From Guillardia theta CCMP2712 (Eukaryota; Protista; Cryptophyta): 64,000 nt of DNA. The notes beneath the pieces were generated by a model. That model had not been told where the DNA came from and made no database searches. It saw only the letters and a program-made list of their open reading frames with translations. Shown here piece after piece: positions 1 through 64,000 of the stretch (position 1 is the first letter of the stretch; each line of letters opens with the position of its first letter). The DNA is taken from the NCBI RefSeq assembly GCF_000315625.1, contig NW_005434631.1, positions 248,001 through 312,000 of the forward strand, given 5' to 3'. Position numbers and translations under genes: made by a program.

Positions 1-1871
1 ATCGTCAGCTCCAGCGACGACCAGGTATGGGAGACCCTCGTCGACTTCCTGCCTGAGTATCTCAAGAAGAGGATCGAGGCACACTGGCGCGGGCTGCGGG
101 CTGAAGCAGATGCGGACGGGATCAACTCCCGCTCGATGGAGGTTGTCAAGCAGACGGTCTCGCTTGTCCGCAACATCCTGCAGATCCTCTCAACGACGGT
201 CTGCCTGGTCTACCGCAGGCTCATCAATCTCTCCCCCAAGCGCCTCGTGTCGGAGTTGAGTCCTTCTCCCCAACAGAACCCTTGGGATGCGACCAAGTCT
301 GACCAGTCCGAGTCCCCGGACGAGAAGAAGTTTTGCGCCCCAGCACCCCCCCAGCACGGGGAGAAGCAGGAGGAGGCGGTGGAGTCGGACATGGAAGATT
401 CGTTTGAATCGCCTTCGATGAGCAGGTCGCTGCAGGAGGAGAGGATGAGGGAAGTGATGCAGGAGCACCTGCACGAGCTGGAGAGGGCGAGGGTCGCCAT
501 CAACTCGCTCCGTACGCTGGTGCAGGCCGAGCTGGGTTTCTGGGAGGGAGGGTACATGTCAGACTGCCGGGCGGAGGAGGGCGACCAGTCGCAGAAGAGA
601 AGGTTCAGCCGGGTCACGTCCATGTCCGCCGCTGCGCTGCTCAACCAGGCGCTCGGGGTGATCGTTATGACCAACTGCAAGAGCGGGCTCGATCGCACTG
701 GCCTGCTAGTTGGGATGCAGGGCTGCATCTCCTCCCTCTGGACACTCTACCCGCGGCAGCGGTGGGGGCTGCACCTTGCTGCCATCAACTCCCACCTGTT
801 CCAGGCCCGCAACAGCAGCGGCGACGAGATCTTCGTGCAGCCCTCGACGTGGGACGAGTTCGGGAACGAGCAGGAGAAGTCGCTCTGGGTCAAGTCGATC
901 TTCAGGGAGCGGACCATGGTGAGGAACCACCGGCTGCAGCAGTTGAACCTTCCCCAGCAGAACAGGGAGGCCAGCGATCGGGAGAGCTACAGCATCGCTC
1001 CCAAGTATCTGCAGAACGCTCCCCTGTCGGACGACTGCCTGCTGTTCGAGGAGTCGACGAGGATGCTCAAGGCTCTCTTCCCCCTCAAGTGCCTCATGAA
1101 GAATTTCATGATCAACTATCTCAGCGAGGCCAACGCTATCATCACCTTCGCCTCCACCGGCGTCAGGTCAGCCGTAGCTCCCTTCTCCCCCCTCCTTCCT
1201 CGCCTTCCCCTCCCTTCCCCCTCCCTCTACCTTTGCTTCCCCTGTGTGTTCCTCCTCTTCCCTCCCCTTCTTTCATCTCTGTCCTCATCTCATCTCCTCC
1301 CCTCCCCTTCCCTCCCTCTGCTTTCCCTCCCCTCCTTCGACCTCCTTCCCTCTCGTCCTCGTTCCCTACGTCGCTACAGCTGAGAGGCAAGGGCAGGGGC
1401 ATGAAGTACGAAAGCCATCCTCTCCTCGGCGCGCTGATCCCGCGAGATGTCCGCGTGAGCAGCAAGGCGGCGAGCTCGAAATTCTCTTCCGAGCGAGACG
1501 CTCCATACCGCCTCTCCTCCCTCCACTCGAGGTGAGGAGGCGGAGAGGAAAGTAAAGTTAGAGGTGGAACAAGAGAAGGAAGGGAACAAAGTACAAGTAC
1601 AAGGAGGAGGGAGGAGGGAGGAGGGAGCAAGGGAGGGGAGCTAGGTGCCGGGCTGAAAGTGGAGCAGGCAGTACCTCGGGCTGAAGAGCCTTGCCGGAGG
1701 CAAGCTGGCTCAAGACACTCTGACCGATCTCGGAAGGTAGGAAGAAGATGCTTGAATGCGGGTTGGGGGTGGAGGAGATGGTGGTGGTGGCAGAGGAGGA
1801 GGGGAGGAGGAGATGTGAAAGTGTCTGGCAGGCTTCTACTCGTGGATGCCTCGAGGTATCGGAGCAGCTGA
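1..1871 (+). CDS. CX5R phosphoinositide phosphatase-like protein (SopB/IpgD/INPP4-type motif), 5' partial, multi-exon
   Basis: Frame 1 open from base 1. NCKSGLDRTG (Cys codon 676-678) resembles the CKSGKDRT motif of SopB/IpgD and INPP4. Intron 1167-1396 (GT..AG) yields 'STGVRGMK'. Probable last exon ends LLVDASRYRSS* at 1871. Confidence 0.7.
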
Positions 1872-2119
1872 AGGAGTTTCGGAGGACGCAAACATCATCT
1901 GCCCTCCTCCTGCTCCTATGTTTTGGTCTCATGTTCCCCCCTCAGTCCTGTTCCGCTCCCTCCGTCTCTCGTTCCTTGCCGCTGATCCCTCCCTCCCCCT
2001 CCCCCTTCCCATCCCCATCCCCATCCCTTTGGATCTGTGAAGCTGCTGTGAAGTGTAAAATGTTGTGACAAGACATCCTGGTCGATCCTGTCTCTTTTAT
2101 CATTCTCTCCTCCTCCCCT

Positions 2120-4490
2120 TCACCCGTCGTGCCTCCTCCTCTCGCTGATCCTCACGAGATTCGCCAGTCGCTCGTCCACCCGCACCAGTCGCTTGCTCAC
2201 CTGTCACCAATTCATCCCTTCCTCCTCCAGCGCCCTTCCCTCCCCCTCCTCCTCTCGCACTTCAACCCGCTTTCCTCTCTCTCCTGCACGATTCCCCCTC
2301 CCCCGCCCCGCACCTCTTCCTCTCTCTCTTCTCTTTCAAATCGCATCAACGCATCCTCACCCCTCCTCCTCCTCCTCCTCCTCCTCCTTCCTCCCTCCCT
2401 CCCTCCCTCCCTCCTCCACCTCTTCGATTTCTCGGATGAGCCGATTCCGAGCTGTTGTAGTCAGTCAAGGCCTTTCAACCAGCCATCCCGCACTCACCTT
2501 CCTCTTGCTCCCTCGTCCTCCTTGGCGACCTGTTCGCCGGCAGCACATACTCAGCCTCGCTCCCACAGAAACCAGGAGCATCTCACGCTGACTTGCGGGG
2601 GGCCATCGACGTCCCTGCCTCTTGTCCCGCTCCTGCAGCAGCTCCTCACTAGAGGTCAGCGCGACCTCCCGCACAGACCTCGGGGGTTCTCCTTGCACAT
2701 GGCCGATGGTCGGCAGCTCCGTACTCCCCTCCGCAGCATCTCCATATCGTTGTAGAGCTCGCGGTACAGCAGCTCCCCCTGTCGGACCCTCTTCCACTCC
2801 CTCTTCAAGCTCAACCTCCTCGAGAGTCTCCCTCCTGCCCCCCCCACCGCTCCCCCCCCTGCCTCAGCCTTGATTCCCCTCCACCAGTGCTGTATAACTC
2901 GAGCAGCGGAGGTGAGGACGCGGAGCTTGAGGTGGTTGTTGTCCGCGCGGCTCATCATGAAATTCTCGTTGTTGTTAAGTCGGATCCCCTGGTTTGCCGT
3001 CGCCGTCACGAACGCGACTGCCACGGGCCCCATCCCCATCGCCATGCACACGGTGAACTTGCCGAAGTCCGTGATGACGACAGTGCCGTAGCCCACCTGC
3101 AGCACAAGCGTCCGCCACCCGTCACTTACTCTCCTCTCCTCCCTTCCCCGCACGCATGCCTACCGTGCAGAATGTCACGTAGATGATCCAGAGCTGATCC
3201 CACAGGTAGACGCTGTGCTCGGTGTAGGCTGGCCCCTCGGCCACGCGAGTCATGTAGCCGATGCTGAGGACGGTGATGCCGATGAAGATGCAGATCACAG
3301 CGATGGCTTGGCGCTTGATCAGAATCTTGACAGCGAGCAGAGAGACGGAGATCCAGCTGTTCTGAATCCACTCTACGATGGTGTAGTCACGTAAAATGTA
3401 GGCAACCTACAGTTGTTATAGTGAGCAACTGCAGACGTTTAAACATGGGCAGCACCTCAAGGTTGAAGTATCGGTACACGACCTGCACATGGCGCCGTCA
3501 CTGGACGTAGCAAGGCTGTTTCCGTTACCTTCATGTGCATCCATTGAAAGATGTGGTAGAAGCGGACGAAGGTGGCTACTGCCAGGATGGAGTCGAGGCG
3601 ATAGTAGATCACCGTCCCGTCCGATTTCACTGCCATATCGTAGTGCACGAAGGGAAGGTTGTGAACGAAGTTGATCAAGAGCTCCAAGGTCAGTCGGAGC
3701 CTTCTGATGATCTTCGGGGAGGAGGAGAATTCGTCCTTCCTAACAGTGGCGGTGGAGGTGGAGGTCTGCATCGAGGCGATCTTTTTCCGAAGGGAGTGCT
3801 GCACCAGCAGCAGGCCAAGGATCACAGCTGTGATCAGGCTCTGCAAGAGCTTTGCATCCTCCCCGAGCGGCTTCGTACACTTTCGAGGGTTTTGCGCCGT
3901 TTGCTCAAGAGCTATCTCCTCCGACAGGCTCGGCAAGTGTGGAATGTAGTCACCCTCGACGCAGAGCTCGTTGATGGCGACCGCTATTAGGATTGACACA
4001 AAGGCGAGCAGCGAAAGGATGCCTTGTCTTCGGTTCATCATGTTCTGAATGTCTCTGATCTTCCTGTGCCTGATAGTCTCTTCTAGCCATATGTGCCTGG
4101 CCTTGGACTGCATTGCAAGCATACATAAGCAGGCATACATTGCAAGCATACATAAGCAGGCATACATTGCAAGCATACATAAGCAGGCATACATCGCAAG
4201 CATACATGACAAGGTGGCAAGCATACATGAGCAGGCATACATGACAAGCATACATGAGAAGGCATACATTGCAAGCATACATGAGCAGGCATACATTGCA
4301 AGCATACATCAGCCCATCAAGTTCGTTGGAAGCGTCAATATCTCCTCACCTTGAACGAGTCTCTCGTGCTGCGCAGGCTCGTGTTTGTTGGTCGAATGTT
4401 GTTCTCAATGACCTTCGTCTTCGACCCTCGCAGGAGAGATTGGACCAAGGAGGGCGTAAACACGAGCTCAGCATGAACGTTCTTCATCCC
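2120..4490 (-). CDS. SK/KCNN-like calcium-activated potassium channel
   Basis: Hydrophobic TM exons (LSLLAFVSILIAVAINEL; RLTLELLINFVH; VRFYHIFQW). Pore LWIIYVTFCT|VGYG is split by an intron. AARVIQHWWR is a CaM-binding-like segment, followed by a coiled-coil-like tail. Ends approximate. Confidence 0.8.
4110..4308. repeat. 27-bp intronic minisatellite (~7 copies)
   Basis: Unit cattgcaagcatacataagcaggcata in tandem, inside intron 4108-4349 of the channel gene. It explains the spurious MLAMYAC ORFs. Confidence 0.95.
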
Positions 4491-4608
4491 TGAAAGAGAG
4501 GACAGGTCGGATGCTTGATCTTACTTCCGTCTATCTTGACGTATCATCATCTTCTGAAATCAAACATGGCATCAGTCAAGCTTGTACGGACAAGTGGGAG
4601 GGGATTTA

Positions 4609-4724
4609 AAAGCGTGCATCATCGAAAAGAGCATTGTTATGTTCGTCTAAAAGCGTGCATGATCGAAAAGAGCATTGTTATGTTCGTCCAAAGGCGTGCA
4701 TGATCGAAAAGAGCATTGTTATGT
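4609..4724. repeat. 41-bp tandem repeat (~2.7 copies)
   Basis: aaagcgtgcat(c/g)atcgaaaagagcattgttatgttcgtc recurs at ~4609, ~4650 and ~4691. Confidence 0.9.
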
Positions 4725-5180
4725 CAGTCTTGTCGCTTCTAGTCGTCTCTTGTACCTGCCCTGCATCCTCAGTTCGGAGCTTTTGACATTCCGTTATCAG
4801 ACCGTTACACATGGGTTGCATTCATAGTAGAGCCAACAAAGCGACACTTGTGCAGGGAATGGGCACCTAGGGGGTGGGGTAGTCCTTCACTACCGGTACT
4901 TCAAAGTATATTCCTTTAATGAGAGGAGTGGTGGGTGGGACTAGGAGGGGTGCAAGAAGTTGTCAAGCAAGCTTTGGGGGGCGATTGAGCTACGATGGCT
5001 GAGAGCGTAATGGCGGAAGGTAACGAAAATGAGAGAAGAAGGGGAGGGAAAGGGAGGGAAAGGGAGGGAAAGGGGAGGGAGGGGAGGAGGAGATAGTTAG
5101 ATTGATCGTTTCTGGTAGGCCGAAAGTTTGGAAGATGGTTCTGGATTAAGAACGAGACTCATGGTCAGTGAGAAAGTTTC

Positions 5181-7057
5181 CTTCGATTCCTCCGTTGTTC
5201 TGAAGCAGAGATGAAACTCCCAGGATTCTTTGAAAATGCGTACAAGACCAAATGCTACTGTTGGATCGAGAATGGATGTATGTTTGCCTCAGTTGAGAAA
5301 GAGAAGGCAAGCACCTTGCAGACAGTCTTTGCAAGGCACGTGATTGAGACGAATGCTTCTCAGTCGTCCAGCGGCAAGAACGGGTTCCTCACGTTCCAGC
5401 TTGACAAATGGAAGGTGCCACCTTGATCTCGTCCTGTGAGAGAACCCTCTGAGTGAGTTTGGTGGTGGCTCAGGCCAGCTGCTACGACAAGGTCAAATTC
5501 GAGCTGCGCAGCATTTCCGAGGGGCGGGCAGTCAGGTTCAAAGCGCAAAGTCCCGAGGACTGTCAGAAGTGGGTGACGATGTTGATGAAAGTTGGCATCT
5601 TCAAGGTGACGGCATGACTTGCTGCAAACATCTCGAGTCACCCTTCGCAGTCGCCTGAAGTCTTCGGGAGCATCAAGTATGAGACAAGACCGATGGTGAA
5701 ACTCGACCTCCTCCTTCGTTTTCTCAACCTTCCTTCCTGTCTCCTCGCATCCTTCCCCTCCTCCGACTCTGTACATCTCTGTGCATCTCTCCCTCGTGCT
5801 CCCTGATCCTGTATCCTACCCCCTCGTTGTCTCCACTTTCTCCTTCCCCCCCCCCCCCCATCTCTATATACCTCTCTCCCCTCCTTAAAAGTGTATGTCA
5901 AGAGACATCCCACTGATGCAGTGAGAGCAGGAGGAGGAGGACGCCTTTCAGCTCGTTGAGACCGATGGCATGCACTTCAAGACCCTCGAAGTCAGGTTCA
6001 AGTTCGACAGAAAAATCATGCTCGCAGCTGTGAGGCAAAACGGACTCGCCCTGCAGTTTGGGAAGTTCTCAGTGCCCGAAGGAAACATCGTGGACTACAC
6101 GGTAGACCGGGAGGTCGTGCTGCAAGCGATCAGGCAGAACTGCTCGGCCTTCTCGTTCGCGGATGTCTCGCTGCAGGTTGACAGGAGCGTTGTCCTCGCC
6201 ATGTTCGACACAGACATCGCCGACGTGATGATGCTGCTGCGCAACGGCATTTCACCGCTCATGCTGGATGAGGAGGTCATGCTCAAGGCGGGGGAGAGAG
6301 ACGCGCATGCGGTGGAACGCGCGAGGAAGAACTTGTACATCTGTCCCAACGTCAAGGAAGAGAGCCTGTCACCAAAGGAGCTGAAGGACCTTCAAGCTCA
6401 GGTTAGGAGAGGCACTTGTTCGATGTGCCGGGTTGATGTCGTTCTATCCTCTTGTCGCTATCCTCTGTTGCATGCTGGTCCGCGTCCTCCTGTCCTCCTA
6501 CTTGTTCTGCCTTATTCTCCTCCCAGGCTCTTCTCACCAGGCTGACTGAGAACGGCGACCTCGTGTCGTTGAAGAGGTTGCTGGCGATGCAAGTTGACAT
6601 CAACACATGTCCCTATGTAAGTATTCTCCCTGCTCCTCGGGCCCCTCTCTGCCTCCTCTGTCCTGTCATTCTCTCCAATTCCTCCCACTTTCTGCTCTAC
6701 ATGCACATCCTGGTATCTTTGTCTCTAGTCCTTCTTTCACTCCCAACGTTCGCTTCCTTCTCCTTCCTCCCTCTCCTATGCTGCACTCAGGACGCTTGTT
6801 GATCCTGCGCTTTCCACTGATCCTTGTCTGCCACCATCTTCCTTACGTTCACTAGATCGGCTACTCTGCCATGCACGCGGCCGCTGAGTCAGGGAGAGTG
6901 GGGCTGGTGCACTTCTTGCACGAGCAAAAAGCTTCAGTTGAGAGTCAGATGACGGTGAGAGAAGTTTTCGTGCAGATCGTACTTGCTCTCTTTCTCTTCC
7001 TCCTGACCTTCTGCTCAGGGAGGTACCACTCCTCTTATGCTAGCCGCAATGGGTAAA

Positions 7058-7110
<53 letters not shown>

Positions 7111-9532
7111 ATTTCTACTTGTTTCTGTTTTTGCCTCGTCGTCGCCCCCCGGCGACTCTCTGCCTCAAACTTTCGTCAGGTGGCAAGTCGGAATGCATCA
7201 AGCTCCTGAGCGAGCTCGGAGCAGATGTGAATGCAAGGAATGAGGTGAGCGATGATGATGATGGCGGAGACAATGATAATTGAGACGATGATGGAGATTG
7301 TGATAATTGAGACGATGATGGAGATTGTGATCGTTGTAGTGGTGATCATCTGGAGTTGATCGAGTTGTCGTCAGGGTGGGACAACGGCATTGATGCTCGC
7401 AGCCATGGAGGGTAAGAACAATCAAGGGATCATGGAGGGTGGACGGGAATGTTAGAGTTGTCAGCATGGGGGACAAGGAGGACATGTTGCTGCGGATGCG
7501 GCGGCTGGTCGTAAAAGACATCATTGCAGGACACACGCAAACGATTGCAAGTTTGGCTCAGTTGGGAGCAGACATCGATGCTGTAGAGAACGAGCTGATC
7601 CTTGAGGTCCCTTTAGTCCTCGTCCTCGTCCTCGCGTTCTTGTCCTCGGGTCTACTCCCTTTCTGCTCCTCTTCCCCGTCCTTTTCCTCTTTATTCCCTT
7701 CCTGAAGAGATTTACCGATTGGATCGCAGGAGGAGCACGTAAGTGAGAAGCTGAAGATTTTAGAAACGTCAGCACAGGAACCAGTACGTCCCCATCCTCC
7801 CTCCTCTGTCAGGACTTGACGACGAGCGTCAGGTCCTTGCCAGCAAGCTGCCAAGAGACGGCGCAGACACGGACAAGAGCATGGCGCTGGTTTCATCCTC
7901 ACAGCAGCAGCAGCAGCTGGTGAAGGAGGAGGGAAATACCCAGGTCACTTGCTGCTCCTTTGCTGCTCCCTCTCCTCCACTCCTCCTCCACTCGTGATCC
8001 ACTCCTCCTCCTGGTGCTTCTCCTTCTTCACCCCCACGGTTCATTGCTGCAGTTTCTGACCAGCTCAATTCCAGACCTTGTCCTCGGCATTTGCATCGAC
8101 ATTCACGGGGAGGATGATCAGTGACATCAAGAACAGTCTTGCACTCACTTCTTTGGTGATGATGATGAAAGAGTGTATTTGATTGTGCGATTTTGTGTGT
8201 ATTTTGTTTCATGATGATAATGATGGCAACCATGATCCTGAGAAGAGGATGTTGAGAATGCCAACCAACATGACGATGATAGAGATGATTCGCAGGACAA
8301 AAATTTCTTCTCTCGTGTCAGAGCCTTGTTAAACTTGTCCATGTTTAGTTGCACAGGAGCAACGTAAGGCGCTGATGACGTTCACCGCAGGGATCTCTAC
8401 GTGCTGTCGTCGGGTCAGATTTCGCTGCTCACCTCGATCGGATTCTCGGATTTGTTGCCCTCCCGCGGGAGATGGCAGAGTTTGTAAGCGATCTTTCCTC
8501 CTTTCTCCGCTCCTCCTGCCTCTCCATCTCCAGCTCATCCGTCTCTGCCTCAAGAACCCCGCCCCCCTGCCCTCTTTCCTTCCCCGTCCCCTCTCAAAAG
8601 CCTTCTGCTTTCTGCCTCCTTCCTCACTCGCTCGCTGCCTGTCGCCTCCGTTGCTTCCCCCTTCACTAACTTCAATCCAGCGTAATCACACCGGGGGCAT
8701 GAACGCTATCATGAAGGCAGCCGCCAGCGGTCACACGCAGGCGGTACAAGCTCTCGTCGAGCTCGGAGCCAACGTGAACGCAGTCAGCAAGGTGCTAGAG
8801 GAGCTGCATGAGCTACTCTCTTCCTCCTCCTCCACTCACTGTGAAGAATCCTATTTACCCCCTCCTCCACTCTCACTCTGCCTCCTTCCTCCGCCCGAAG
8901 GCGCTTCCCTGATGTCGTTCCTCTCCCCCCTCCTCTTTCTGAGTTTGGAAATCGTTTTTAATTTGGCGACAGGGTGGAATGTCTGCCCTCATGATAGCTG
9001 CCATGGGCGGGCACAAGCAGACTGTCAAGTACCTGTGCCATGTCATCGACGACGTCGACAGTCTCGACAAGGTCAGTGCTCCTCGTGGCTGCAGCGATGA
9101 CTGACCCGCCCGGACAGGAGGGGCACAACGCTGTCCAGTGGGCAGAGAGGACGGGGAACTGGGAGACAGCGAGGATGATCAAGGAGGCAGCGAGAGAGAA
9201 GAAGCTCCTCCAGCAAGCTAGTGAGCTGTGCGTGGGATGCTGATGGCTCTGACTGACTCTCTCTTCCTCCAGCTTACGAGGAGCTCGAGCCCTCCAGCGA
9301 GTTTCACATGGACAACAATGGACAGGACGAGACGGAGGACTCGTCTCCTGCTGCTGGCAGCCGAGCCAGGACGAGAGCAGATGCTGGTGACATCGTAGGA
9401 GCAGCGGACAGCGAGGACGGGCACCATGGCACGATAGAAGAGTTTCTTGAGCCTCTAGCTGATCTTCAGGTGGAGGAGGAGGTCAACGAGGATGCTGATG
9501 CGGAATCTGAGGAGCCTACAATACAAGTTTGA
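5181..9532 (+). CDS. PH domain + DUF4116-like repeats + ankyrin repeat protein (multi-exon)
   Basis: PH-like C-terminal half FELRSISEGRAVRFKAQSPEDCQKWVTML (~5495-5585). DRKIMLAAVRQNGLALQF and DREVVLQAIRQNCSAFSFAD repeats (5970-6290). Ankyrin exons: GYSAMHAAAESGRVGLVHFL, GMNAIMKAAASGHTQAVQALVELGANVN, GHNAVQWAERTGNWETARMI. Acidic tail ends 9532. A single gene is inferred. Confidence 0.7.
7058..7109. repeat. (GTCCTC)n microsatellite, intronic
   Basis: Tandem hexamer seen directly. Confidence 0.95.
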
Positions 9533-9727
9533 CCTCGAACCCTTTCATCCCCTCGTCCCCCCCTCCTCTCCCCTCCTCTCCACTATCCTCCCCTTCCCCC
9601 TTTCCCTCTTCTCCCCTCATCAGAGTTTCGTGAGCTAAGTACAGTCACAAAATCTTCATTCATGTGTCAACAAGCGCCTTGGGAGCTCTGGGGGTTCCCC
9701 CCACCTCATCACCAACCTCGGCCTCGC

Positions 9728-10444
9728 TTACTTGGGCACGTTGACAATCAAAGGGCCAACGTTGTCCCCAGTCTCCTGGTTGTGCTTGTTGTGCGCACCA
9801 TCGCATCTGACATGGAGGGTAAGCAGAGGCAGCGGCAGGAACACATTTAAAGGTCCTTACTTGGGGAAAGTCGCGGATTTCCAGCACCTGCAATAGACCA
9901 CCTTCTGGCCAGGCTCAATGGTATCCTGTGGATAATAGGAGGATCAGATGGCAGGACAATGAACGTGGGGGTGGGAGGAGGAGGAGGAGGAGGAGGAGGA
10001 GGAGGAGGAGGAGGAGGAGGAATATCCAAGATTGCAAAGAGGAGAGTAGAAATCCGAAAACGGCAGTAGCGACACAATGAGGAGGAGTTGGATACAGAGA
10101 GGAAGAGATCCTGATCCGCAGGGTGTACAAAGAGCTCGATGAAGACAGAAGGAGGGAAAGAAATGCAGAGAAATAGATAGAAAAAGGAGGGAGAAGAATC
10201 CGATGATATGGAAGGATCAGGGATATTGTTTTCACGAGGAGATCATCACCGTGGTGGCGACTTTGGGGTTGTCGAGCTCGATCTTGTGGTTGATCTTGCC
10301 CGACATCTTGACGGAGGTAGCGGCAGCAGAAGCAAAGGCTCTGGAGGAGCGAACAGGGAGGCTGGAGAGGGAGGAGAGAGCGGGAGGAGCGAACGCAGAG
10401 GCGCAGGAAGCGGCGGCAGTGAGCATGAAGACGCGGTTGAGCAT
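9728..10444 (-). CDS. Plastid-targeted CDGSH iron-sulfur (NEET) protein
   Basis: Presequence [20 protein letters not shown], then [15 protein letters not shown] | [22 protein letters not shown] | [25 protein letters not shown], the canonical 3Cys-1His [2Fe-2S] motif. Confidence 0.93.
9975..10021. repeat. (GGA)n microsatellite in NEET intron
   Basis: About 15 tandem GGA units. Confidence 0.95.
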
Positions 10445-11015
10445 AGTGGAGGATTGAACAGCCCCCACCCCAACTCTGCTTTTATTTACTCAACCCGTGG
10501 AAAAACAAGGAGGCTTGCATTGAAATTTCTTTCCAAATATTCAAATATAGAGACAGTACAATCAGTCAAATTTCAAAAATACGATCTCAATCATGGTTGC
10601 GTCAGGGTGGGGGTCATCGGCCGCAAGTATTATAGAACCCGAGGTCCGTCGAGTACCTACCCAAGTCAGAGGTATTTCTAGGAGTTGAAGGGGGTACTTG
10701 ATACTGACACATAAGAGAGAGTTGGGGCAAGGGGTAGAGGTAGGTCACAGCTCAAGTACCCGGTACCTAGTCATCCCCCCGCCGGCCTCCCGGGCCGGAG
10801 TCCGGCGGCTCGCCGGCGCCGGACTCTGACCGAGTCCAGCGGGGGCCGCGTGGCCCGACCGGGTTTGCCACCGGGTGTCAGGCCCCCGTCAAGCGGCCCG
10901 GCCCGGCCCTGAGTGCTAGTGAAGCCATAGCGACATCCGCTGAGGCCGATGATGTGCCGCAGCCTCCCATAGGGAAGAAAACTGATCGCAAAAACCGTTG
11001 AACAGAGAGCAAATT

Positions 11016-11043
11016 AAAAAAGCAAGAGAGTCGGAGAGCAAAA
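11016..11043 (-). terminator. Probable Pol III oligo-T terminator(s) for tRNA-Ala
   Basis: First T4 (11040-11043) and T6 (11016-11021) runs on the minus strand downstream of the tRNA. Confidence 0.4.
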
Positions 11044-11118
11044 GAAGAGCTCGTTCACGGCAGTGAGTCAGACGACTGTGGTGGAGGAGAGAACCTCCTG
11101 CCTTCATCTCATCGCTCT

Positions 11119-11191
11119 TGGACAACCCGGGTATCGATCCCGGTGCCTCTCGCATGCTAAGCGAGCGCTCTACCATCTGAGCTAGTCGCCC
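11119..11191 (-). tRNA. tRNA-Ala (anticodon AGC)
   Basis: GGGCGACTAGCTCAGATGGTAGAGCGCTCGCTTAGCATGCGAGAGGCACCGGGATCGATACCCGGGTTGTCCA. 73-nt cloverleaf with G3:U70 Ala identity pair, A discriminator and no intron. Confidence 0.97.
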
Positions 11192-11522
11192 GTGGAGGAT
11201 AAGGTCGAATCACTGTTCATATAGGGAAGGGGTGGTCCTTGCTCCTGGTGGTGGTCCTTTCGCTGGTGGTTCTGGTGGGGTAGTTTTGAGTGATTTGTGG
11301 GGGTAGAGGTGGTCTTTGAGGATGTAGGGGGTAGGGGTAGTACAGTAGTGAAGGAATGGTTTCATGGCGATGGACTTGTGGTGGAGGGCAAGTGGAAGAG
11401 GAGAGAAGCAAAGAGCACTGTTGACACAAGTATTCCAACATCCCCACGATCTTCTACCCCTCCTCCTCTCACTCCTCCTCTCCCCAATCCCTCTCCTTCT
11501 CTTGCTGCCTCCCCTCACTTGG

Positions 11523-14500
11523 TCAGTTCTTCGGTTTCTTCTTGCTGTAGAACTTCTCGAAGTCCTTGTGGCGAGGCCCTGCGGGCTGAGCAAGGGGTTC
11601 AGTTGAATCAACTCCCTCTCCCTGCTCTGCTCACCCTCTGTCTCTCATACTCTCCATACACCAGACTCTTGCCGCCGCTCAGGCCGCTCATGCTCCCAGA
11701 GACTCGTTTCACCTTGCACGCAACGTCAACATGGCTTTGGAGGAGGTACATGCAAGCTCAGGGCTCACCGATCCTGTTCCGTAGGCTCCAGCAGACTGGA
11801 GAGCAGCCTGTACGCGTTCCTTGGCTTCTTTCCCTGCCAACTGAGTAAGAGGAGAGCGGAAACCAAGAGCGAAGTGTTACTGTCTTCGATGGCGAGCTGC
11901 AGCAGATCCTTCTCAAGCTCTGTACCGCCATACTTGCCTGCATGGCGCATCAACAGCGGGGGGGGAGGCAGCAAGGAGCGACCTGCGCCCTTGTTCATGG
12001 TGAAGATGTCCAGTCCGCGATGGTCCTCGAGCTGTGTGACAACCTTGAACGCGTAGCCCTGCATGCGCGTCAGGAGGATGAGGAAGGGCTCTGTTCTCAC
12101 CTGATCCACTAGATATCTCTGTCGCTTCGTCGAGTAGTACATCTCCTGCGTGTCCTGCGATGGTTGAGGGGCGCGGGGAGGAGGGCACGAGTTCACCTTG
12201 GATACGAGGGTATAGAAATGCGCGTTGTATCGGGCATTGGAACTGTAGGCCGTCAGAGACGGGAATGCCTTCCGTCCTGCCTCGTGTTACCCGGGTTTGG
12301 GGCGGAGGATGCGGCCAAGTCGTTGAGCTTCCTTCTGCCTTGACCCGAAGTTGGAAGAGATCTGCTCGCAAGGGAGGGTGAGCAGCGCGAGCTCGTTGCT
12401 GGGACTCTCCCACCTGGATGATGACGGAGGCGTCGGGGAGATCGATGGCGGCATCTCCGACGGACGACCTTGCATGCATCTCAGCGTCTTGATGTGACCA
12501 GGGAGCCTTCTTACATGAACAGCGTCTTGACCTCGGAGCTCGCGTCACGAAACTTGCTCAGGACCTTGCAACGCATGGGTCAGGATGGCAGGGCGAGAGG
12601 CTACCATGGTCCAATCACCTCCTCCCTCGTCGCTGCATCGTCATCTCCGGTCATGCAACGACGATTCATCCGATCGCTGTGGAAGGCGATGAGACAAGTA
12701 GCAGCAGCGCCAAGGAAGGCAACCTGTAGGCAACGATGGGACGAAGGTCGTCGGAGAACACAATGATCTTGTGCCCAGCCTCCTCCCAAAAATGAATCTG
12801 GTCCACCAACCATCACCTCAGAACAAGCAGCATCGCAAGTTTCTCACAAGAAATTCCACGGCAGCAAGTTTGTTTGGATTCATGATCCATAGATCCTTTC
12901 TCTGTGAACATCCTCAGTTGTCAACAAGAAGGTTGATCGATTCCTTCTGAACCTGCCGGGCTGTGGATTCAAGGTACGTTCGCATGAAGAGAGGTGTCAT
13001 CGGGCACCAAACCTCCACACATTGAACTCTTTAGCTCATGTTAGGAGCAGGGAGAACCCGAAGAAAAACAGCTGACCTTGCAAGATATCCTTGGTTTGAG
13101 AGATCCTGCCAGTCTGCCTGTAGGAAAAGAATCAACAGGGTCTTGGAAGTACGACAGTGAACAAGCAACCTCATAGAGCTTCGGCCCTATCAGATTCTTG
13201 AGCTCTTTGATCTTGTCGTCTTCACGGACGAGCGTCGCCGTCAGTCCAAGCTTGCAGTGGGCATTCACTACGTTGAGAACTTGCCAGAACTTCTCAGCAA
13301 AACTCAGGTGAACCTCGTCCAGCACTATGATCCCCCACTGCCGCTTCTTGATCTCTTCGATCAGCGCCTCACCCGCCTTCGATCTCTTCTTGTCCAACGT
13401 GATCATAGGATAGGTTGTGATAAGGAGTTTCCCAAGAGGCTTGTTCTGCCAGTCTCCTCCTTTGCTCAGAAAGCAAGTAACGTCTGACTCCTTCACGTTG
13501 GTCCAGGTGCTGGTGAACTGCTGCTTCCACTGCGTCACCGCCATGGACGTATTGCAGATCACAGCAGCGCACTTCTTGATATTCGCAACAGCTGAGATCC
13601 CAACCAGCGTCTTGCCTGCACCACAGGGGAGGACGATGAAACCCGAACGAGCTCTGCCGTGCGAGAACATCTTGGAAAGGGATTTCTCTTGGTAGGAGCG
13701 AATGAAAGTCCCTGGCCGGGCCTCGATCTTGAGGTCCGGAGTGACCCTGTCGTTTGCGAAGTCATACTCCTCGAGCACGGGCAGGTTGATCTCAAGGCAC
13801 TGCTTCTTCACATCAAGGTGCATGCTCCGACGGATCTCGATCTGCCACATCTGAGACCTCGGCACGTCGTTCCCACGGACGTCAGCCCCGCTGTCATCTT
13901 CACCGATCTCGATGAGATCTTCCAGTGCAGCCACCTCGTCCTTCCTTGCCTCGTCCTTCTTCGCCCCTTTGTCGTCATTCAGCGCCCCCATGGACGGCTC
14001 ACCCTTGCCCAACACGTTCATGCCCTCTGGCAGGGAAGGCATGTCGGTGTCGTTGAGGATGCCTTGACCTTCCCTTCCAGTCATTGCGCTCTTGATGACA
14101 TCGTCTCCTCTCAGCCGCTCATAGATTGCCTTGGAAGGAGTCTCCAGGAAGAAGCGGTCATCCACTATCACCTGGTACACCCTGTCACTCGCATGCTACA
14201 CAATACAGGGAGCGTCCCAACCATCTTCACTTTTCCGTACACAGCTGTGCAGTTGCGGATGAAGTTCTCAATGGATGTCGGCACTCGCGTCTTGCACAGC
14301 ATGCTGAGCCGAGAGATGATGGTCTCAGAGTCCAACCCGATGGAGACCGCAGCGTGCAGGGAGTGCTGTTATGCAACAAAGTGAGCCCAGGACATGTAAG
14401 AGGAAGATGCAAGTCGTTGCAAGGACACGAAGGGCACTTGCCTGTGTCATCTCATACTCATTGATGTATTCGCACCTACTGACCGGCTCCGCAATAGCGA

Positions 14501-14870
14501 TCATGAAGTCTTCAGCGTACTTGAAGAAGGGAGAGAATCGTTCAAGGAAGCAGTGTTTGTTCCTCCCCACACACAAGGGCCGTGTTGAATGGTCTCCTTT
14601 CAGTTGTAGATCGCTCCAGTCTTTCTCTTCCTCTTCTTCATCCTCGTCTTCCGAGTCGCCAACCTCGCTCTGTGCTTCCTCCTCCTCCGACTTCTGCTTC
14701 TCCGATGGGGGCAGAATTTTCAGTTTGATCCTCCCGCTGCTCTCCTTCTCTCCTCCTCCTCCCCCTCCTCCTGAAGTGACTCTTGAATCCTCACTATCGG
14801 CTCTCTCTCCTCCTCCGTCTCCTCCCTCGTCTCCTCCCTCCCTCCTCCTCTTCTCAGGCCCTCCTCCCAT
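11523..14870 (-). CDS. XPB: TFIIH helicase/translocase subunit XPB
   Basis: [83 protein letters not shown]. Multi-exon, ends FYSKKKPKN*. Confidence 0.97.
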
Positions 14871-15855
14871 GGACGCCCAACAGAGAACAGGGATCCTCAT
14901 CCCCGCTCAACCCCGCACTATCTGCCTCAGTGCCGGCCTACTGACCGGCCGGGCCCAGTACCGGGCCAAAGAGTACGCTGTCAGTACCCTTGGGAGTTGA
15001 AGGAACAGAACAAAGGGGGGTGGGGTAGGGAAATTCGGAGCTGTATACGTGGGGTACAAAGTAGCACATTTGGGGGTGAAGGCGAATATAGGGGGGGTAC
15101 TTTGACGGAGGTCAGCGGCCTCTGGTTTCTATAAGGACCCCTCCCGTCATGCACCCATAAATTTTCTATCCAACCGGTTATATTTACTGTAATGATACCC
15201 GTACTCAGATAACCCCCACCTCCCTGCAAACACTGGCACCCTCACATATAAATCGTGTCGAGATTCCCCCGGTCCATGCCGAGGAGAAGCAGGGAGTGGG
15301 AGGGAAAGGAATGAGGGGAGGGCAGGAAAGCACAAGACAGATCGACTGGTGACTATCTCGATGATAGAATGGCTCGGAGGGACAAAGAACGATGTTGAGT
15401 TGAGACTCATGTTGTGCAGGTAGAACACACACAATCAGAAACGAATGGGAAGACTCATGCGTAGGTAGGGAAATTGAGAGTAGGCTGCATCCCGACCAAT
15501 GCAGAGCAAAGCGTTCAAGTTTTGAGGCACAGATTCAAGCTGCTTTTGTTGGGAAAGAGAACCCAAGAGGCATGGAAAGGGGAACGCAACGAGAAATAGT
15601 GGGATCTTTGTGTTTGCGGGCAAGAGAAAACGATTTATTGAGGGGTTCATTATTTCTTGTACACCTCCAATACTAGAATGTGTGCAAGACTCAGGCAAAA
15701 GAGAAGCTTTCATGGAGCCATCTTTCAAATGGAAGAAGTAGAAACAGAAATAAGAGTAGATGGAGAACGGGGAGTTAGGTCTAAAAGCTCATTGCGTATA
15801 TCATCGGCACGCTAAGACCCTTGGTTCTCGGCCCCTTTGCTAACTCGTTTGTGTG

Positions 15856-16322
15856 AAGATGATGCAGAAGGCTTTGTTTGGACTTCTCTTGCTCTACGTG
15901 AGCGGCGCATCCGCTTTCGCTCCTTCCATGTCGCTTCCTCGCAAGCTTCCCCTCAGCAGATCCCACGTCCAGAGCAAGCAGTCCACCGTCTGCAGCATGG
16001 ATCGCTCTCAGTTCGCCAATGCTGCTGTATCTTCTGCTCTCATTGCATCCATTGCCTTGTTCTCCCCTGCTATCGCTCCTGTCGACGCTGCAGTAGCTCC
16101 CAACCCCTATGCTAAGGTGGCATTACTTCACTTTTGTTGATGTATCTCTCATGCCCATCACAGGATCAGCCTACCGAGGTTAAGACTGAGACCAAGAAGA
16201 GCGAAGGAGGAAACGCTGGTCTGGTCGCTATCCCCCTTCTTGCAGGCTTGGCCCTTTCCTACCCTTTCTTTTCCCGTAGCACGGAGAGACTCGTCGAGAA
16301 GGCGCAGGGCAAGAGGAAGTAA
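15856..16322 (+). CDS. Small plastid-targeted single-pass (thylakoid-type) membrane protein, 2 exons
   Basis: Signal peptide + ASAFAP + transit peptide, then a second hydrophobic stretch ending APVDA. Intron 16117-16163. TM segment AGLVAIPLLAGLALSYPFF and a basic tail. Confidence 0.75.
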
Positions 16323-16512
16323 ACGAGCCTCCTGAGGTTCTGCTCTGGAACATCCTCACGATCTGATATACTCCATTCGCCGAAAGATTTTGGATATGAC
16401 TTTCGTAGTTTGGTTCATAGCAAATAAAACAATACAATATCAAAGACTAAGGAAGCTAGCTTCCATCCAGCTTTCTCACGCAATAGATATTTGTGATCTT
16501 GTGCTCCGCTGA

Positions 16513-18015
16513 TCAAGGCATTCCTCTCCACACGTACACAATATCATGATGGCCTTGCCCGTTAAATTTGGAGGAGGCGCAACGAGTGTAGGCACCCATA
16601 TCAGGAAACCAGATCCAGTCACCCACATTCAGTTCTGGGAGTCTCGTGCAAGGCAGCACAACATCGATACTGTCACACGTGGGGCCGAACAGCTTCGTAG
16701 GTACAATGCGCACCGGATCGACGGGATCAAAGAGAACATGCGGAACCACGACTGCGTGATCGAATACCACACAGTTGAAGGATCCGTAGCAGCCATCATT
16801 GATATACAGCGCAACCTCGGGAGCATTGTCCTCACCGACTGCCTCTGACTTCTTGAATACTAGGATGTCTTGACCATCGTTCTCCTTGCCGGGTCTGGCC
16901 CCAAAAGACTCAATCTCAGCAGTATCTGCAAGCTGTGACTCGCTAAGCTGTCTCTTGGCAATGACAGCAACTGCGTAGGTATGGCTGGCACAAACCATGT
17001 ACCTGCCAGGCTCTGCAATGATCTGAACTCCTGAAGATGGAGGAAAGAAGTGATCCAAAGCGTCGGACAAAGTCAATGCAACATCTCGGAACGAAAATTC
17101 ACCATCGTCTGTCCCAGGGAATCCTCCACCGCAATCGAGAAGAACTGGATTGAATCCATAGCTAGAGGCGAGATCGAAAGCTTCCCTGGCAGATTCCACG
17201 GCATCCGCGAACGGTTTGAGATCCCCACAGCCCGATCCCACGTGAAAGCTGAAGCCAACCACATTGATTCCCAAGGCCTTGCTCGTTTGCAGGAGCGCGT
17301 CCCACTCGTGCTTCGGGGCTCCAAATTTGGAGTTGAAGCGACAGACGGATTTCGAGTCATCGACAGCGATCCGGATCACAATTTCTGCATCGGGGAAGAT
17401 GTCAGCAATCTTGTAAAGCTCCTCAATGTTGTCTGCAGTCATCTTCTTCACACCGGACCTCTTCGCAAAGCTAATCATACTTGCTTGCTTGCAAGGATTT
17501 GCATATATAATCCTGGAAGGCTCCACACCAAGTTCCAAAGCAGCCTTGATTTCAGCCTTACTGGCGCAGTCGAAGCCACAACCAGCAAGGGCCAGCATTC
17601 GGGCAATGTATGCGTCGTTGTTACATTTCACGGCGTAGAATGGCTTTACTCTTGGAAGAAGCACTTTCCATTGGTTGAGTTTTGCAAGGACAGTCGTAAG
17701 ATCGACGACGTAGAATGGATCTTGATCGGTGAGCTCAGTGGAAATGTCAGCAAGCAGCTTGCTCATTTCCATCGTTGCATCGATCTTGCGAACACACTCG
17801 TCATCTAGGATGGATTCCACTCCTTTGTTCTCCATGAAGACTTCAGGGCCCCATTTGTCGCAGTCCGGCTGGTCCGGACAAACTCCCTTTTCATCTGCAG
17901 AAATAGATGCCAGTGCATTCTTCTGGTCGATAACATCACTGTTGTTGCTGGTGATGCCTGCAAGGTCTGCATGAATCCTGTCAGGGAGGACGGCCGGGAT
18001 ACAAGGAGCTTCCAT
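16513..18015 (-). CDS. ODC: Ornithine decarboxylase (fold-type III PLP enzyme), intronless
   Basis: PFYAVKCN (PLP lysine), FDCASKAE, IIYANPCK, FHVGSG, GGGFPG, EPGRY, GPTCDSID, MGAYT. Confidence 0.96.
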   Translation of the reverse strand: MEAPCIPAVLPDRIHADLAGITSNNSDVIDQKNALASISADEKGVCPDQPDCDKWGPEVFMENKGVESILDDECVRKIDATMEMSKLLADISTELTDQDPFYVVDLTTVLAKLNQWKVLLPRVKPFYAVKCNNDAYIARMLALAGCGFDCASKAEIKAALELGVEPSRIIYANPCKQASMISFAKRSGVKKMTADNIEELYKIADIFPDAEIVIRIAVDDSKSVCRFNSKFGAPKHEWDALLQTSKALGINVVGFSFHVGSGCGDLKPFADAVESAREAFDLASSYGFNPVLLDCGGGFPGTDDGEFSFRDVALTLSDALDHFFPPSSGVQIIAEPGRYMVCASHTYAVAVIAKRQLSESQLADTAEIESFGARPGKENDGQDILVFKKSEAVGEDNAPEVALYINDGCYGSFNCVVFDHAVVVPHVLFDPVDPVRIVPTKLFGPTCDSIDVVLPCTRLPELNVGDWIWFPDMGAYTRCASSKFNGQGHHDIVYVWRGMP

Positions 18016-19194
18016 AGCGCTTAAGTGAAAGGGAACAGAACGAGGGTCTGATCTTTGAACTTGATTCTCTTTGGCCTCAGGCAGCTAGCACAATGCAGGC
18101 TGGCTACGAAAGGCAGGAGGGATTCTCTCAACTAAGGGAGAGCAGAAAGGCAGCTAGCGGAAGGAGAAGCGAGAGGAGAGGCGGAGGACGGGAAGTCAGA
18201 GGACGCTGGATGGAAATCGAAGTTTGATGAGGCGCGTGCCTACAATGTTGTTGGATGGAGGGGGTACATCCTAAGGGGGTGGTGGTCCGTCATGACCCCA
18301 ATAGTACCGGGTACATTTCCACTTCCATCTACTGGCGCGATGTAGGCTGGGGTACCGTGGGGAAGAAACGATGGTGGGGTGCTAAATTACGAGGTTGGGG
18401 TTGGGTCCTGTAGCAAGTGGGGTGGGTTTTCCAAGATCCGCACGAGACTCGCTTAAACAAATATAGACACAGAAGCGGGGGTAGGGTTATCAAGGAAGGG
18501 TTATCGATTGAATTCAATCATATTGGACCGGTATTTTGAGCTTTCGAATCAGTTAAAAAGGGGGTAGGGTTTTTGGTTTTCATTCGCTAGGGTGGGTAGG
18601 GAGCTTTTTTCAGGGGTGCGCTGGAGATGTGATGCCAGGGTACCGGATCCTGTATTTGCAAGGTCAGGGTAGCTACATGGCTCGAATTTTCTATTACCAA
18701 AGTCAGAAAATCGACATTCCTTGAGAGCCCTCAGAGTACAAGGGCCTGGTATAACCGACGTATGTGTCTGGTGATGGAATCCTGACCACCGTATGAGTTT
18801 CCCAGAATTACAGCTCGAATGCTCAGGTGGGGTGGTATACCACTCGCTATCCTCGTTCTGCACCCCACAAAACCCATTGCTGGATGCAATCTCGGGGTCT
18901 GTCCTAGTTGATAATTAGGGGGTGGGGTAGTTTTGAGAACCCAAAACCTGGGGGGTCCTCCCAGGCCTTGCCAGAAAGAATAGATTTAGCTGGACATAGT
19001 AAATCAAAAGAATCAGCTAATATGATAAAGTACCACCCCCCTATCTACCAGACTCTTTTGCTTTCTTATTACCCCAGCTAGAATGTTATCCACCCCCTAG
19101 AATCCAGTCACCTACCCGTACCATTTGAGGATACCCACCCACCTCACCAACAACGTACTGAGGGGCCAGAGTGTGAAATCTATTTCCGTTCACC

Positions 19195-19915
19195 ATGTTC
19201 GCTCTTGTTCGCAACGTCGAGTCTCTCAAGGCTGTCAGGTAAGACGACGGGAAGAGGAGAAACTTGCACTCTGCCTTGTACCTCTTGGTTACCAGATGCT
19301 CATTCAACTTATTCCTTCTTGCTTCATTACCCCCCCCCCCCCCCCCCCCCACACACACACACCATCTCTCCCCCTTAGTTGATAAGCTTTCCTGTGCATT
19401 GCCACGGCCCTGTGCTTGTTGCACAACTCTGTATAGTAGTGTGTGTATTTTTTTTCGTATGGAGGTATCAACCCACTGCTTTCACGTCATTCTTCACCCC
19501 TTGAAGCCATCTGTGCTTCAATGTGCAAAAATGCAACACAGCTTTAGGACTGGAACATTCTACCTGCGTCGAATACCATCTTCTTGTACCCGCTACTTGA
19601 TCCCTTTCATGAATATGTGTCGCATGCTATGCATAAGGCATTGTTTCCACATACTAAACCATCTCGAACCAAGGCATAGAATCGAGCCCATTTCTGAATA
19701 ATGATGTTTGGTCGTTGTGCAGCTATGTCGAGGCCTACGGTGCCGGCCAGTTCGATGGCCAGAGCTCTGGACACGACTTCTACGGGGTATAGTTGACCGC
19801 TCCGTTGAAATGCGCCTGACTCGACTTTCAGACCCTCTGGCTTCCCCCAACTGGATGGGTGAACAACTGTGATGGCGGCCGCTCCCACTCGTATTGTGAC
19901 TACCGCCAGCAATAA
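19195..19915 (+). CDS. Putative spliced microprotein (~63 aa), unknown function
   Basis: Exons 19195-19238, 19723-19786 and 19832-19915 join in frame with GT-AG borders. ATG is in a CACCATG context. The 45-nt second intron has a CTGAC branch-like motif. Confidence 0.55.
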
Positions 19916-20236
19916 GCTTGCACGACCAAATCCTTTGCGGTGGAGGGTACACAACATTCTAGCATATCTTTGACTTGAACATCTACGAGAACCTCAAACT
20001 TTGTTTCCTTTTTACGGCCCATACACCACAGTGGAACTGAGACTGACTACCACTTATTTTCCCATTAACGAGTGTCACGCAAATGCTACAGACTGCTTCT
20101 GGTATCGTCTGGATGACATGCGAACGCAGCAAATGGTCAAAATCTGTGAATTTATGTAGAATGTTTGCGGCGCCGCTGCAGCGGCAGACGGACAACTAAT
20201 CAACTTGCGACGTATCTGGCAATGAGCGGAGCCTGT

Positions 20237-20552
20237 GACGGAATACAAGTTTGTTAGACTTGTACTAGTCCAAAGTCACGCAGACGTCACATCGACCTTA
20301 GTTGTAACAAGACAGTTTTTGCTCAAGACCGAGTTTAATGCACACAAAACCAGAATTGAGGAGCACATGAGAGATTAGGATGTGAAACCCAAGCATCCAG
20401 ACATGAGAGGACCTTAGCAAGACGGCTAGGAAAGCCCCCCTCTTCGTCCCACACGCTACATGTCCGCCTTGCCACGTAAGTCGTCTTGGTTTACAGGAGA
20501 GTTTTTGTTAACATGGCGCTATCTGACTGGCACGGCTGGCATACGTTCCATC
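20237..20552 (-). repeat. 3' LTR
   Basis: Matches 21424-21739 and abuts the polypurine tract. Confidence 0.93.
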
Positions 20553-20824
20553 CTCCCCCCGAGTTTCTGAAATAGTACGTTACATCGGACGTCAGAAAGT
20601 CACGCAAACAAGAATGTCAGCAGATCCAAGTCAAGATACGACGATACATCGTCAAGTTCACAGTCATGCTGAGTGGGCAATAACCATTCAAGGATTGTCC
20701 ATTCTGAAGAAGATTTTCATGCAGAGCTATTAGATGTGCAGTAAAGAGATAAGGAAGATGCATAGCGAGCGGGTGCAATGAAGAGCGATAGAGTATAGGA
20801 TAAGAGAGTCTGAAGAGAGAGAAG

Positions 20825-20827
<3 letters not shown>

Positions 20828-20861
<34 letters not shown>
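20828..20861. repeat. (GA)n microsatellite inside the LTR element
   Basis: About 16 GA units. Confidence 0.95.
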
Positions 20862-20863
<2 letters not shown>

Positions 20864-21423
20864 TGCCCGCCGGCATTTGAAGACCAAAAGATAAATTTTT
20901 TGAACCGTAAAGAACTTGTGACCAGAGATTGCTGCCGCGAGATTGGAACATCCGTTTCAAGGCATCTGAAGATTGTTGTGCAGTAGTACCTTGTTCGCCG
21001 ATCCAGAAGTAGCTCCAGTTATGCATGCCACAGCCTAGCTCCATGACATGAAACTTCCGCCAGATCTCCTGGTAGTTCCATTTGATCCTACTCAAAGATC
21101 AAGAAGATTAAAATCGAATAAGCTTCAAGTGCGTTTCCACACGGTTAAGCAGATATTCGACCGACCAATCTGGCTGGGGAAGGCTTGTTTTTCCAATTCG
21201 AAGATCAATCAAACAAATTGAGGCTGAAATGAGAGGCCTAAACAACTTGCGGCTAGAGAGAGAGCCTGATTGAAGAGAGGAGTCATCCGAATTTGTAAGG
21301 CTTGAATTGCATGAATTTTCGACAGTAACGAAACGATACCAAGAAAGAAAAAACTCCAGTAAACAATTCAACTAACCAAATATAAGATCAACATGATTGA
21401 GCATGTAATCGGGGCCCATAACC

Positions 21424-21739
21424 GACGGAATACAAGTTTGTTAGACTTGTACTAGTCCAAAGTCACGCAGACGTCACATCGACCTTAGTTGTAACAAGAC
21501 AGTTTTTGCTCAAGACCGAGTTTAATGCACACAAAACCAGAATTGAGGAGCACATGAGAGATTAGGATGTGAAACCCAAGCATCCAGACATGAGAGGACC
21601 TTAGCAAGACGGCTAGGAAAGCCCCCCTCTTCGTCCCACACGCTACATGTCCGCCTTGCCACGTAAGTCGTCTTGGTTTACAGGAGAGTTTTTGTTAACA
21701 TGGCGCTATCTGACTGGCACGGCTGGCATACGTTCCATC
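21424..21739 (-). repeat. 5' LTR
   Basis: Matches 20237-20552 and abuts the primer-binding site. Confidence 0.93.
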
Positions 21740-23902
21740 AGCCTGCCTATCTGATCGCCGGATGGTCGTCACGGAGGAGTTCTTCCTGTGGCGCGCCTGG
21801 CAGTGGCCGGGCCGCGCGGCTGCCACTGGGGCCGGGGGCGCGCCGGCTGGGCGACCCGCCGCGGCCCGTCTCCGACAGCAGTGCCACCGGTGACTGTCGG
21901 ATAAGCCGGGAGGATAAGAGTTAGTTGGTTCTCACTGTCCGATGTTTTCTCTTCTCCGAGCGCCGTCACAGTAGCCGGGCACCGTCTGACACGCTGGTTT
22001 AGTTCTCTAAAAGCCTGTTTAGAGCGCACGGTAGTACTTGACTAGTCGTTCAGTGCGGCCGACCGGGCCCGGGCCTTGCCGGTGATCGTCACCGGACGGT
22101 CCGATCACTGAGCTCAGTTCGGTGGCTTCTTTACAGTCTCGATTTTACAAGCAATTTGTACCGGGTTTTTAAAAGACCTATATTATATTATAGAATCTGT
22201 CACGGGAGGCCTTGTACCAGAAACTCCTCGTTGCTAGTACTTCCTTGGAGTGATTTGAAGGGGTAGTTTTGCCTGGAATCCGATGGGTAATAGGGCCCGT
22301 TTCTTGTGCAGGGTTTTCGATTAGTGATGCGACGCGCCTCAGAGTCTTAAGTGTACCCCCCTCTATGAGCCTGATGTCCACGGGTGGGGGTATGCGGACC
22401 CAAGTGGAAAGGTATCTCTGCTCTATGGGTGATCACGGATCAAGCAAGGGGTGGGGTGATTTACAGAATTTCCTGTGCTCTGAATTGAAGAAAGCACAAA
22501 TTGCGTGTTTTCAAGGGTGCTATTAGTCAAAGTTTGTTGTATTTTTATGGTGGGGTGGTAATATTTGAAATATACCCATAAATGTTTTGCTGGGTGTTGA
22601 AAGATCTTTCGGGGTGACTTTTGTTGGGGTGGTTTTTTTAAAACCTGTTTTATAAGTTTTTTTTTAAAATACTAAAAATAGTTTTAGGCTCCAAAAAGTA
22701 AAATAGTTTGACTTGCAGCTTGCTGAAACGACATTGAGTGAAAACGTTTCACGAATAGAGAAGAATTTGCTCTTGGAAGCAAAATGTGAAATGATCTTCT
22801 TTCAGTTTTTACAACGAGCCCCCCTAGCCATCTCACCTCAATTTCTAAAAATATCAACAAAGCGTTCCTTCTGGTACCTTTGGTTTCTCATTTTAGCATC
22901 AAATGACTTCGATCGTTGTGATCTCCCCTGCCAGGTCAATAAGGCTGACCAAAAAAACATTGTTTTTAACTTTGTTTTAAACAGGGGTGAGCGAATTCGA
23001 TTTCGGCTACAGGTATCTGAATTGGGTCTCATGTTCGTCAAGATCATCAAAGCTCTTTTTGTAATATAAATATTTGCCAACTTGAATTCAAATTTCACAA
23101 GCAAAAAGCATCAAAATGTCAAATTAGAGGAGCCCTACTGAAAACGAAGCAAAATACAATTGAATTCCCCCCAACCCTACCCGTGAAATCGAGAATGCTA
23201 TTGCTGTGTCCCATGACCCATCATCTAGTACCCCTACCCCCTTTTACCTCTCTTTGGAGAACTACCCCGCCTTCATCTTTCAAACTTGAATAATCTGCGA
23301 TTTCAATTGACGATCTATAAAGTTTAAATATTATATGAGTATTTGAAGAAATAAACGTTCAAATTAAAATTTATTTTTGAACATTTGAGCTCAAAATCTT
23401 CCACCCTACGGGATATTTTCAACAGACCCCAACAAAGTAGCAGGACCCGTCCACTGATCACCCCCACCCCCTTTTTGATAAATTTCCTCTCCTCCTTCGC
23501 TCGACTCCCGCCCAACCCTCTCCTCTCGTTCTTGCAATCCCCCTTCACCTTCCCCCCTCTCTCTTTCTCATCCTTTCCCGTCCCTCCTTTTTCTCCTCAA
23601 CTCTCTTCTAGTCTCCTCGTATATTCAATCTTGCACGATCCTGCCAGATTTCCCTCCCTCATCTGCCATTCTTGATCTCGTAATCTAGATCACACTCTGG
23701 GTTTCGTGAAGGACGACTTTGATTGTTTATCCTGTTTTAAATCGGTTATTTATCTGAGCTGAAGACACTCTATCTTCTGCCGCAAGCTCATCAATTTATT
23801 GGTCGTGTACGTGTCTTTGTTTTGAATGGTTTATTGAAGCTACTGGCCTGGGGATCAAACCCTGGTTTGGATGGTTGTCTGAGGCACAAAAGTAGCTTCC
23901 GG

Positions 23903-24703
23903 ATGAGATTTGCGCCAGAAACGACGAGTTATGAGAGCAACATGAACAAGACAGTCAGCAAATGCAGCTACGAAGACACTGATTACAACAGTGCATCTAA
24001 GAAGAGGAAGTTCTCATGTCATCAAGAAGTGATTGTCTCCTCGTTCTCTTTCAAGACCGGAGCGCCCAACGCAGACCTGGTGGTGGACGTCAGGTTCCTG
24101 CCCGACCCAAGAACCTTGGAGAATGAAGCTCCTGACATTGACGGGACGCACTCTCAAGTCGAGGAGTTCATCCGTGCGCGATCGAGCTTCGACAGCTTCT
24201 TCACTCAGCTCACTGAGAACGTTGCATCCGTTGTTGGCGATCTGAAGGACCGTGGCAGCGAGAGGGTGGAGCTGGCCATCGGATGCACTGCCGGTCGCCA
24301 TCGATCAGTGTTCGTGGCTGAGAGGCTTGCACGATGGCTCCGTGAGAACGTGGGGGCTGACAAGGTCCGGGTGCTCCATCGTGAGATTTCCCCGAGGAGC
24401 CACCAGGAACTGATGGAAGACCTTGAACCCTTCGAGGATCAGTGCTTGATCACACCTACGGTCTGCAGAGTTGGTCCCATGCTCAAGTGCACCTACTGTC
24501 CTGACACCAACAACATGAACATCCAAGAAGTCAAGGGCCTGCAGTGCCCGTTAGCTTTGAGGAATGTCAGCTCCATCTTGGGGACAGGGCTCGAGAGCAT
24601 CAAGGCGCTCCGCGAGAAGAGGAGGTTGGGATCGTTCCAGAGCAGCAGAAGTGAAATTCTGTGTGGAGAGTGGTCCCGGTCCGCTGATCACTGCGGTTCT
24701 TGA
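23903..24703 (+). CDS. RapZ C-terminal-domain-like protein, intronless
   Basis: IVSSFSFKTGAPNADLVVDVRFLPDP, DGTHSQVEEFI, LAIGCTAGRHRSVFVAERLA and VLHRE match RapZ/YvcJ CTD motifs (SFGFK, DVRFLPNP, GCTGGxHRSV, HRD). Start is ATG 23903 or 23942. Confidence 0.85.
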   Translation: MRFAPETTSYESNMNKTVSKCSYEDTDYNSASKKRKFSCHQEVIVSSFSFKTGAPNADLVVDVRFLPDPRTLENEAPDIDGTHSQVEEFIRARSSFDSFFTQLTENVASVVGDLKDRGSERVELAIGCTAGRHRSVFVAERLARWLRENVGADKVRVLHREISPRSHQELMEDLEPFEDQCLITPTVCRVGPMLKCTYCPDTNNMNIQEVKGLQCPLALRNVSSILGTGLESIKALREKRRLGSFQSSRSEILCGEWSRSADHCGS

Positions 24704-25166
24704 TTGGTTCAGAATGTAAACATGTACATGAGGATTCCTCTATGCCGTGAAGCAGCATCGTGTAATGTAGCAAGAGGACGATGTAGAAAGAGTGTGTGCT
24801 TTATTTCGATCGATGAGGTTGAGGCGCGTAGATCGAGCTCGTTGAGTTCGCGCTCAACCTTCATGTAAGACGAATACAAGCTGATGCACCTGCCTCTGCT
24901 TTTGCCCTGTACATGTTGGGTTGAGGATGAAAACTTATCCTCCGCTTGTCTGCTCATCATCACAAGTGTCAATTGCTACACTTGTGACTGGATGATGTCA
25001 AGTGATCAAGTGCACTTGAGGAGCAGGGAAGACTCTTAAAGCAGCTCGCGAATGTGCTTCAGGGTTTCATTTCGGCAGCATGTCGCCAAGTGATGTGTTG
25101 TTCATGTTGTTGTGTGGTGGTTGGGATGTCTTTGACCTTTGAGGTTTCACCATGAATTTGTGCAGG

Positions 25167-27788
25167 TCAATATCCTGATTTCAGCTGGTACAGGTCCTTC
25201 CGCAGCAACCTGACCTCCTCCTTTAGCTCGCGGTTCTCGTTCATGAAATCCTGCAGTGACATGGTGAGAGGAGGAAGCAAACAGACGAGCATCGTCACCT
25301 GGAGCATCCGTTGAGTCTCCATCTGCTGCCTGTATTCAACATGAGAGAGCTGGAGGAGAGCACGGGGAGAGGTCGAGGACGGATACCAGTGAAACTGGCG
25401 GATCATGTCAAGGTGCATGTTCTTGACATCCTGTTGGATAGCTTCTTTCATCTATGCAAAACCGTCACTATTCTCTTGTCGTTTCCTCCTCCTCCTACCG
25501 CTGCCATGGCTTGCTCCATACTCGCCTGCAGGTAAGGAGACATTTCGGTACTCGTTTCATGAGTCCCGCGGAAGACTCTCCCAGGAGCTTCCGTGCCACT
25601 GGGAGCAGGAGAAGAATGCTGTTCTACCACAGGGCGAATAGCCTCCTCCTCACTCGCTGGCTTCCTGTTGGCAGGAGGAGGTGGTGGCAAGTCGGTCGGA
25701 TCGACAGAAGTTCGGCTGCGCACGCTGATGACGTGTGGACTGAAGCGAAGGTCGAAGTTTGGCTGCTCCGGTCTGTTCGCGTTCCTCTGCACGTCTGTTG
25801 GGGTTTTAGTAGGAAGAGACAAGCGCTGAGGTGTGCTGATCTCCTCCTGAGAAGAAAGTCAAGAATGTTCAGATCATGGCAGCTCGAATACTGAGGGTCG
25901 TTGCATAATGTTGGAGGTGGAGTCTGTGGAGCTGGTCGGCAAGGTAAACATACGGACTGATCAAGTTTGAACAGGAGAACTCACTTGCGATTTTGTGCCT
26001 GGGACGCTCACAGTCAAACACTTGAAAAGGATGCGGTAGCAAGCAAACCTTGGGAGTTTCTACAGGTGCCTCCGGTTGCAAACCAACAGGTGAAGTGGAC
26101 ATGGCGTATCTAAGGAGCTCAATCAGGAGCAGGACAACCACAGCTGCTCAACCTCTTCTTCATGTTCTCTTCTTCCGCCTTTTTCGCTTGAATACGATCC
26201 AAATCTGTAGCTGACGACGTGTTCACGCTGGCGATGGGAGAGAAACCATGATTAAAAATCGAGCTGCTCGGCTCGAAGCTGTGTCTGGCATTCTCGTGCT
26301 GGAAGATTTGTCATCATGAATCTGAAGCTGATTGTCTTCGATATACCAACGGGGTCGAAGTTTCCGAAATTGGTGGGGAGAGGCCGTTGGTCTCCACCGT
26401 CGTCCTCGTCCCATGCGCAGGCTGTGGCGGAGGAGCGTTGCTCTCCGTCGGCTTTGCGTTCTCCTTGCCCGCAGTCCCTGAGGAGTGACGAGTGAGATGA
26501 GGATTTCAGCTGAATCTAGTGAGTTCTTCTCACTCTGTCTTGTCTTAGCGCTGGATTTGGGAGGAGTGAGCTGGAAACGAACAGAGTTGACGGGGCCACT
26601 ATGAGCGTCCACGGCCATTGTGGGGGATCCGCCAGCTCCAAGAGCGCGAAGGTCATAGACAAACACCTGAGTGTCACTCATCAGTCTCAAGAGACTGTCA
26701 TGACCTGTGTCAACCTTGCCCGTCTCAGTGCCAGCAGAGACCGTGAAGCCGTCGTTCATGAAGTCGAGGGCCGTGACGCTGCAAGTTGAGATGAGACAAG
26801 ATGAGCTGAGTGCAGTCCGAGTCACTCACGGAGCATCACAGACGATTGACTTGACAAGCTTGTTGGCCTGCACGTCATAGAAGTACAGGTGCCGATCAAG
26901 CCCTGCGCTACAGAGCAGGAGCTCGTTCACGGGGGAGAACACCAACCCAGTCACCTTGACCAACATATCAGAGGCTGCGTTAGGACAAGGAGCAGCCTAC
27001 CGTGCTCTTGTGATGCTTGAAGTTTGAAACTACAACATCTCCCTTGCCCGTGTCCCACAATTGCACGCACGATTCTTCTCCAGCGGCAGCCAGTATCCCC
27101 TTGCTGCCAAGAAAAATCAGTCAGGCAGGCAGCAGCCCAACCGCAGCACACCGGAAGGGAGAAAACTGAGCGGCAAGGATTGCGTCTCCTGCTCCTTGTC
27201 CTGTCCGGATCCAGTGGGGAGTAGTGGACGAGGAGATGGTATGTACAACTACGTCTCCCACCCGGGACCCCGAGGCGACGAAATCATCTCTGTCGTTGAA
27301 GGAGCAGCAGGTGATCTCCGAGCGGTGACCATGGAGCACCTGGTCCATACTGTCATCAGCACCATGAGAGCATGGAGGCAACACTACCTTGGACGTCTCT
27401 CTCTTCTTGCAGTCCCAGATCCTCAAAGTGCGATCGTCACTCCCGCTGCAGATCGTGAGGGATTGGGACGCGAACGTGAGGGCGGAGACGGCACTGGGCT
27501 TGCTAGCCGATAGATTGGAGGTTGTGAGCGTGTCTATGTGAGCTCCTGCTGGCGTGAACAAACCGATGCTACCAGTCGTCTTGCTTCCCACCGCCATGAT
27601 CTAAAGGCAACATGAAAAAGTACCCGTCTCCTTCCCGGTCGTACCTGAGCAGAGCGACTCCATCCAAGAGTGGAGGTCTTGCCGAGATCATGCTGTAGAG
27701 CGAAGTCTGCCTTTCCTTGCACGATGGGGAGTTGCCACAGCAACACCTCAGAGTCTGAGCAGGAAACGAGGGAGACAGGAGGCGGCAT
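25167..27788 (-). CDS. NEDD1: NEDD1/GCP-WD gamma-tubulin ring complex targeting factor
   Basis: N-terminal WD40 repeats (ICSGSDDRTLRIWD; LLCSAGLDRHLYFYDV; SAGTETGKVFVYDLR), a low-complexity linker, and C-terminal coiled coil VKNMHLDMIRQFH..QQME..ENRELKEEVRLLR. Confidence 0.88.
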
Positions 27789-28294
27789 GGCTGCAGGAAT
27801 CTTTGAATTTCAATCCAATGGCAGCCTTAGAAGTTCCTTTCTACCTGTTGAAGGTGCTTCTATCCTCTTCTCTCCAATCTCTTCTTCTATTCCTCCTCTT
27901 CTCCTCTCATCCTCCTGCGGGCTGTTTCCTCGTCTTCCTACTCGCCCTGTCGCCCGTCGTGGACTGCCATGGCGGGAACTCAAATCTCTTAACCTGATTC
28001 CGCTTAAAATTTGGATATTTCAACCAAAGTTCTGTTAAATTAAGTGAGATTCAAGTCGACATATTTGAAAATTCAGACCTTGAATTGTTGAAAATAACCC
28101 TATGTAAGTTGAGGATTATTTCGAAATTACTCCCGACGCTCTTCAAAACTCGATTAGCTCACCTACAATTTCAAAGATACGGACCGCACCAATTTACAAA
28201 TTCCGATTTCTCACCCCCTCCCTACCCTGTCAAAGTACCCCCTCCCTGTCACATTTGAGTACCCCCACCCCCGCCTGTCCTCCACAGGATCGCA

Positions 28295-31200
28295 ATGGCT
28301 GAGGCCATGCAGAGGCTTCAGCGGGGGGACAGCGTCATGGAGCCGAAAGCCTTCGAGGATCTGAAGGTGAAAAGAGGGAGACGATAATGGGGAGAAGGAG
28401 AAGAGGAAGAGACGAGGAGACGAGGAGGAGACGGAGAGCTGCACATGCAAGGGAAGAGGGGAGGGGAACAGAAGTGGGAAAACCAGGATCAGATTGATCC
28501 ATCAACAAGGGATGAAGGAGGGGGAACAACAGTGCCCTAGACACGTAGATGATTGGACTGTTATCTCGCTGTAATACAGATGACACACACAATCTAGCGA
28601 GAAGTACCAGAGGATGCGTATTTTTCTTGTACAGAACCTGTTCCCTCTTGCCTCTCTTGCTCATCTAGCCTTCACCCTCAGCTTCTGACGCCACCTATCA
28701 GGCATGTCTGCTCGCTGGCCAGGAGCCCTCGATGCTTGTCGAACAGCTCAGCGACAACTATCACGGTTATGCTCAGATGGCGAACCTCCTCTGCGAGTGG
28801 CACTGCTTCCTCGGGGACGATCGGAGGGCAGTGGACCGAGAAGTGAGGGGCTATCTCAAGTCTATGATCATCAAGCATTTCGGGCTGGAACAGATTGACC
28901 TGCAGCAGATCAGCAATCCGCGATGGCTGGAGCAGATGGTGAGAGAGGAACCACGCAGAGACATGTGCAGGCAGGATGACAGGGATGCAGCAGAAGAATG
29001 TTGAGGGGGAGAGGGAGAGGGAGAGGGAGAGGGAGAGGGAGAGGGAGAGGGAGAGGGAGAGGGAGGTGCACTAGCAAGAGCTCGGATTGTTTCCGACAGA
29101 TGTCCGCAGATTCAGGACCCGGAATGGCGCGATCTGATCTATGAGCTCTCGGAGCAATTTCCATCGTCTTTGCTGATCTCATTCGCAATGGAGAGGATAT
29201 CGCAAGTCAGCGCTGGTAGGCATCCTCGTCTGAGGACTGACTTTGCTTTTTGCAGCAAGTTGGACTCGAAGCGGAAAAGGCTGGGGCAGAATCGGCCTCT
29301 TCCAAGCTCAAGGTGAGGAGGGGGCGGTGAAGGGAGTGGAGCAGCAGAGGGGGATTGATCGCTGTACAGATCTTCAACTCCGTGCTGAAAGAGACGCTAG
29401 CAGACATGACCAACGGGAAGGAGGTGAGGGAGGCAAGGCTTGCGCTCCCTTGCTGAGTTCAGCCAGGTGATGCCGGAGGACCTGGAGGCCTTGAAGAGCC
29501 TTATATGTCATAGCGAGCATACCTTCGTATGCCCTTGGGGTCTTTGGGAGGAGGAGGTGACTGCTATCAGGTGTACGTAGTCGCTCTCTTCCGCCAGCTC
29601 GCTATGAAGCACAAAGGAGAATTCCAAGAGGTGACATGATGATAGAGAAAGGCAGCAGCTGCTCAGGAGAAGGAGAAGCAGTGCTAGTGGCAGTGGCAGT
29701 GCTAGTGGCAGTGGCAGTGGCAGTGGCAGTGGCAGTGACAGCAGTGGGAGCATCCTTCAGGACAAGAGTGTGTAAGGGATCGAGAGCAGAGCAGTTGAGA
29801 GGGGCGAGGAGGGAGGAGGGTGAGAATCTTGCAACAGGAGTGCCTCCTTCGGTTGAGCGAGGAGATCCGAGTAGAGATCGCAAAGGTGAGCTCGTGGTCG
29901 TGTCTTGGTTTCTTCTGATTTCTTTCAGCGCGGGAAGGGACGGCAGGCAGAAGCTTTCTGCAACGCCATCACAGGGGCAGTCGAGTACCCTGAGGTCGCT
30001 ATGGCGGTGAGGATTCTCCCCGCAGTCTTTCTTTCACAATTGACTCCCCGCTCCCTGTTCTTGTTTCTTTGCATCAGATTGGATCGATGACAAGCACGAA
30101 GAAAACAAATCCGTCGGACATTTCTAAGGTGACAAGTTGATGTAGTCGTTGGTGATGGTGGAGATGATGATGATGCGGGCTGAGGAAGGGAGAGTTGAAG
30201 GAGAGTTGGGAAACAAGCAGTGAGGAGTTGCAATGGTGAAGAACAAGGAAGCGGACGAAACGTTGACGAATTATGAAGAGGAAGAGATAAGTTGACAAGA
30301 AGGTGTAACTCGTTTCTCAGCTCTACAACATCTACACAGCTGAAGTAAGCAAACGTCCGCCAGCATGGCTGCTGCAACGTCACGATTTTCTCCACATCCT
30401 TACTGAGGTAGCTGTCCTGCTCCCGTATGATTCTCCCTCCCTCACTTGCCGCTTCCTCCCCTTTCTCATCTCTCCCTCCATCTTCCTTGCGCTCCCTCCA
30501 GCCTCATCTTGTTGGTACAGACTGTCTTCGACCCAAAATTCAAGATCAGCCCTGCGTTCGCCAACAACTATCGCTGGCTGCTGTCCTACGCTGCCATGTC
30601 TCCGTAGTACTCCCTCCCGCTCCTCTCCTCACTTGAACTCTCAGAGATCACGATCGGCGACCAGACGGAGAGGCAGACGGGCAAGAGGAGGCCCCTGCTT
30701 CTCCTCCTGAGGAGAGGGAGGAGTTCAAGAAAACTATGGAGCAGATCGAGAAGGTCCAGGCGTTGACCAAGGATGAAAACAGCGCCATGTCGCCTGAGAC
30801 GCTCATGGTGACCGAGGAAGCGGTTGAGGCGACGCTGACTGCCCTTGCAGGCGCTCAGGGAAGGGATACAGCAGTGTGAGATTGTCTCTGTCGGTATCCT
30901 GCTGTGGGTGGGAGGGAAGGTGACGAGGAGACGCGAGGGAGGATGGGGAGGATGACGGCGATGAGCAGCTGGTGGAGGAGAGCTTCTACCTTCCTGGGGG
31001 GGGGCATGTGCGCCTGGCGAAGCCTTACCAGCAGATGATGGAGCATTGCGTGCTGATCTACCCGGCCCAGAGGGAGATCTTGTTGGAGATGCTGCAGAAG
31101 GTAGGGAGAGAAGGAGATGGATGTTGTGGAGGAGCATCTGACTCGTCCCAAGATATGGGATGTGAGCTTGCAGCTGGGAGGAAACGGGAACCAGGAGGAG

Positions 31201-32093
31201 AAGGTCCTGGCAGGGGATATCGCGATTGATAACATGCTGTAAGGAGAGGGTGGATAGAGAGGACAGGCTGAGGGAGAGGCAGCGGATGGGAAGGGGAATG
31301 GGAGGATGAAGATGAGAAAGGAAGGGAGGAGCAGGAGGGGTATAGGAGGGAGGAGGAAGGGAGGAGCAGGAGGGGTATAGGGGGGAGGAGGGAGCTGAGT
31401 CAAGGAATGGTGATCCGTGTTTCCTTCAGGTTTCTCTTTGAACTCGGGTCAGTTCTCAGAGCGATGAGATCTCTTGCCCGGTAGGACCCTGATGCCTCAT
31501 TCCAACCTTTTCCTCTCCTTACTCCTCCTTCTCCCTTCACTTCGTTCTCGGATCACTCACTCTCTCCTCCTTTCCTCCTCCCCTGCCATTCCTCCTCCTC
31601 TAGCTTCTCCTCTCGTCCCTCCACTGACTTCTCCTCAGCTGGGCACCTGTCATGACGCCAGAGCAGCAGCATCGCACAGTGACTGAGGTGGGTGAGGAGC
31701 AACATGCTGGCATTGACGGGCTCTTGTCGCAGATCCTGTCCTGCAGTCTTCCGCCCTTCTCGTCGCAGTTTGTCTCGACGTTCTTGGGCCTTCTGCAGAA
31801 GATGCCCTCGCTGGACGCCCTTCAGCTCAGCGTCTCTTTCTCCTCCTCCTCTTCCCCTTCCTTCTCACGTTGACACAGGCTGAGAGTAAAAGTCTGATGA
31901 AGGACTTCCAGACATACCTGGAAGGTCTCGATACCCTACAATGTTTGTGTTGCTGTCTAACGATGTGGCAGGTTCCAAGGGCAAACATGATATTGGTGCG
32001 TGTTGACATTTGAATCTCAACTCGTCATGATCGTTCACAGATGAAGACTTGCAAGGCATCGTCAAAGAGATCTCGAGTACGAGCTGGAGCTGA
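28295..32093 (+). CDS. NELFCD: Negative elongation factor subunit C/D (TH1-like), many exons
   Basis: DSVMEP..., LVEQLSDNYHGYAQMANLLCEW, PRWLEQM, WRDLIYELSEQFP, CHSEHT, KTNPSDI, LLTDCLFDP, IAGFVSQILS-like segment. These resemble TH1/NELF-D blocks. Confidence 0.8.
29008..29065. repeat. (GAGAGG)n microsatellite, intronic
   Basis: Tandem hexamer. Confidence 0.95.
29678..29745. repeat. (GCAGTG)n imperfect microsatellite, intronic
   Basis: Tandem hexamer with variants. Confidence 0.9.
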
Positions 32094-32195
32094 TGATCGT
32101 GTATTTTCAAATGTATGTTAGAGGTGACTTAACCGTCTGGGACTCAATCAAACCCCTTTAGATTACAACTTATTTGATAACATAAAATCAATCAA

Positions 32196-34674
32196 TCAAT
32201 CTCTCTCCATCTCTTCTGACGGCTGCACGTCCTGCAGCAGATCAAAGATCTCACTCTCAAGGCCAGCCATCTCAGCCGTGTACATGAGTTTCAGTGACTG
32301 CATCAGCTTCTGCTTGTATCGGATCTTCTCCATCACAGCCTTGTCTTGCCCATTCATCAGGTCGCCGCCATGTCGCTCGGCTGGTCGTGCTGGGCTCTCA
32401 GGGTCTTGCCTGCTGTCATTGGGGCTGCTCTCGTCATGCAGGTAGGACGCGCTCTCATCGATGGGCTCAAGCTCAAGTCCAGCTTGGCTGGCCCGTGACG
32501 GCAGGCGGAACCTGAGCGACCTGCTGGGGTCGGAGTCGTAGAGAGGATCTCGAGGATACTCTTCCACCCTCTCCTCTGACCTCCCGCCCAGCTCGTGCTC
32601 GTGCTCTTCAGTCGCTGAGTGAGGCCTCGCCCGGACATGCAGCCCGCTCAGCGGTCTACTTGCCCTGTTCATCGCGCTCTGGGGGCGACCTTGCACCCTC
32701 GTTCTCAGCAGGTTGTTTCTGATCGCCTTCCACTTGGACCCTCGTCCTTCCTGCGGCTTGATCCAGTCTCGTGGAACCGAGTCCTCCTCCACCAGCTGCT
32801 GTACCTCTAGAGCACTCCCGTCTCCTTCAGGCTGCGTGACGAAGCTGTCAACTCCTGCACCTTCAGCTTGCTCGTCGCCTGCCAGGTCAGCAGGTTCGAA
32901 GATGGACTGGTACCACTGCGAGCTATTGCCACTTGCTGTGTTGGGTCTCAGTGCCCGTATGTTCTTCTGCTGCATCCATGAAGCTGAGGACTCCAGGGCG
33001 CTGCTTGGACGGCTGAAAGAGCGCCCGTTAACGAGCTTGGCTGTCGTGGGCCTGGAACTGGCTTTCACAGTAGAGCAAGCAGAGTATGCTGTGCTGGGAC
33101 GACTATCCACAAGTTCGATCCTTTCTGTGTCGAACTTCTCGAGCTCGTTCACGACGGCTTCTATCTTATGCTGGATCACTCTGTTCTCCTCCCTCGTCCT
33201 TTCCTCCATCAAGCTCTGCATCAGCTTGTTCTTCTTCATCAGGCCTCTCCCCTCGGCTGAAGCTTTCCACAGCTTCCCTATGACCTCCAACGTGAGCTCC
33301 TTATAGAACGAGTTGCTGCATCGACTGACGATATGAAACAGGCTCTGGACGGCTCCAGCTGCGAGGATGTTGTTGATGCCAAGAGGAGTCTGCGCGAGGT
33401 GGTGGAAACCAGCGGCTGCATGCACAACTTGAAATGAAGTTCCGGCCTCGCCGAACCTGGCAAACGTGCGAGCAGCCGCCATGGGCTGTATGTTGTTCAT
33501 GTTCTTCCACAGCGAGAAGGCGTTGTCTGCACACTGCCGGGCAAGGTTCTCCTCACCCGCCAGTATCCTGTTTCTCTTCATCTCATCTGCTGGCGAGATG
33601 GACGTCTGCAATGAAGACTGCGATGCTTTCCGAGAGGGAGGAAACTGAGAGATGGGGGCTGTCACGTTTGGTGCAACAATAACGTACTCCAGCTTCGAGT
33701 TGCAATTTCCAAACTTGATCTTGTCCCCAATCTTCAAGATGACTGTGTCGTTGTTGCATCGCTTGCCATTGACAAAGGTACCGTTGCTGCTGCAGTCCTT
33801 CAAGTAAAGAACATCTTTCTCCAACGAGACCTCGCAATGACGTCTGGACATTGACTGCAGATCATCGGCCGAGACCCAAGATTTCTCCAACACAATGTCA
33901 CTTTTCTCGGCTCTTCCGATGACGACCACGTTCTTTTCTTGTGACAGCTGCAGTGGAATACATCGTCTGGACGTAACTTCCTCTTCGGCCACCAAGAAGT
34001 AGGGAGCAAGGTGTTTTTCAAGTTTGAACGTTTTTTTCGTCGTGTCAGCGTTGCTCGGGGCAATTGCTGAGATATACTGACGTATCAATCTAGAATGAAT
34101 CTTGTGGCTCTCCATGGCAGACGTCTCACTTTCCTGCTCAGTACAAGTGTGAGGCAGAGACATCTCACAGGAGAGAGCGGACCTTGGCAACATGTGTCCA
34201 AGGTATTGAAGTGGCTGGTGCTGTCTGCGGTCTGAGCCGAACCATCTTCTGATATCCTTGGCTTTGCCTCCATCGCACGAACGAGTTGAGGTTTTCCATC
34301 CCAGATTTTAGAATGTCCGCCCTGCATTGCAAATGTTCAGAACCGAAACTTTTTACATCGAATTGAATTCACCTGTCTTTGTTTTGAACGAAAGAAAACC
34401 ATTCATCTCTCAACCTCGCATCGTTCTCTTCTTTTTGCTTCATTTCAAGGAATTGTTTCTTTTTAAGCTTACGGGCCTCTTCGGGAGTCAAGTCAACGTC
34501 ATCAAGCTCCTCCTCATCGTTTCTGTGCTTCTTCTTCTTGAGGTATGGAGGCGCGAGCGTGACCTTGGGAGGAGGCTTGTCTCCTCGAATGGCTTTGGCA
34601 TTGAGCACGTCTTGTTTCTCCCCATCGCTCATCCTTGTTTCCCACCATCTTCTGTCTTTCTTAGTATCCAACAT
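32196..34674 (-). CDS. FHA-domain protein with ARM-like helical segment and disordered tail
   Basis: FHA motifs VVIGR, MSRRHC, LKDCSSNGTFVNG, LKIGDKIKFG. Two upstream exons (34674-34373 and ~34322-34183) splice in frame into the long ORF. Confidence 0.85.
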
Positions 34675-35861
34675 CTCAAGCGAGCAGCAGGCGGAACAGC
34701 CAATCTATCGTATGCCTGCTGCTCTGCTCTCGCCTCTTGTCTCCCCCTGGTCTGTTGCTGCCTCCTCACAGCGGCATGGCGGCCTTCATTGGCTGGTATC
34801 AACCGTTATTATCGGCGCTACCAAGCCCGCACCAATGTATGAGCGCATCAGTGTGCCAATTTTGTACCGTTCCGGCGCCGGGCGGCCCGGGCGCCGGGCG
34901 GCACCGAGCGGGCCGCCGGGCGGACTCGCGGGTGACACCATGTCGACTGACTCAGTGAATCCAATCCGGCGCTTCAATTTCACTCAGGCTCGGTCCGACG
35001 GCGGGCGCTGCCCCCCCGCCCCCCCGCCGACCATCATCTGATCGGAGGCGTGCCGCGGCCTGGAGAGGCGGGCGGCCCCGGCGGCCGCGAGTGTCAGAGT
35101 GTGACACCCACTGGTGACGGTGGCTGACTACTCGGGGTGGGCTAGTAGACTCAGAGTCGGTGGCACGGCAACTCACTGCGTGACCGTCGGACTAGGCTGG
35201 CGGGACTCTCAGTCTGCCACTCAGTGACCCGGCAAGAGCTTCCCAAATTCCGAAGTTCACTGTCACTTGACTCTGTGTGAGACTCAAAGTCACTGCTCAC
35301 TGCCGCTGTGCGGCGGCCTGACAGTGCCGACGGTGACTAAACCGTCCGGTCCGGCGGACTCGGAGGTGAGTCACCGGGCCCCGGGGGCGCGGCCGGGGCC
35401 CCGGGCCGCCGCGCACTGACGGGGGCCGTACTCGAGGCCCAGCGGCGACGGTTCGTGGCGGAACTGCAATGATAGGAAAACCCAGCTTGGCAAGTTGGTG
35501 GCACGTACTAGCAGTGACGCGGCAAGAGGAGGGCAGACTCCGAGGGATGATTGTTACGATTCTGAAGTGATCAGTCAGTGAGTCGGCGAGTGGGAAGCAC
35601 TCCTGATGGTCAGGCAAGTCTTTAAATCTGATCTTTTATCGATTTCATTTATTAGAGATATCGCAGAGTGGTCCCAGTAGTAAGCCCCTAAATCACACTA
35701 GATTCATTTCATGAAGTCATTGCCATCACAACCATTCGATTGAAGAAGGAATCCATAGGAGTGAAGACTATGCGTCCTTGAGTACTTGCAGTACTTGAGA
35801 CACGTACAAGCTTGAGGGTTCTTGGCGTTTTTAAGTCAATGGATATTTGATCGTTTCTGCA

Positions 35862-36843
35862 TTACACATAAAACTCCGGCAAGAGTATGTGAGTTCTTAT
35901 CAGGTTGCTGTTATATGATGTTGGTTTCCCTTTGCACATGGAAACATCGTTGTATGTATCTCCAAACTGTCCGAAATCTGTGATGAGGTTTTCAGAGTTT
36001 GAGACTGGTGCAGTGCATGGGCTGGACCCAAAGAATAATTCAAATTCCTTTTTCGATGTGGGCAGGTTGCAAGGTCTAATTCCAAAGAACAGTTCAAATT
36101 CTTCTTTCGATGTGGGCGGGATTACTTGTTTCATAAAGATATTGAGATATTTGCCGTTCTGACTGACGCTGTGAGATTTTGTTTTGATATCGAAGCAGAA
36201 CCAGGCTAGAAAATATTGACTCAAGGCCAGTGACACCGTCTTTGCGAGCTCCAAGGAGGAACGATACCAAAGAGGCACTGGGCCTTGAAAATGTTTCTAA
36301 GAGGAAAGCGAGTTGACAGACAGATCACCAATGTCCCCACTGAGGAGCAACGATGATCTGGAGCCAAGAAGAGAGGGTCAGCGAGCAGGCCAAGCTTGGC
36401 TCTGCTGTGGACAAGAGGGCGTGCGGCGGGATTGAGCCTGGTAGCAACTCAAGTTACAAAAAGGGGTTTTAAATTACCCCTGGGAACCACCCGGGTGTCA
36501 GTCGGGTTCCGGCGGTGCTGTGGGTGGGAGGGGTGGGGGATAAATCGACTGGCAGTTTGTGGTCCCCTGGAAGCCTCAGGGAGGGGTTGAAAAGCTGACA
36601 GGCAGACAGAGCCCGGGGGTAGGAGGCGGGTAGACGGTAGGAGGGGGTGGGTAGAAGGTGGGACTGGGGAGTGACTCCAGGGGTACCCCGGACGCCTTGC
36701 AAGAAGGCGGTGAGGAGAGTAGAATTGCACCAGGAGCTCCGGCAGCTCTCAGGCTCCGACGGCGGGGGGAGGGGTGGTAACTCGCCGGGTGAGAGCGATG
36801 GGGGTATCAGGCGGGGGTAGGTCGGCGGCTTGGTCATGGTCAA
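35862..36843 (-). CDS. Possible multi-exon hypothetical protein
   Basis: Pro-rich ORF 36843-36469 and ORF 36278-35862, the latter with an internal duplication PTSK(E/K)EFELFFG..PC. No family recognised. Confidence 0.3.
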
Positions 36844-37138
36844 AGTTTCTATTTCAGTGATGGATTCTGATGGTCGTTGGGAGCCAGATAGACCTGTAGT
36901 AATCTAGTAGTTGCTCTGACGGTTAAAAGATGACGTGCGCTGTAGTAAAGCAGTGCATGGTTACATGAGTCACGTCCAGCCGCAACCACTGGTGACATGA
37001 TCCGGGACTCGAAGACCACTGATCAGGCCCGACCTACCCTGGCCGCCGCCCGGCGTACCGTAAGTTATGATGATTAGCAGGCTCCAGCAGGCTTGTCCCG
37101 GGCGAGTGACCGTGACCTCCACGTGTCAGTGCCACGGT

Positions 37139-37191
37139 GCTGTCCTCCTTGCTCCATGCACGCACTGCGTGCATGGAGCAAGGAGGACAGC
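37139..37191. repeat. Perfect 26-bp inverted repeat, 1-nt spacer
   Basis: gctgtcctccttgctccatgcacgca-c-tgcgtgcatggagcaaggaggacagc. Confidence 0.95.
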
Positions 37192-37986
37192 GGCATGTTT
37201 GACCATCCCCTCCTCCTTGCCGTACCTCAGCGCCTCCTGTGACATGCCCTGCATCACTTGCCTCTGGTGAGCGCATGCTTTCCCTTTCTTAACCGGGTGA
37301 GTTCCAGGCCTCCCACCGAGCTCGTTCATGAGCGATCAACAGATCCCATCGTCCCCATCTGTCCTGAATAGGCGAGTCACAAAATTAGCGCAAGTCCATC
37401 CCTCTTTGTTCCCAGCAACTTTCCCGTACACGCAAAATGAGCGCATCACAATCCTTCTAGTCTTGTTCTCATGCCCGAGCAGCTTTTAGCTCTGCCAATC
37501 AGCCAAAGTTTCTCCTAGCTACCCACATTGATCAAGTAATGACGTGCTGATAGAGCTTGCCTCCCGGTCACTCGTCATCTCTGTAGAGCCGTTCGAGGAG
37601 CGAAGTCCAGCAAGCGCTCAATCTCTTGTTCAAACATTGCAAGACAGACGGCTGTCCATTCGTGTGTCACTGACCGCTCTCTTCAAGCATACTCAAACTT
37701 ATTGTTTTCTCTATAGTATCTGCTATCTGATATACGTTTCCGCCCTTCGTCGCTTGCTAGATGTTTGTATGACAATAGGGTGCGGGCGATAGTAGCCAAC
37801 AGTTGAGAGTCTCAGGTAGACATGGAGGAAAAGCTATTCATTTGAAATTACTTCCGACCATCAAAGCCTCACAAAGAAAATAAGCTTTTAAATCCACTGG
37901 TCCTCATTTTTCCTCCAGTAAATCTCATAGGAACCACACATCCGTTGGACCGAGTTTCAAAAAAAGTATTGTAGTTAGCATAGTTC

Positions 37987-38079
37987 TTCTAGTTGATCAT
38001 GACAGTAGTCTTTCTAGTACCTCTGATAATTTATTCTAGTTAATCATGACCGGAGTATTCTGGTGTCTCTGATCATTTA
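37987..38079. repeat. Diverged ~46-bp tandem duplication
   Basis: Two copies of ttctagtt(g/a)atcatgac...tctgat(a/c)attta. Confidence 0.75.
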
Positions 38080-39191
38080 TCCTCTGTATCCCTAGTCTCT
38101 GGCCGAAAGCGAGCTTCTTACATAATGGATGACACAAGTAAAGACAAGAAATCACTTCAATCACCATCTGAAAAAAATCAAACAGCTGCATAATTTTCCT
38201 ATTGTCACCTTGCCTCTTACCTCTCGCACACTAGGTTCACAAACCCTCGTTCTACAAGTGCCATGTTCGTTCTTTGCTGCATCTGTCCCCCACCCCCTCT
38301 AGGCTCATGACAAACAACGGGTAGTTGAAGAGAATTGTGTACCCCCTCTATAAAGACATCTTATCACGGGTCAACAAAACATAGTACCCCTGCCATAAAG
38401 TTACGAACAAACAGGGGGTAGTTAGTACCCTCTAACGGACACCCCTACCTTTGACTAAATTTGGAGGGGTGAGAAACAAGTGGGGCGTATTTGTTGGATC
38501 ACCCCTACCCCCTTGTTCGAGCCTTCCAGCAGAAAACTTGGATGACCCCCGTCATTGAAAACCTGGAGGATCAAGGGGTAGAGAATGAGCAGAGGGGGGT
38601 TAGAATATGAGGGGGTAGGGTAGTATGAGCTTAAAAAAACAATTCCACCATCACAAGAACGCATCGTTTCGTCAGGCCGGTGTTTTCAACCTATTGGTAC
38701 AGCAGTCGGGAGGTGGGGGGTACCCACCCCACCCCCTCTAATATCGGAATTCGCAAACAAGAGAAAATTTTAAAACATTATACATGTAGTAAAAACTGCT
38801 TGTGCACGTGCCACCTACCCCCCCGAATAGCATAAAAGGGGAAAGAAGCCTCCAAACCAACATCTCCGGCCACTCCCATGCCACCCCCTGAAAGCCTCTA
38901 AGTTTTCCCTATTCCAGCCTTGCACATACTCTTTACCCCACGACCTCGTGCTCGAATCCATCCACGAACTCCCCCTCGCCCTCCAACTCGATTGCCCTTC
39001 AACTCACCACCCCAACGATATCGTGCCTGCGCAGTGCGGTGATTTCGTGATTTGATTTCGTGGCTCTGATTTGGTAGTGCTCATTTCATTTCACCACCCC
39101 CTTCCGCCGGTGACCCGCGGCTGTTGATCGCGGAAGGCTCTCGGGTATTGACCGGCAGCACCAAGTAGAATCGAACGAGCTAGGTATCGAG

Positions 39192-39596
39192 ATGCCGGAG
39201 AAAAGACGCAGGCAGTCCAAGAAGGGAGGCTGCAAGAGGAGGAGGGGTACCGGCAAATGCAACCAGAGGGGCGATGAGAGGGAGGGGGTGGTCGAACAGA
39301 TTCAACTCCAGGACAAGGCCCTGGTCGAGGCGTTCGCGGCGAGCATCGAGGACGCCTTGGCGGAGGCAAGGCTGCCGCAACGATCTGAGGAGGAGGAGGA
39401 GGAGGAGGCCGAGCGGGTGATCGATGACCTCGTGAAGCCTGAGGTGGAACTACCCCTGGAGGCGATTGATTCCATCAACATACCCTACCGGTGGGTTCAT
39501 GAAATGCCAACATCCCTCGAGCGGGTGGGGGTCCTGCATTCGTACGTCCTGGAAGACAGTGACGATGAATTTGAAGCTGCTCTACAGCTAAAATAA
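39192..39596 (+). CDS. Hypothetical protein, 134 aa, basic N-terminus and acidic body
   Basis: Single ATG-initiated ORF with coding-like GC3, downstream of a promoter-like G/C-tract block. Confidence 0.55.
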   Translation: MPEKRRRQSKKGGCKRRRGTGKCNQRGDEREGVVEQIQLQDKALVEAFAASIEDALAEARLPQRSEEEEEEEAERVIDDLVKPEVELPLEAIDSINIPYRWVHEMPTSLERVGVLHSYVLEDSDDEFEAALQLK

Positions 39597-39936
39597 TAGA
39601 ACGGATGGACAGAGAACGGATGGACAGCATTTTTGAAAGGTCCTGGGTGGGTGCTTGACCAGGAGGGTGGGTACCGTCGGGCTCCCAGGTATCGATCCGG
39701 CGGGGGGACTCGATTTGTGTTTTGAACTTGTCATCGATCATTTGAAGTATCAGGATGTATTTTAAAAGCGTTCGTTAGTAACAAACAAACGATTTGAACG
39801 GCATTGATGAACCCCTACCCTCAACATTTATTATTCAATATATTGTAGTTCCTCGAATGCCTCACTCGTACTGATCTTTAACTTAACTTTGAGTAAACCC
39901 TCACAAATGACCTCCGTGAGCCAGCCCCTGCCCTGT

Positions 39937-40950
39937 GTTTACTCAAAGTTCATTAAGTTAAAAATCAGTACGAGGACAAGTATGTCAAGACAAAAGACAG
40001 CGAGAACCAAAAAACAAAAAAAACCAATCCTGCCAATTGCTGTCCCCCAAACTTGACTGATACCTTCACTTAAACTGCGCGCAGGACAATTCCCCCGCGC
40101 CATGTCAGCGATGTCGCTGTGGCCGCCGCCGAAGGAATGAGACGCATACCGGAACGCACCCGCGATGATGGCAGCGAAGGACAGGAAGGCCTTGAGCTGA
40201 CGAAAGATCTGGACCGGATTCGTTTGCAAGTCGGATCACCTGAGACATCTTGCGAAGCCGAGAGACCATCTAGCGCTGCCGTTTCCTTGGTCGACGAGCG
40301 ATCCGCCAGCCACCACAGAAAGCGCAACTTCGCCATCATCCTGCAAGAGTCCATCAGTGCTGGCGATGATGGGAAGAAAGGCCTTTGGCGGGACGTGCTG
40401 AGCATATGCATTACAATGCCCTCGGATGTTCCTCTGTGCTGCTGCTTGCAGTTTGCTCCGAGCGAGGTCCGGTATCCCATCATTGTCAAAAACATGTGGC
40501 ATGCTGAGGTCCAGGATTAACCTATGCCATCGGCCTCTAGTAGCCTGCAGTTGCGGAAGTTCAAATTCCCCTACGTGAGGACGACGGAGGTGATGGCTGA
40601 TGGGCTGCTGCTCAAAGATCCCAAGGTTTGTACTTTCCATAATTGAGTGTGCGCTGAGGGATAAACTGAGACAGAAGTTCATCAACCTGGTGGCCTGCCA
40701 CGGTACTCGAAGTGGACCGGGAGGAGGTCGGACACTGCAGGGAGGTTTATGCCTCGGAGATTGCCCCCAGTGGGCCTCTGGCTCTGCTCCAGAATCCATG
40801 ATGATCCGACCTGCAGACTGTGCAGTGCATACCGTACTCACGGTAGCACAGTGCGGGCAAGTGATTCCGAAGGATCAGGCAGCGGGCCTGCCGCAAAGTG
40901 TCGGAGTCCGAGTCTGGCGCCACGGAGCCCCCGGCAACGCCCGGCAGTGA
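39937..40950 (-). mobile_element. Degenerate 3' fragment of an RLE-type (CRE/R2-like) non-LTR retrotransposon
   Basis: Frameshifted remnants: CTVCR..LQC..GH knuckle-like segment, LILDLSMPH, AFLPIIASTDG, LRFLWWLA. Followed by a tail CTCGTACTGATTTTTAACTTAA..CTTTGAGTAAA that recurs in the window. Confidence 0.55.
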
Positions 40951-41607
40951 ACGTGGACGTGTAGATGATCATTGGATGGCCTTGGCAAATATCCGTCGGT
41001 CATTGGAGTCACGCTAGGTTGATTTCGGGGGGCCGCCGGGTCCTTTCATCTTCGGAAGAGCCTTTTATGAACGTACTACCCCTTGAAGGCCCTGAGGCCC
41101 CCGGGTAGTAGTAGTGCCTCATAGCCCGCCCATGGGGTGTTAACTCACAACATGAGGGTGCTTCAGGCGGTGGGGGAGGTACCGGTAGTAACTTGAACCA
41201 ATAAAAGTGTTTTAAAGGCTTGTAGCCCCTGCTGGCCAATAATGGCAGAGTCATCCACTAGTGCTGGGACGGGTGGGTGGCGACTGAGAATACTAAGGGG
41301 TGGGTACATGAAGGGTGTATGTAGGGTGGGTGGTGGGTGAGCCGCTACCAAGGGGAGGAGCCCCAGGTTGCCAATCACTTGAGGCAGAACGCAAGGACCC
41401 ACCAGTGCTGTTGACTGCTAGAGGCGATATGGATGAGTAGGTGGGGTAGGGCAAGTGCATACACCCCTCCCTTTGACCAAACAAGATGGAGAAGTAGTGT
41501 GGTAGTAGGTAAGGGTAACTAGATTTTGATAGTTTAGATATGGGGTGGGGTAGGATCGGAAGGGTGGGGTGTTTGTTATTCAGTTGTGCGCGCGGTTGTG
41601 AGCGGCC

Positions 41608-42665
41608 ATGGAGGTCGACAAAGGAGTGGAGGGGGAGGAAGGAGAGGATTCATTGAAGTCAGAGGGGAGAAGAAGCAGCGAACTGGAAGGGAGAATGGAG
41701 CCCTCTGAAATTTCAGAAGCTACGACCGTCCCGTTGACGAAAGAAGCCATCGAAAACTTGCTGGGATGTAGAATGATTGAGCATAATGAGCCCGATGACG
41801 AGGAGGAAGAGCACATTCAGTGGATTCGCCCTCCGAGGCTTCAGAGGGAATCTTTCAACAAAACAAACAGATCAACTCCACAAGATGAAGAAATATGTAA
41901 TGAAGGAGCTGGAAATTTGGCACACAAGGTGATGAGTGTCCAAACCATGCCAAGTGATGGTGTTTGTTGATGCATTGGAACCAGATGTCATTGCCAGGCA
42001 CGGTCGAGCCGTCGGTCGCATCGTCAAATCTTGTATACATGTTTTGTTTTGACAACACATGAAAACAATACTGATTCATGTCGAATTTCAAGTCCACGGA
42101 GAAAGAGAAACTTCGCCTTCAACTTCTTGAAAACCGCCTCCTGGAAACTGTGAGTCCTGTTAGAAACGTGGCAGCCGGTGATGACTTTTGCTTCAAACAG
42201 GAGCGGCACAATCAGATTCTGATGGAGAGGCTGAAAAAGCAAGAAGCGACGCTCAGGCATATGGACCACCATCTGCCGAAAAGGGCTACGACAACCACTG
42301 ACCTGATCCCCAATACCACAAACAAAGGTTTCGTCAAACAGAATTTATCCATGCACAGCATTACAGAAGAACAAAAGCGAAACAAGACTGTACATTTTTC
42401 TTCGAATGCTGCTTTAGAAATAGCTGAAAGATCGCATTCCAAGTTTGAAGGTGCAAAGCCAAGAGCAACAACAACGGATGATTCAGTGAAAGTTGATGTC
42501 AAACCTATTGAGAGAATGCTCATCATGCAAGCGGAGTCAGGCACTGTGACCTCGGGGTCAGATGGCAGAGCGAAGAGGACAGCCATCTATTGCAGTCTCT
42601 TTTGCATTGTCGTAGGGTTATTCATCGGCGGCGTTGTTGAAATCTTTCGGAGGTATTCGCAATGA
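41608..42665 (+). CDS. Hypothetical protein with C-terminal TM anchor (probably spliced)
   Basis: ORFs 41608-41970 and 42078-42665. C-terminal AIYCSLFCIVVGLFIGGVVEIF followed by RR. Confidence 0.55.
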
Positions 42666-42933
42666 GGCACGCGAGAAACTTCAGTCATCTGGAACTCTAT
42701 GATGCCTGGTAGGCCACCAGGAACCCAAGGACAACTGGTTGAAATATAATACTTGAATCTAAGATAGTTGTAAGTCATTTCTTGGTTTCATCAAATTGAG
42801 CCTTTATTGACCAAATGTTGTACAGGGAGAAGGCATTCACCCCAGTATCCCCGAAACAATTTGAAGAAACTGAACTCTGTCAGTCAGGCGATCTTTTGTT
42901 GCAATTCTTGGTCTATTATTGACATGCACTTGT

Positions 42934-43740
42934 CTAAAAGGACAGGGATCTTAGAGGATCGAAATGCGCAGCTTCTGAAGTGAATTTTCGCCAGACGTTG
43001 AGCTTGTTGATACGATCAACTGAGATAACGTCATGGTGGTCATGGGTTCGAGCATAGGCCAAACCATTCAAGCGCGATCGAACTACAGAAGGTGGATTGG
43101 GATCAAAATGCAATGTTGATCTTTGACGACGCATGTACTCTATACCTGGGAGCCATCTTTCACATACCCCTGGTTGAGTTGATTGCAGGTATTTGCTTAC
43201 CTGACTTTGTCGACGTTGATTTTGATGGAGTTCTTCCAGCAAGGCTGGATCTCGTGTGCAGATTGCAAGGAGCCCAGAAGTTGTCTTCACCACGCAGCTC
43301 TGGATGTGCACCAAGTTTGGAAATTTTCTTGCTCGGCATGAAGCAGGGAGGAGTCAAGAACTGCTGGCGATCACAAGCAGAGGCTTGATCGAGCATGGAG
43401 CGAAGTACAAGATCACTCCTGTGAAGGTCTCAAATGAATGCCGCGCCTGGATGCAGCACTGGGACTCATTCTACCTGTATTCGTTGTCTCCCACGTGTAT
43501 GCCTCCATTGGTCCTCCTCATCCTCTCGACGTCTCTGGACGCTCGCCATGCGTAATAACCATAAGAGTCGCAATGATTGACCGTCATCCACTCATCTGTT
43601 GCTCTCGCTGGTCAGCAACTAGCGCAAGCACACGCATGTCAGCACGCAGACTCACAGCCGTCTCCTCGTCCGGAGCAAAGGTCGCACCTTACGCTCCCGT
43701 CCTCATCCGCCATGCCTAAATTCTTCTTGTCGGTCAACAT
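42934..43740 (-). CDS. Possible hypothetical multi-exon gene
   Basis: Open segments with GT-AG-like borders ending ...HFDPLRSLSF*. No family recognised. Confidence 0.35.
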
Positions 43741-43773
43741 TCCCCAGCCCGCCTCAGCTGGATGCGTCTCGCA

Positions 43774-46031
43774 ATGGCGACGACGTATCTGACGCATTCC
43801 TTGCTGCTGCTTGTGGGCGTCGCCGACTGCTTTACCTTCCCTTCCTCTCTCTGCTTCAGAACTCCCGGTCGACAGCGAGCACAGGCATGCAGACTGTGCA
43901 TGAAGAAGACTCCGAAGGATCAGGCAGATCGCCTCAAGCAGGACGGGATCGCTGCGCTCATTCAGGGCAGGACAGAGCTAGCCAACGGTAGCAGAGGACT
44001 GCTCGCACCCGTCTGATGCTTCTGCAGACCTACTGACCAAGTACGTCGAGAGGAGCGAGGAGGCCGACGCCAAGGTTCTCAATGCACTCGGATCCATCCG
44101 ATCGAATGCGGAAAAGTGGGAGGAAGCGATCGTTTTTTTCTCTCAAGCCATCGACGCGAGCTTGAGAGCAGGTAGGGGACGCCATGAGAGGCAGCATATG
44201 ACTTGAGGTGACGAGAACAGGGGACAAGGCCTCTCAGGCGAACGCTCACTTCAACCTGGGCAACGTCTTCTCGTCGATGCAAAGGCTCGAGAAAGCGTCC
44301 TCCAACTTCGAGCGGGCGGTAGAGATCATGCCGGGCGACGTGGAAGCGATCACGAATCTTGCGCTCTGCCAGATCAAGCTTGGCGAGGTCTGCGAGCTGA
44401 CAGTTGACAAGGAGAGTGACGTCACTGATCCATTGCCAAGAACACGCTGGCGCTACAGCAATTGGAACGAGCATATATGCTCGACCCGAAGAATCACATT
44501 GTAGCTCTCAACTACGGTCAGTGGAAGAACGCCAGGTTGTACAAGAGTTTGACTCGACCTCAAGGAAACTGCCTGGCAGATGCCGGAATGAACTCGCAGG
44601 CTGTGGATGTTTTGCAGGCTGCCGTCGAACTCAGCGATGGAATGGACTCGGAGCTCTTTTTGAACCTTGGGGTTGCAGCGAAAAGAAGCGGTGAGCATGG
44701 TCTAGTGAGAGTGCGACTTGTCTGAATGGAGTGAAAGGAATGAAGAAGTTGTCCATCGATTCTCTCAGACGCTCGTTGGAACTGAAGGCAAGAACACTCC
44801 AGCATTCAAGAGTTGAGATGATGTCGTCACTTCCAGCCCGATCAAGTTCTTGCGAAAAGGCTCATGCTGGCTCAGATTGAGGACGGAGAGAGGTCACTGC
44901 GGTAACATCTAGCAGGAAGACTGACTGACTGGCTGAAAGGTCCAAGGATCAAGATTGGTATCTGACGGAGAAAGAGAATGCGGAATACGCTCGGTTGGTA
45001 AATTTGACTAACACAACTTGAAGCATCATGCGATCTTTCTTTACGTTTCATCTTTCTCTTCTGCAGCATACTCTTCGATGATTATGCAGAAAAATTTGAG
45101 GAAGAGTTGACGCAGGTGGGGTAGCTGGTGCCTTGTCTTGCTGCTGACCCCAGCGAAAGCAACTAGATTACAAAGTCCCCGAGCAGATCGTCGAGCTGCT
45201 CCTTCAGAACGTGATGAATCATTCTAGCCTGAGCAGTCCGGACCAGATATCGTGGAATTCTGTCCTCGACGCAGGTTGCGGTTCAGGACTGGTGGGCGAG
45301 GCGATACACGAATACACCGATCGTATTTTTGGCGTCGACATATCACAGGAGATGGTGTTGCCGGGTTGTGTTGCCGAGTGAAACAGTAACGATGGATGCA
45401 GGTGAAGAAGACCAGGGAGAGGAGATGTGCAGATGGTCAGAAGATGTACACCATGGTAGAAGATCAAGAGTTGGTTGCCTATATGAGGGCGCAGGGCGAG
45501 AGCTCATGTTGTATTCATCATCGACTCTCCTCGCCGGTGTCACTCATGTTTCCTTTTGTTTCCAGTTGACGCGATTGTGGCTGCGGATGTCTTGTGCTAC
45601 TTTGGAGACCTTGTAGATTTTTTCAAGGAAGCTCGACGAATCCTTGCAACGGGTAGGAGTGACTTACCTGCTCCTGGGGCCACTTACCTTGTCTTCAGGT
45701 CAATGCTCCGGTTGGTTGGCTTTCAGCACGGAAGATGTTGTGGAAGGCAAGGATGATGGCAAGGCGGCCAGGGGATTCTGTCTCCTCAACACAGGGAGGT
45801 AAATCCATCCATCCTTACTTTCTCCTTTCACGTGGCAAACTAGGTACGCTCATCGTGTCAATTATGTCTCTGAGAAGCTCAGTGCTGCTGGTTTCTCATA
45901 TGTCAGCTCCACCAGCAGGACTCTGCGCAAGAGTGGATCTCAAGTGATCAAAGGGAAAATCTGGATCGCAAGGACTTGACAGCGGGGCGAGCAGGGTTAT
46001 GTGACTCGCTCCGCAGGAAAAATGGTGTTAA
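43774..46031 (+). CDS. TPR + class I SAM-dependent methyltransferase (COG4976-like), probably plastid-targeted
   Basis: Signal peptide ..VADC-FTF. TPR ANAHFNLGNVFSSMQRLEKASSNFERAVEIMP. LFDDYAEKFEE, LDYKVP, VLDAGCGSGLVG, GVDISQEM, AADVLCYFGDL, GRYAH. End approximate. Confidence 0.85.
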
Positions 46032-46731
46032 TTTTGCTTGCCATGAAGCGAGGCTGTATATTACAATGATACATGTGAACTCATTACCAGGCCAATCTTT
46101 CAGAAGTTCATTTCATATACATCCAAGTCATGCCAGTGGTACTAGCAGCAGAGAAGTTTGAAATTTCTACGAGACTGCCAGTCACTGATGGTCTATTCGA
46201 GGCCGGCGATTCAGACCGTATCGGACGGTCACCAACCGTGACTCAGTGAGGAGCCAGTGACTGTCAGGCCGGGCTGGGCCCCCAAAGTTCTGCCCGGGCC
46301 CGCGAGCCAGTCAGGCTGCTCCCCCCGGGTACCGTAGCTTACTAGTATGCTGTCTGTTAGACCGTCCGTGCCGCGCGGTGCGGCCCGGGGACTGTACAGT
46401 GCTGCCACTCGGCCCGTCGGAGGATCAAGCGGCCTGACTCTGAGCACTGCGGCAAGTTTCAAGTTTCATAGAAAACATTTTAATTATTTTCACAGGATTT
46501 CTAGGTAGTTCTTTCCTCATCAGTAGGGCAGCAGAATATACTTAGGGGCTCCCCTAATAGATAGTCCTGTGAAGGATGTCCATGCTGCCAAAAGTCGCGC
46601 CCCGGATGCTGGTTGCGACAAGGGCAGGGGAGGGAGGCAGACAAGTATGGCGAGAGAATGCTTGAGATGAGAGGGAGGAGCTGATCAGAGACAGCAAGAC
46701 ATTAGCTTGTACCAGCTCTTGCACAGGAAAC

Positions 46732-49630
46732 ATGCAGGCTATCGCACGATCTGGGAGGACGCTGACCGCACTCGTCATTTCGACTGCGATCATTTTTGCT
46801 TTTATCCTAATCCTCGCTCAGAGGAGGGAAATCACCTCCTTGAGTCAGCGCCAACGGCAGTCGCTGCAGACCCTCGAAGACGTGTTCTCAGCTCCTCTAG
46901 ATGCTGTGGGAGGGTTTGTGGTCAATCACCTGCCGGACTTAGCGATGAAAGAAGCAGGAGCAAGAGCAGGAGCAGGAGGGGAAGGGGTGGGAGGACGAAC
47001 GAGGCCCGAGCGAGCGTCTGGGCTGAGCATGGGAGGCATGAAGGTAGGAACGACCCTCCAGCTCCAGTCCAACAATGGGCCATTGCAGCTTACCATTGAC
47101 TCGCCGCCCGACAAGCATGGTGGCGTCAAGGTCCGTGTCCGCGGGCGCGAGGGTCAGTATGAGGCAGTGCTGCAGGTCAAGAGGGATGGAGTCAGTGAGG
47201 GGGGGAGGAAGGGGGAGGTCAGGGTGCTGGACGTCGGGGAACTTCGTCCTTCAAGCACGAGTGCGGGGAACAAGAAGCTAAGATCGCTGAAGCTTGTCTC
47301 AATGCCGCAAGGATGGTACGCCTACGACCCGATGGAAGAGATATCGGGCAAGGAGACGAGGTTTGCTGGCATCCATATCGAAGCGCCGTCATGCGGCTGC
47401 CCTGGCTGCCCATGTGATGCAGAAGCGCATCTGAAGGTGAGCCTGTCCTTTGTGTTGATGACAATGTTGGAGGAGGAGGTGGTGGTGGAGGGGATGATGA
47501 TGGTGACGGTGATGGGAGTTAGAGGTAGTCGATGGTTCGAAGGTGAAGGAGGAGGAGGAGATGAGGATGATGTCTTCTTGTCGAGCTCTCGAAACCGCAT
47601 CGCACCTCCTCTGATGGCTGCATGTTGCGCTTGATGGCATGTGAGCGAGCTTCTGACGCTGTTGGCAGATTGATGTCTTCTGTCCTCCCTACATCGCTCC
47701 TGACCATGGCAGCGTGTGGTACAAGGGCAGGCAATTCAACGACTCCACCTCGGAGGTTCCGACCAGTCGGCGTTCAATCAGGATCGGCTCAAAGACGCTG
47801 CCGGTGGCGCAGAAGGGAGACATCCCGGAGGGAGATGTTGTGCAGATCACTTGCAATGAACATTTTCAGGTTGGTACCTCAGTGTTGAGATGATGATTGG
47901 GTGAAGTGTGGTGTTCTGCTTGCTCCCGCGGTCGTTCCTTCGTCTCTGCCTCCTCCTCGCTCTCCTCCCTCTAGCTCCAGCTTCTCCTTGCTCTCCCTGC
48001 CTTGTGACCTTGTCCTACAGCTGTCGCGCGAAGGGTCCGAGATTCCTCGCTGTCTGTCCACTGGAGAATTTCAGCGAGGAAAGACCTGCGAGCCCATCAT
48101 GTGCTCTGCCTATTACCCCCCGACAACGGAGGCGTCTGGCCGGACACTCCCGTACAGGTATGATCACCATCGCCTTGCCTTGCCTCTCCCCTCCTCTCCT
48201 TCCCTCCCCTCTCCTCCCTTCCCCTCTCCTCTCCCCTTGGCTCTGTCAGCTCACTTCCCGTCCTCTTCGCAGGCAGGCACCACGGTGACGGTCTACTGCT
48301 TCGAGGGCTTCGAGGAAGACTACGGGGATCACACGGAGAGCAGGAAGCCTCCTCCTCCGCAGGCGAGACTGCGGCCAGGGAGCATCCGCAATGCGCTGCA
48401 GAGCCTGCGGAGCGGGAAGTGGAGGAAGCTGCTGCCAAGCCGACAGCAACTGACCACCTCGAGAGCGGAGGCAGTGACGTTCAGAGGAGGAGGGGGGAAA
48501 GGGGAAGCAGGAGGAGGTGTGGGGAGAGGTGTGGGGAGGGTGCGGCATCCTGCCATTGGGCGTCTGTTGAGGTACAAGGCGCTTGCTCGCCTGCGGGAGA
48601 GGCGGGAGGACAGGAAGAGGAGGATGGCGAGGACGGGGCTCCCGGTGCTCCCTATGGACGACGTGATGGGAGGAAGCCAAGAGGCTGTGGATGAGGCTGT
48701 GCAGCACTTTGTGGATACAGGGACGACTGGCCTCTCTCCTCCATGGGCCCACAAGCGGGAGACTATGGCGGAAGCTCTTCGATCTGATCCTTCCCTTGCT
48801 CGCCCCCGCCCCCGGGTCTCTTCTCCTCGCCATGGCAGTGGAGGAGGAGCCAGGAGGCTTCTGTCTGTGGAGGAGGAAGAAGGGGTCGCCAACACGAAGC
48901 GGCGGCAACAGTGGAGGAAGAAGAAACACCCCATGTGCCTGGACAGTGGGAGGTTCGAGCAAGGAATCACTTGCAAGCCGATCCCAGGGGTCCCTCCTCC
49001 TCCTCCTTCCTCTCGCCCTCCTCCTCCTGGAAGCCGAGCAGCCACCACTATCTCTTCTCCTCCGCAGCCGCTGGACTTTCCTCCAGTCGCTCACTGGTCT
49101 GCGAACCACCCCCCCCCTCCTCTAAACCCTTTCCTCCCCTACTTACTTTTCCATGACAATCTCATCTATCACTTCTTCTGATCTGACGTTCTCCCCCTGT
49201 ACTCTCTTCAGCTCCCCTCCTCCCTTTCCCCGTCCTCCTCGTCTTCTCGGCGACTTGACCTTCTGCTCAGCCCAGCCTACGTAGCGCCTGAGCATGGGAG
49301 TGCCTGGTACAAGGGGAAGGAGCACAAGATAGCGACCCCTGGGCCCATTGAAGAGAGACAATTCGTTACCATCACCTGCGATGTACGTGAAGGCTGATTC
49401 TCCTCCTCCTCCTCTCCCTCTGTTCTTTTTCTCCCCGCCGCCGCTGCTTCTGCTCCTTGTGCTGCTGCTGACGCCACCGCCTCGTCCTCGTTGTTTTTTT
49501 CTTTTTTCCTCCTCTTTCGTTCTCTCTGAATTGTTTCCCTTCTCTTATCCCACTCTCTTTCTGTTTCCAGGAGTACTACAGGCTCAGCGATCGCGGATCT
49601 CGCTGGCCGGAGTGTCTGCACGATGGGCAG
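46732..49630 (+). CDS. Type II membrane/secreted protein with Sushi/CCP-like Cys repeats (runs into gap)
   Basis: N-terminal TM LTALVISTAIIFAFILILA and CGCPGCPCD. Repeated motifs ITCNEHF..PRCLSTGEFQRGKTCEPIMC, VYCFEGF..PMCLDSGRFEQGITCKPI, ITCD..YYRLSDRGSRWPECLHDG. Confidence 0.6.
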
Positions 49631-49722
49631 GTGAAAACTACTTTTTCTTTCTACCTCAAAATCCCTCCCTCCCTCCCTCCCTCCCTCCCTCCCTCCTTCT
49701 CGTCTCCTCGTCCTCGTCAGTC

Positions 49723-49822
49723 NNNNNNNNNNNNNNNNNNNNNNNNNNNNNNNNNNNNNNNNNNNNNNNNNNNNNNNNNNNNNNNNNNNNNNNNNNNNNN
49801 NNNNNNNNNNNNNNNNNNNNNN
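49723..49822. other. Assembly gap (100 N)
   Basis: Run of n bases. Confidence 1.
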
Positions 49823-49974
49823 CTATACATCATTACAACTTCCACCTCGCCGACTTACTTCCTCCTCCTCCTCCTCCTCACCTCCCCCCGCCCCCCTTCT
49901 CCCCCCCGTCAAATATTCATCGTAATGATCGTCATCGTCATTGTCATCGTCGTCGTCGTCATCATTCATCTTAC

Positions 49975-51960
49975 TCTTGCGCCACTACTGAAAGTCCCGC
50001 GGCTTTGCACAAGCCCTCGAGGTAGACTGCATTGATACGTCTCATGTCACTTGCAAACTGAGGAAACTGAGCGAAGTTACCCGCCGATCTTGTCACGCTG
50101 GAATCTTCCTGCATCGTCTTGGTGAGGATCTCCGGATACTCGCAACGTCTCTCCTTCACCTTGTCAACGATGAAGCCTTCGGTACAAGCATTCTCCTGCG
50201 GGAGCCAACAAGAAACACTCTCAACACACAACAGGAGACGCACTTGTGCCTGCTGTGACCTTGAGCACGATGACTCCGTCCTCCTTCAATCCCTTGTTGC
50301 AGATCGTCAACATCGCAGCAAGAAGCAGCAGCAAGAGAGCAATGCACCCGCTTGCATCGCATCATGAAGGCAACGAAGTCCTCATCTTCAAATCTCTTCA
50401 CTTCAACAGTTCACTCGTGAAGATGGCAAGTACCCGTAAGGTGTCCAATCACCCACTGGATCCAGATCACATCGTACAATCCTAGCAAACTCAGTCGATA
50501 ACTTGCAAGTGAGTTCAGATCGAGATGGAGAAATATCACGAAACATGATTGCGCGCCTTGTCGCTTTCCCTCAGAATGCTACACATGACGGAGGCTTTTA
50601 CCTTGCTGAGGAACCCAGTCCTGGAGGCCGATCTGAATGTAATTTCCATCATTGAAGCCTGCAAACCCATCACACATCGGCAACAACGCATGCTCTGTTC
50701 CTCACCAGAGAGTTCTTTCTCGGCTGTTTGCAAGAAATGAGCCACCTGGACATGTCAAGATCACAACTTGACATGTAGATGTGATTCGATATCACAGGCT
50801 CAACGAGGTCCACGGCCTTGAAGTGATTGCACAGAAATCCCTTGCTGATCCGCCCGATCCCTGCCCCTACACTCTCCTTTCACTCTCCCTTGCCGTCCTC
50901 TACCTCAGAGCTCTGACAGACCGCAGTCAGCCGCTCTCCCGGGCTCTGTCAGCTTCAAGTGCCCCTACAGACATCCGTCAGGTCGACGAGGAAGCAGCTC
51001 CGTCGCTCTCGCCACCTCTCTGAGCAGAGTCTGGTAGAAGAGCTCCGACTCTTCAAGGTCCACGTCCGTCACCTGCCGCATCGTCATCCTCCTCCTCGCA
51101 TCTCCAGCTGACGCGCTGACGTGCCCAAACCCTCCCAGCACGCCGTCGACGCTGGCCGGCACATCCTCCCAGTACTTGATCCCTTTCCCTGAGAACAGAG
51201 AGGTCAGAGAGTTCTGGCCGTCTTGTCAGGACGATGCGGGGGACGCAGACACGTTCTGAAGCGAGCATCTCAACTTACCATACCATCCTTTCTCGCTAGT
51301 CGGATCCGCCCGATCGAGCTCATTTTTCCACCTGGACGGCATGGAGGTGAACATGAACATGTTGATGGTCGGCGGTGGCGGACATTTCATCTCGTGAGTA
51401 GTAAGTGTTGCCCATGGAGTCCTTTGCAACAGTCAGCAACTTCAAGGTTGACTCTGTCTCCCACCGTGCCCCCTTCGACACCATCGATGAAAATCTTGCC
51501 TTTTCCCATGTTGTTGCCTGCACACATCGATGGGTACAAGTCATATCATGTGAACCAGATGGGATGATGTCGATATCAGATCGTGCAATCTCACTCGAAA
51601 AGCAAATTGACTCTCCAAGCACTTGTTGATTCTGAGAGTAATCCTTTACACAGGGGGCGCTACAGTGATGGATGTACCTGGAGCAGACAGAACAATACAA
51701 CGAAGTAGAAAGCTCCAAGTGCCAAGGCTGATATCTTGTTGTGTATGTCTGTGCTGATCAAGCAAGTTAACGTAGGTAGTCCAACTTATCCCACAGCTCT
51801 TCCTGCACTTCCTCTGCACTACCGGAGCTTCGCATGCTTCTCTCATCAGCTCTCTTGCTGCCTGCATCCCTCTCATCAACCCTCCTCGCACGGCTGCATC
51901 GCTGCATGGCTGCATCGCTACACGTGCGCTATCGATCTGCATTTCATTCCCGCCATCCCT
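49975..51960 (-). CDS. NTMT1: Alpha-N-terminal protein methyltransferase (NTMT1/Tae1-like); 3' end probably in gap
   Basis: WY|GKGIKYWEDVPASVDGVLGGFGHVS, GAGIGRISKGFL, VDLVEP, WIQWVIGHLT, DEDFVAFM, ENACTEGFIVDK|EDSSVTRS. Start uncertain. Confidence 0.85.
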
Positions 51961-52006
51961 CATCCCCGCACAGACTGGCAGAAATTGTCGGGACACTTTT
52001 TATTAC

Positions 52007-52044
52007 TTTACTCAAAGTTAAGTTAAAAATCAGTACGAGGACAA
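52007..52044 (-). repeat. Isolated copy of the retroelement-tail motif
   Basis: tttactcaaagttaagttaaaaatcagtacgaggacaa is nearly identical to 39938-39979. Confidence 0.85.
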
Positions 52045-52749
52045 TCAGGAGAGTAGACTCGGGGGCTGCAGGCCGGGAGCATCCAGACGGTTGGACGCCC
52101 TCGGGGCTCACTGAGTACTGAGTGAGGCTCGCCGGGCCTGATTCAGCCGAGGCCCCGCCCGCCGCTAACTAGCCGAGGCTGAGGCTCGGATGATCGGATT
52201 GGACAAGGCGGTCGGACAATATTCGGATCCCGGGCCATCCAAATGGTTGACAAACTTGTACTAGTATGCAGGAAAATTCACATCCAAGTTGTCGAGAAAT
52301 GACGTTTGGCACTGAGATCAATCTGACTGGGTTGCTAATTATGAATCGAATAACAATAGCGTCAACGAGCTGAGTCATTGGCGCTGCGGTGAATCCACTC
52401 GAAGCGATCCTGTATGAGAGTCACAGCAAGCGCAAGAGAGGGTCAGATGAGCCTCCATGCTCTCGCACCGCAACAGCTTGCTTCCCACGCGTATGAATCA
52501 AATCAACGAGGAACTTGTCTGTCGGTTTTTCGCCTTCAAACAGAACATCTCGTACTGAAGACGCATCAGAGTCGCAGAGACACGCAAGTTCTGCTCAGAC
52601 CTGTCTCATTCTCCTCTATGAGATACTGAGAACACGTCAGCGATCAAACATGTGCATCGCACGCTTACCATGTCCTCTGCGAAGGACCATTGGGTCCGGA
52701 GAAGCTCGTCACTTAGTTCACCCTTGAGGTACTGCACTGCAACAAAGCG

Positions 52750-53880
52750 TCACGCCCATCGGTAAATTCGCGAGAGTTGTAGAATGTCAAGTACCTGCCA
52801 ACTCCATCTTCCCGTTGAAAATGATTCCTGCGTGAATAACCTGTTGAGCAGTGAATCAACTGGACCCACAACTCCCAACGTTTTCAACCGCATGCTTGCT
52901 GCGTTTGGTTTCCCTCATAATATCTTCAACTTGTCTTCAGACCAAAAGGTCAATCATTCATACAGGTACAGAAATTTGCTTCCATACTTCATAGACTCGG
53001 TTTGTCTGGTTTGCTTCGCGACAAGTGTTTGACCAATTGTCTATTGCAGACAGTTCTCAATTGGTTGCTTTACAAACAAAAGTACTCACCTTCTCTTCCT
53101 CATTCGCAGAATGCTCGTCAATGGTCTCCTCCTGCTGTTCGGATGTCGCCTAGAGCTTCAGGTAAGTCGAAAAGTAAAAGCACAACCTGAATCACATATT
53201 TCGGGGATGGTACTTTGGTGAGATTCCTATTTCTCAGATCCTGATACTCGGCCTGCAGTATTCAGTCACACCAATCGTATTCTGAATCTGGTATAAGTCT
53301 CCAAACTCACATGCAGCTCCTTTCTAAAATGCTCACGCATCGATTGCCAAGATCGGGACGTAATCTATTTTCAGGTCACAAACCACTGCATTTGCAAGCA
53401 CAACAACCTTGGCATTCTCTGCTTCTTGCCAGAGTTTGTTTCCTTGCATCCGTAGGTTTCCTTCCTAGATGATCAGATCAGACACGCTTGCACCGATGTC
53501 GCGATAAGAAGCACACCTGACCCAAGAGGAAATTAAGGATTTGGATGTCTTCTGCCCTTGAATACTTTGCTCGACTTTGGAAGGTATGTCAGCTCTTGAT
53601 ACTTGCACAATTCGGGAGTTTACCTCATCTTCCTGAATGAATGCGCGAGTGTAACTCGTTTCCTGCCTCAGAGTCTTGTCAATGTCATGACTAACAAGGG
53701 GACCAAAACTTTCAGCACGCACAGCAGACGATTCATCTATCTTCTATGTGCATGTGAGCAAGCTGATGCTATGATGACGATGATGCAGCTTGATGTGTAG
53801 CAACAGACATAGCATTGCCGCATCGTCAGCCATCAAGGGATATAATCCCTGACACTCCCCCTCCCTCCCTCCCCATGGCG
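52750..53880 (-). CDS. Possible multi-exon hypothetical gene
   Basis: Series of short open segments with splice-like borders. No family recognised. Confidence 0.25.
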
Positions 53881-54011
53881 CGCTTGCAAATTTCGAACTC
53901 GACCACGAACTTGAACTTTGACCTATCAAACTTCGAAACCTCGGAACCTCCGGCCCTCTGAAGTTTGAGATGTGAAAGTTTCAAACTTTGAGCGAAATCG
54001 ACGAGTCTCCT

Positions 54012-55438
54012 ATGGAGGCGCTACCGCAGCGGCAAAAGTTCCGCAACCGCAGCAGCACCAAAGGACGCATGGACTCCTCCTCCTCCTCCTCCTCCTCCTC
54101 TGAGCCCCTCACCAGCACCAGCACCAGCACCAGCACCAGCACCAGCACCAGCACCAGCACCAGCACGTCCTCTTTGATCGCATCACTGTTACCGCCATCG
54201 ACCTCTACCTTCATACCGTCAGACCATGCTTCCAACCCCAGCTTCAATCCAAACTTACCAACTTCTGCTTCTCGTTCTACCTTGACATCTCATCGACTGC
54301 CTCGGGACGATGGCCACTCGGAAGAGGCTTCCAACCGTGAATGTTTTGACGACAACTTGAAATCCCAAGAATTGTGTTCCGAATACAGCAATCTCTGTCA
54401 TGGACACTCTAGTGCACCGATCGAGATCAGAACTTCGAGGTCGAGCCGACCGGGTTTACAAGACGACATGACACAGAGCGAATCAGAGCGACAAGACTTT
54501 TATTCACGATGCACTCATTTCGTGTCCATCCCTGTGGACAATGTGTCCATCCTCCAGAGAGTTTCGAATGTACAAAACTCCATCGTTGACAAACAGCCAC
54601 ACCTGCTCCCCGGTGACATTGATATGACCTGAAAAGATGCTAGATTGACATATTCTCAATGCCAGCCTTGATTGACACAAGACAACTGCACATGACATTG
54701 GTTGCAGTCTCGATTGAAAAATCGTTCGAGAATGAAATCTTTTCTGCTTTTCTTGGTGAGTTTTTGGGTTTGTGTGTAGACTTTTGACTCAGTATGTGCG
54801 TAGAAGAGATGGGTACACAAGCCAAGAAGTACTTTGCACAGTCTCCCCTGCTCACACTTTCCGGTAAACAACATAATAAGGGTTTGACGTGCCCATTTTG
54901 AATTTCGATTCGCAGGAATCGGTCATTTCGACGAGCGGGTGATGTGAGTTGCATGTACATTGTAACATGCATGTTTCCGACACACACATTGCGAATGGAT
55001 GTGATCATGGTTTGCTGCAGATACCTCAAACCCGAGAAAGGAGATCTGCTGGATCGTTTGTATGACTTTGCTCTCGACCTGAAAGCATTCTTTTCGAGAT
55101 TTCCTGGTGAATGGCTCAATATTCAATCAATTGCCTTCTCAAGTGATTCTCCATAGGGTCCTCTGTTGAAGATATGGTGTTCCGACCGCACGTCACGATC
55201 TTAAAACTCTCGAAACTTCCTGAAGGCTCGAAGAAACTGATCAAGAACGTGAGCAAGGACGTGTGGTTCGAGCACAGGTAGAAGCCTATCTTGCTACCTT
55301 ATATGCATGCATGAGGTACATGGAATGACTGTGAGATGTAGAGACATCAAGTGTGGAACTCAAAGGATTTCTCGAGTGGAACTGAATGCAATGCGCATTG
55401 ATAGGACTACAGGGAGATATTATTGCGAGAGATGGTGA
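54012..55438 (+). CDS. AKAP7-like 2H phosphoesterase (2',5'-phosphodiesterase/LigT fold)
   Basis: Ser/Thr-rich N-terminus, then CTHFVSIPV, first HxT motif LHMTL (~54686), second FRPHVTILKLS (~55180) and C-terminal GRYYC. Confidence 0.8.
54111..54166. repeat. (ACCAGC)n repeat encoding poly-(TS)
   Basis: About 9 tandem hexamers. Confidence 0.9.
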
Positions 55439-56342
55439 TTGTTTTTGAACCAGTGTACAATATTCTCTTACTTTACATCAGTATGTCCACATCAAGCAAC
55501 AAGGCAATGGCGCCAGCGCCAGTGACCAGCATGGAAAGGGGCGATGTTGTTGGTATGAATCATGAAACAACAGAAGTCCTCATAGGGGACAAGGGCGTCA
55601 CCGCCGACAGGAAGGGGAAGCGGAGAGGGCGCTTGCAGCAGAACTACATGCCTCCTAGCTAGAGCACTAGCGGGGGATAAACCTGCAGATAAACTTAGAG
55701 GAGCAGCGTCGCCTTCCCGCCATGCTTGTTGCCCTCAAAGGTACCCGATCTTTGCCTGCACGGATACCTCCTCCCACCCCCATGTTCCCCTTCAAAGAAG
55801 GGGGTGGGGTGATGATATTTGCCTGTCAGTTGACTTTGAGGGGTGTTGGTCCCTGGCTAGGGTATGAGGATGAGGTGGGATGGGGTGGGTGGGTGGAACG
55901 GAATTTCCCATCACGGGTACTGATAATCAGTACGAATTCTGTAGAGTAAGGTACGGGTCATTGACGGGGTACGGGTCATGGTTGCACGGGTGTGTGATAT
56001 GGCACATAGGTGGGGTCCCAAAAAATCAACCATGCAAGGCCTGTTGGCAGAGCATGCGGAAAGGGAAGGCGGGAGGGAGACGGAAGGAGGGAGAGGGGGA
56101 GACGAAGGAGAAGAAAGGACTTGATACAGACCACGAGAGGACAAGAGAACTGACACATCATACCTGGTGCATTTTCATTCAGAGGATGATCAGTGAGGAG
56201 CAATAGGTCAGCTTAAGGAGAAGCCAGTAGCGCAGAGCTGGAGGGTAGAAGGAACTCGCGAGGCCGCAGGAGAGCATGCCTTAGTCTTTTGCTTGCTGAC
56301 ATGAATCTGATGCAGTGACTCTCCTCGAAGAAAACCTTCAAA

Positions 56343-57489
56343 ATGGGCTGTGGTTCAAGCACAAATAAGAATGACATCATTCAACCGATGACGAGCACGC
56401 CTGTCAAACAAGTCAAACCCGTCAGTGTTGACCAATCCTTGGGCAAGCCCATCAGCAGCCCACAGGCAGTTGCCACTCCAAATACTGAAGCTGCAGAACC
56501 CATCAAACCGCCGAGCGAAGCTCCCAAGGCCGTGAAAGTCGAAAAGGAGTCGCAGAACTCTCCTGCAGAACCCACTCCCTCCGAGAGCAAGAAGCAGAGT
56601 TCAAGCATCATCGGGGAGGATGACAAGCTCGTCGAAGATTCGTGGAAAGATTGCGAAAACAATGTATCTCGTTTTTATCTGCCCGCTCGCTCCTCTAGGT
56701 TGCTCATACTCCTGCGTCAGTTACAGGAGTATATCGACAAGTTCGTTCTAAGAATAGTCGCGTCCAACTCAAGATCACGAGGCATCTTCACTGTTGACGG
56801 TAACAACTTTTGATTCAAGTTGTGTTCATTGTTTTCAACTTACAAACCTCGTGGTGTATGCAGAAGAAAGCAGAGTAGAGGAATCCAGCAAAGCAAAGGC
56901 TACCGAGCTCTTCGCAGCGGTGAGCATGCTATGTTCTGACCGCTCATGCATTGAACTCTTATGCCAGGTTGGCCGATCCATCGCAGGGCTACAGGACTGC
57001 GAGAAGTGTGTTGAGATCCTCAAAGTGAGCTTCCTGTGCTGCTGCCTGTCGGCTGACTCCTTTTGGGGAACCACAGGAATACAAGTTCGGCGTCAAGCCA
57101 GAACAATTCTTGGAGATAGCCGACATTGTTTCAGCTGTTGTATGTGAGAACGGCAATGATTCCTTGAAGTCTGCATGGAGAATCTCAGTGTACAAGACAG
57201 TCCAGGTGAAACAATCTCGCTCTCTTCATCACTAGTAACCATGTTCTCGAAACAGAAACTCGAAGATCGCCTGAGACAGGAATATGAAGGTCTTTCACGG
57301 GACCCTTCGGCTGTCGAGCCGGAGTGGAACCAGAAGCCGGTTAGGCTTCCTCTACGTAAGATCCGTTGCCTTGCACCTCCTTGCTGATTCGAATGTGCTT
57401 CAGAGACTACGATGCAATTCGGGACTCCCAGCACCCTCAACAGTCAGATCAGGCCAATGGACAGCAACAGCAAGTTTCAAGCATTCTGA
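56343..57489 (+). CDS. N-acylated globin-like protein (multi-exon)
   Basis: MGCGSS N-terminus and Pro/Ser linker. Spliced domain DKLVEDSWK..FVLRIVASNSRSRGIF..KAKATELFAAVGRSIAGLQDCEKCVEILKEYKFGVKPEQFLEIADIVSAVV..LKSAW follows the globin A-H helix pattern. Confidence 0.7.
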
Positions 57490-59299
57490 GACATGCTCAT
57501 TCATGCTGTGCATCGTCTTGGATTTCATTCAAATCCATATGGCAAGTTTCAAGTTTGCACAGCATGATAACGGAACAGGAGCCTCGGGACAGATCCGATG
57601 CCGCGGGGTCGGGCGTGTCAGCAGGCAACGGTTACCGGAGAGAGAGCAGCCGGTGGCAAGGTCGCGGAGGCCGGGCGGAGAGGACGTGACAGCTCAGTGT
57701 GCGGGCCCGCCGAACGGTAACCAGCGGCTGCTCAATTGGCACGAGCCACACTGCCGCAGCTCCGACAGCTCCGAGTCGCTGGGTCCGCCGATGATCCAAG
57801 ACTCTCAGTCCCGGAGTCCGATCTTGAATCGGCGAACTTGGAAACCGCCGCCGCAGCCCGGCAGCGCGCCGGGAGGCTCATGTTCGGAGCCTGCAGGCTG
57901 GCGCGGGCTCGGATGACGGTCACAGTGCTCAGCGCCGGGCGGCCGCAAGAGCGATCAGATAACACGGTCCGCTGACGGTATGCGCCGTTCCGCCGCCGAC
58001 CCGAGTCCGATCATCCGATCGCCGCTGATGCCCGCCGGGCATCACTGACGTCGGAGCCTCCGAGCGCGGCCAGTGGTACCGCACCGGGTCCGATCGGACT
58101 CCCCGCCGGACTGGGAGGGCTCCGAGTCCGGGCCGATGAAGTCAATAAACTTGAAAGTTAGCCGTAGTTCGGACTAAGTCAGTTCAACGGTCACCGGGTT
58201 CAACGGTTAGTTCCGCCGCCCGGCCGGCACTGGGCATACCGTACCTAATAGGGCCGCCTAGTACCGTACGGTCGTACGGCCGGGCGTGGCCGCGGCGCCG
58301 GCGCAATCGGGGAGTCACGGCGGCAGGCGGGCGCCGACCGTGCGGCCGAACCAGCACTGGCATGCCCGGCCAGTCACTGAGTCATGATCCGAATGGGCCC
58401 CGGGGGCCGATCGGCCGGGGCTACGGCACTGCCGCATGAGCAATGATAGCGACGGTCGATCACCTAGTACCACTGAGATGTCATGGTCACACGCCCCGCC
58501 CGTCCGTTACGGCCAGTAAACTTGGCAAGGCTACCGTCGCAAAACTTGAAACTCCGAGCCGTCCCGACGGGGATAAAACCTTGCCAAGGAAGGTACACCC
58601 CGTTTGAGAGAAAGAGACAAAAGGAACTAAGGTGGGGTCTATGCAGGGAGAAATAAGGGGTCACCGGGTGGTTTCCAATGCCAGATAGCAGCACCGTGTC
58701 CCCTCTGCTAGCATCATTGATGACGATGCGATGCGGTTCGCAGCACGTGTGTGACATGCGTGTAGTCAAAAGGTCGGGGTTAAGAGAGTTGCTGACCCTC
58801 TAGAAGTCTCAACGAATTCCAAAAAGAGTGTTTTGAATCCATTGCATGTCCAAGATGCCTCAAATCTGAGGATCACACTGCTTGGGAAGAAGACGTCTGT
58901 CAGCAGACTTGTCTCGAGGGTGGGGTGGGTAGCTCTATAACGATAACCCCATGTTTTAAGGGTTTTCTTGAGTCAAAAGGAGGGGTAAGCGAAATGTTCT
59001 TTCCTAGGCTGAGGTTAATAATATCTGATGTAACTGCGACGAAGGGGATCGTAGAAGAGAAGAGAACGAGGAGGAGAGGCGGGAAGTAAAGTTTACAGTG
59101 TAAGAAAATACACGACAGGAGCACACGATTCTATGATGGGAGATGAGCATAACGAGGGGAAAATGGGGCTTTTGTGTGGTGCACTGAGAAGCTTTAGGAC
59201 GAATCAACTGTTCCTTATTGTTCGATTTCTGTTCAATGATTTTCTCTCTTCCATGCAGGCTCGGATTTGCAAAGGACGTACCAAGACCAAGCTTCGATC

Positions 59300-60065
59300 A
59301 TGCAGAACTCTGTCCAGATCTATCCCAGAAGGAAGCAAGGAGAATCTGGAAAAGCTGGGGCTGTTTTCCTCACGCAAACAGACATACAAAACTTGTATCA
59401 TCTTCGCCTGGAAGACGCGGCAAAACACGTGGTAAATTTGACGTATGCGCATCATTTCTCAATCTCACAAACGAACAGGGAATTTCTCTTACTGCATTTC
59501 GAAATGCTTGCAGAAGGCTCGGCGTTGTGAAGTGGCCCTATTCTCGACACCGAGAAAATCTCAACGAGGAGAGCGCTAACGACGATGAGTTGATAGGTGA
59601 CGAGACATTTGTTCTCACATGGACACTAACATCTCGACACAAGTTGATCAGCCTATCATGTCACCACACTCCCATGCTCCATCCTGGTCTGCATCGCCCT
59701 TTGCTGATTCAATGCCTCGAGATTCATCGATCCGATCTGATACCTTCCCGCACATGCTTCATTCGTCTCCCTCCTCCTCTGATTCCACGGCGCTTCCATC
59801 CTCCTTCTCGTCTTCTTTCACCCCACTCATCGCAAACAACGCACCAGCAGCAAGCTCCTCCTTCACATATCTCCATCTGGGATCGGAAGCGAGGGGTAGA
59901 GGGGATGGGGAACCCATGCAGGGGCTTGATGGCCCATCGAAGACGGAGGAGCCAGACGGGGGAAGGAAGGGAGAGGAGATGTTCTCTCAGGCAGACGAGG
60001 TGGTGCCCCTATGCTCTAGCTTCATCGAGTGGTACGTGCGAACCGGCGAGAGCGACGACGTGTAA
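59300..60065 (+). CDS. RWP-RK domain transcription factor
   Basis: VQIYPRRKQGE..LTQTDIQNLYHLRLEDAAKHV|GISLTAFRNACRRLGVVKWPYSR, then a Ser-rich tail. Confidence 0.9.
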
Positions 60066-60249
60066 TGTTATCGGGAGATGATATGGGCTCGGACTGCTGT
60101 GATGGGAAGGGAGAGCAGTCGACGGCTGCGTGACGAATTGAGTTTCCAACTTGTGGGGATTGAGGGGATCTTGAGGCCATCGTGTGGGAAGAGAGACGCC
60201 TGTGAACGTGTCGCCGTTAGCCTCGTTTCACTTGAGCACATCTTAACTT

Positions 60250-63200
60250 AGAAATAAACTTGTGGAATAGAATTGAGACATCTGGGCCCTTGCGCACTGC
60301 TGAGGAGAGGAGGAGCGAACAGAGCTTGTCTTACTGTACACGTTCTTGACTTTTGCCAGCCCACATCTTGACGACGGTCAGCGCTGACAGAGCTCAAGAA
60401 AGCAGAAAGAGTCGTCATCGGGTGCCAGCCCTGGGGTTTCGAGTCAATGAGCACATGTCCCAGGCACTTTCCCCTCACCGTCACTTGTAATGAGAGAGAA
60501 GATGCGATGGGCGGCTTCAAGGTCTCTGACGACAAGGAGAGAAGTGAGCGAGGGGAGCAACAGGCAGTCTCTCACCCTCTCCGAGCAAACCCCCGTATCA
60601 CCGCATTGTAACATGTCAAGTCGGCAGGAGGGATCCGCGTTCGGGTACCGCTCGCTGTCTGCACGTGGAGGAGCTTGCCGTTACTGCGCATGCTCTCTGC
60701 CGAACCTCGCATGCGGTTGAAGAGACTCAGAGCTTCCTCGTCGCAGTCGGAGGAGATGAGAGCCTCTAGCACATTCAGCCATCCTTCTAGCGGAATTTCC
60801 ATCTCCTTCCTGATGGGAGTCAAGTTTACGCTGATAGGAGTGCAGTAGAGGAGGGAGAGGCAGTGCTGAAAGGCAGTGGTGGGAGAGGTACCTGAGGCAA
60901 GAAGTCTGAAGTCGGATAAAGACGTCATGCACCCTCTCCATGGACCGACAACGTTGACAAGCTTTCATCAATTGCATGCACGTCCTGTCAGTGAAAAAGC
61001 TACTGTCAGCGTTCTCCTGCACTCTTCCCGCACTCTCCTCGCTCACTTCCTACCCATCCTTCCTCTCCTCTCCTCTCCTCTCCCCTCCTCTCCCCTCGCC
61101 TCCTCTCGCCTCCTCTCCTCGCCACTCACTGTGGTGAAGGAATCGCCTTCTCCGCGTCCATCAGCCTCAGCGCTTGATCAACTCGCTAAGACGCGGCAAG
61201 TGAGCAGAGAGATCGAGCTGCAGTCAGCCGTCACCTCGAAGCTCAACCCTCCTCCGTCGCTCCTCTGGATCGCAACTGACATGGCTCGCACTGCAAGAGC
61301 AGGATCAGTGAGCGAGGCTGTAGGGTAAGAACAAAGGTGAAGAACGATGTGGCGTGTAGTGAAGGAGAGTAGGAAGGATTGAGCAGAAGCAGGAGCAGGA
61401 GTATGAGGAAGTAGGAAGGAGGGGAGGAGCCACGTCGGCAACCAAGTAGCGATAGGATCGCACCCAAGGCATCGAGCGACGTCACATCCAGCGGGACTGC
61501 TAGCTGCTGCATGCGGACAAAAGTCTGGATGGCATCCTTGACCCTGCCTCGCTGTGCTGAGAGGTAGATGTAGGAGTTGTAGCTCTTGGTGAAGTGCTGG
61601 AGACTTTGTCTGTCGCGCTGCTCGAAGCTCTCCCGGAAGTTTGCTTCGAGGAAGGACAGGACCCTCCCCGGCATCTGGTCATAGAGGACTTCCTCCTTGA
61701 GCTCCCACAGGACCTCCCGGGTGAGCATGTGGTAGTAGTAGTGCCTGCCTTTCCTGTCCTTGGCGCTCCTCCAAAAGAGCGAGGACCAGCGATACGCTTC
61801 CTGGCTCGGCTAGTGAATGCGAGAGAGGCAATGAGAGCAGAGGAGGGGAGTATGGACGTAGGTTGAGCAAGGAAGGATATGACGAGATAGAGGAAGTCCG
61901 GAGGGCAGGAAGACGAGGGAGGGGAAGGAGGGGAGGAGCAAGGAGATACCACGAGACACTCCAGCATGAAAGGAGTGACGAGCTCTTGAGCTTCATACGA
62001 GCGATCGAGCTCCTCCTTCACCCTCGAGGGAATCCCCGTCATGCTGAACACGCACAGCATGGCGTTTCTGATGTCTTTGTCCACGAGGTTTCTGCGTCAT
62101 CATCACTTCCTCAATGCTCTTCCCCCTGCCTCCCCCGCCACCTCCGCGTCCCCCCCCATCCCCCGCCTCCTCGTACCTCTCCTGTGCTTCAGCAAACAGA
62201 CTTTCAGCAAGGCGAATGTCTCGGAGGCGCGCACAGGCGAGGAGCATGGAGCTGTAGAGAGAGGGGTCGAGGCTGTCGCGAGGGGACAAGGTCCGGATCT
62301 GCTTCAGGCAGCTCTGAGCCTCCTCTATGTGATCCAACTGAGAGTGGAGGAGGAGGAGAGCTTTGACGGCTGAGACGGGAGGAACTTTCCCCTCCTGCTC
62401 GCATCGATCGATCATGTCCCTGGTGATGCCAAGCCTCGTCTTGAGGTCGCGGATCCTGAAGTTGGTGTGTCTCATTCCAACGGCAGTTACAAGTGAGCCT
62501 CACCGTTCCAACTCTTGTATCTCTATCACATCTTCACACAGAACGACTGCTGTCGCTCCCTTTGCTCTCTCCTTCTTCTCCTCCTCCAGCCCATCTGCTG
62601 TGCTCGCATGCCTTCCACCCAAACCTCGCAGTTCACCATCCTTCGTCCTCTCCTCAACTGAACGGACCACAGGCGGCTGCTGCTCCAGTCCTCGAGACTG
62701 CCAGAGGAATCAGGTGCAGCAAGAGGTGAAGGAGGACTAGCAGGAGACCTGCCGGACGAGCGAAGCGTCATCGGCGAGCTCGTTGAGCGTGAGCTTCTCG
62801 GAGATCCGAGCGACGAGGGAGGAGAAGAAGGACTTGGAGACTGAGGGCTTCACGCGGGCAAGCACGCGATCAATCTCTGCTATGCTGCTCGATGGGCCCA
62901 AAGTCAGACAGGAGGAGGAGAGAGGAGTCCCGGCAGCAAGCACCTGGAAGCGCTCGAAATCATCACGTCGATATGCTTCTCGTTCACAGCTCCCGAGGCG
63001 CACAACCCTTCGAAGAGAGCACATGCTCGAGCTCGATCTGCTCCTCGCAGCCTCTCCAACAAGTTCGGAGGCATCGCATCCTCCCCTCCCTTTCCCCTCA
63101 CTGGGACCGTCGGGGCCTCCACCTTTAGTGGCCCCTCAGTCTCCTGGGTGACTCCCCTGACCTTCTCCTTGGCCCTCGCGCGCTGAGATTCTGCGGCACT

Positions 63201-64000
63201 TCATCATCATCCCGCCATGTCCAAGGAAGCAGATAGCTCAGAGGAGACACAGCAAGACTGAGAGAGGCAGGAGGGACACACGCCAGCATCACAGCATGCG
63301 ATTGCGCGAACCAGGAGCAGCGGCAGGAGCAGCGGCAGGAGCAGCGGCAGGAGTAGCAGGAGCAGCAGGAGGAGGCTGCCACTGCACGCCTCCATCAGGG
63401 CGGGAGTAATAGGATCTCTTGCGAGGAGTCTTGGTGACGTGTTGGGCCCATCCTGGAGGTAGGATCGGCTGCATGGCGGTGAGAACCCTCTGCGCTCCAA
63501 ACGGTTCCCACACCTTCTTGTTCTCCTTGCCCGGCACTAGCGCTGGTTTGACTGCAACTTCACCTGCTGGAGCAGCTCCAGGGGGGTAGAGAGGAGACTG
63601 GGGAGGGGGAGGAGTCAAGACTGCCGTCATGCTGAAGATGGTCTCGCACCTCGACAAGTTGTTGGCTGAGAGCTTTAGAAGGTAACTTGAGATCTCTCTC
63701 GTCCTCTGGTTGCCCCGTCACTTGCAAGGATCGCGTCATACCAGGGCCCAGTCACCTTCTTGACAGCTGATCGTCGACCTGCTTCTGTGGGCGGGAAACA
63801 AACTCAGTTCGACGGTGTCTGCATGCCAGCTGGAGATCCGACGATACCTGTCGGCTCGAAAGTCGTCGTCGTTGCTCTTGAAGAGGTCGCGCTTCAGCTT
63901 CGCTCCTACGGACCTGCAGGTGCGCATGAGCAAGAGTACACGCCCGAGTCAGCTCAGAGTTTCCTCCTCTCCCTTCTCATCTCGTCGAACATCTCGTACG
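60250..64000 (-). CDS. Pentatricopeptide repeat protein, possibly with an upstream WW domain; 5' partial
   Basis: PPR-like motifs PADLTCYNAVIRGFARR, SYNSYIYLSAQRGRVKDAIQTFVRMQ, LYSSMLLACARLRDIRLAESLF, IRNAMLCVFSMTG. WW motif LPPGWAQHVTKTPRKRSYYSRPDGGVQWQPP at ~63370-63465. Ends approximate. Confidence 0.75.

Follow-up and report, generated by a model that had tools for sequence, protein, structure and literature searches.

LTR elements and retroviruses carry near-universal TG...CA ends, the textbook case of an internally templated sequence that is recognised by integrase. In the copia LTR, TG stands after the polypurine tract and CA before the primer site GGTTATGGGCCC. In HIV-1, a tRNA rA that is retained when the primer is removed sets the last base of U5. 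Among small non-autonomous elements, classical TRIMs are shorter than about 1 kb. For Ty1, the TG...CA ends have generally been assumed to be absolutely required for transposition (PMC2939329). Priming can depart from the use of an intact tRNA 3' end, as copia uses a half-tRNA and Ty5 an internally cleaved tRNA (PMC5371799). The reverse transcriptase of Tf1 in Schizosaccharomyces pombe places non-templated nucleotides on most cDNA 3' ends in vivo (PMC11042837; PMC3035444).

The window analysed here, a stretch of 64,000 nucleotides from Guillardia theta CCMP2712 (contig NW_005434631.1, positions 248,001 to 312,000), contains a 1.5-kb LTR retrotransposon that is young and non-autonomous and has no ORF (Table 1). 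It carries paired direct LTRs, a 5-bp duplication, a tRNA-complementary primer site and a polypurine tract, which in this copy is G-rich; the internal region holds no gag/pol-like ORF. The two LTR cores are identical, as the initial annotation had claimed (21739-21424 against 20552-20237, 316/316). Read on the minus strand, with slashes at the boundaries, the 5' flank passes into the 5' LTR as ...CAGGC/T/GATGGAACG... and the 3' LTR passes into the flank as ...TTCCGTC/A/CAGGC. At the inner junctions the 5' LTR meets the primer site as ...TTCCGTC/GGTTATGGGCCCCG and the polypurine tract meets the 3' LTR as ...CTCGGGGGGAG/GATGGAACG.... A G precedes the 3' LTR and a G follows the 5' LTR, and TG and CA are found at the two outer ends only, not at the start and end of both LTRs. 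The annotation had reported exactly this asymmetry, with a clean 5-bp duplication (given there as GCCTG; CAGGC on the minus strand) outside the terminal T and A and both bases missing at the inner junctions, and each of these observations held on re-examination. The missing inner TG and CA are the finding itself, and the element stays within the LTR retrotransposon class.

Table 1. Features of the LTR element in the window (positions are those of the window).
Feature	Position	Strand	Remark
Whole element	20236-21740	minus	1505 bp (~1.5 kb), non-coding LTR element
5-bp target-site duplication, 5' copy (CAGGC, minus strand)	21741-21745	minus	Same 5 bases at 20231-20235
Outer T completing TG	21740	minus	Missing from polypurine-tract/U3 junction
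5' LTR core, 316 bp (GATGGAAC...TTCCGTC)	21424-21739	minus	316/316 match to 3' LTR core
Primer-binding site GGTTATGGGCCCCG	21410-21423	minus	Complement of initiator tRNA-Met anticodon arm, nt 27-40
Internal region, non-coding	20561-21409	minus	No gag/pol-like ORF
(CT)n microsatellite inside internal region	~20814-20859		Repeat comparison
Polypurine tract GGGGGGAG	20553-20560	minus	Adjoins 3' LTR core directly, no T between
3' LTR core, 316 bp	20237-20552	minus	Identical to 5' LTR core
Outer A completing CA	20236	minus	Missing from U5/primer-site junction
Target-site duplication, 3' copy (CAGGC)	20231-20235	minus	Matches 21741-21745

Like Drosophila copia and yeast Ty5, the element has a primer site that pairs with the anticodon arm of tRNA-iMet and not with the 3' end. 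It also shares with them the 5-bp duplication and the TG...CA outer ends, and the order of integrase before reverse transcriptase is found in its autonomous relative (see below). Unlike copia, the miniature family to which it belongs in Guillardia lacks both inner bases, and unlike copia and Ty5 the window element has no genes. In having two LTRs, a primer site and a polypurine tract with no coding capacity, it is similar to TRIM, SMART and other small non-autonomous LTR retrotransposons, as it is in its many copies, its solo LTRs and its probable dependence on an autonomous partner. With 1505 bp and LTRs of 316 bp it exceeds the classical TRIM limit, although it is non-coding as TRIMs are, and an asymmetry of the junctions has not been described for TRIMs.

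We counted outer and inner junctions of the miniature family as exact-pattern matches over the whole assembly. At the outer ends, the base before GATGGAACGTATGCC was T in 70 of about 77 copies (T/GATGG), with C in five and a possible A in one (C201); at the 51 inner junctions, all lying behind a recognisable purine tract, it was G in 48 and A in three, and never T. A further match with G, at C13:918735, is not preceded by a recognisable tract and may represent either kind of end. On the other side, the base after CTTGTATTCCGTC was A at 80 of 90 outer ends (GTC/A), with T at five, G at four and C at one, while all 50 inner junctions continued as GGTTATG and none had A. The outer and inner bases differed with p ~1e-28 on each side (Fisher tests). 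The polypurine tract GGGGGGAG adjoins the LTR in at least 40 copies, and the junction CGGGGGGAG/GATGG was found in 40. The family has well over 100 copies, some with identical LTRs; the copies at C30 and C62 have odd termini. When ends were paired by hand, about 33 elements or solo LTRs had perfect 5-bp duplications outside the extra bases, which were T..A in 29, T..T in two, C..A in one and C..T in one. Since the T and A lie inside these duplications, they arrived with the inserted DNA. The absence of T (0/51) and A (0/50) from the inner junctions is thus a property of the family, and outer bases that vary at random among insertions, which would also have spoken against the initial annotation, were not seen, about 90% being T and A.

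The host tRNA-iMet gene, which we located by a sequence pattern with an initiator-type T-loop, lies at L076:1473-1546, and the common primer-site variant GGTTATGAGCCTCG is the exact complement of its nt 27-40. The primer site in the window departs from this by one G.U pair and one C.A mismatch, and it begins right after the last C of the LTR, with no A between. The tRNA reads CGAGG-CTCATAA-CCTCG, which gives a primer end of ...AACC-3', so primer remnants cannot supply the A; a retained primer nucleotide would give G (or C) at the outer ends, not T or A. Other LTR families that use the same tRNA primer have ...CA or ...TA before the primer site. Eight matches to GGCTCATAACC that were considered as tRNA genes proved to be primer sites of other LTR families.

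The same junction architecture was found in an autonomous relative of about 6.3 kb that is present in three copies (C46:430590-436925, C97:233282-239523 and C3:130806-137184). The window element has no genes; in this relative the domains run rve, SH3 and RVT_2, the copia order of integrase and then reverse transcriptase. T/GACGGATC marks the outer 5' end in 12 of the 16 matches that do not lie behind a purine tract, and ...ATCCATC/A the outer 3' end in 10 of 13. The tract/LTR inner junction was GGGGGGC/GACGG in 4/4. Two LTR/primer-site junctions were intact (ATCCATC/GGTTATGAGCC), and three more started with GGTTAT before diverging, none of the five having A. Matching target duplications were found in five end pairs. 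An inner G, as in the miniature family, and an inner C, as in the autonomous relative, both go with an outer T. The two are alike in their termini, primer site and purine tract, but their LTRs otherwise have no similarity, and a BLAST comparison of the miniature element with 30 copia reverse transcriptase loci returned none either. A Ty1/copia lineage of this genome probably mobilises the miniature family, and the autonomous relative is a candidate for that role.

Several other candidates were examined and set aside. Long "elements" at C17 (L031) and C6 (L040), considered as the autonomous partner, are miniature copies with nested insertions. The boundary ...GGGAGGGA/GATGGATGATG downstream of pol in a copia family was considered as an LTR start, and it is an internal site, as all eight matches share their upstream context. 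Two further loci with C before the primer site were rejected: C110 (L077) has no LTR pair, and the match at C13:268905 (L078) is a chance occurrence in an EGF-repeat gene.

The inner junctions serve as templates for the outer U3 and U5 ends in reverse transcription, and this part of the initial annotation's logic stands. Its interpretation, an untemplated A at both cDNA ends, is supported by the family-wide counts, by a relative with a different inner base, by minority outer bases in copies with near-identical LTRs and by the non-templated addition published for the Tf1 reverse transcriptase, and we consider it likely that one such A per cDNA 3' end becomes the CA joined by integrase. In this scheme, a 5' piece of the host initiator tRNA-Met whose last nucleotide is C40 would start minus-strand synthesis, and the G-rich polypurine tract would start plus-strand synthesis. 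The finished cDNA, which we infer to be blunt before addition, would have a plus strand ending in ...GTC-3' and a minus strand ending in ...ATC-3'. Each 3' end would then gain one untemplated nucleotide, usually A. The reverse transcriptase of the element itself is the most likely source of this addition, which would obey the "A rule" known for polymerases that reach a blunt end. These A-3'-OH ends would be joined by integrase to target DNA cut with a 5-bp stagger, after which gap repair would put T opposite each A. The integrated copy would have TG...CA outside, while the inner junctions, as templates for the next round, would never gain T or A. The junction architecture, its constancy across the family, the identity of the primer and the autonomous relative are direct observations; what we infer from them is that the A is added, which enzyme adds it and that integrase requires it. 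We also lean, with somewhat more reserve, towards the wider proposal that a Ty1/copia lineage rebuilds its integrase-joined CA-3' in each cycle by obligatory +1 A-tailing, such that the terminal base pair would have no template in genome or RNA.

Every templated route that we could construct predicts other sequences. The T and A might come from target DNA, duplicated over 7 bp or strongly preferred as an insertion site, or might reflect point changes or assembly errors in the window copy. A few copies (C27, C56) do have A-N5-T on both flanks, but the positions that a 7-bp duplication requires are not conserved (-7 A in 5/13 and +7 T in 4/13 checked copies), T and A differ and so are not one duplicated base, and the same junctions recur in more than 100 independent copies; the counts refute these readings, which we regard as exceedingly improbable. 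A very slight chance attaches to the 3' A being templated by the tRNA primer, if U41, next after C40, stayed on the minus strand and was copied. Position 41 of the host tRNA-iMet is indeed U, with A as its complement, and the A that other LTR families have before GGTTATGAGCC could pair with it. If U41 lay opposite the last C of U5, however, the outer end would be ...CCGTA and not ...CCGTCA; as an extra base, it would lead plus-strand strong-stop DNA to put A in the new U5/primer-site junction, where 0/(50 + 5) have it. The symmetrical T at the other end would also be left unexplained. This route is disfavoured by argument only.

Two further explanations were considered. Each 5' end could keep one ribonucleotide of its primer (from the tract, rG or rC; from the tRNA fragment, rC40), opposite which A would be inserted instead of the complement. 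This would account for exactly one extra base at both ends and for an outer T and A regardless of whether the inner base is the G of the miniature family or the C of its autonomous relative, and the rare outer G at the 3' end (4/90) would be a faithful copy of rC40. It needs a polymerase that systematically misinserts A whether the template base is G or C, and we know of no such property. We hold it to be unlikely, though its outcome is the same sequence as that of untemplated addition and the two are indistinguishable by sequence alone. Alternatively, a host enzyme, such as a repair polymerase or a terminal transferase-like activity, could add the A after reverse transcription. The junctions say that the base is untemplated and nothing more, and most polymerases without proofreading prefer A at blunt ends. 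Against this, the trait was found only in two families with common termini, primer site and purine tract, while families using the same tRNA in the same cell have ...CA or ...TA before the primer site, and cDNA is normally completed within the particle. Addition by a host enzyme seems to us improbable, and we prefer untemplated addition by the reverse transcriptase of the element.

The minority outer bases offer a further view of this addition. Pooled over both 3' ends, the added bases were A in about 150 cases, G in nine, T in six and C in two. The copy at C22 has an outer T instead of A with 0 substitutions between its LTRs in 318 bp, and the array at C123, which also ends in T, has 1 substitution in 326. 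The extra base was off-majority in 3/39 ends against 8/984 at neighbouring LTR positions (p = 0.007). Minority bases in copies with 0-1 LTR substitutions argue that the heterogeneity is fixed at insertion, and later mutation could be a partial source of the 10% of ends that are not A.

Untemplated addition would set these families apart from the systems in which similar events have been described. As in Tf1, non-templated 3' addition is involved, here proposed from a comparison of genomic junctions. In Tf1 a templated CA precedes the added nucleotides, which are regarded as a by-product, whereas in Guillardia the added base would be the A of CA, inherited as an act only and not as sequence. 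Tf1 is moreover a self-primed Ty3/gypsy element, unlike the tRNA-primed Guillardia families. As in HIV-1, the last base of the LTR end may be decided by end-processing instead of by U5 itself. In HIV-1 that base equals the first primer-site base, inner and outer ends agree and integrase then removes it; the Guillardia outer base is not that of the primer site, and it stays in place. A literature search of partial coverage returned no description of LTR termini made by untemplated addition. We sought a control family in the same genome with canonical inner and outer junctions and obtained none: the L032 family is represented by a single copy, the abundant GTGGAAACA/GGTTATGAGCC family consists of ~300-bp tandem units without outer ends, and in other families only the inner ...CA/GGTTATGAGCC junctions were seen. 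Scanning metagenomes for the U5/primer-site junction gave 12 matches, all of them chance occurrences in unrelated contigs.

If the proposal is correct, annotators should be aware that LTR boundaries can fall one base short of the integrated ends when they are drawn by aligning the two LTRs or placed by reference to the primer site and polypurine tract. The two families would provide a natural system for asking what integrase needs at the 3' end, and the idea can be tested directly because the reverse transcriptase and integrase genes of the autonomous element have been identified. No template would exist for the last base of each end in the miniature family and its autonomous relative, and an untemplated addition that is usually regarded as untidiness of reverse transcriptase, left for integrase to trim, would be an essential step of their replication.

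The two LTR cores of the window copy agree over 316 bp, as the initial annotation had stated, and because of this identity the copy is very young. No gag- or pol-like ORF occurs within its interior, and the element is non-autonomous. On the minus strand, its outer borders read CAGGC/T/GATGGAACG... and ...TTCCGTC/A/CAGGC, whereas the 5' LTR meets the primer site as ...TTCCGTC/GGTTATGGGCCCCG... and the polypurine tract meets the 3' LTR as ...CTCGGGGGGAG/GATGGAACG... The outer T and A, which complete TG...CA, have no counterpart at these inner junctions, a feature first noticed in this copy and now seen family-wide. Given the identical cores, a pair of point changes falling precisely on the junctions is not credible.

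Coordinates of the window copy and of the autonomous relative (C, contig)
Feature	Location	Strand	Remark
Whole element	20236-21740	minus	1505 bp
Element with target duplications	20231-21745	minus	junctions read off the sequence
5' LTR core	21739-21424	minus	316/316 identical to 3' core
3' LTR core	20552-20237	minus	316/316 identical to 5' core
Primer site GGTTATGGGCCCCG	21410-21423	minus	adjoins 5' LTR core
Autonomous relative, copy 1 of 3	C46:430590-436925		~6.3 kb
Autonomous relative, copy 2 of 3	C97:233282-239523		~6.3 kb
Autonomous relative, copy 3 of 3	C3:130806-137184		~6.3 kb

We tabulated outer and inner termini across the assembly (87.1 Mb, 669 contigs; the window is C43:248001-312000), in which candidate LTR copies number at least 386. 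The base before GATGGAACGTATGCC was T at 70 outer ends, C at 5 and possibly A at 1, versus G at 48 and A at 3 inner junctions, each behind a recognisable purine tract, and T at none; the base after CTTGTATTCCGTC was A at 80 outer ends, T at 5, G at 4 and C at 1, while 50/50 inner junctions read GGTTATG and none had A (Fisher p ~1e-28 for each side). One more G precedes an LTR start at C13:918735, without a recognisable purine tract, at an inner or outer end. The dominance of T and A speaks against random outer bases, the contrary outcome that the initial annotation had named. Ends were also paired by coordinates to find target duplications in elements and solo LTRs; approximately 33 have perfect 5-bp duplications with the extra bases inside them (T..A 29, T..T 2, C..A 1, C..T 1). 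A 7-bp duplication including T and A is excluded, since the positions required for it are not conserved. The survey and the duplication positions thus show that the inserted DNA brings T and A with it and that internal junctions lack them, and the junction observation is confirmed and generalised to the family. At C113:206713-208408, a miniature copy and an LTR in the opposite orientation share AGCGA, in the 5' flank of the former and the 3' flank of the latter, which suggests an inversion via recombination between two LTRs.

The best-scoring family among the 54 RVT_2 matches in the assembly has LTRs of ~404 bp and an ORF with integrase core, SH3-like domain and RVT_2, which is the copia order. 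Its outer 5' ends read T/GACGGATCAC in 12/16 matches not behind a purine tract and its outer 3' ends ...ATCCATC/A in 10/13, with matching 5-bp duplications in five end pairs. The inner tract/LTR junction is CAGGGGGGC/GACGGATCAC in 4/4; the LTR/primer-site junction is ...ATCCATC/GGTTATGAGCCTCG in two copies and continues with GGTTAT before diverging in three others, so that 0/5 have A. The asymmetry is thus a trait of a copia lineage that has reverse transcriptase and integrase of its own, and the outer base is T with inner G as well as inner C when the two families are compared. Because termini (GAYGGA...TCCRTC), primer site and G-run tract are similar in both, this lineage likely mobilises the miniature family.

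Under the standard scheme of reverse transcription, minus-strand DNA gives rise to both U5 copies and plus-strand DNA to both U3 copies, in each case through its 5' end, so an outer/inner difference can only arise via retained primer nucleotides, untemplated addition or later processing. The miniature-family primer site lacks complementarity to a tRNA 3' end; its common variant GGTTATGAGCCTCG is perfectly complementary to nucleotides 27-40, in the anticodon arm (CGAGG-CTCATAA-CCTCG), of the host initiator tRNA-Met. This tRNA has four identical genes (C9:100612-116400 and C209:33017, three clustered within 16 kb), with genomic CC directly after the discriminator base. The miniature family shares this mode with copia and Ty5, for which 'half-tRNA' priming is known (PMC5371799). 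With such a primer the 3' end is ...AACC-3', and a retained nucleotide would put G rather than A into the plus strand; retained primer nucleotides would give G or C here. It is tempting to let tRNA U41 template the 3' A, but this predicts either outer ...CCGTA, with U41 opposite the last C, which is not seen, or A in the new U5/primer-site junction via plus-strand strong-stop DNA, found at 0/55 inner junctions; the T at the other end is also left unexplained. Intermolecular strand transfer from a canonical partner would equalise inner and outer junctions. A templated origin of the extra bases thus appears unlikely.

The second primer-site variant, GGTTATGGGCCCCG, occurs in 20/50 copies, including the window copy, and matches the only host initiator tRNA found imperfectly (one G.U pair, one C.A mismatch); no tRNA gene exactly matching it was found in the assembly. 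This variant is nevertheless carried by copies whose LTRs are identical. Evidently, the primer does not impose its sequence on the primer site anew each cycle, which would fit an early halt of plus-strand strong-stop synthesis at a modified base of the anticodon loop. In other LTR families of the assembly, the same primer site follows ...CA or ...TA, and no canonical control family showing both junction types was obtained from this assembly. Dozens of ~300-bp tandem units (C170:22925-37254 and 79423-81456; C114:29332, 205800 and 207404) each contain an LTR end and primer site, ...GGGCCCGTGGAAACA/GGTTATGAGCC; outer LTR ends of that family were found nowhere in the assembly, and the units look like a satellite derived from a retrotransposon U5/primer-site region.

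Polymerases prefer A at blunt ends, and the bases added at both 3' ends pooled (A ~150, G 9, T 6, C 2) fit this preference. They also agree with reports that, through Tf1 reverse transcriptase, most cDNA acquires non-templated nucleotides at its 3' ends (PMC11042837) and that this enzyme has strong template-independent synthesis (PMC3035444). The C22 copy, with an LTR pair free of substitutions over 318 bp, carries a final T in place of A, as does the C123 array (1 substitution in 326). In the BLAST-defined sample, a non-majority extra base was found at 3/39 ends versus 8/984 at the neighbouring 12 LTR positions (p = 0.007). Outer-base heterogeneity appears to be set at insertion. LTR pairs at loci L023 (C22) and L027 (C41) have 0-1 substitutions but one 13- or 14-nt indel.

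The L031 copy (C17; L031:249 and L031:6838) has a target duplication of 9 bp, CAACTTGCC, rather than 5 bp; its left end carries two extra bases, AT, and its right end A. It may have inserted aberrantly or independently of integrase and so have kept a longer untemplated tail. Within the same locus (C17:34900-42000), the LTR of the miniature element is interrupted at ~426-2812 by a 2.4-kb insertion whose 246-bp terminal repeats are inverted, not direct. This insertion has a 5-bp duplication, and its 512-aa ORF weakly matches zinc knuckle and retrotransposon gag. A second insertion, of 2.7 kb, lies at 3314-5975. Tandem LTR-interior-LTR-interior-LTR arrays with identical LTRs occur at C116:35255-39118 (L008-L010) and C123:126423-129166 (L024-L025), one target duplication surrounding each whole array; such structures have been attributed to integrase-independent Tf1 insertion (PMC11042837).

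Untemplated A addition, which the initial annotation had proposed as the source of the CA ends, is the best explanation of the outer TG...CA and a probable one, and is supported by the family-wide asymmetry, the relative and the heterogeneity. No description of LTR termini absent from their templates was found in the literature searched, the coverage of which was partial. The finished cDNA would end in ...C-3' on both strands, and each 3' end would gain one A, added by a host enzyme or by the reverse transcriptase of the element itself; a retained ribonucleotide may lie opposite the added A. In known intasomes the transferred ends fray, so integrase should tolerate an unpaired terminal A. Integrase, which may require this A, would link the A-3'-OH to a 5-bp staggered cut, with the T opposite each A filled in by repair. 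Because the inner junctions would be left untouched, the next RNA would again lack T and A.
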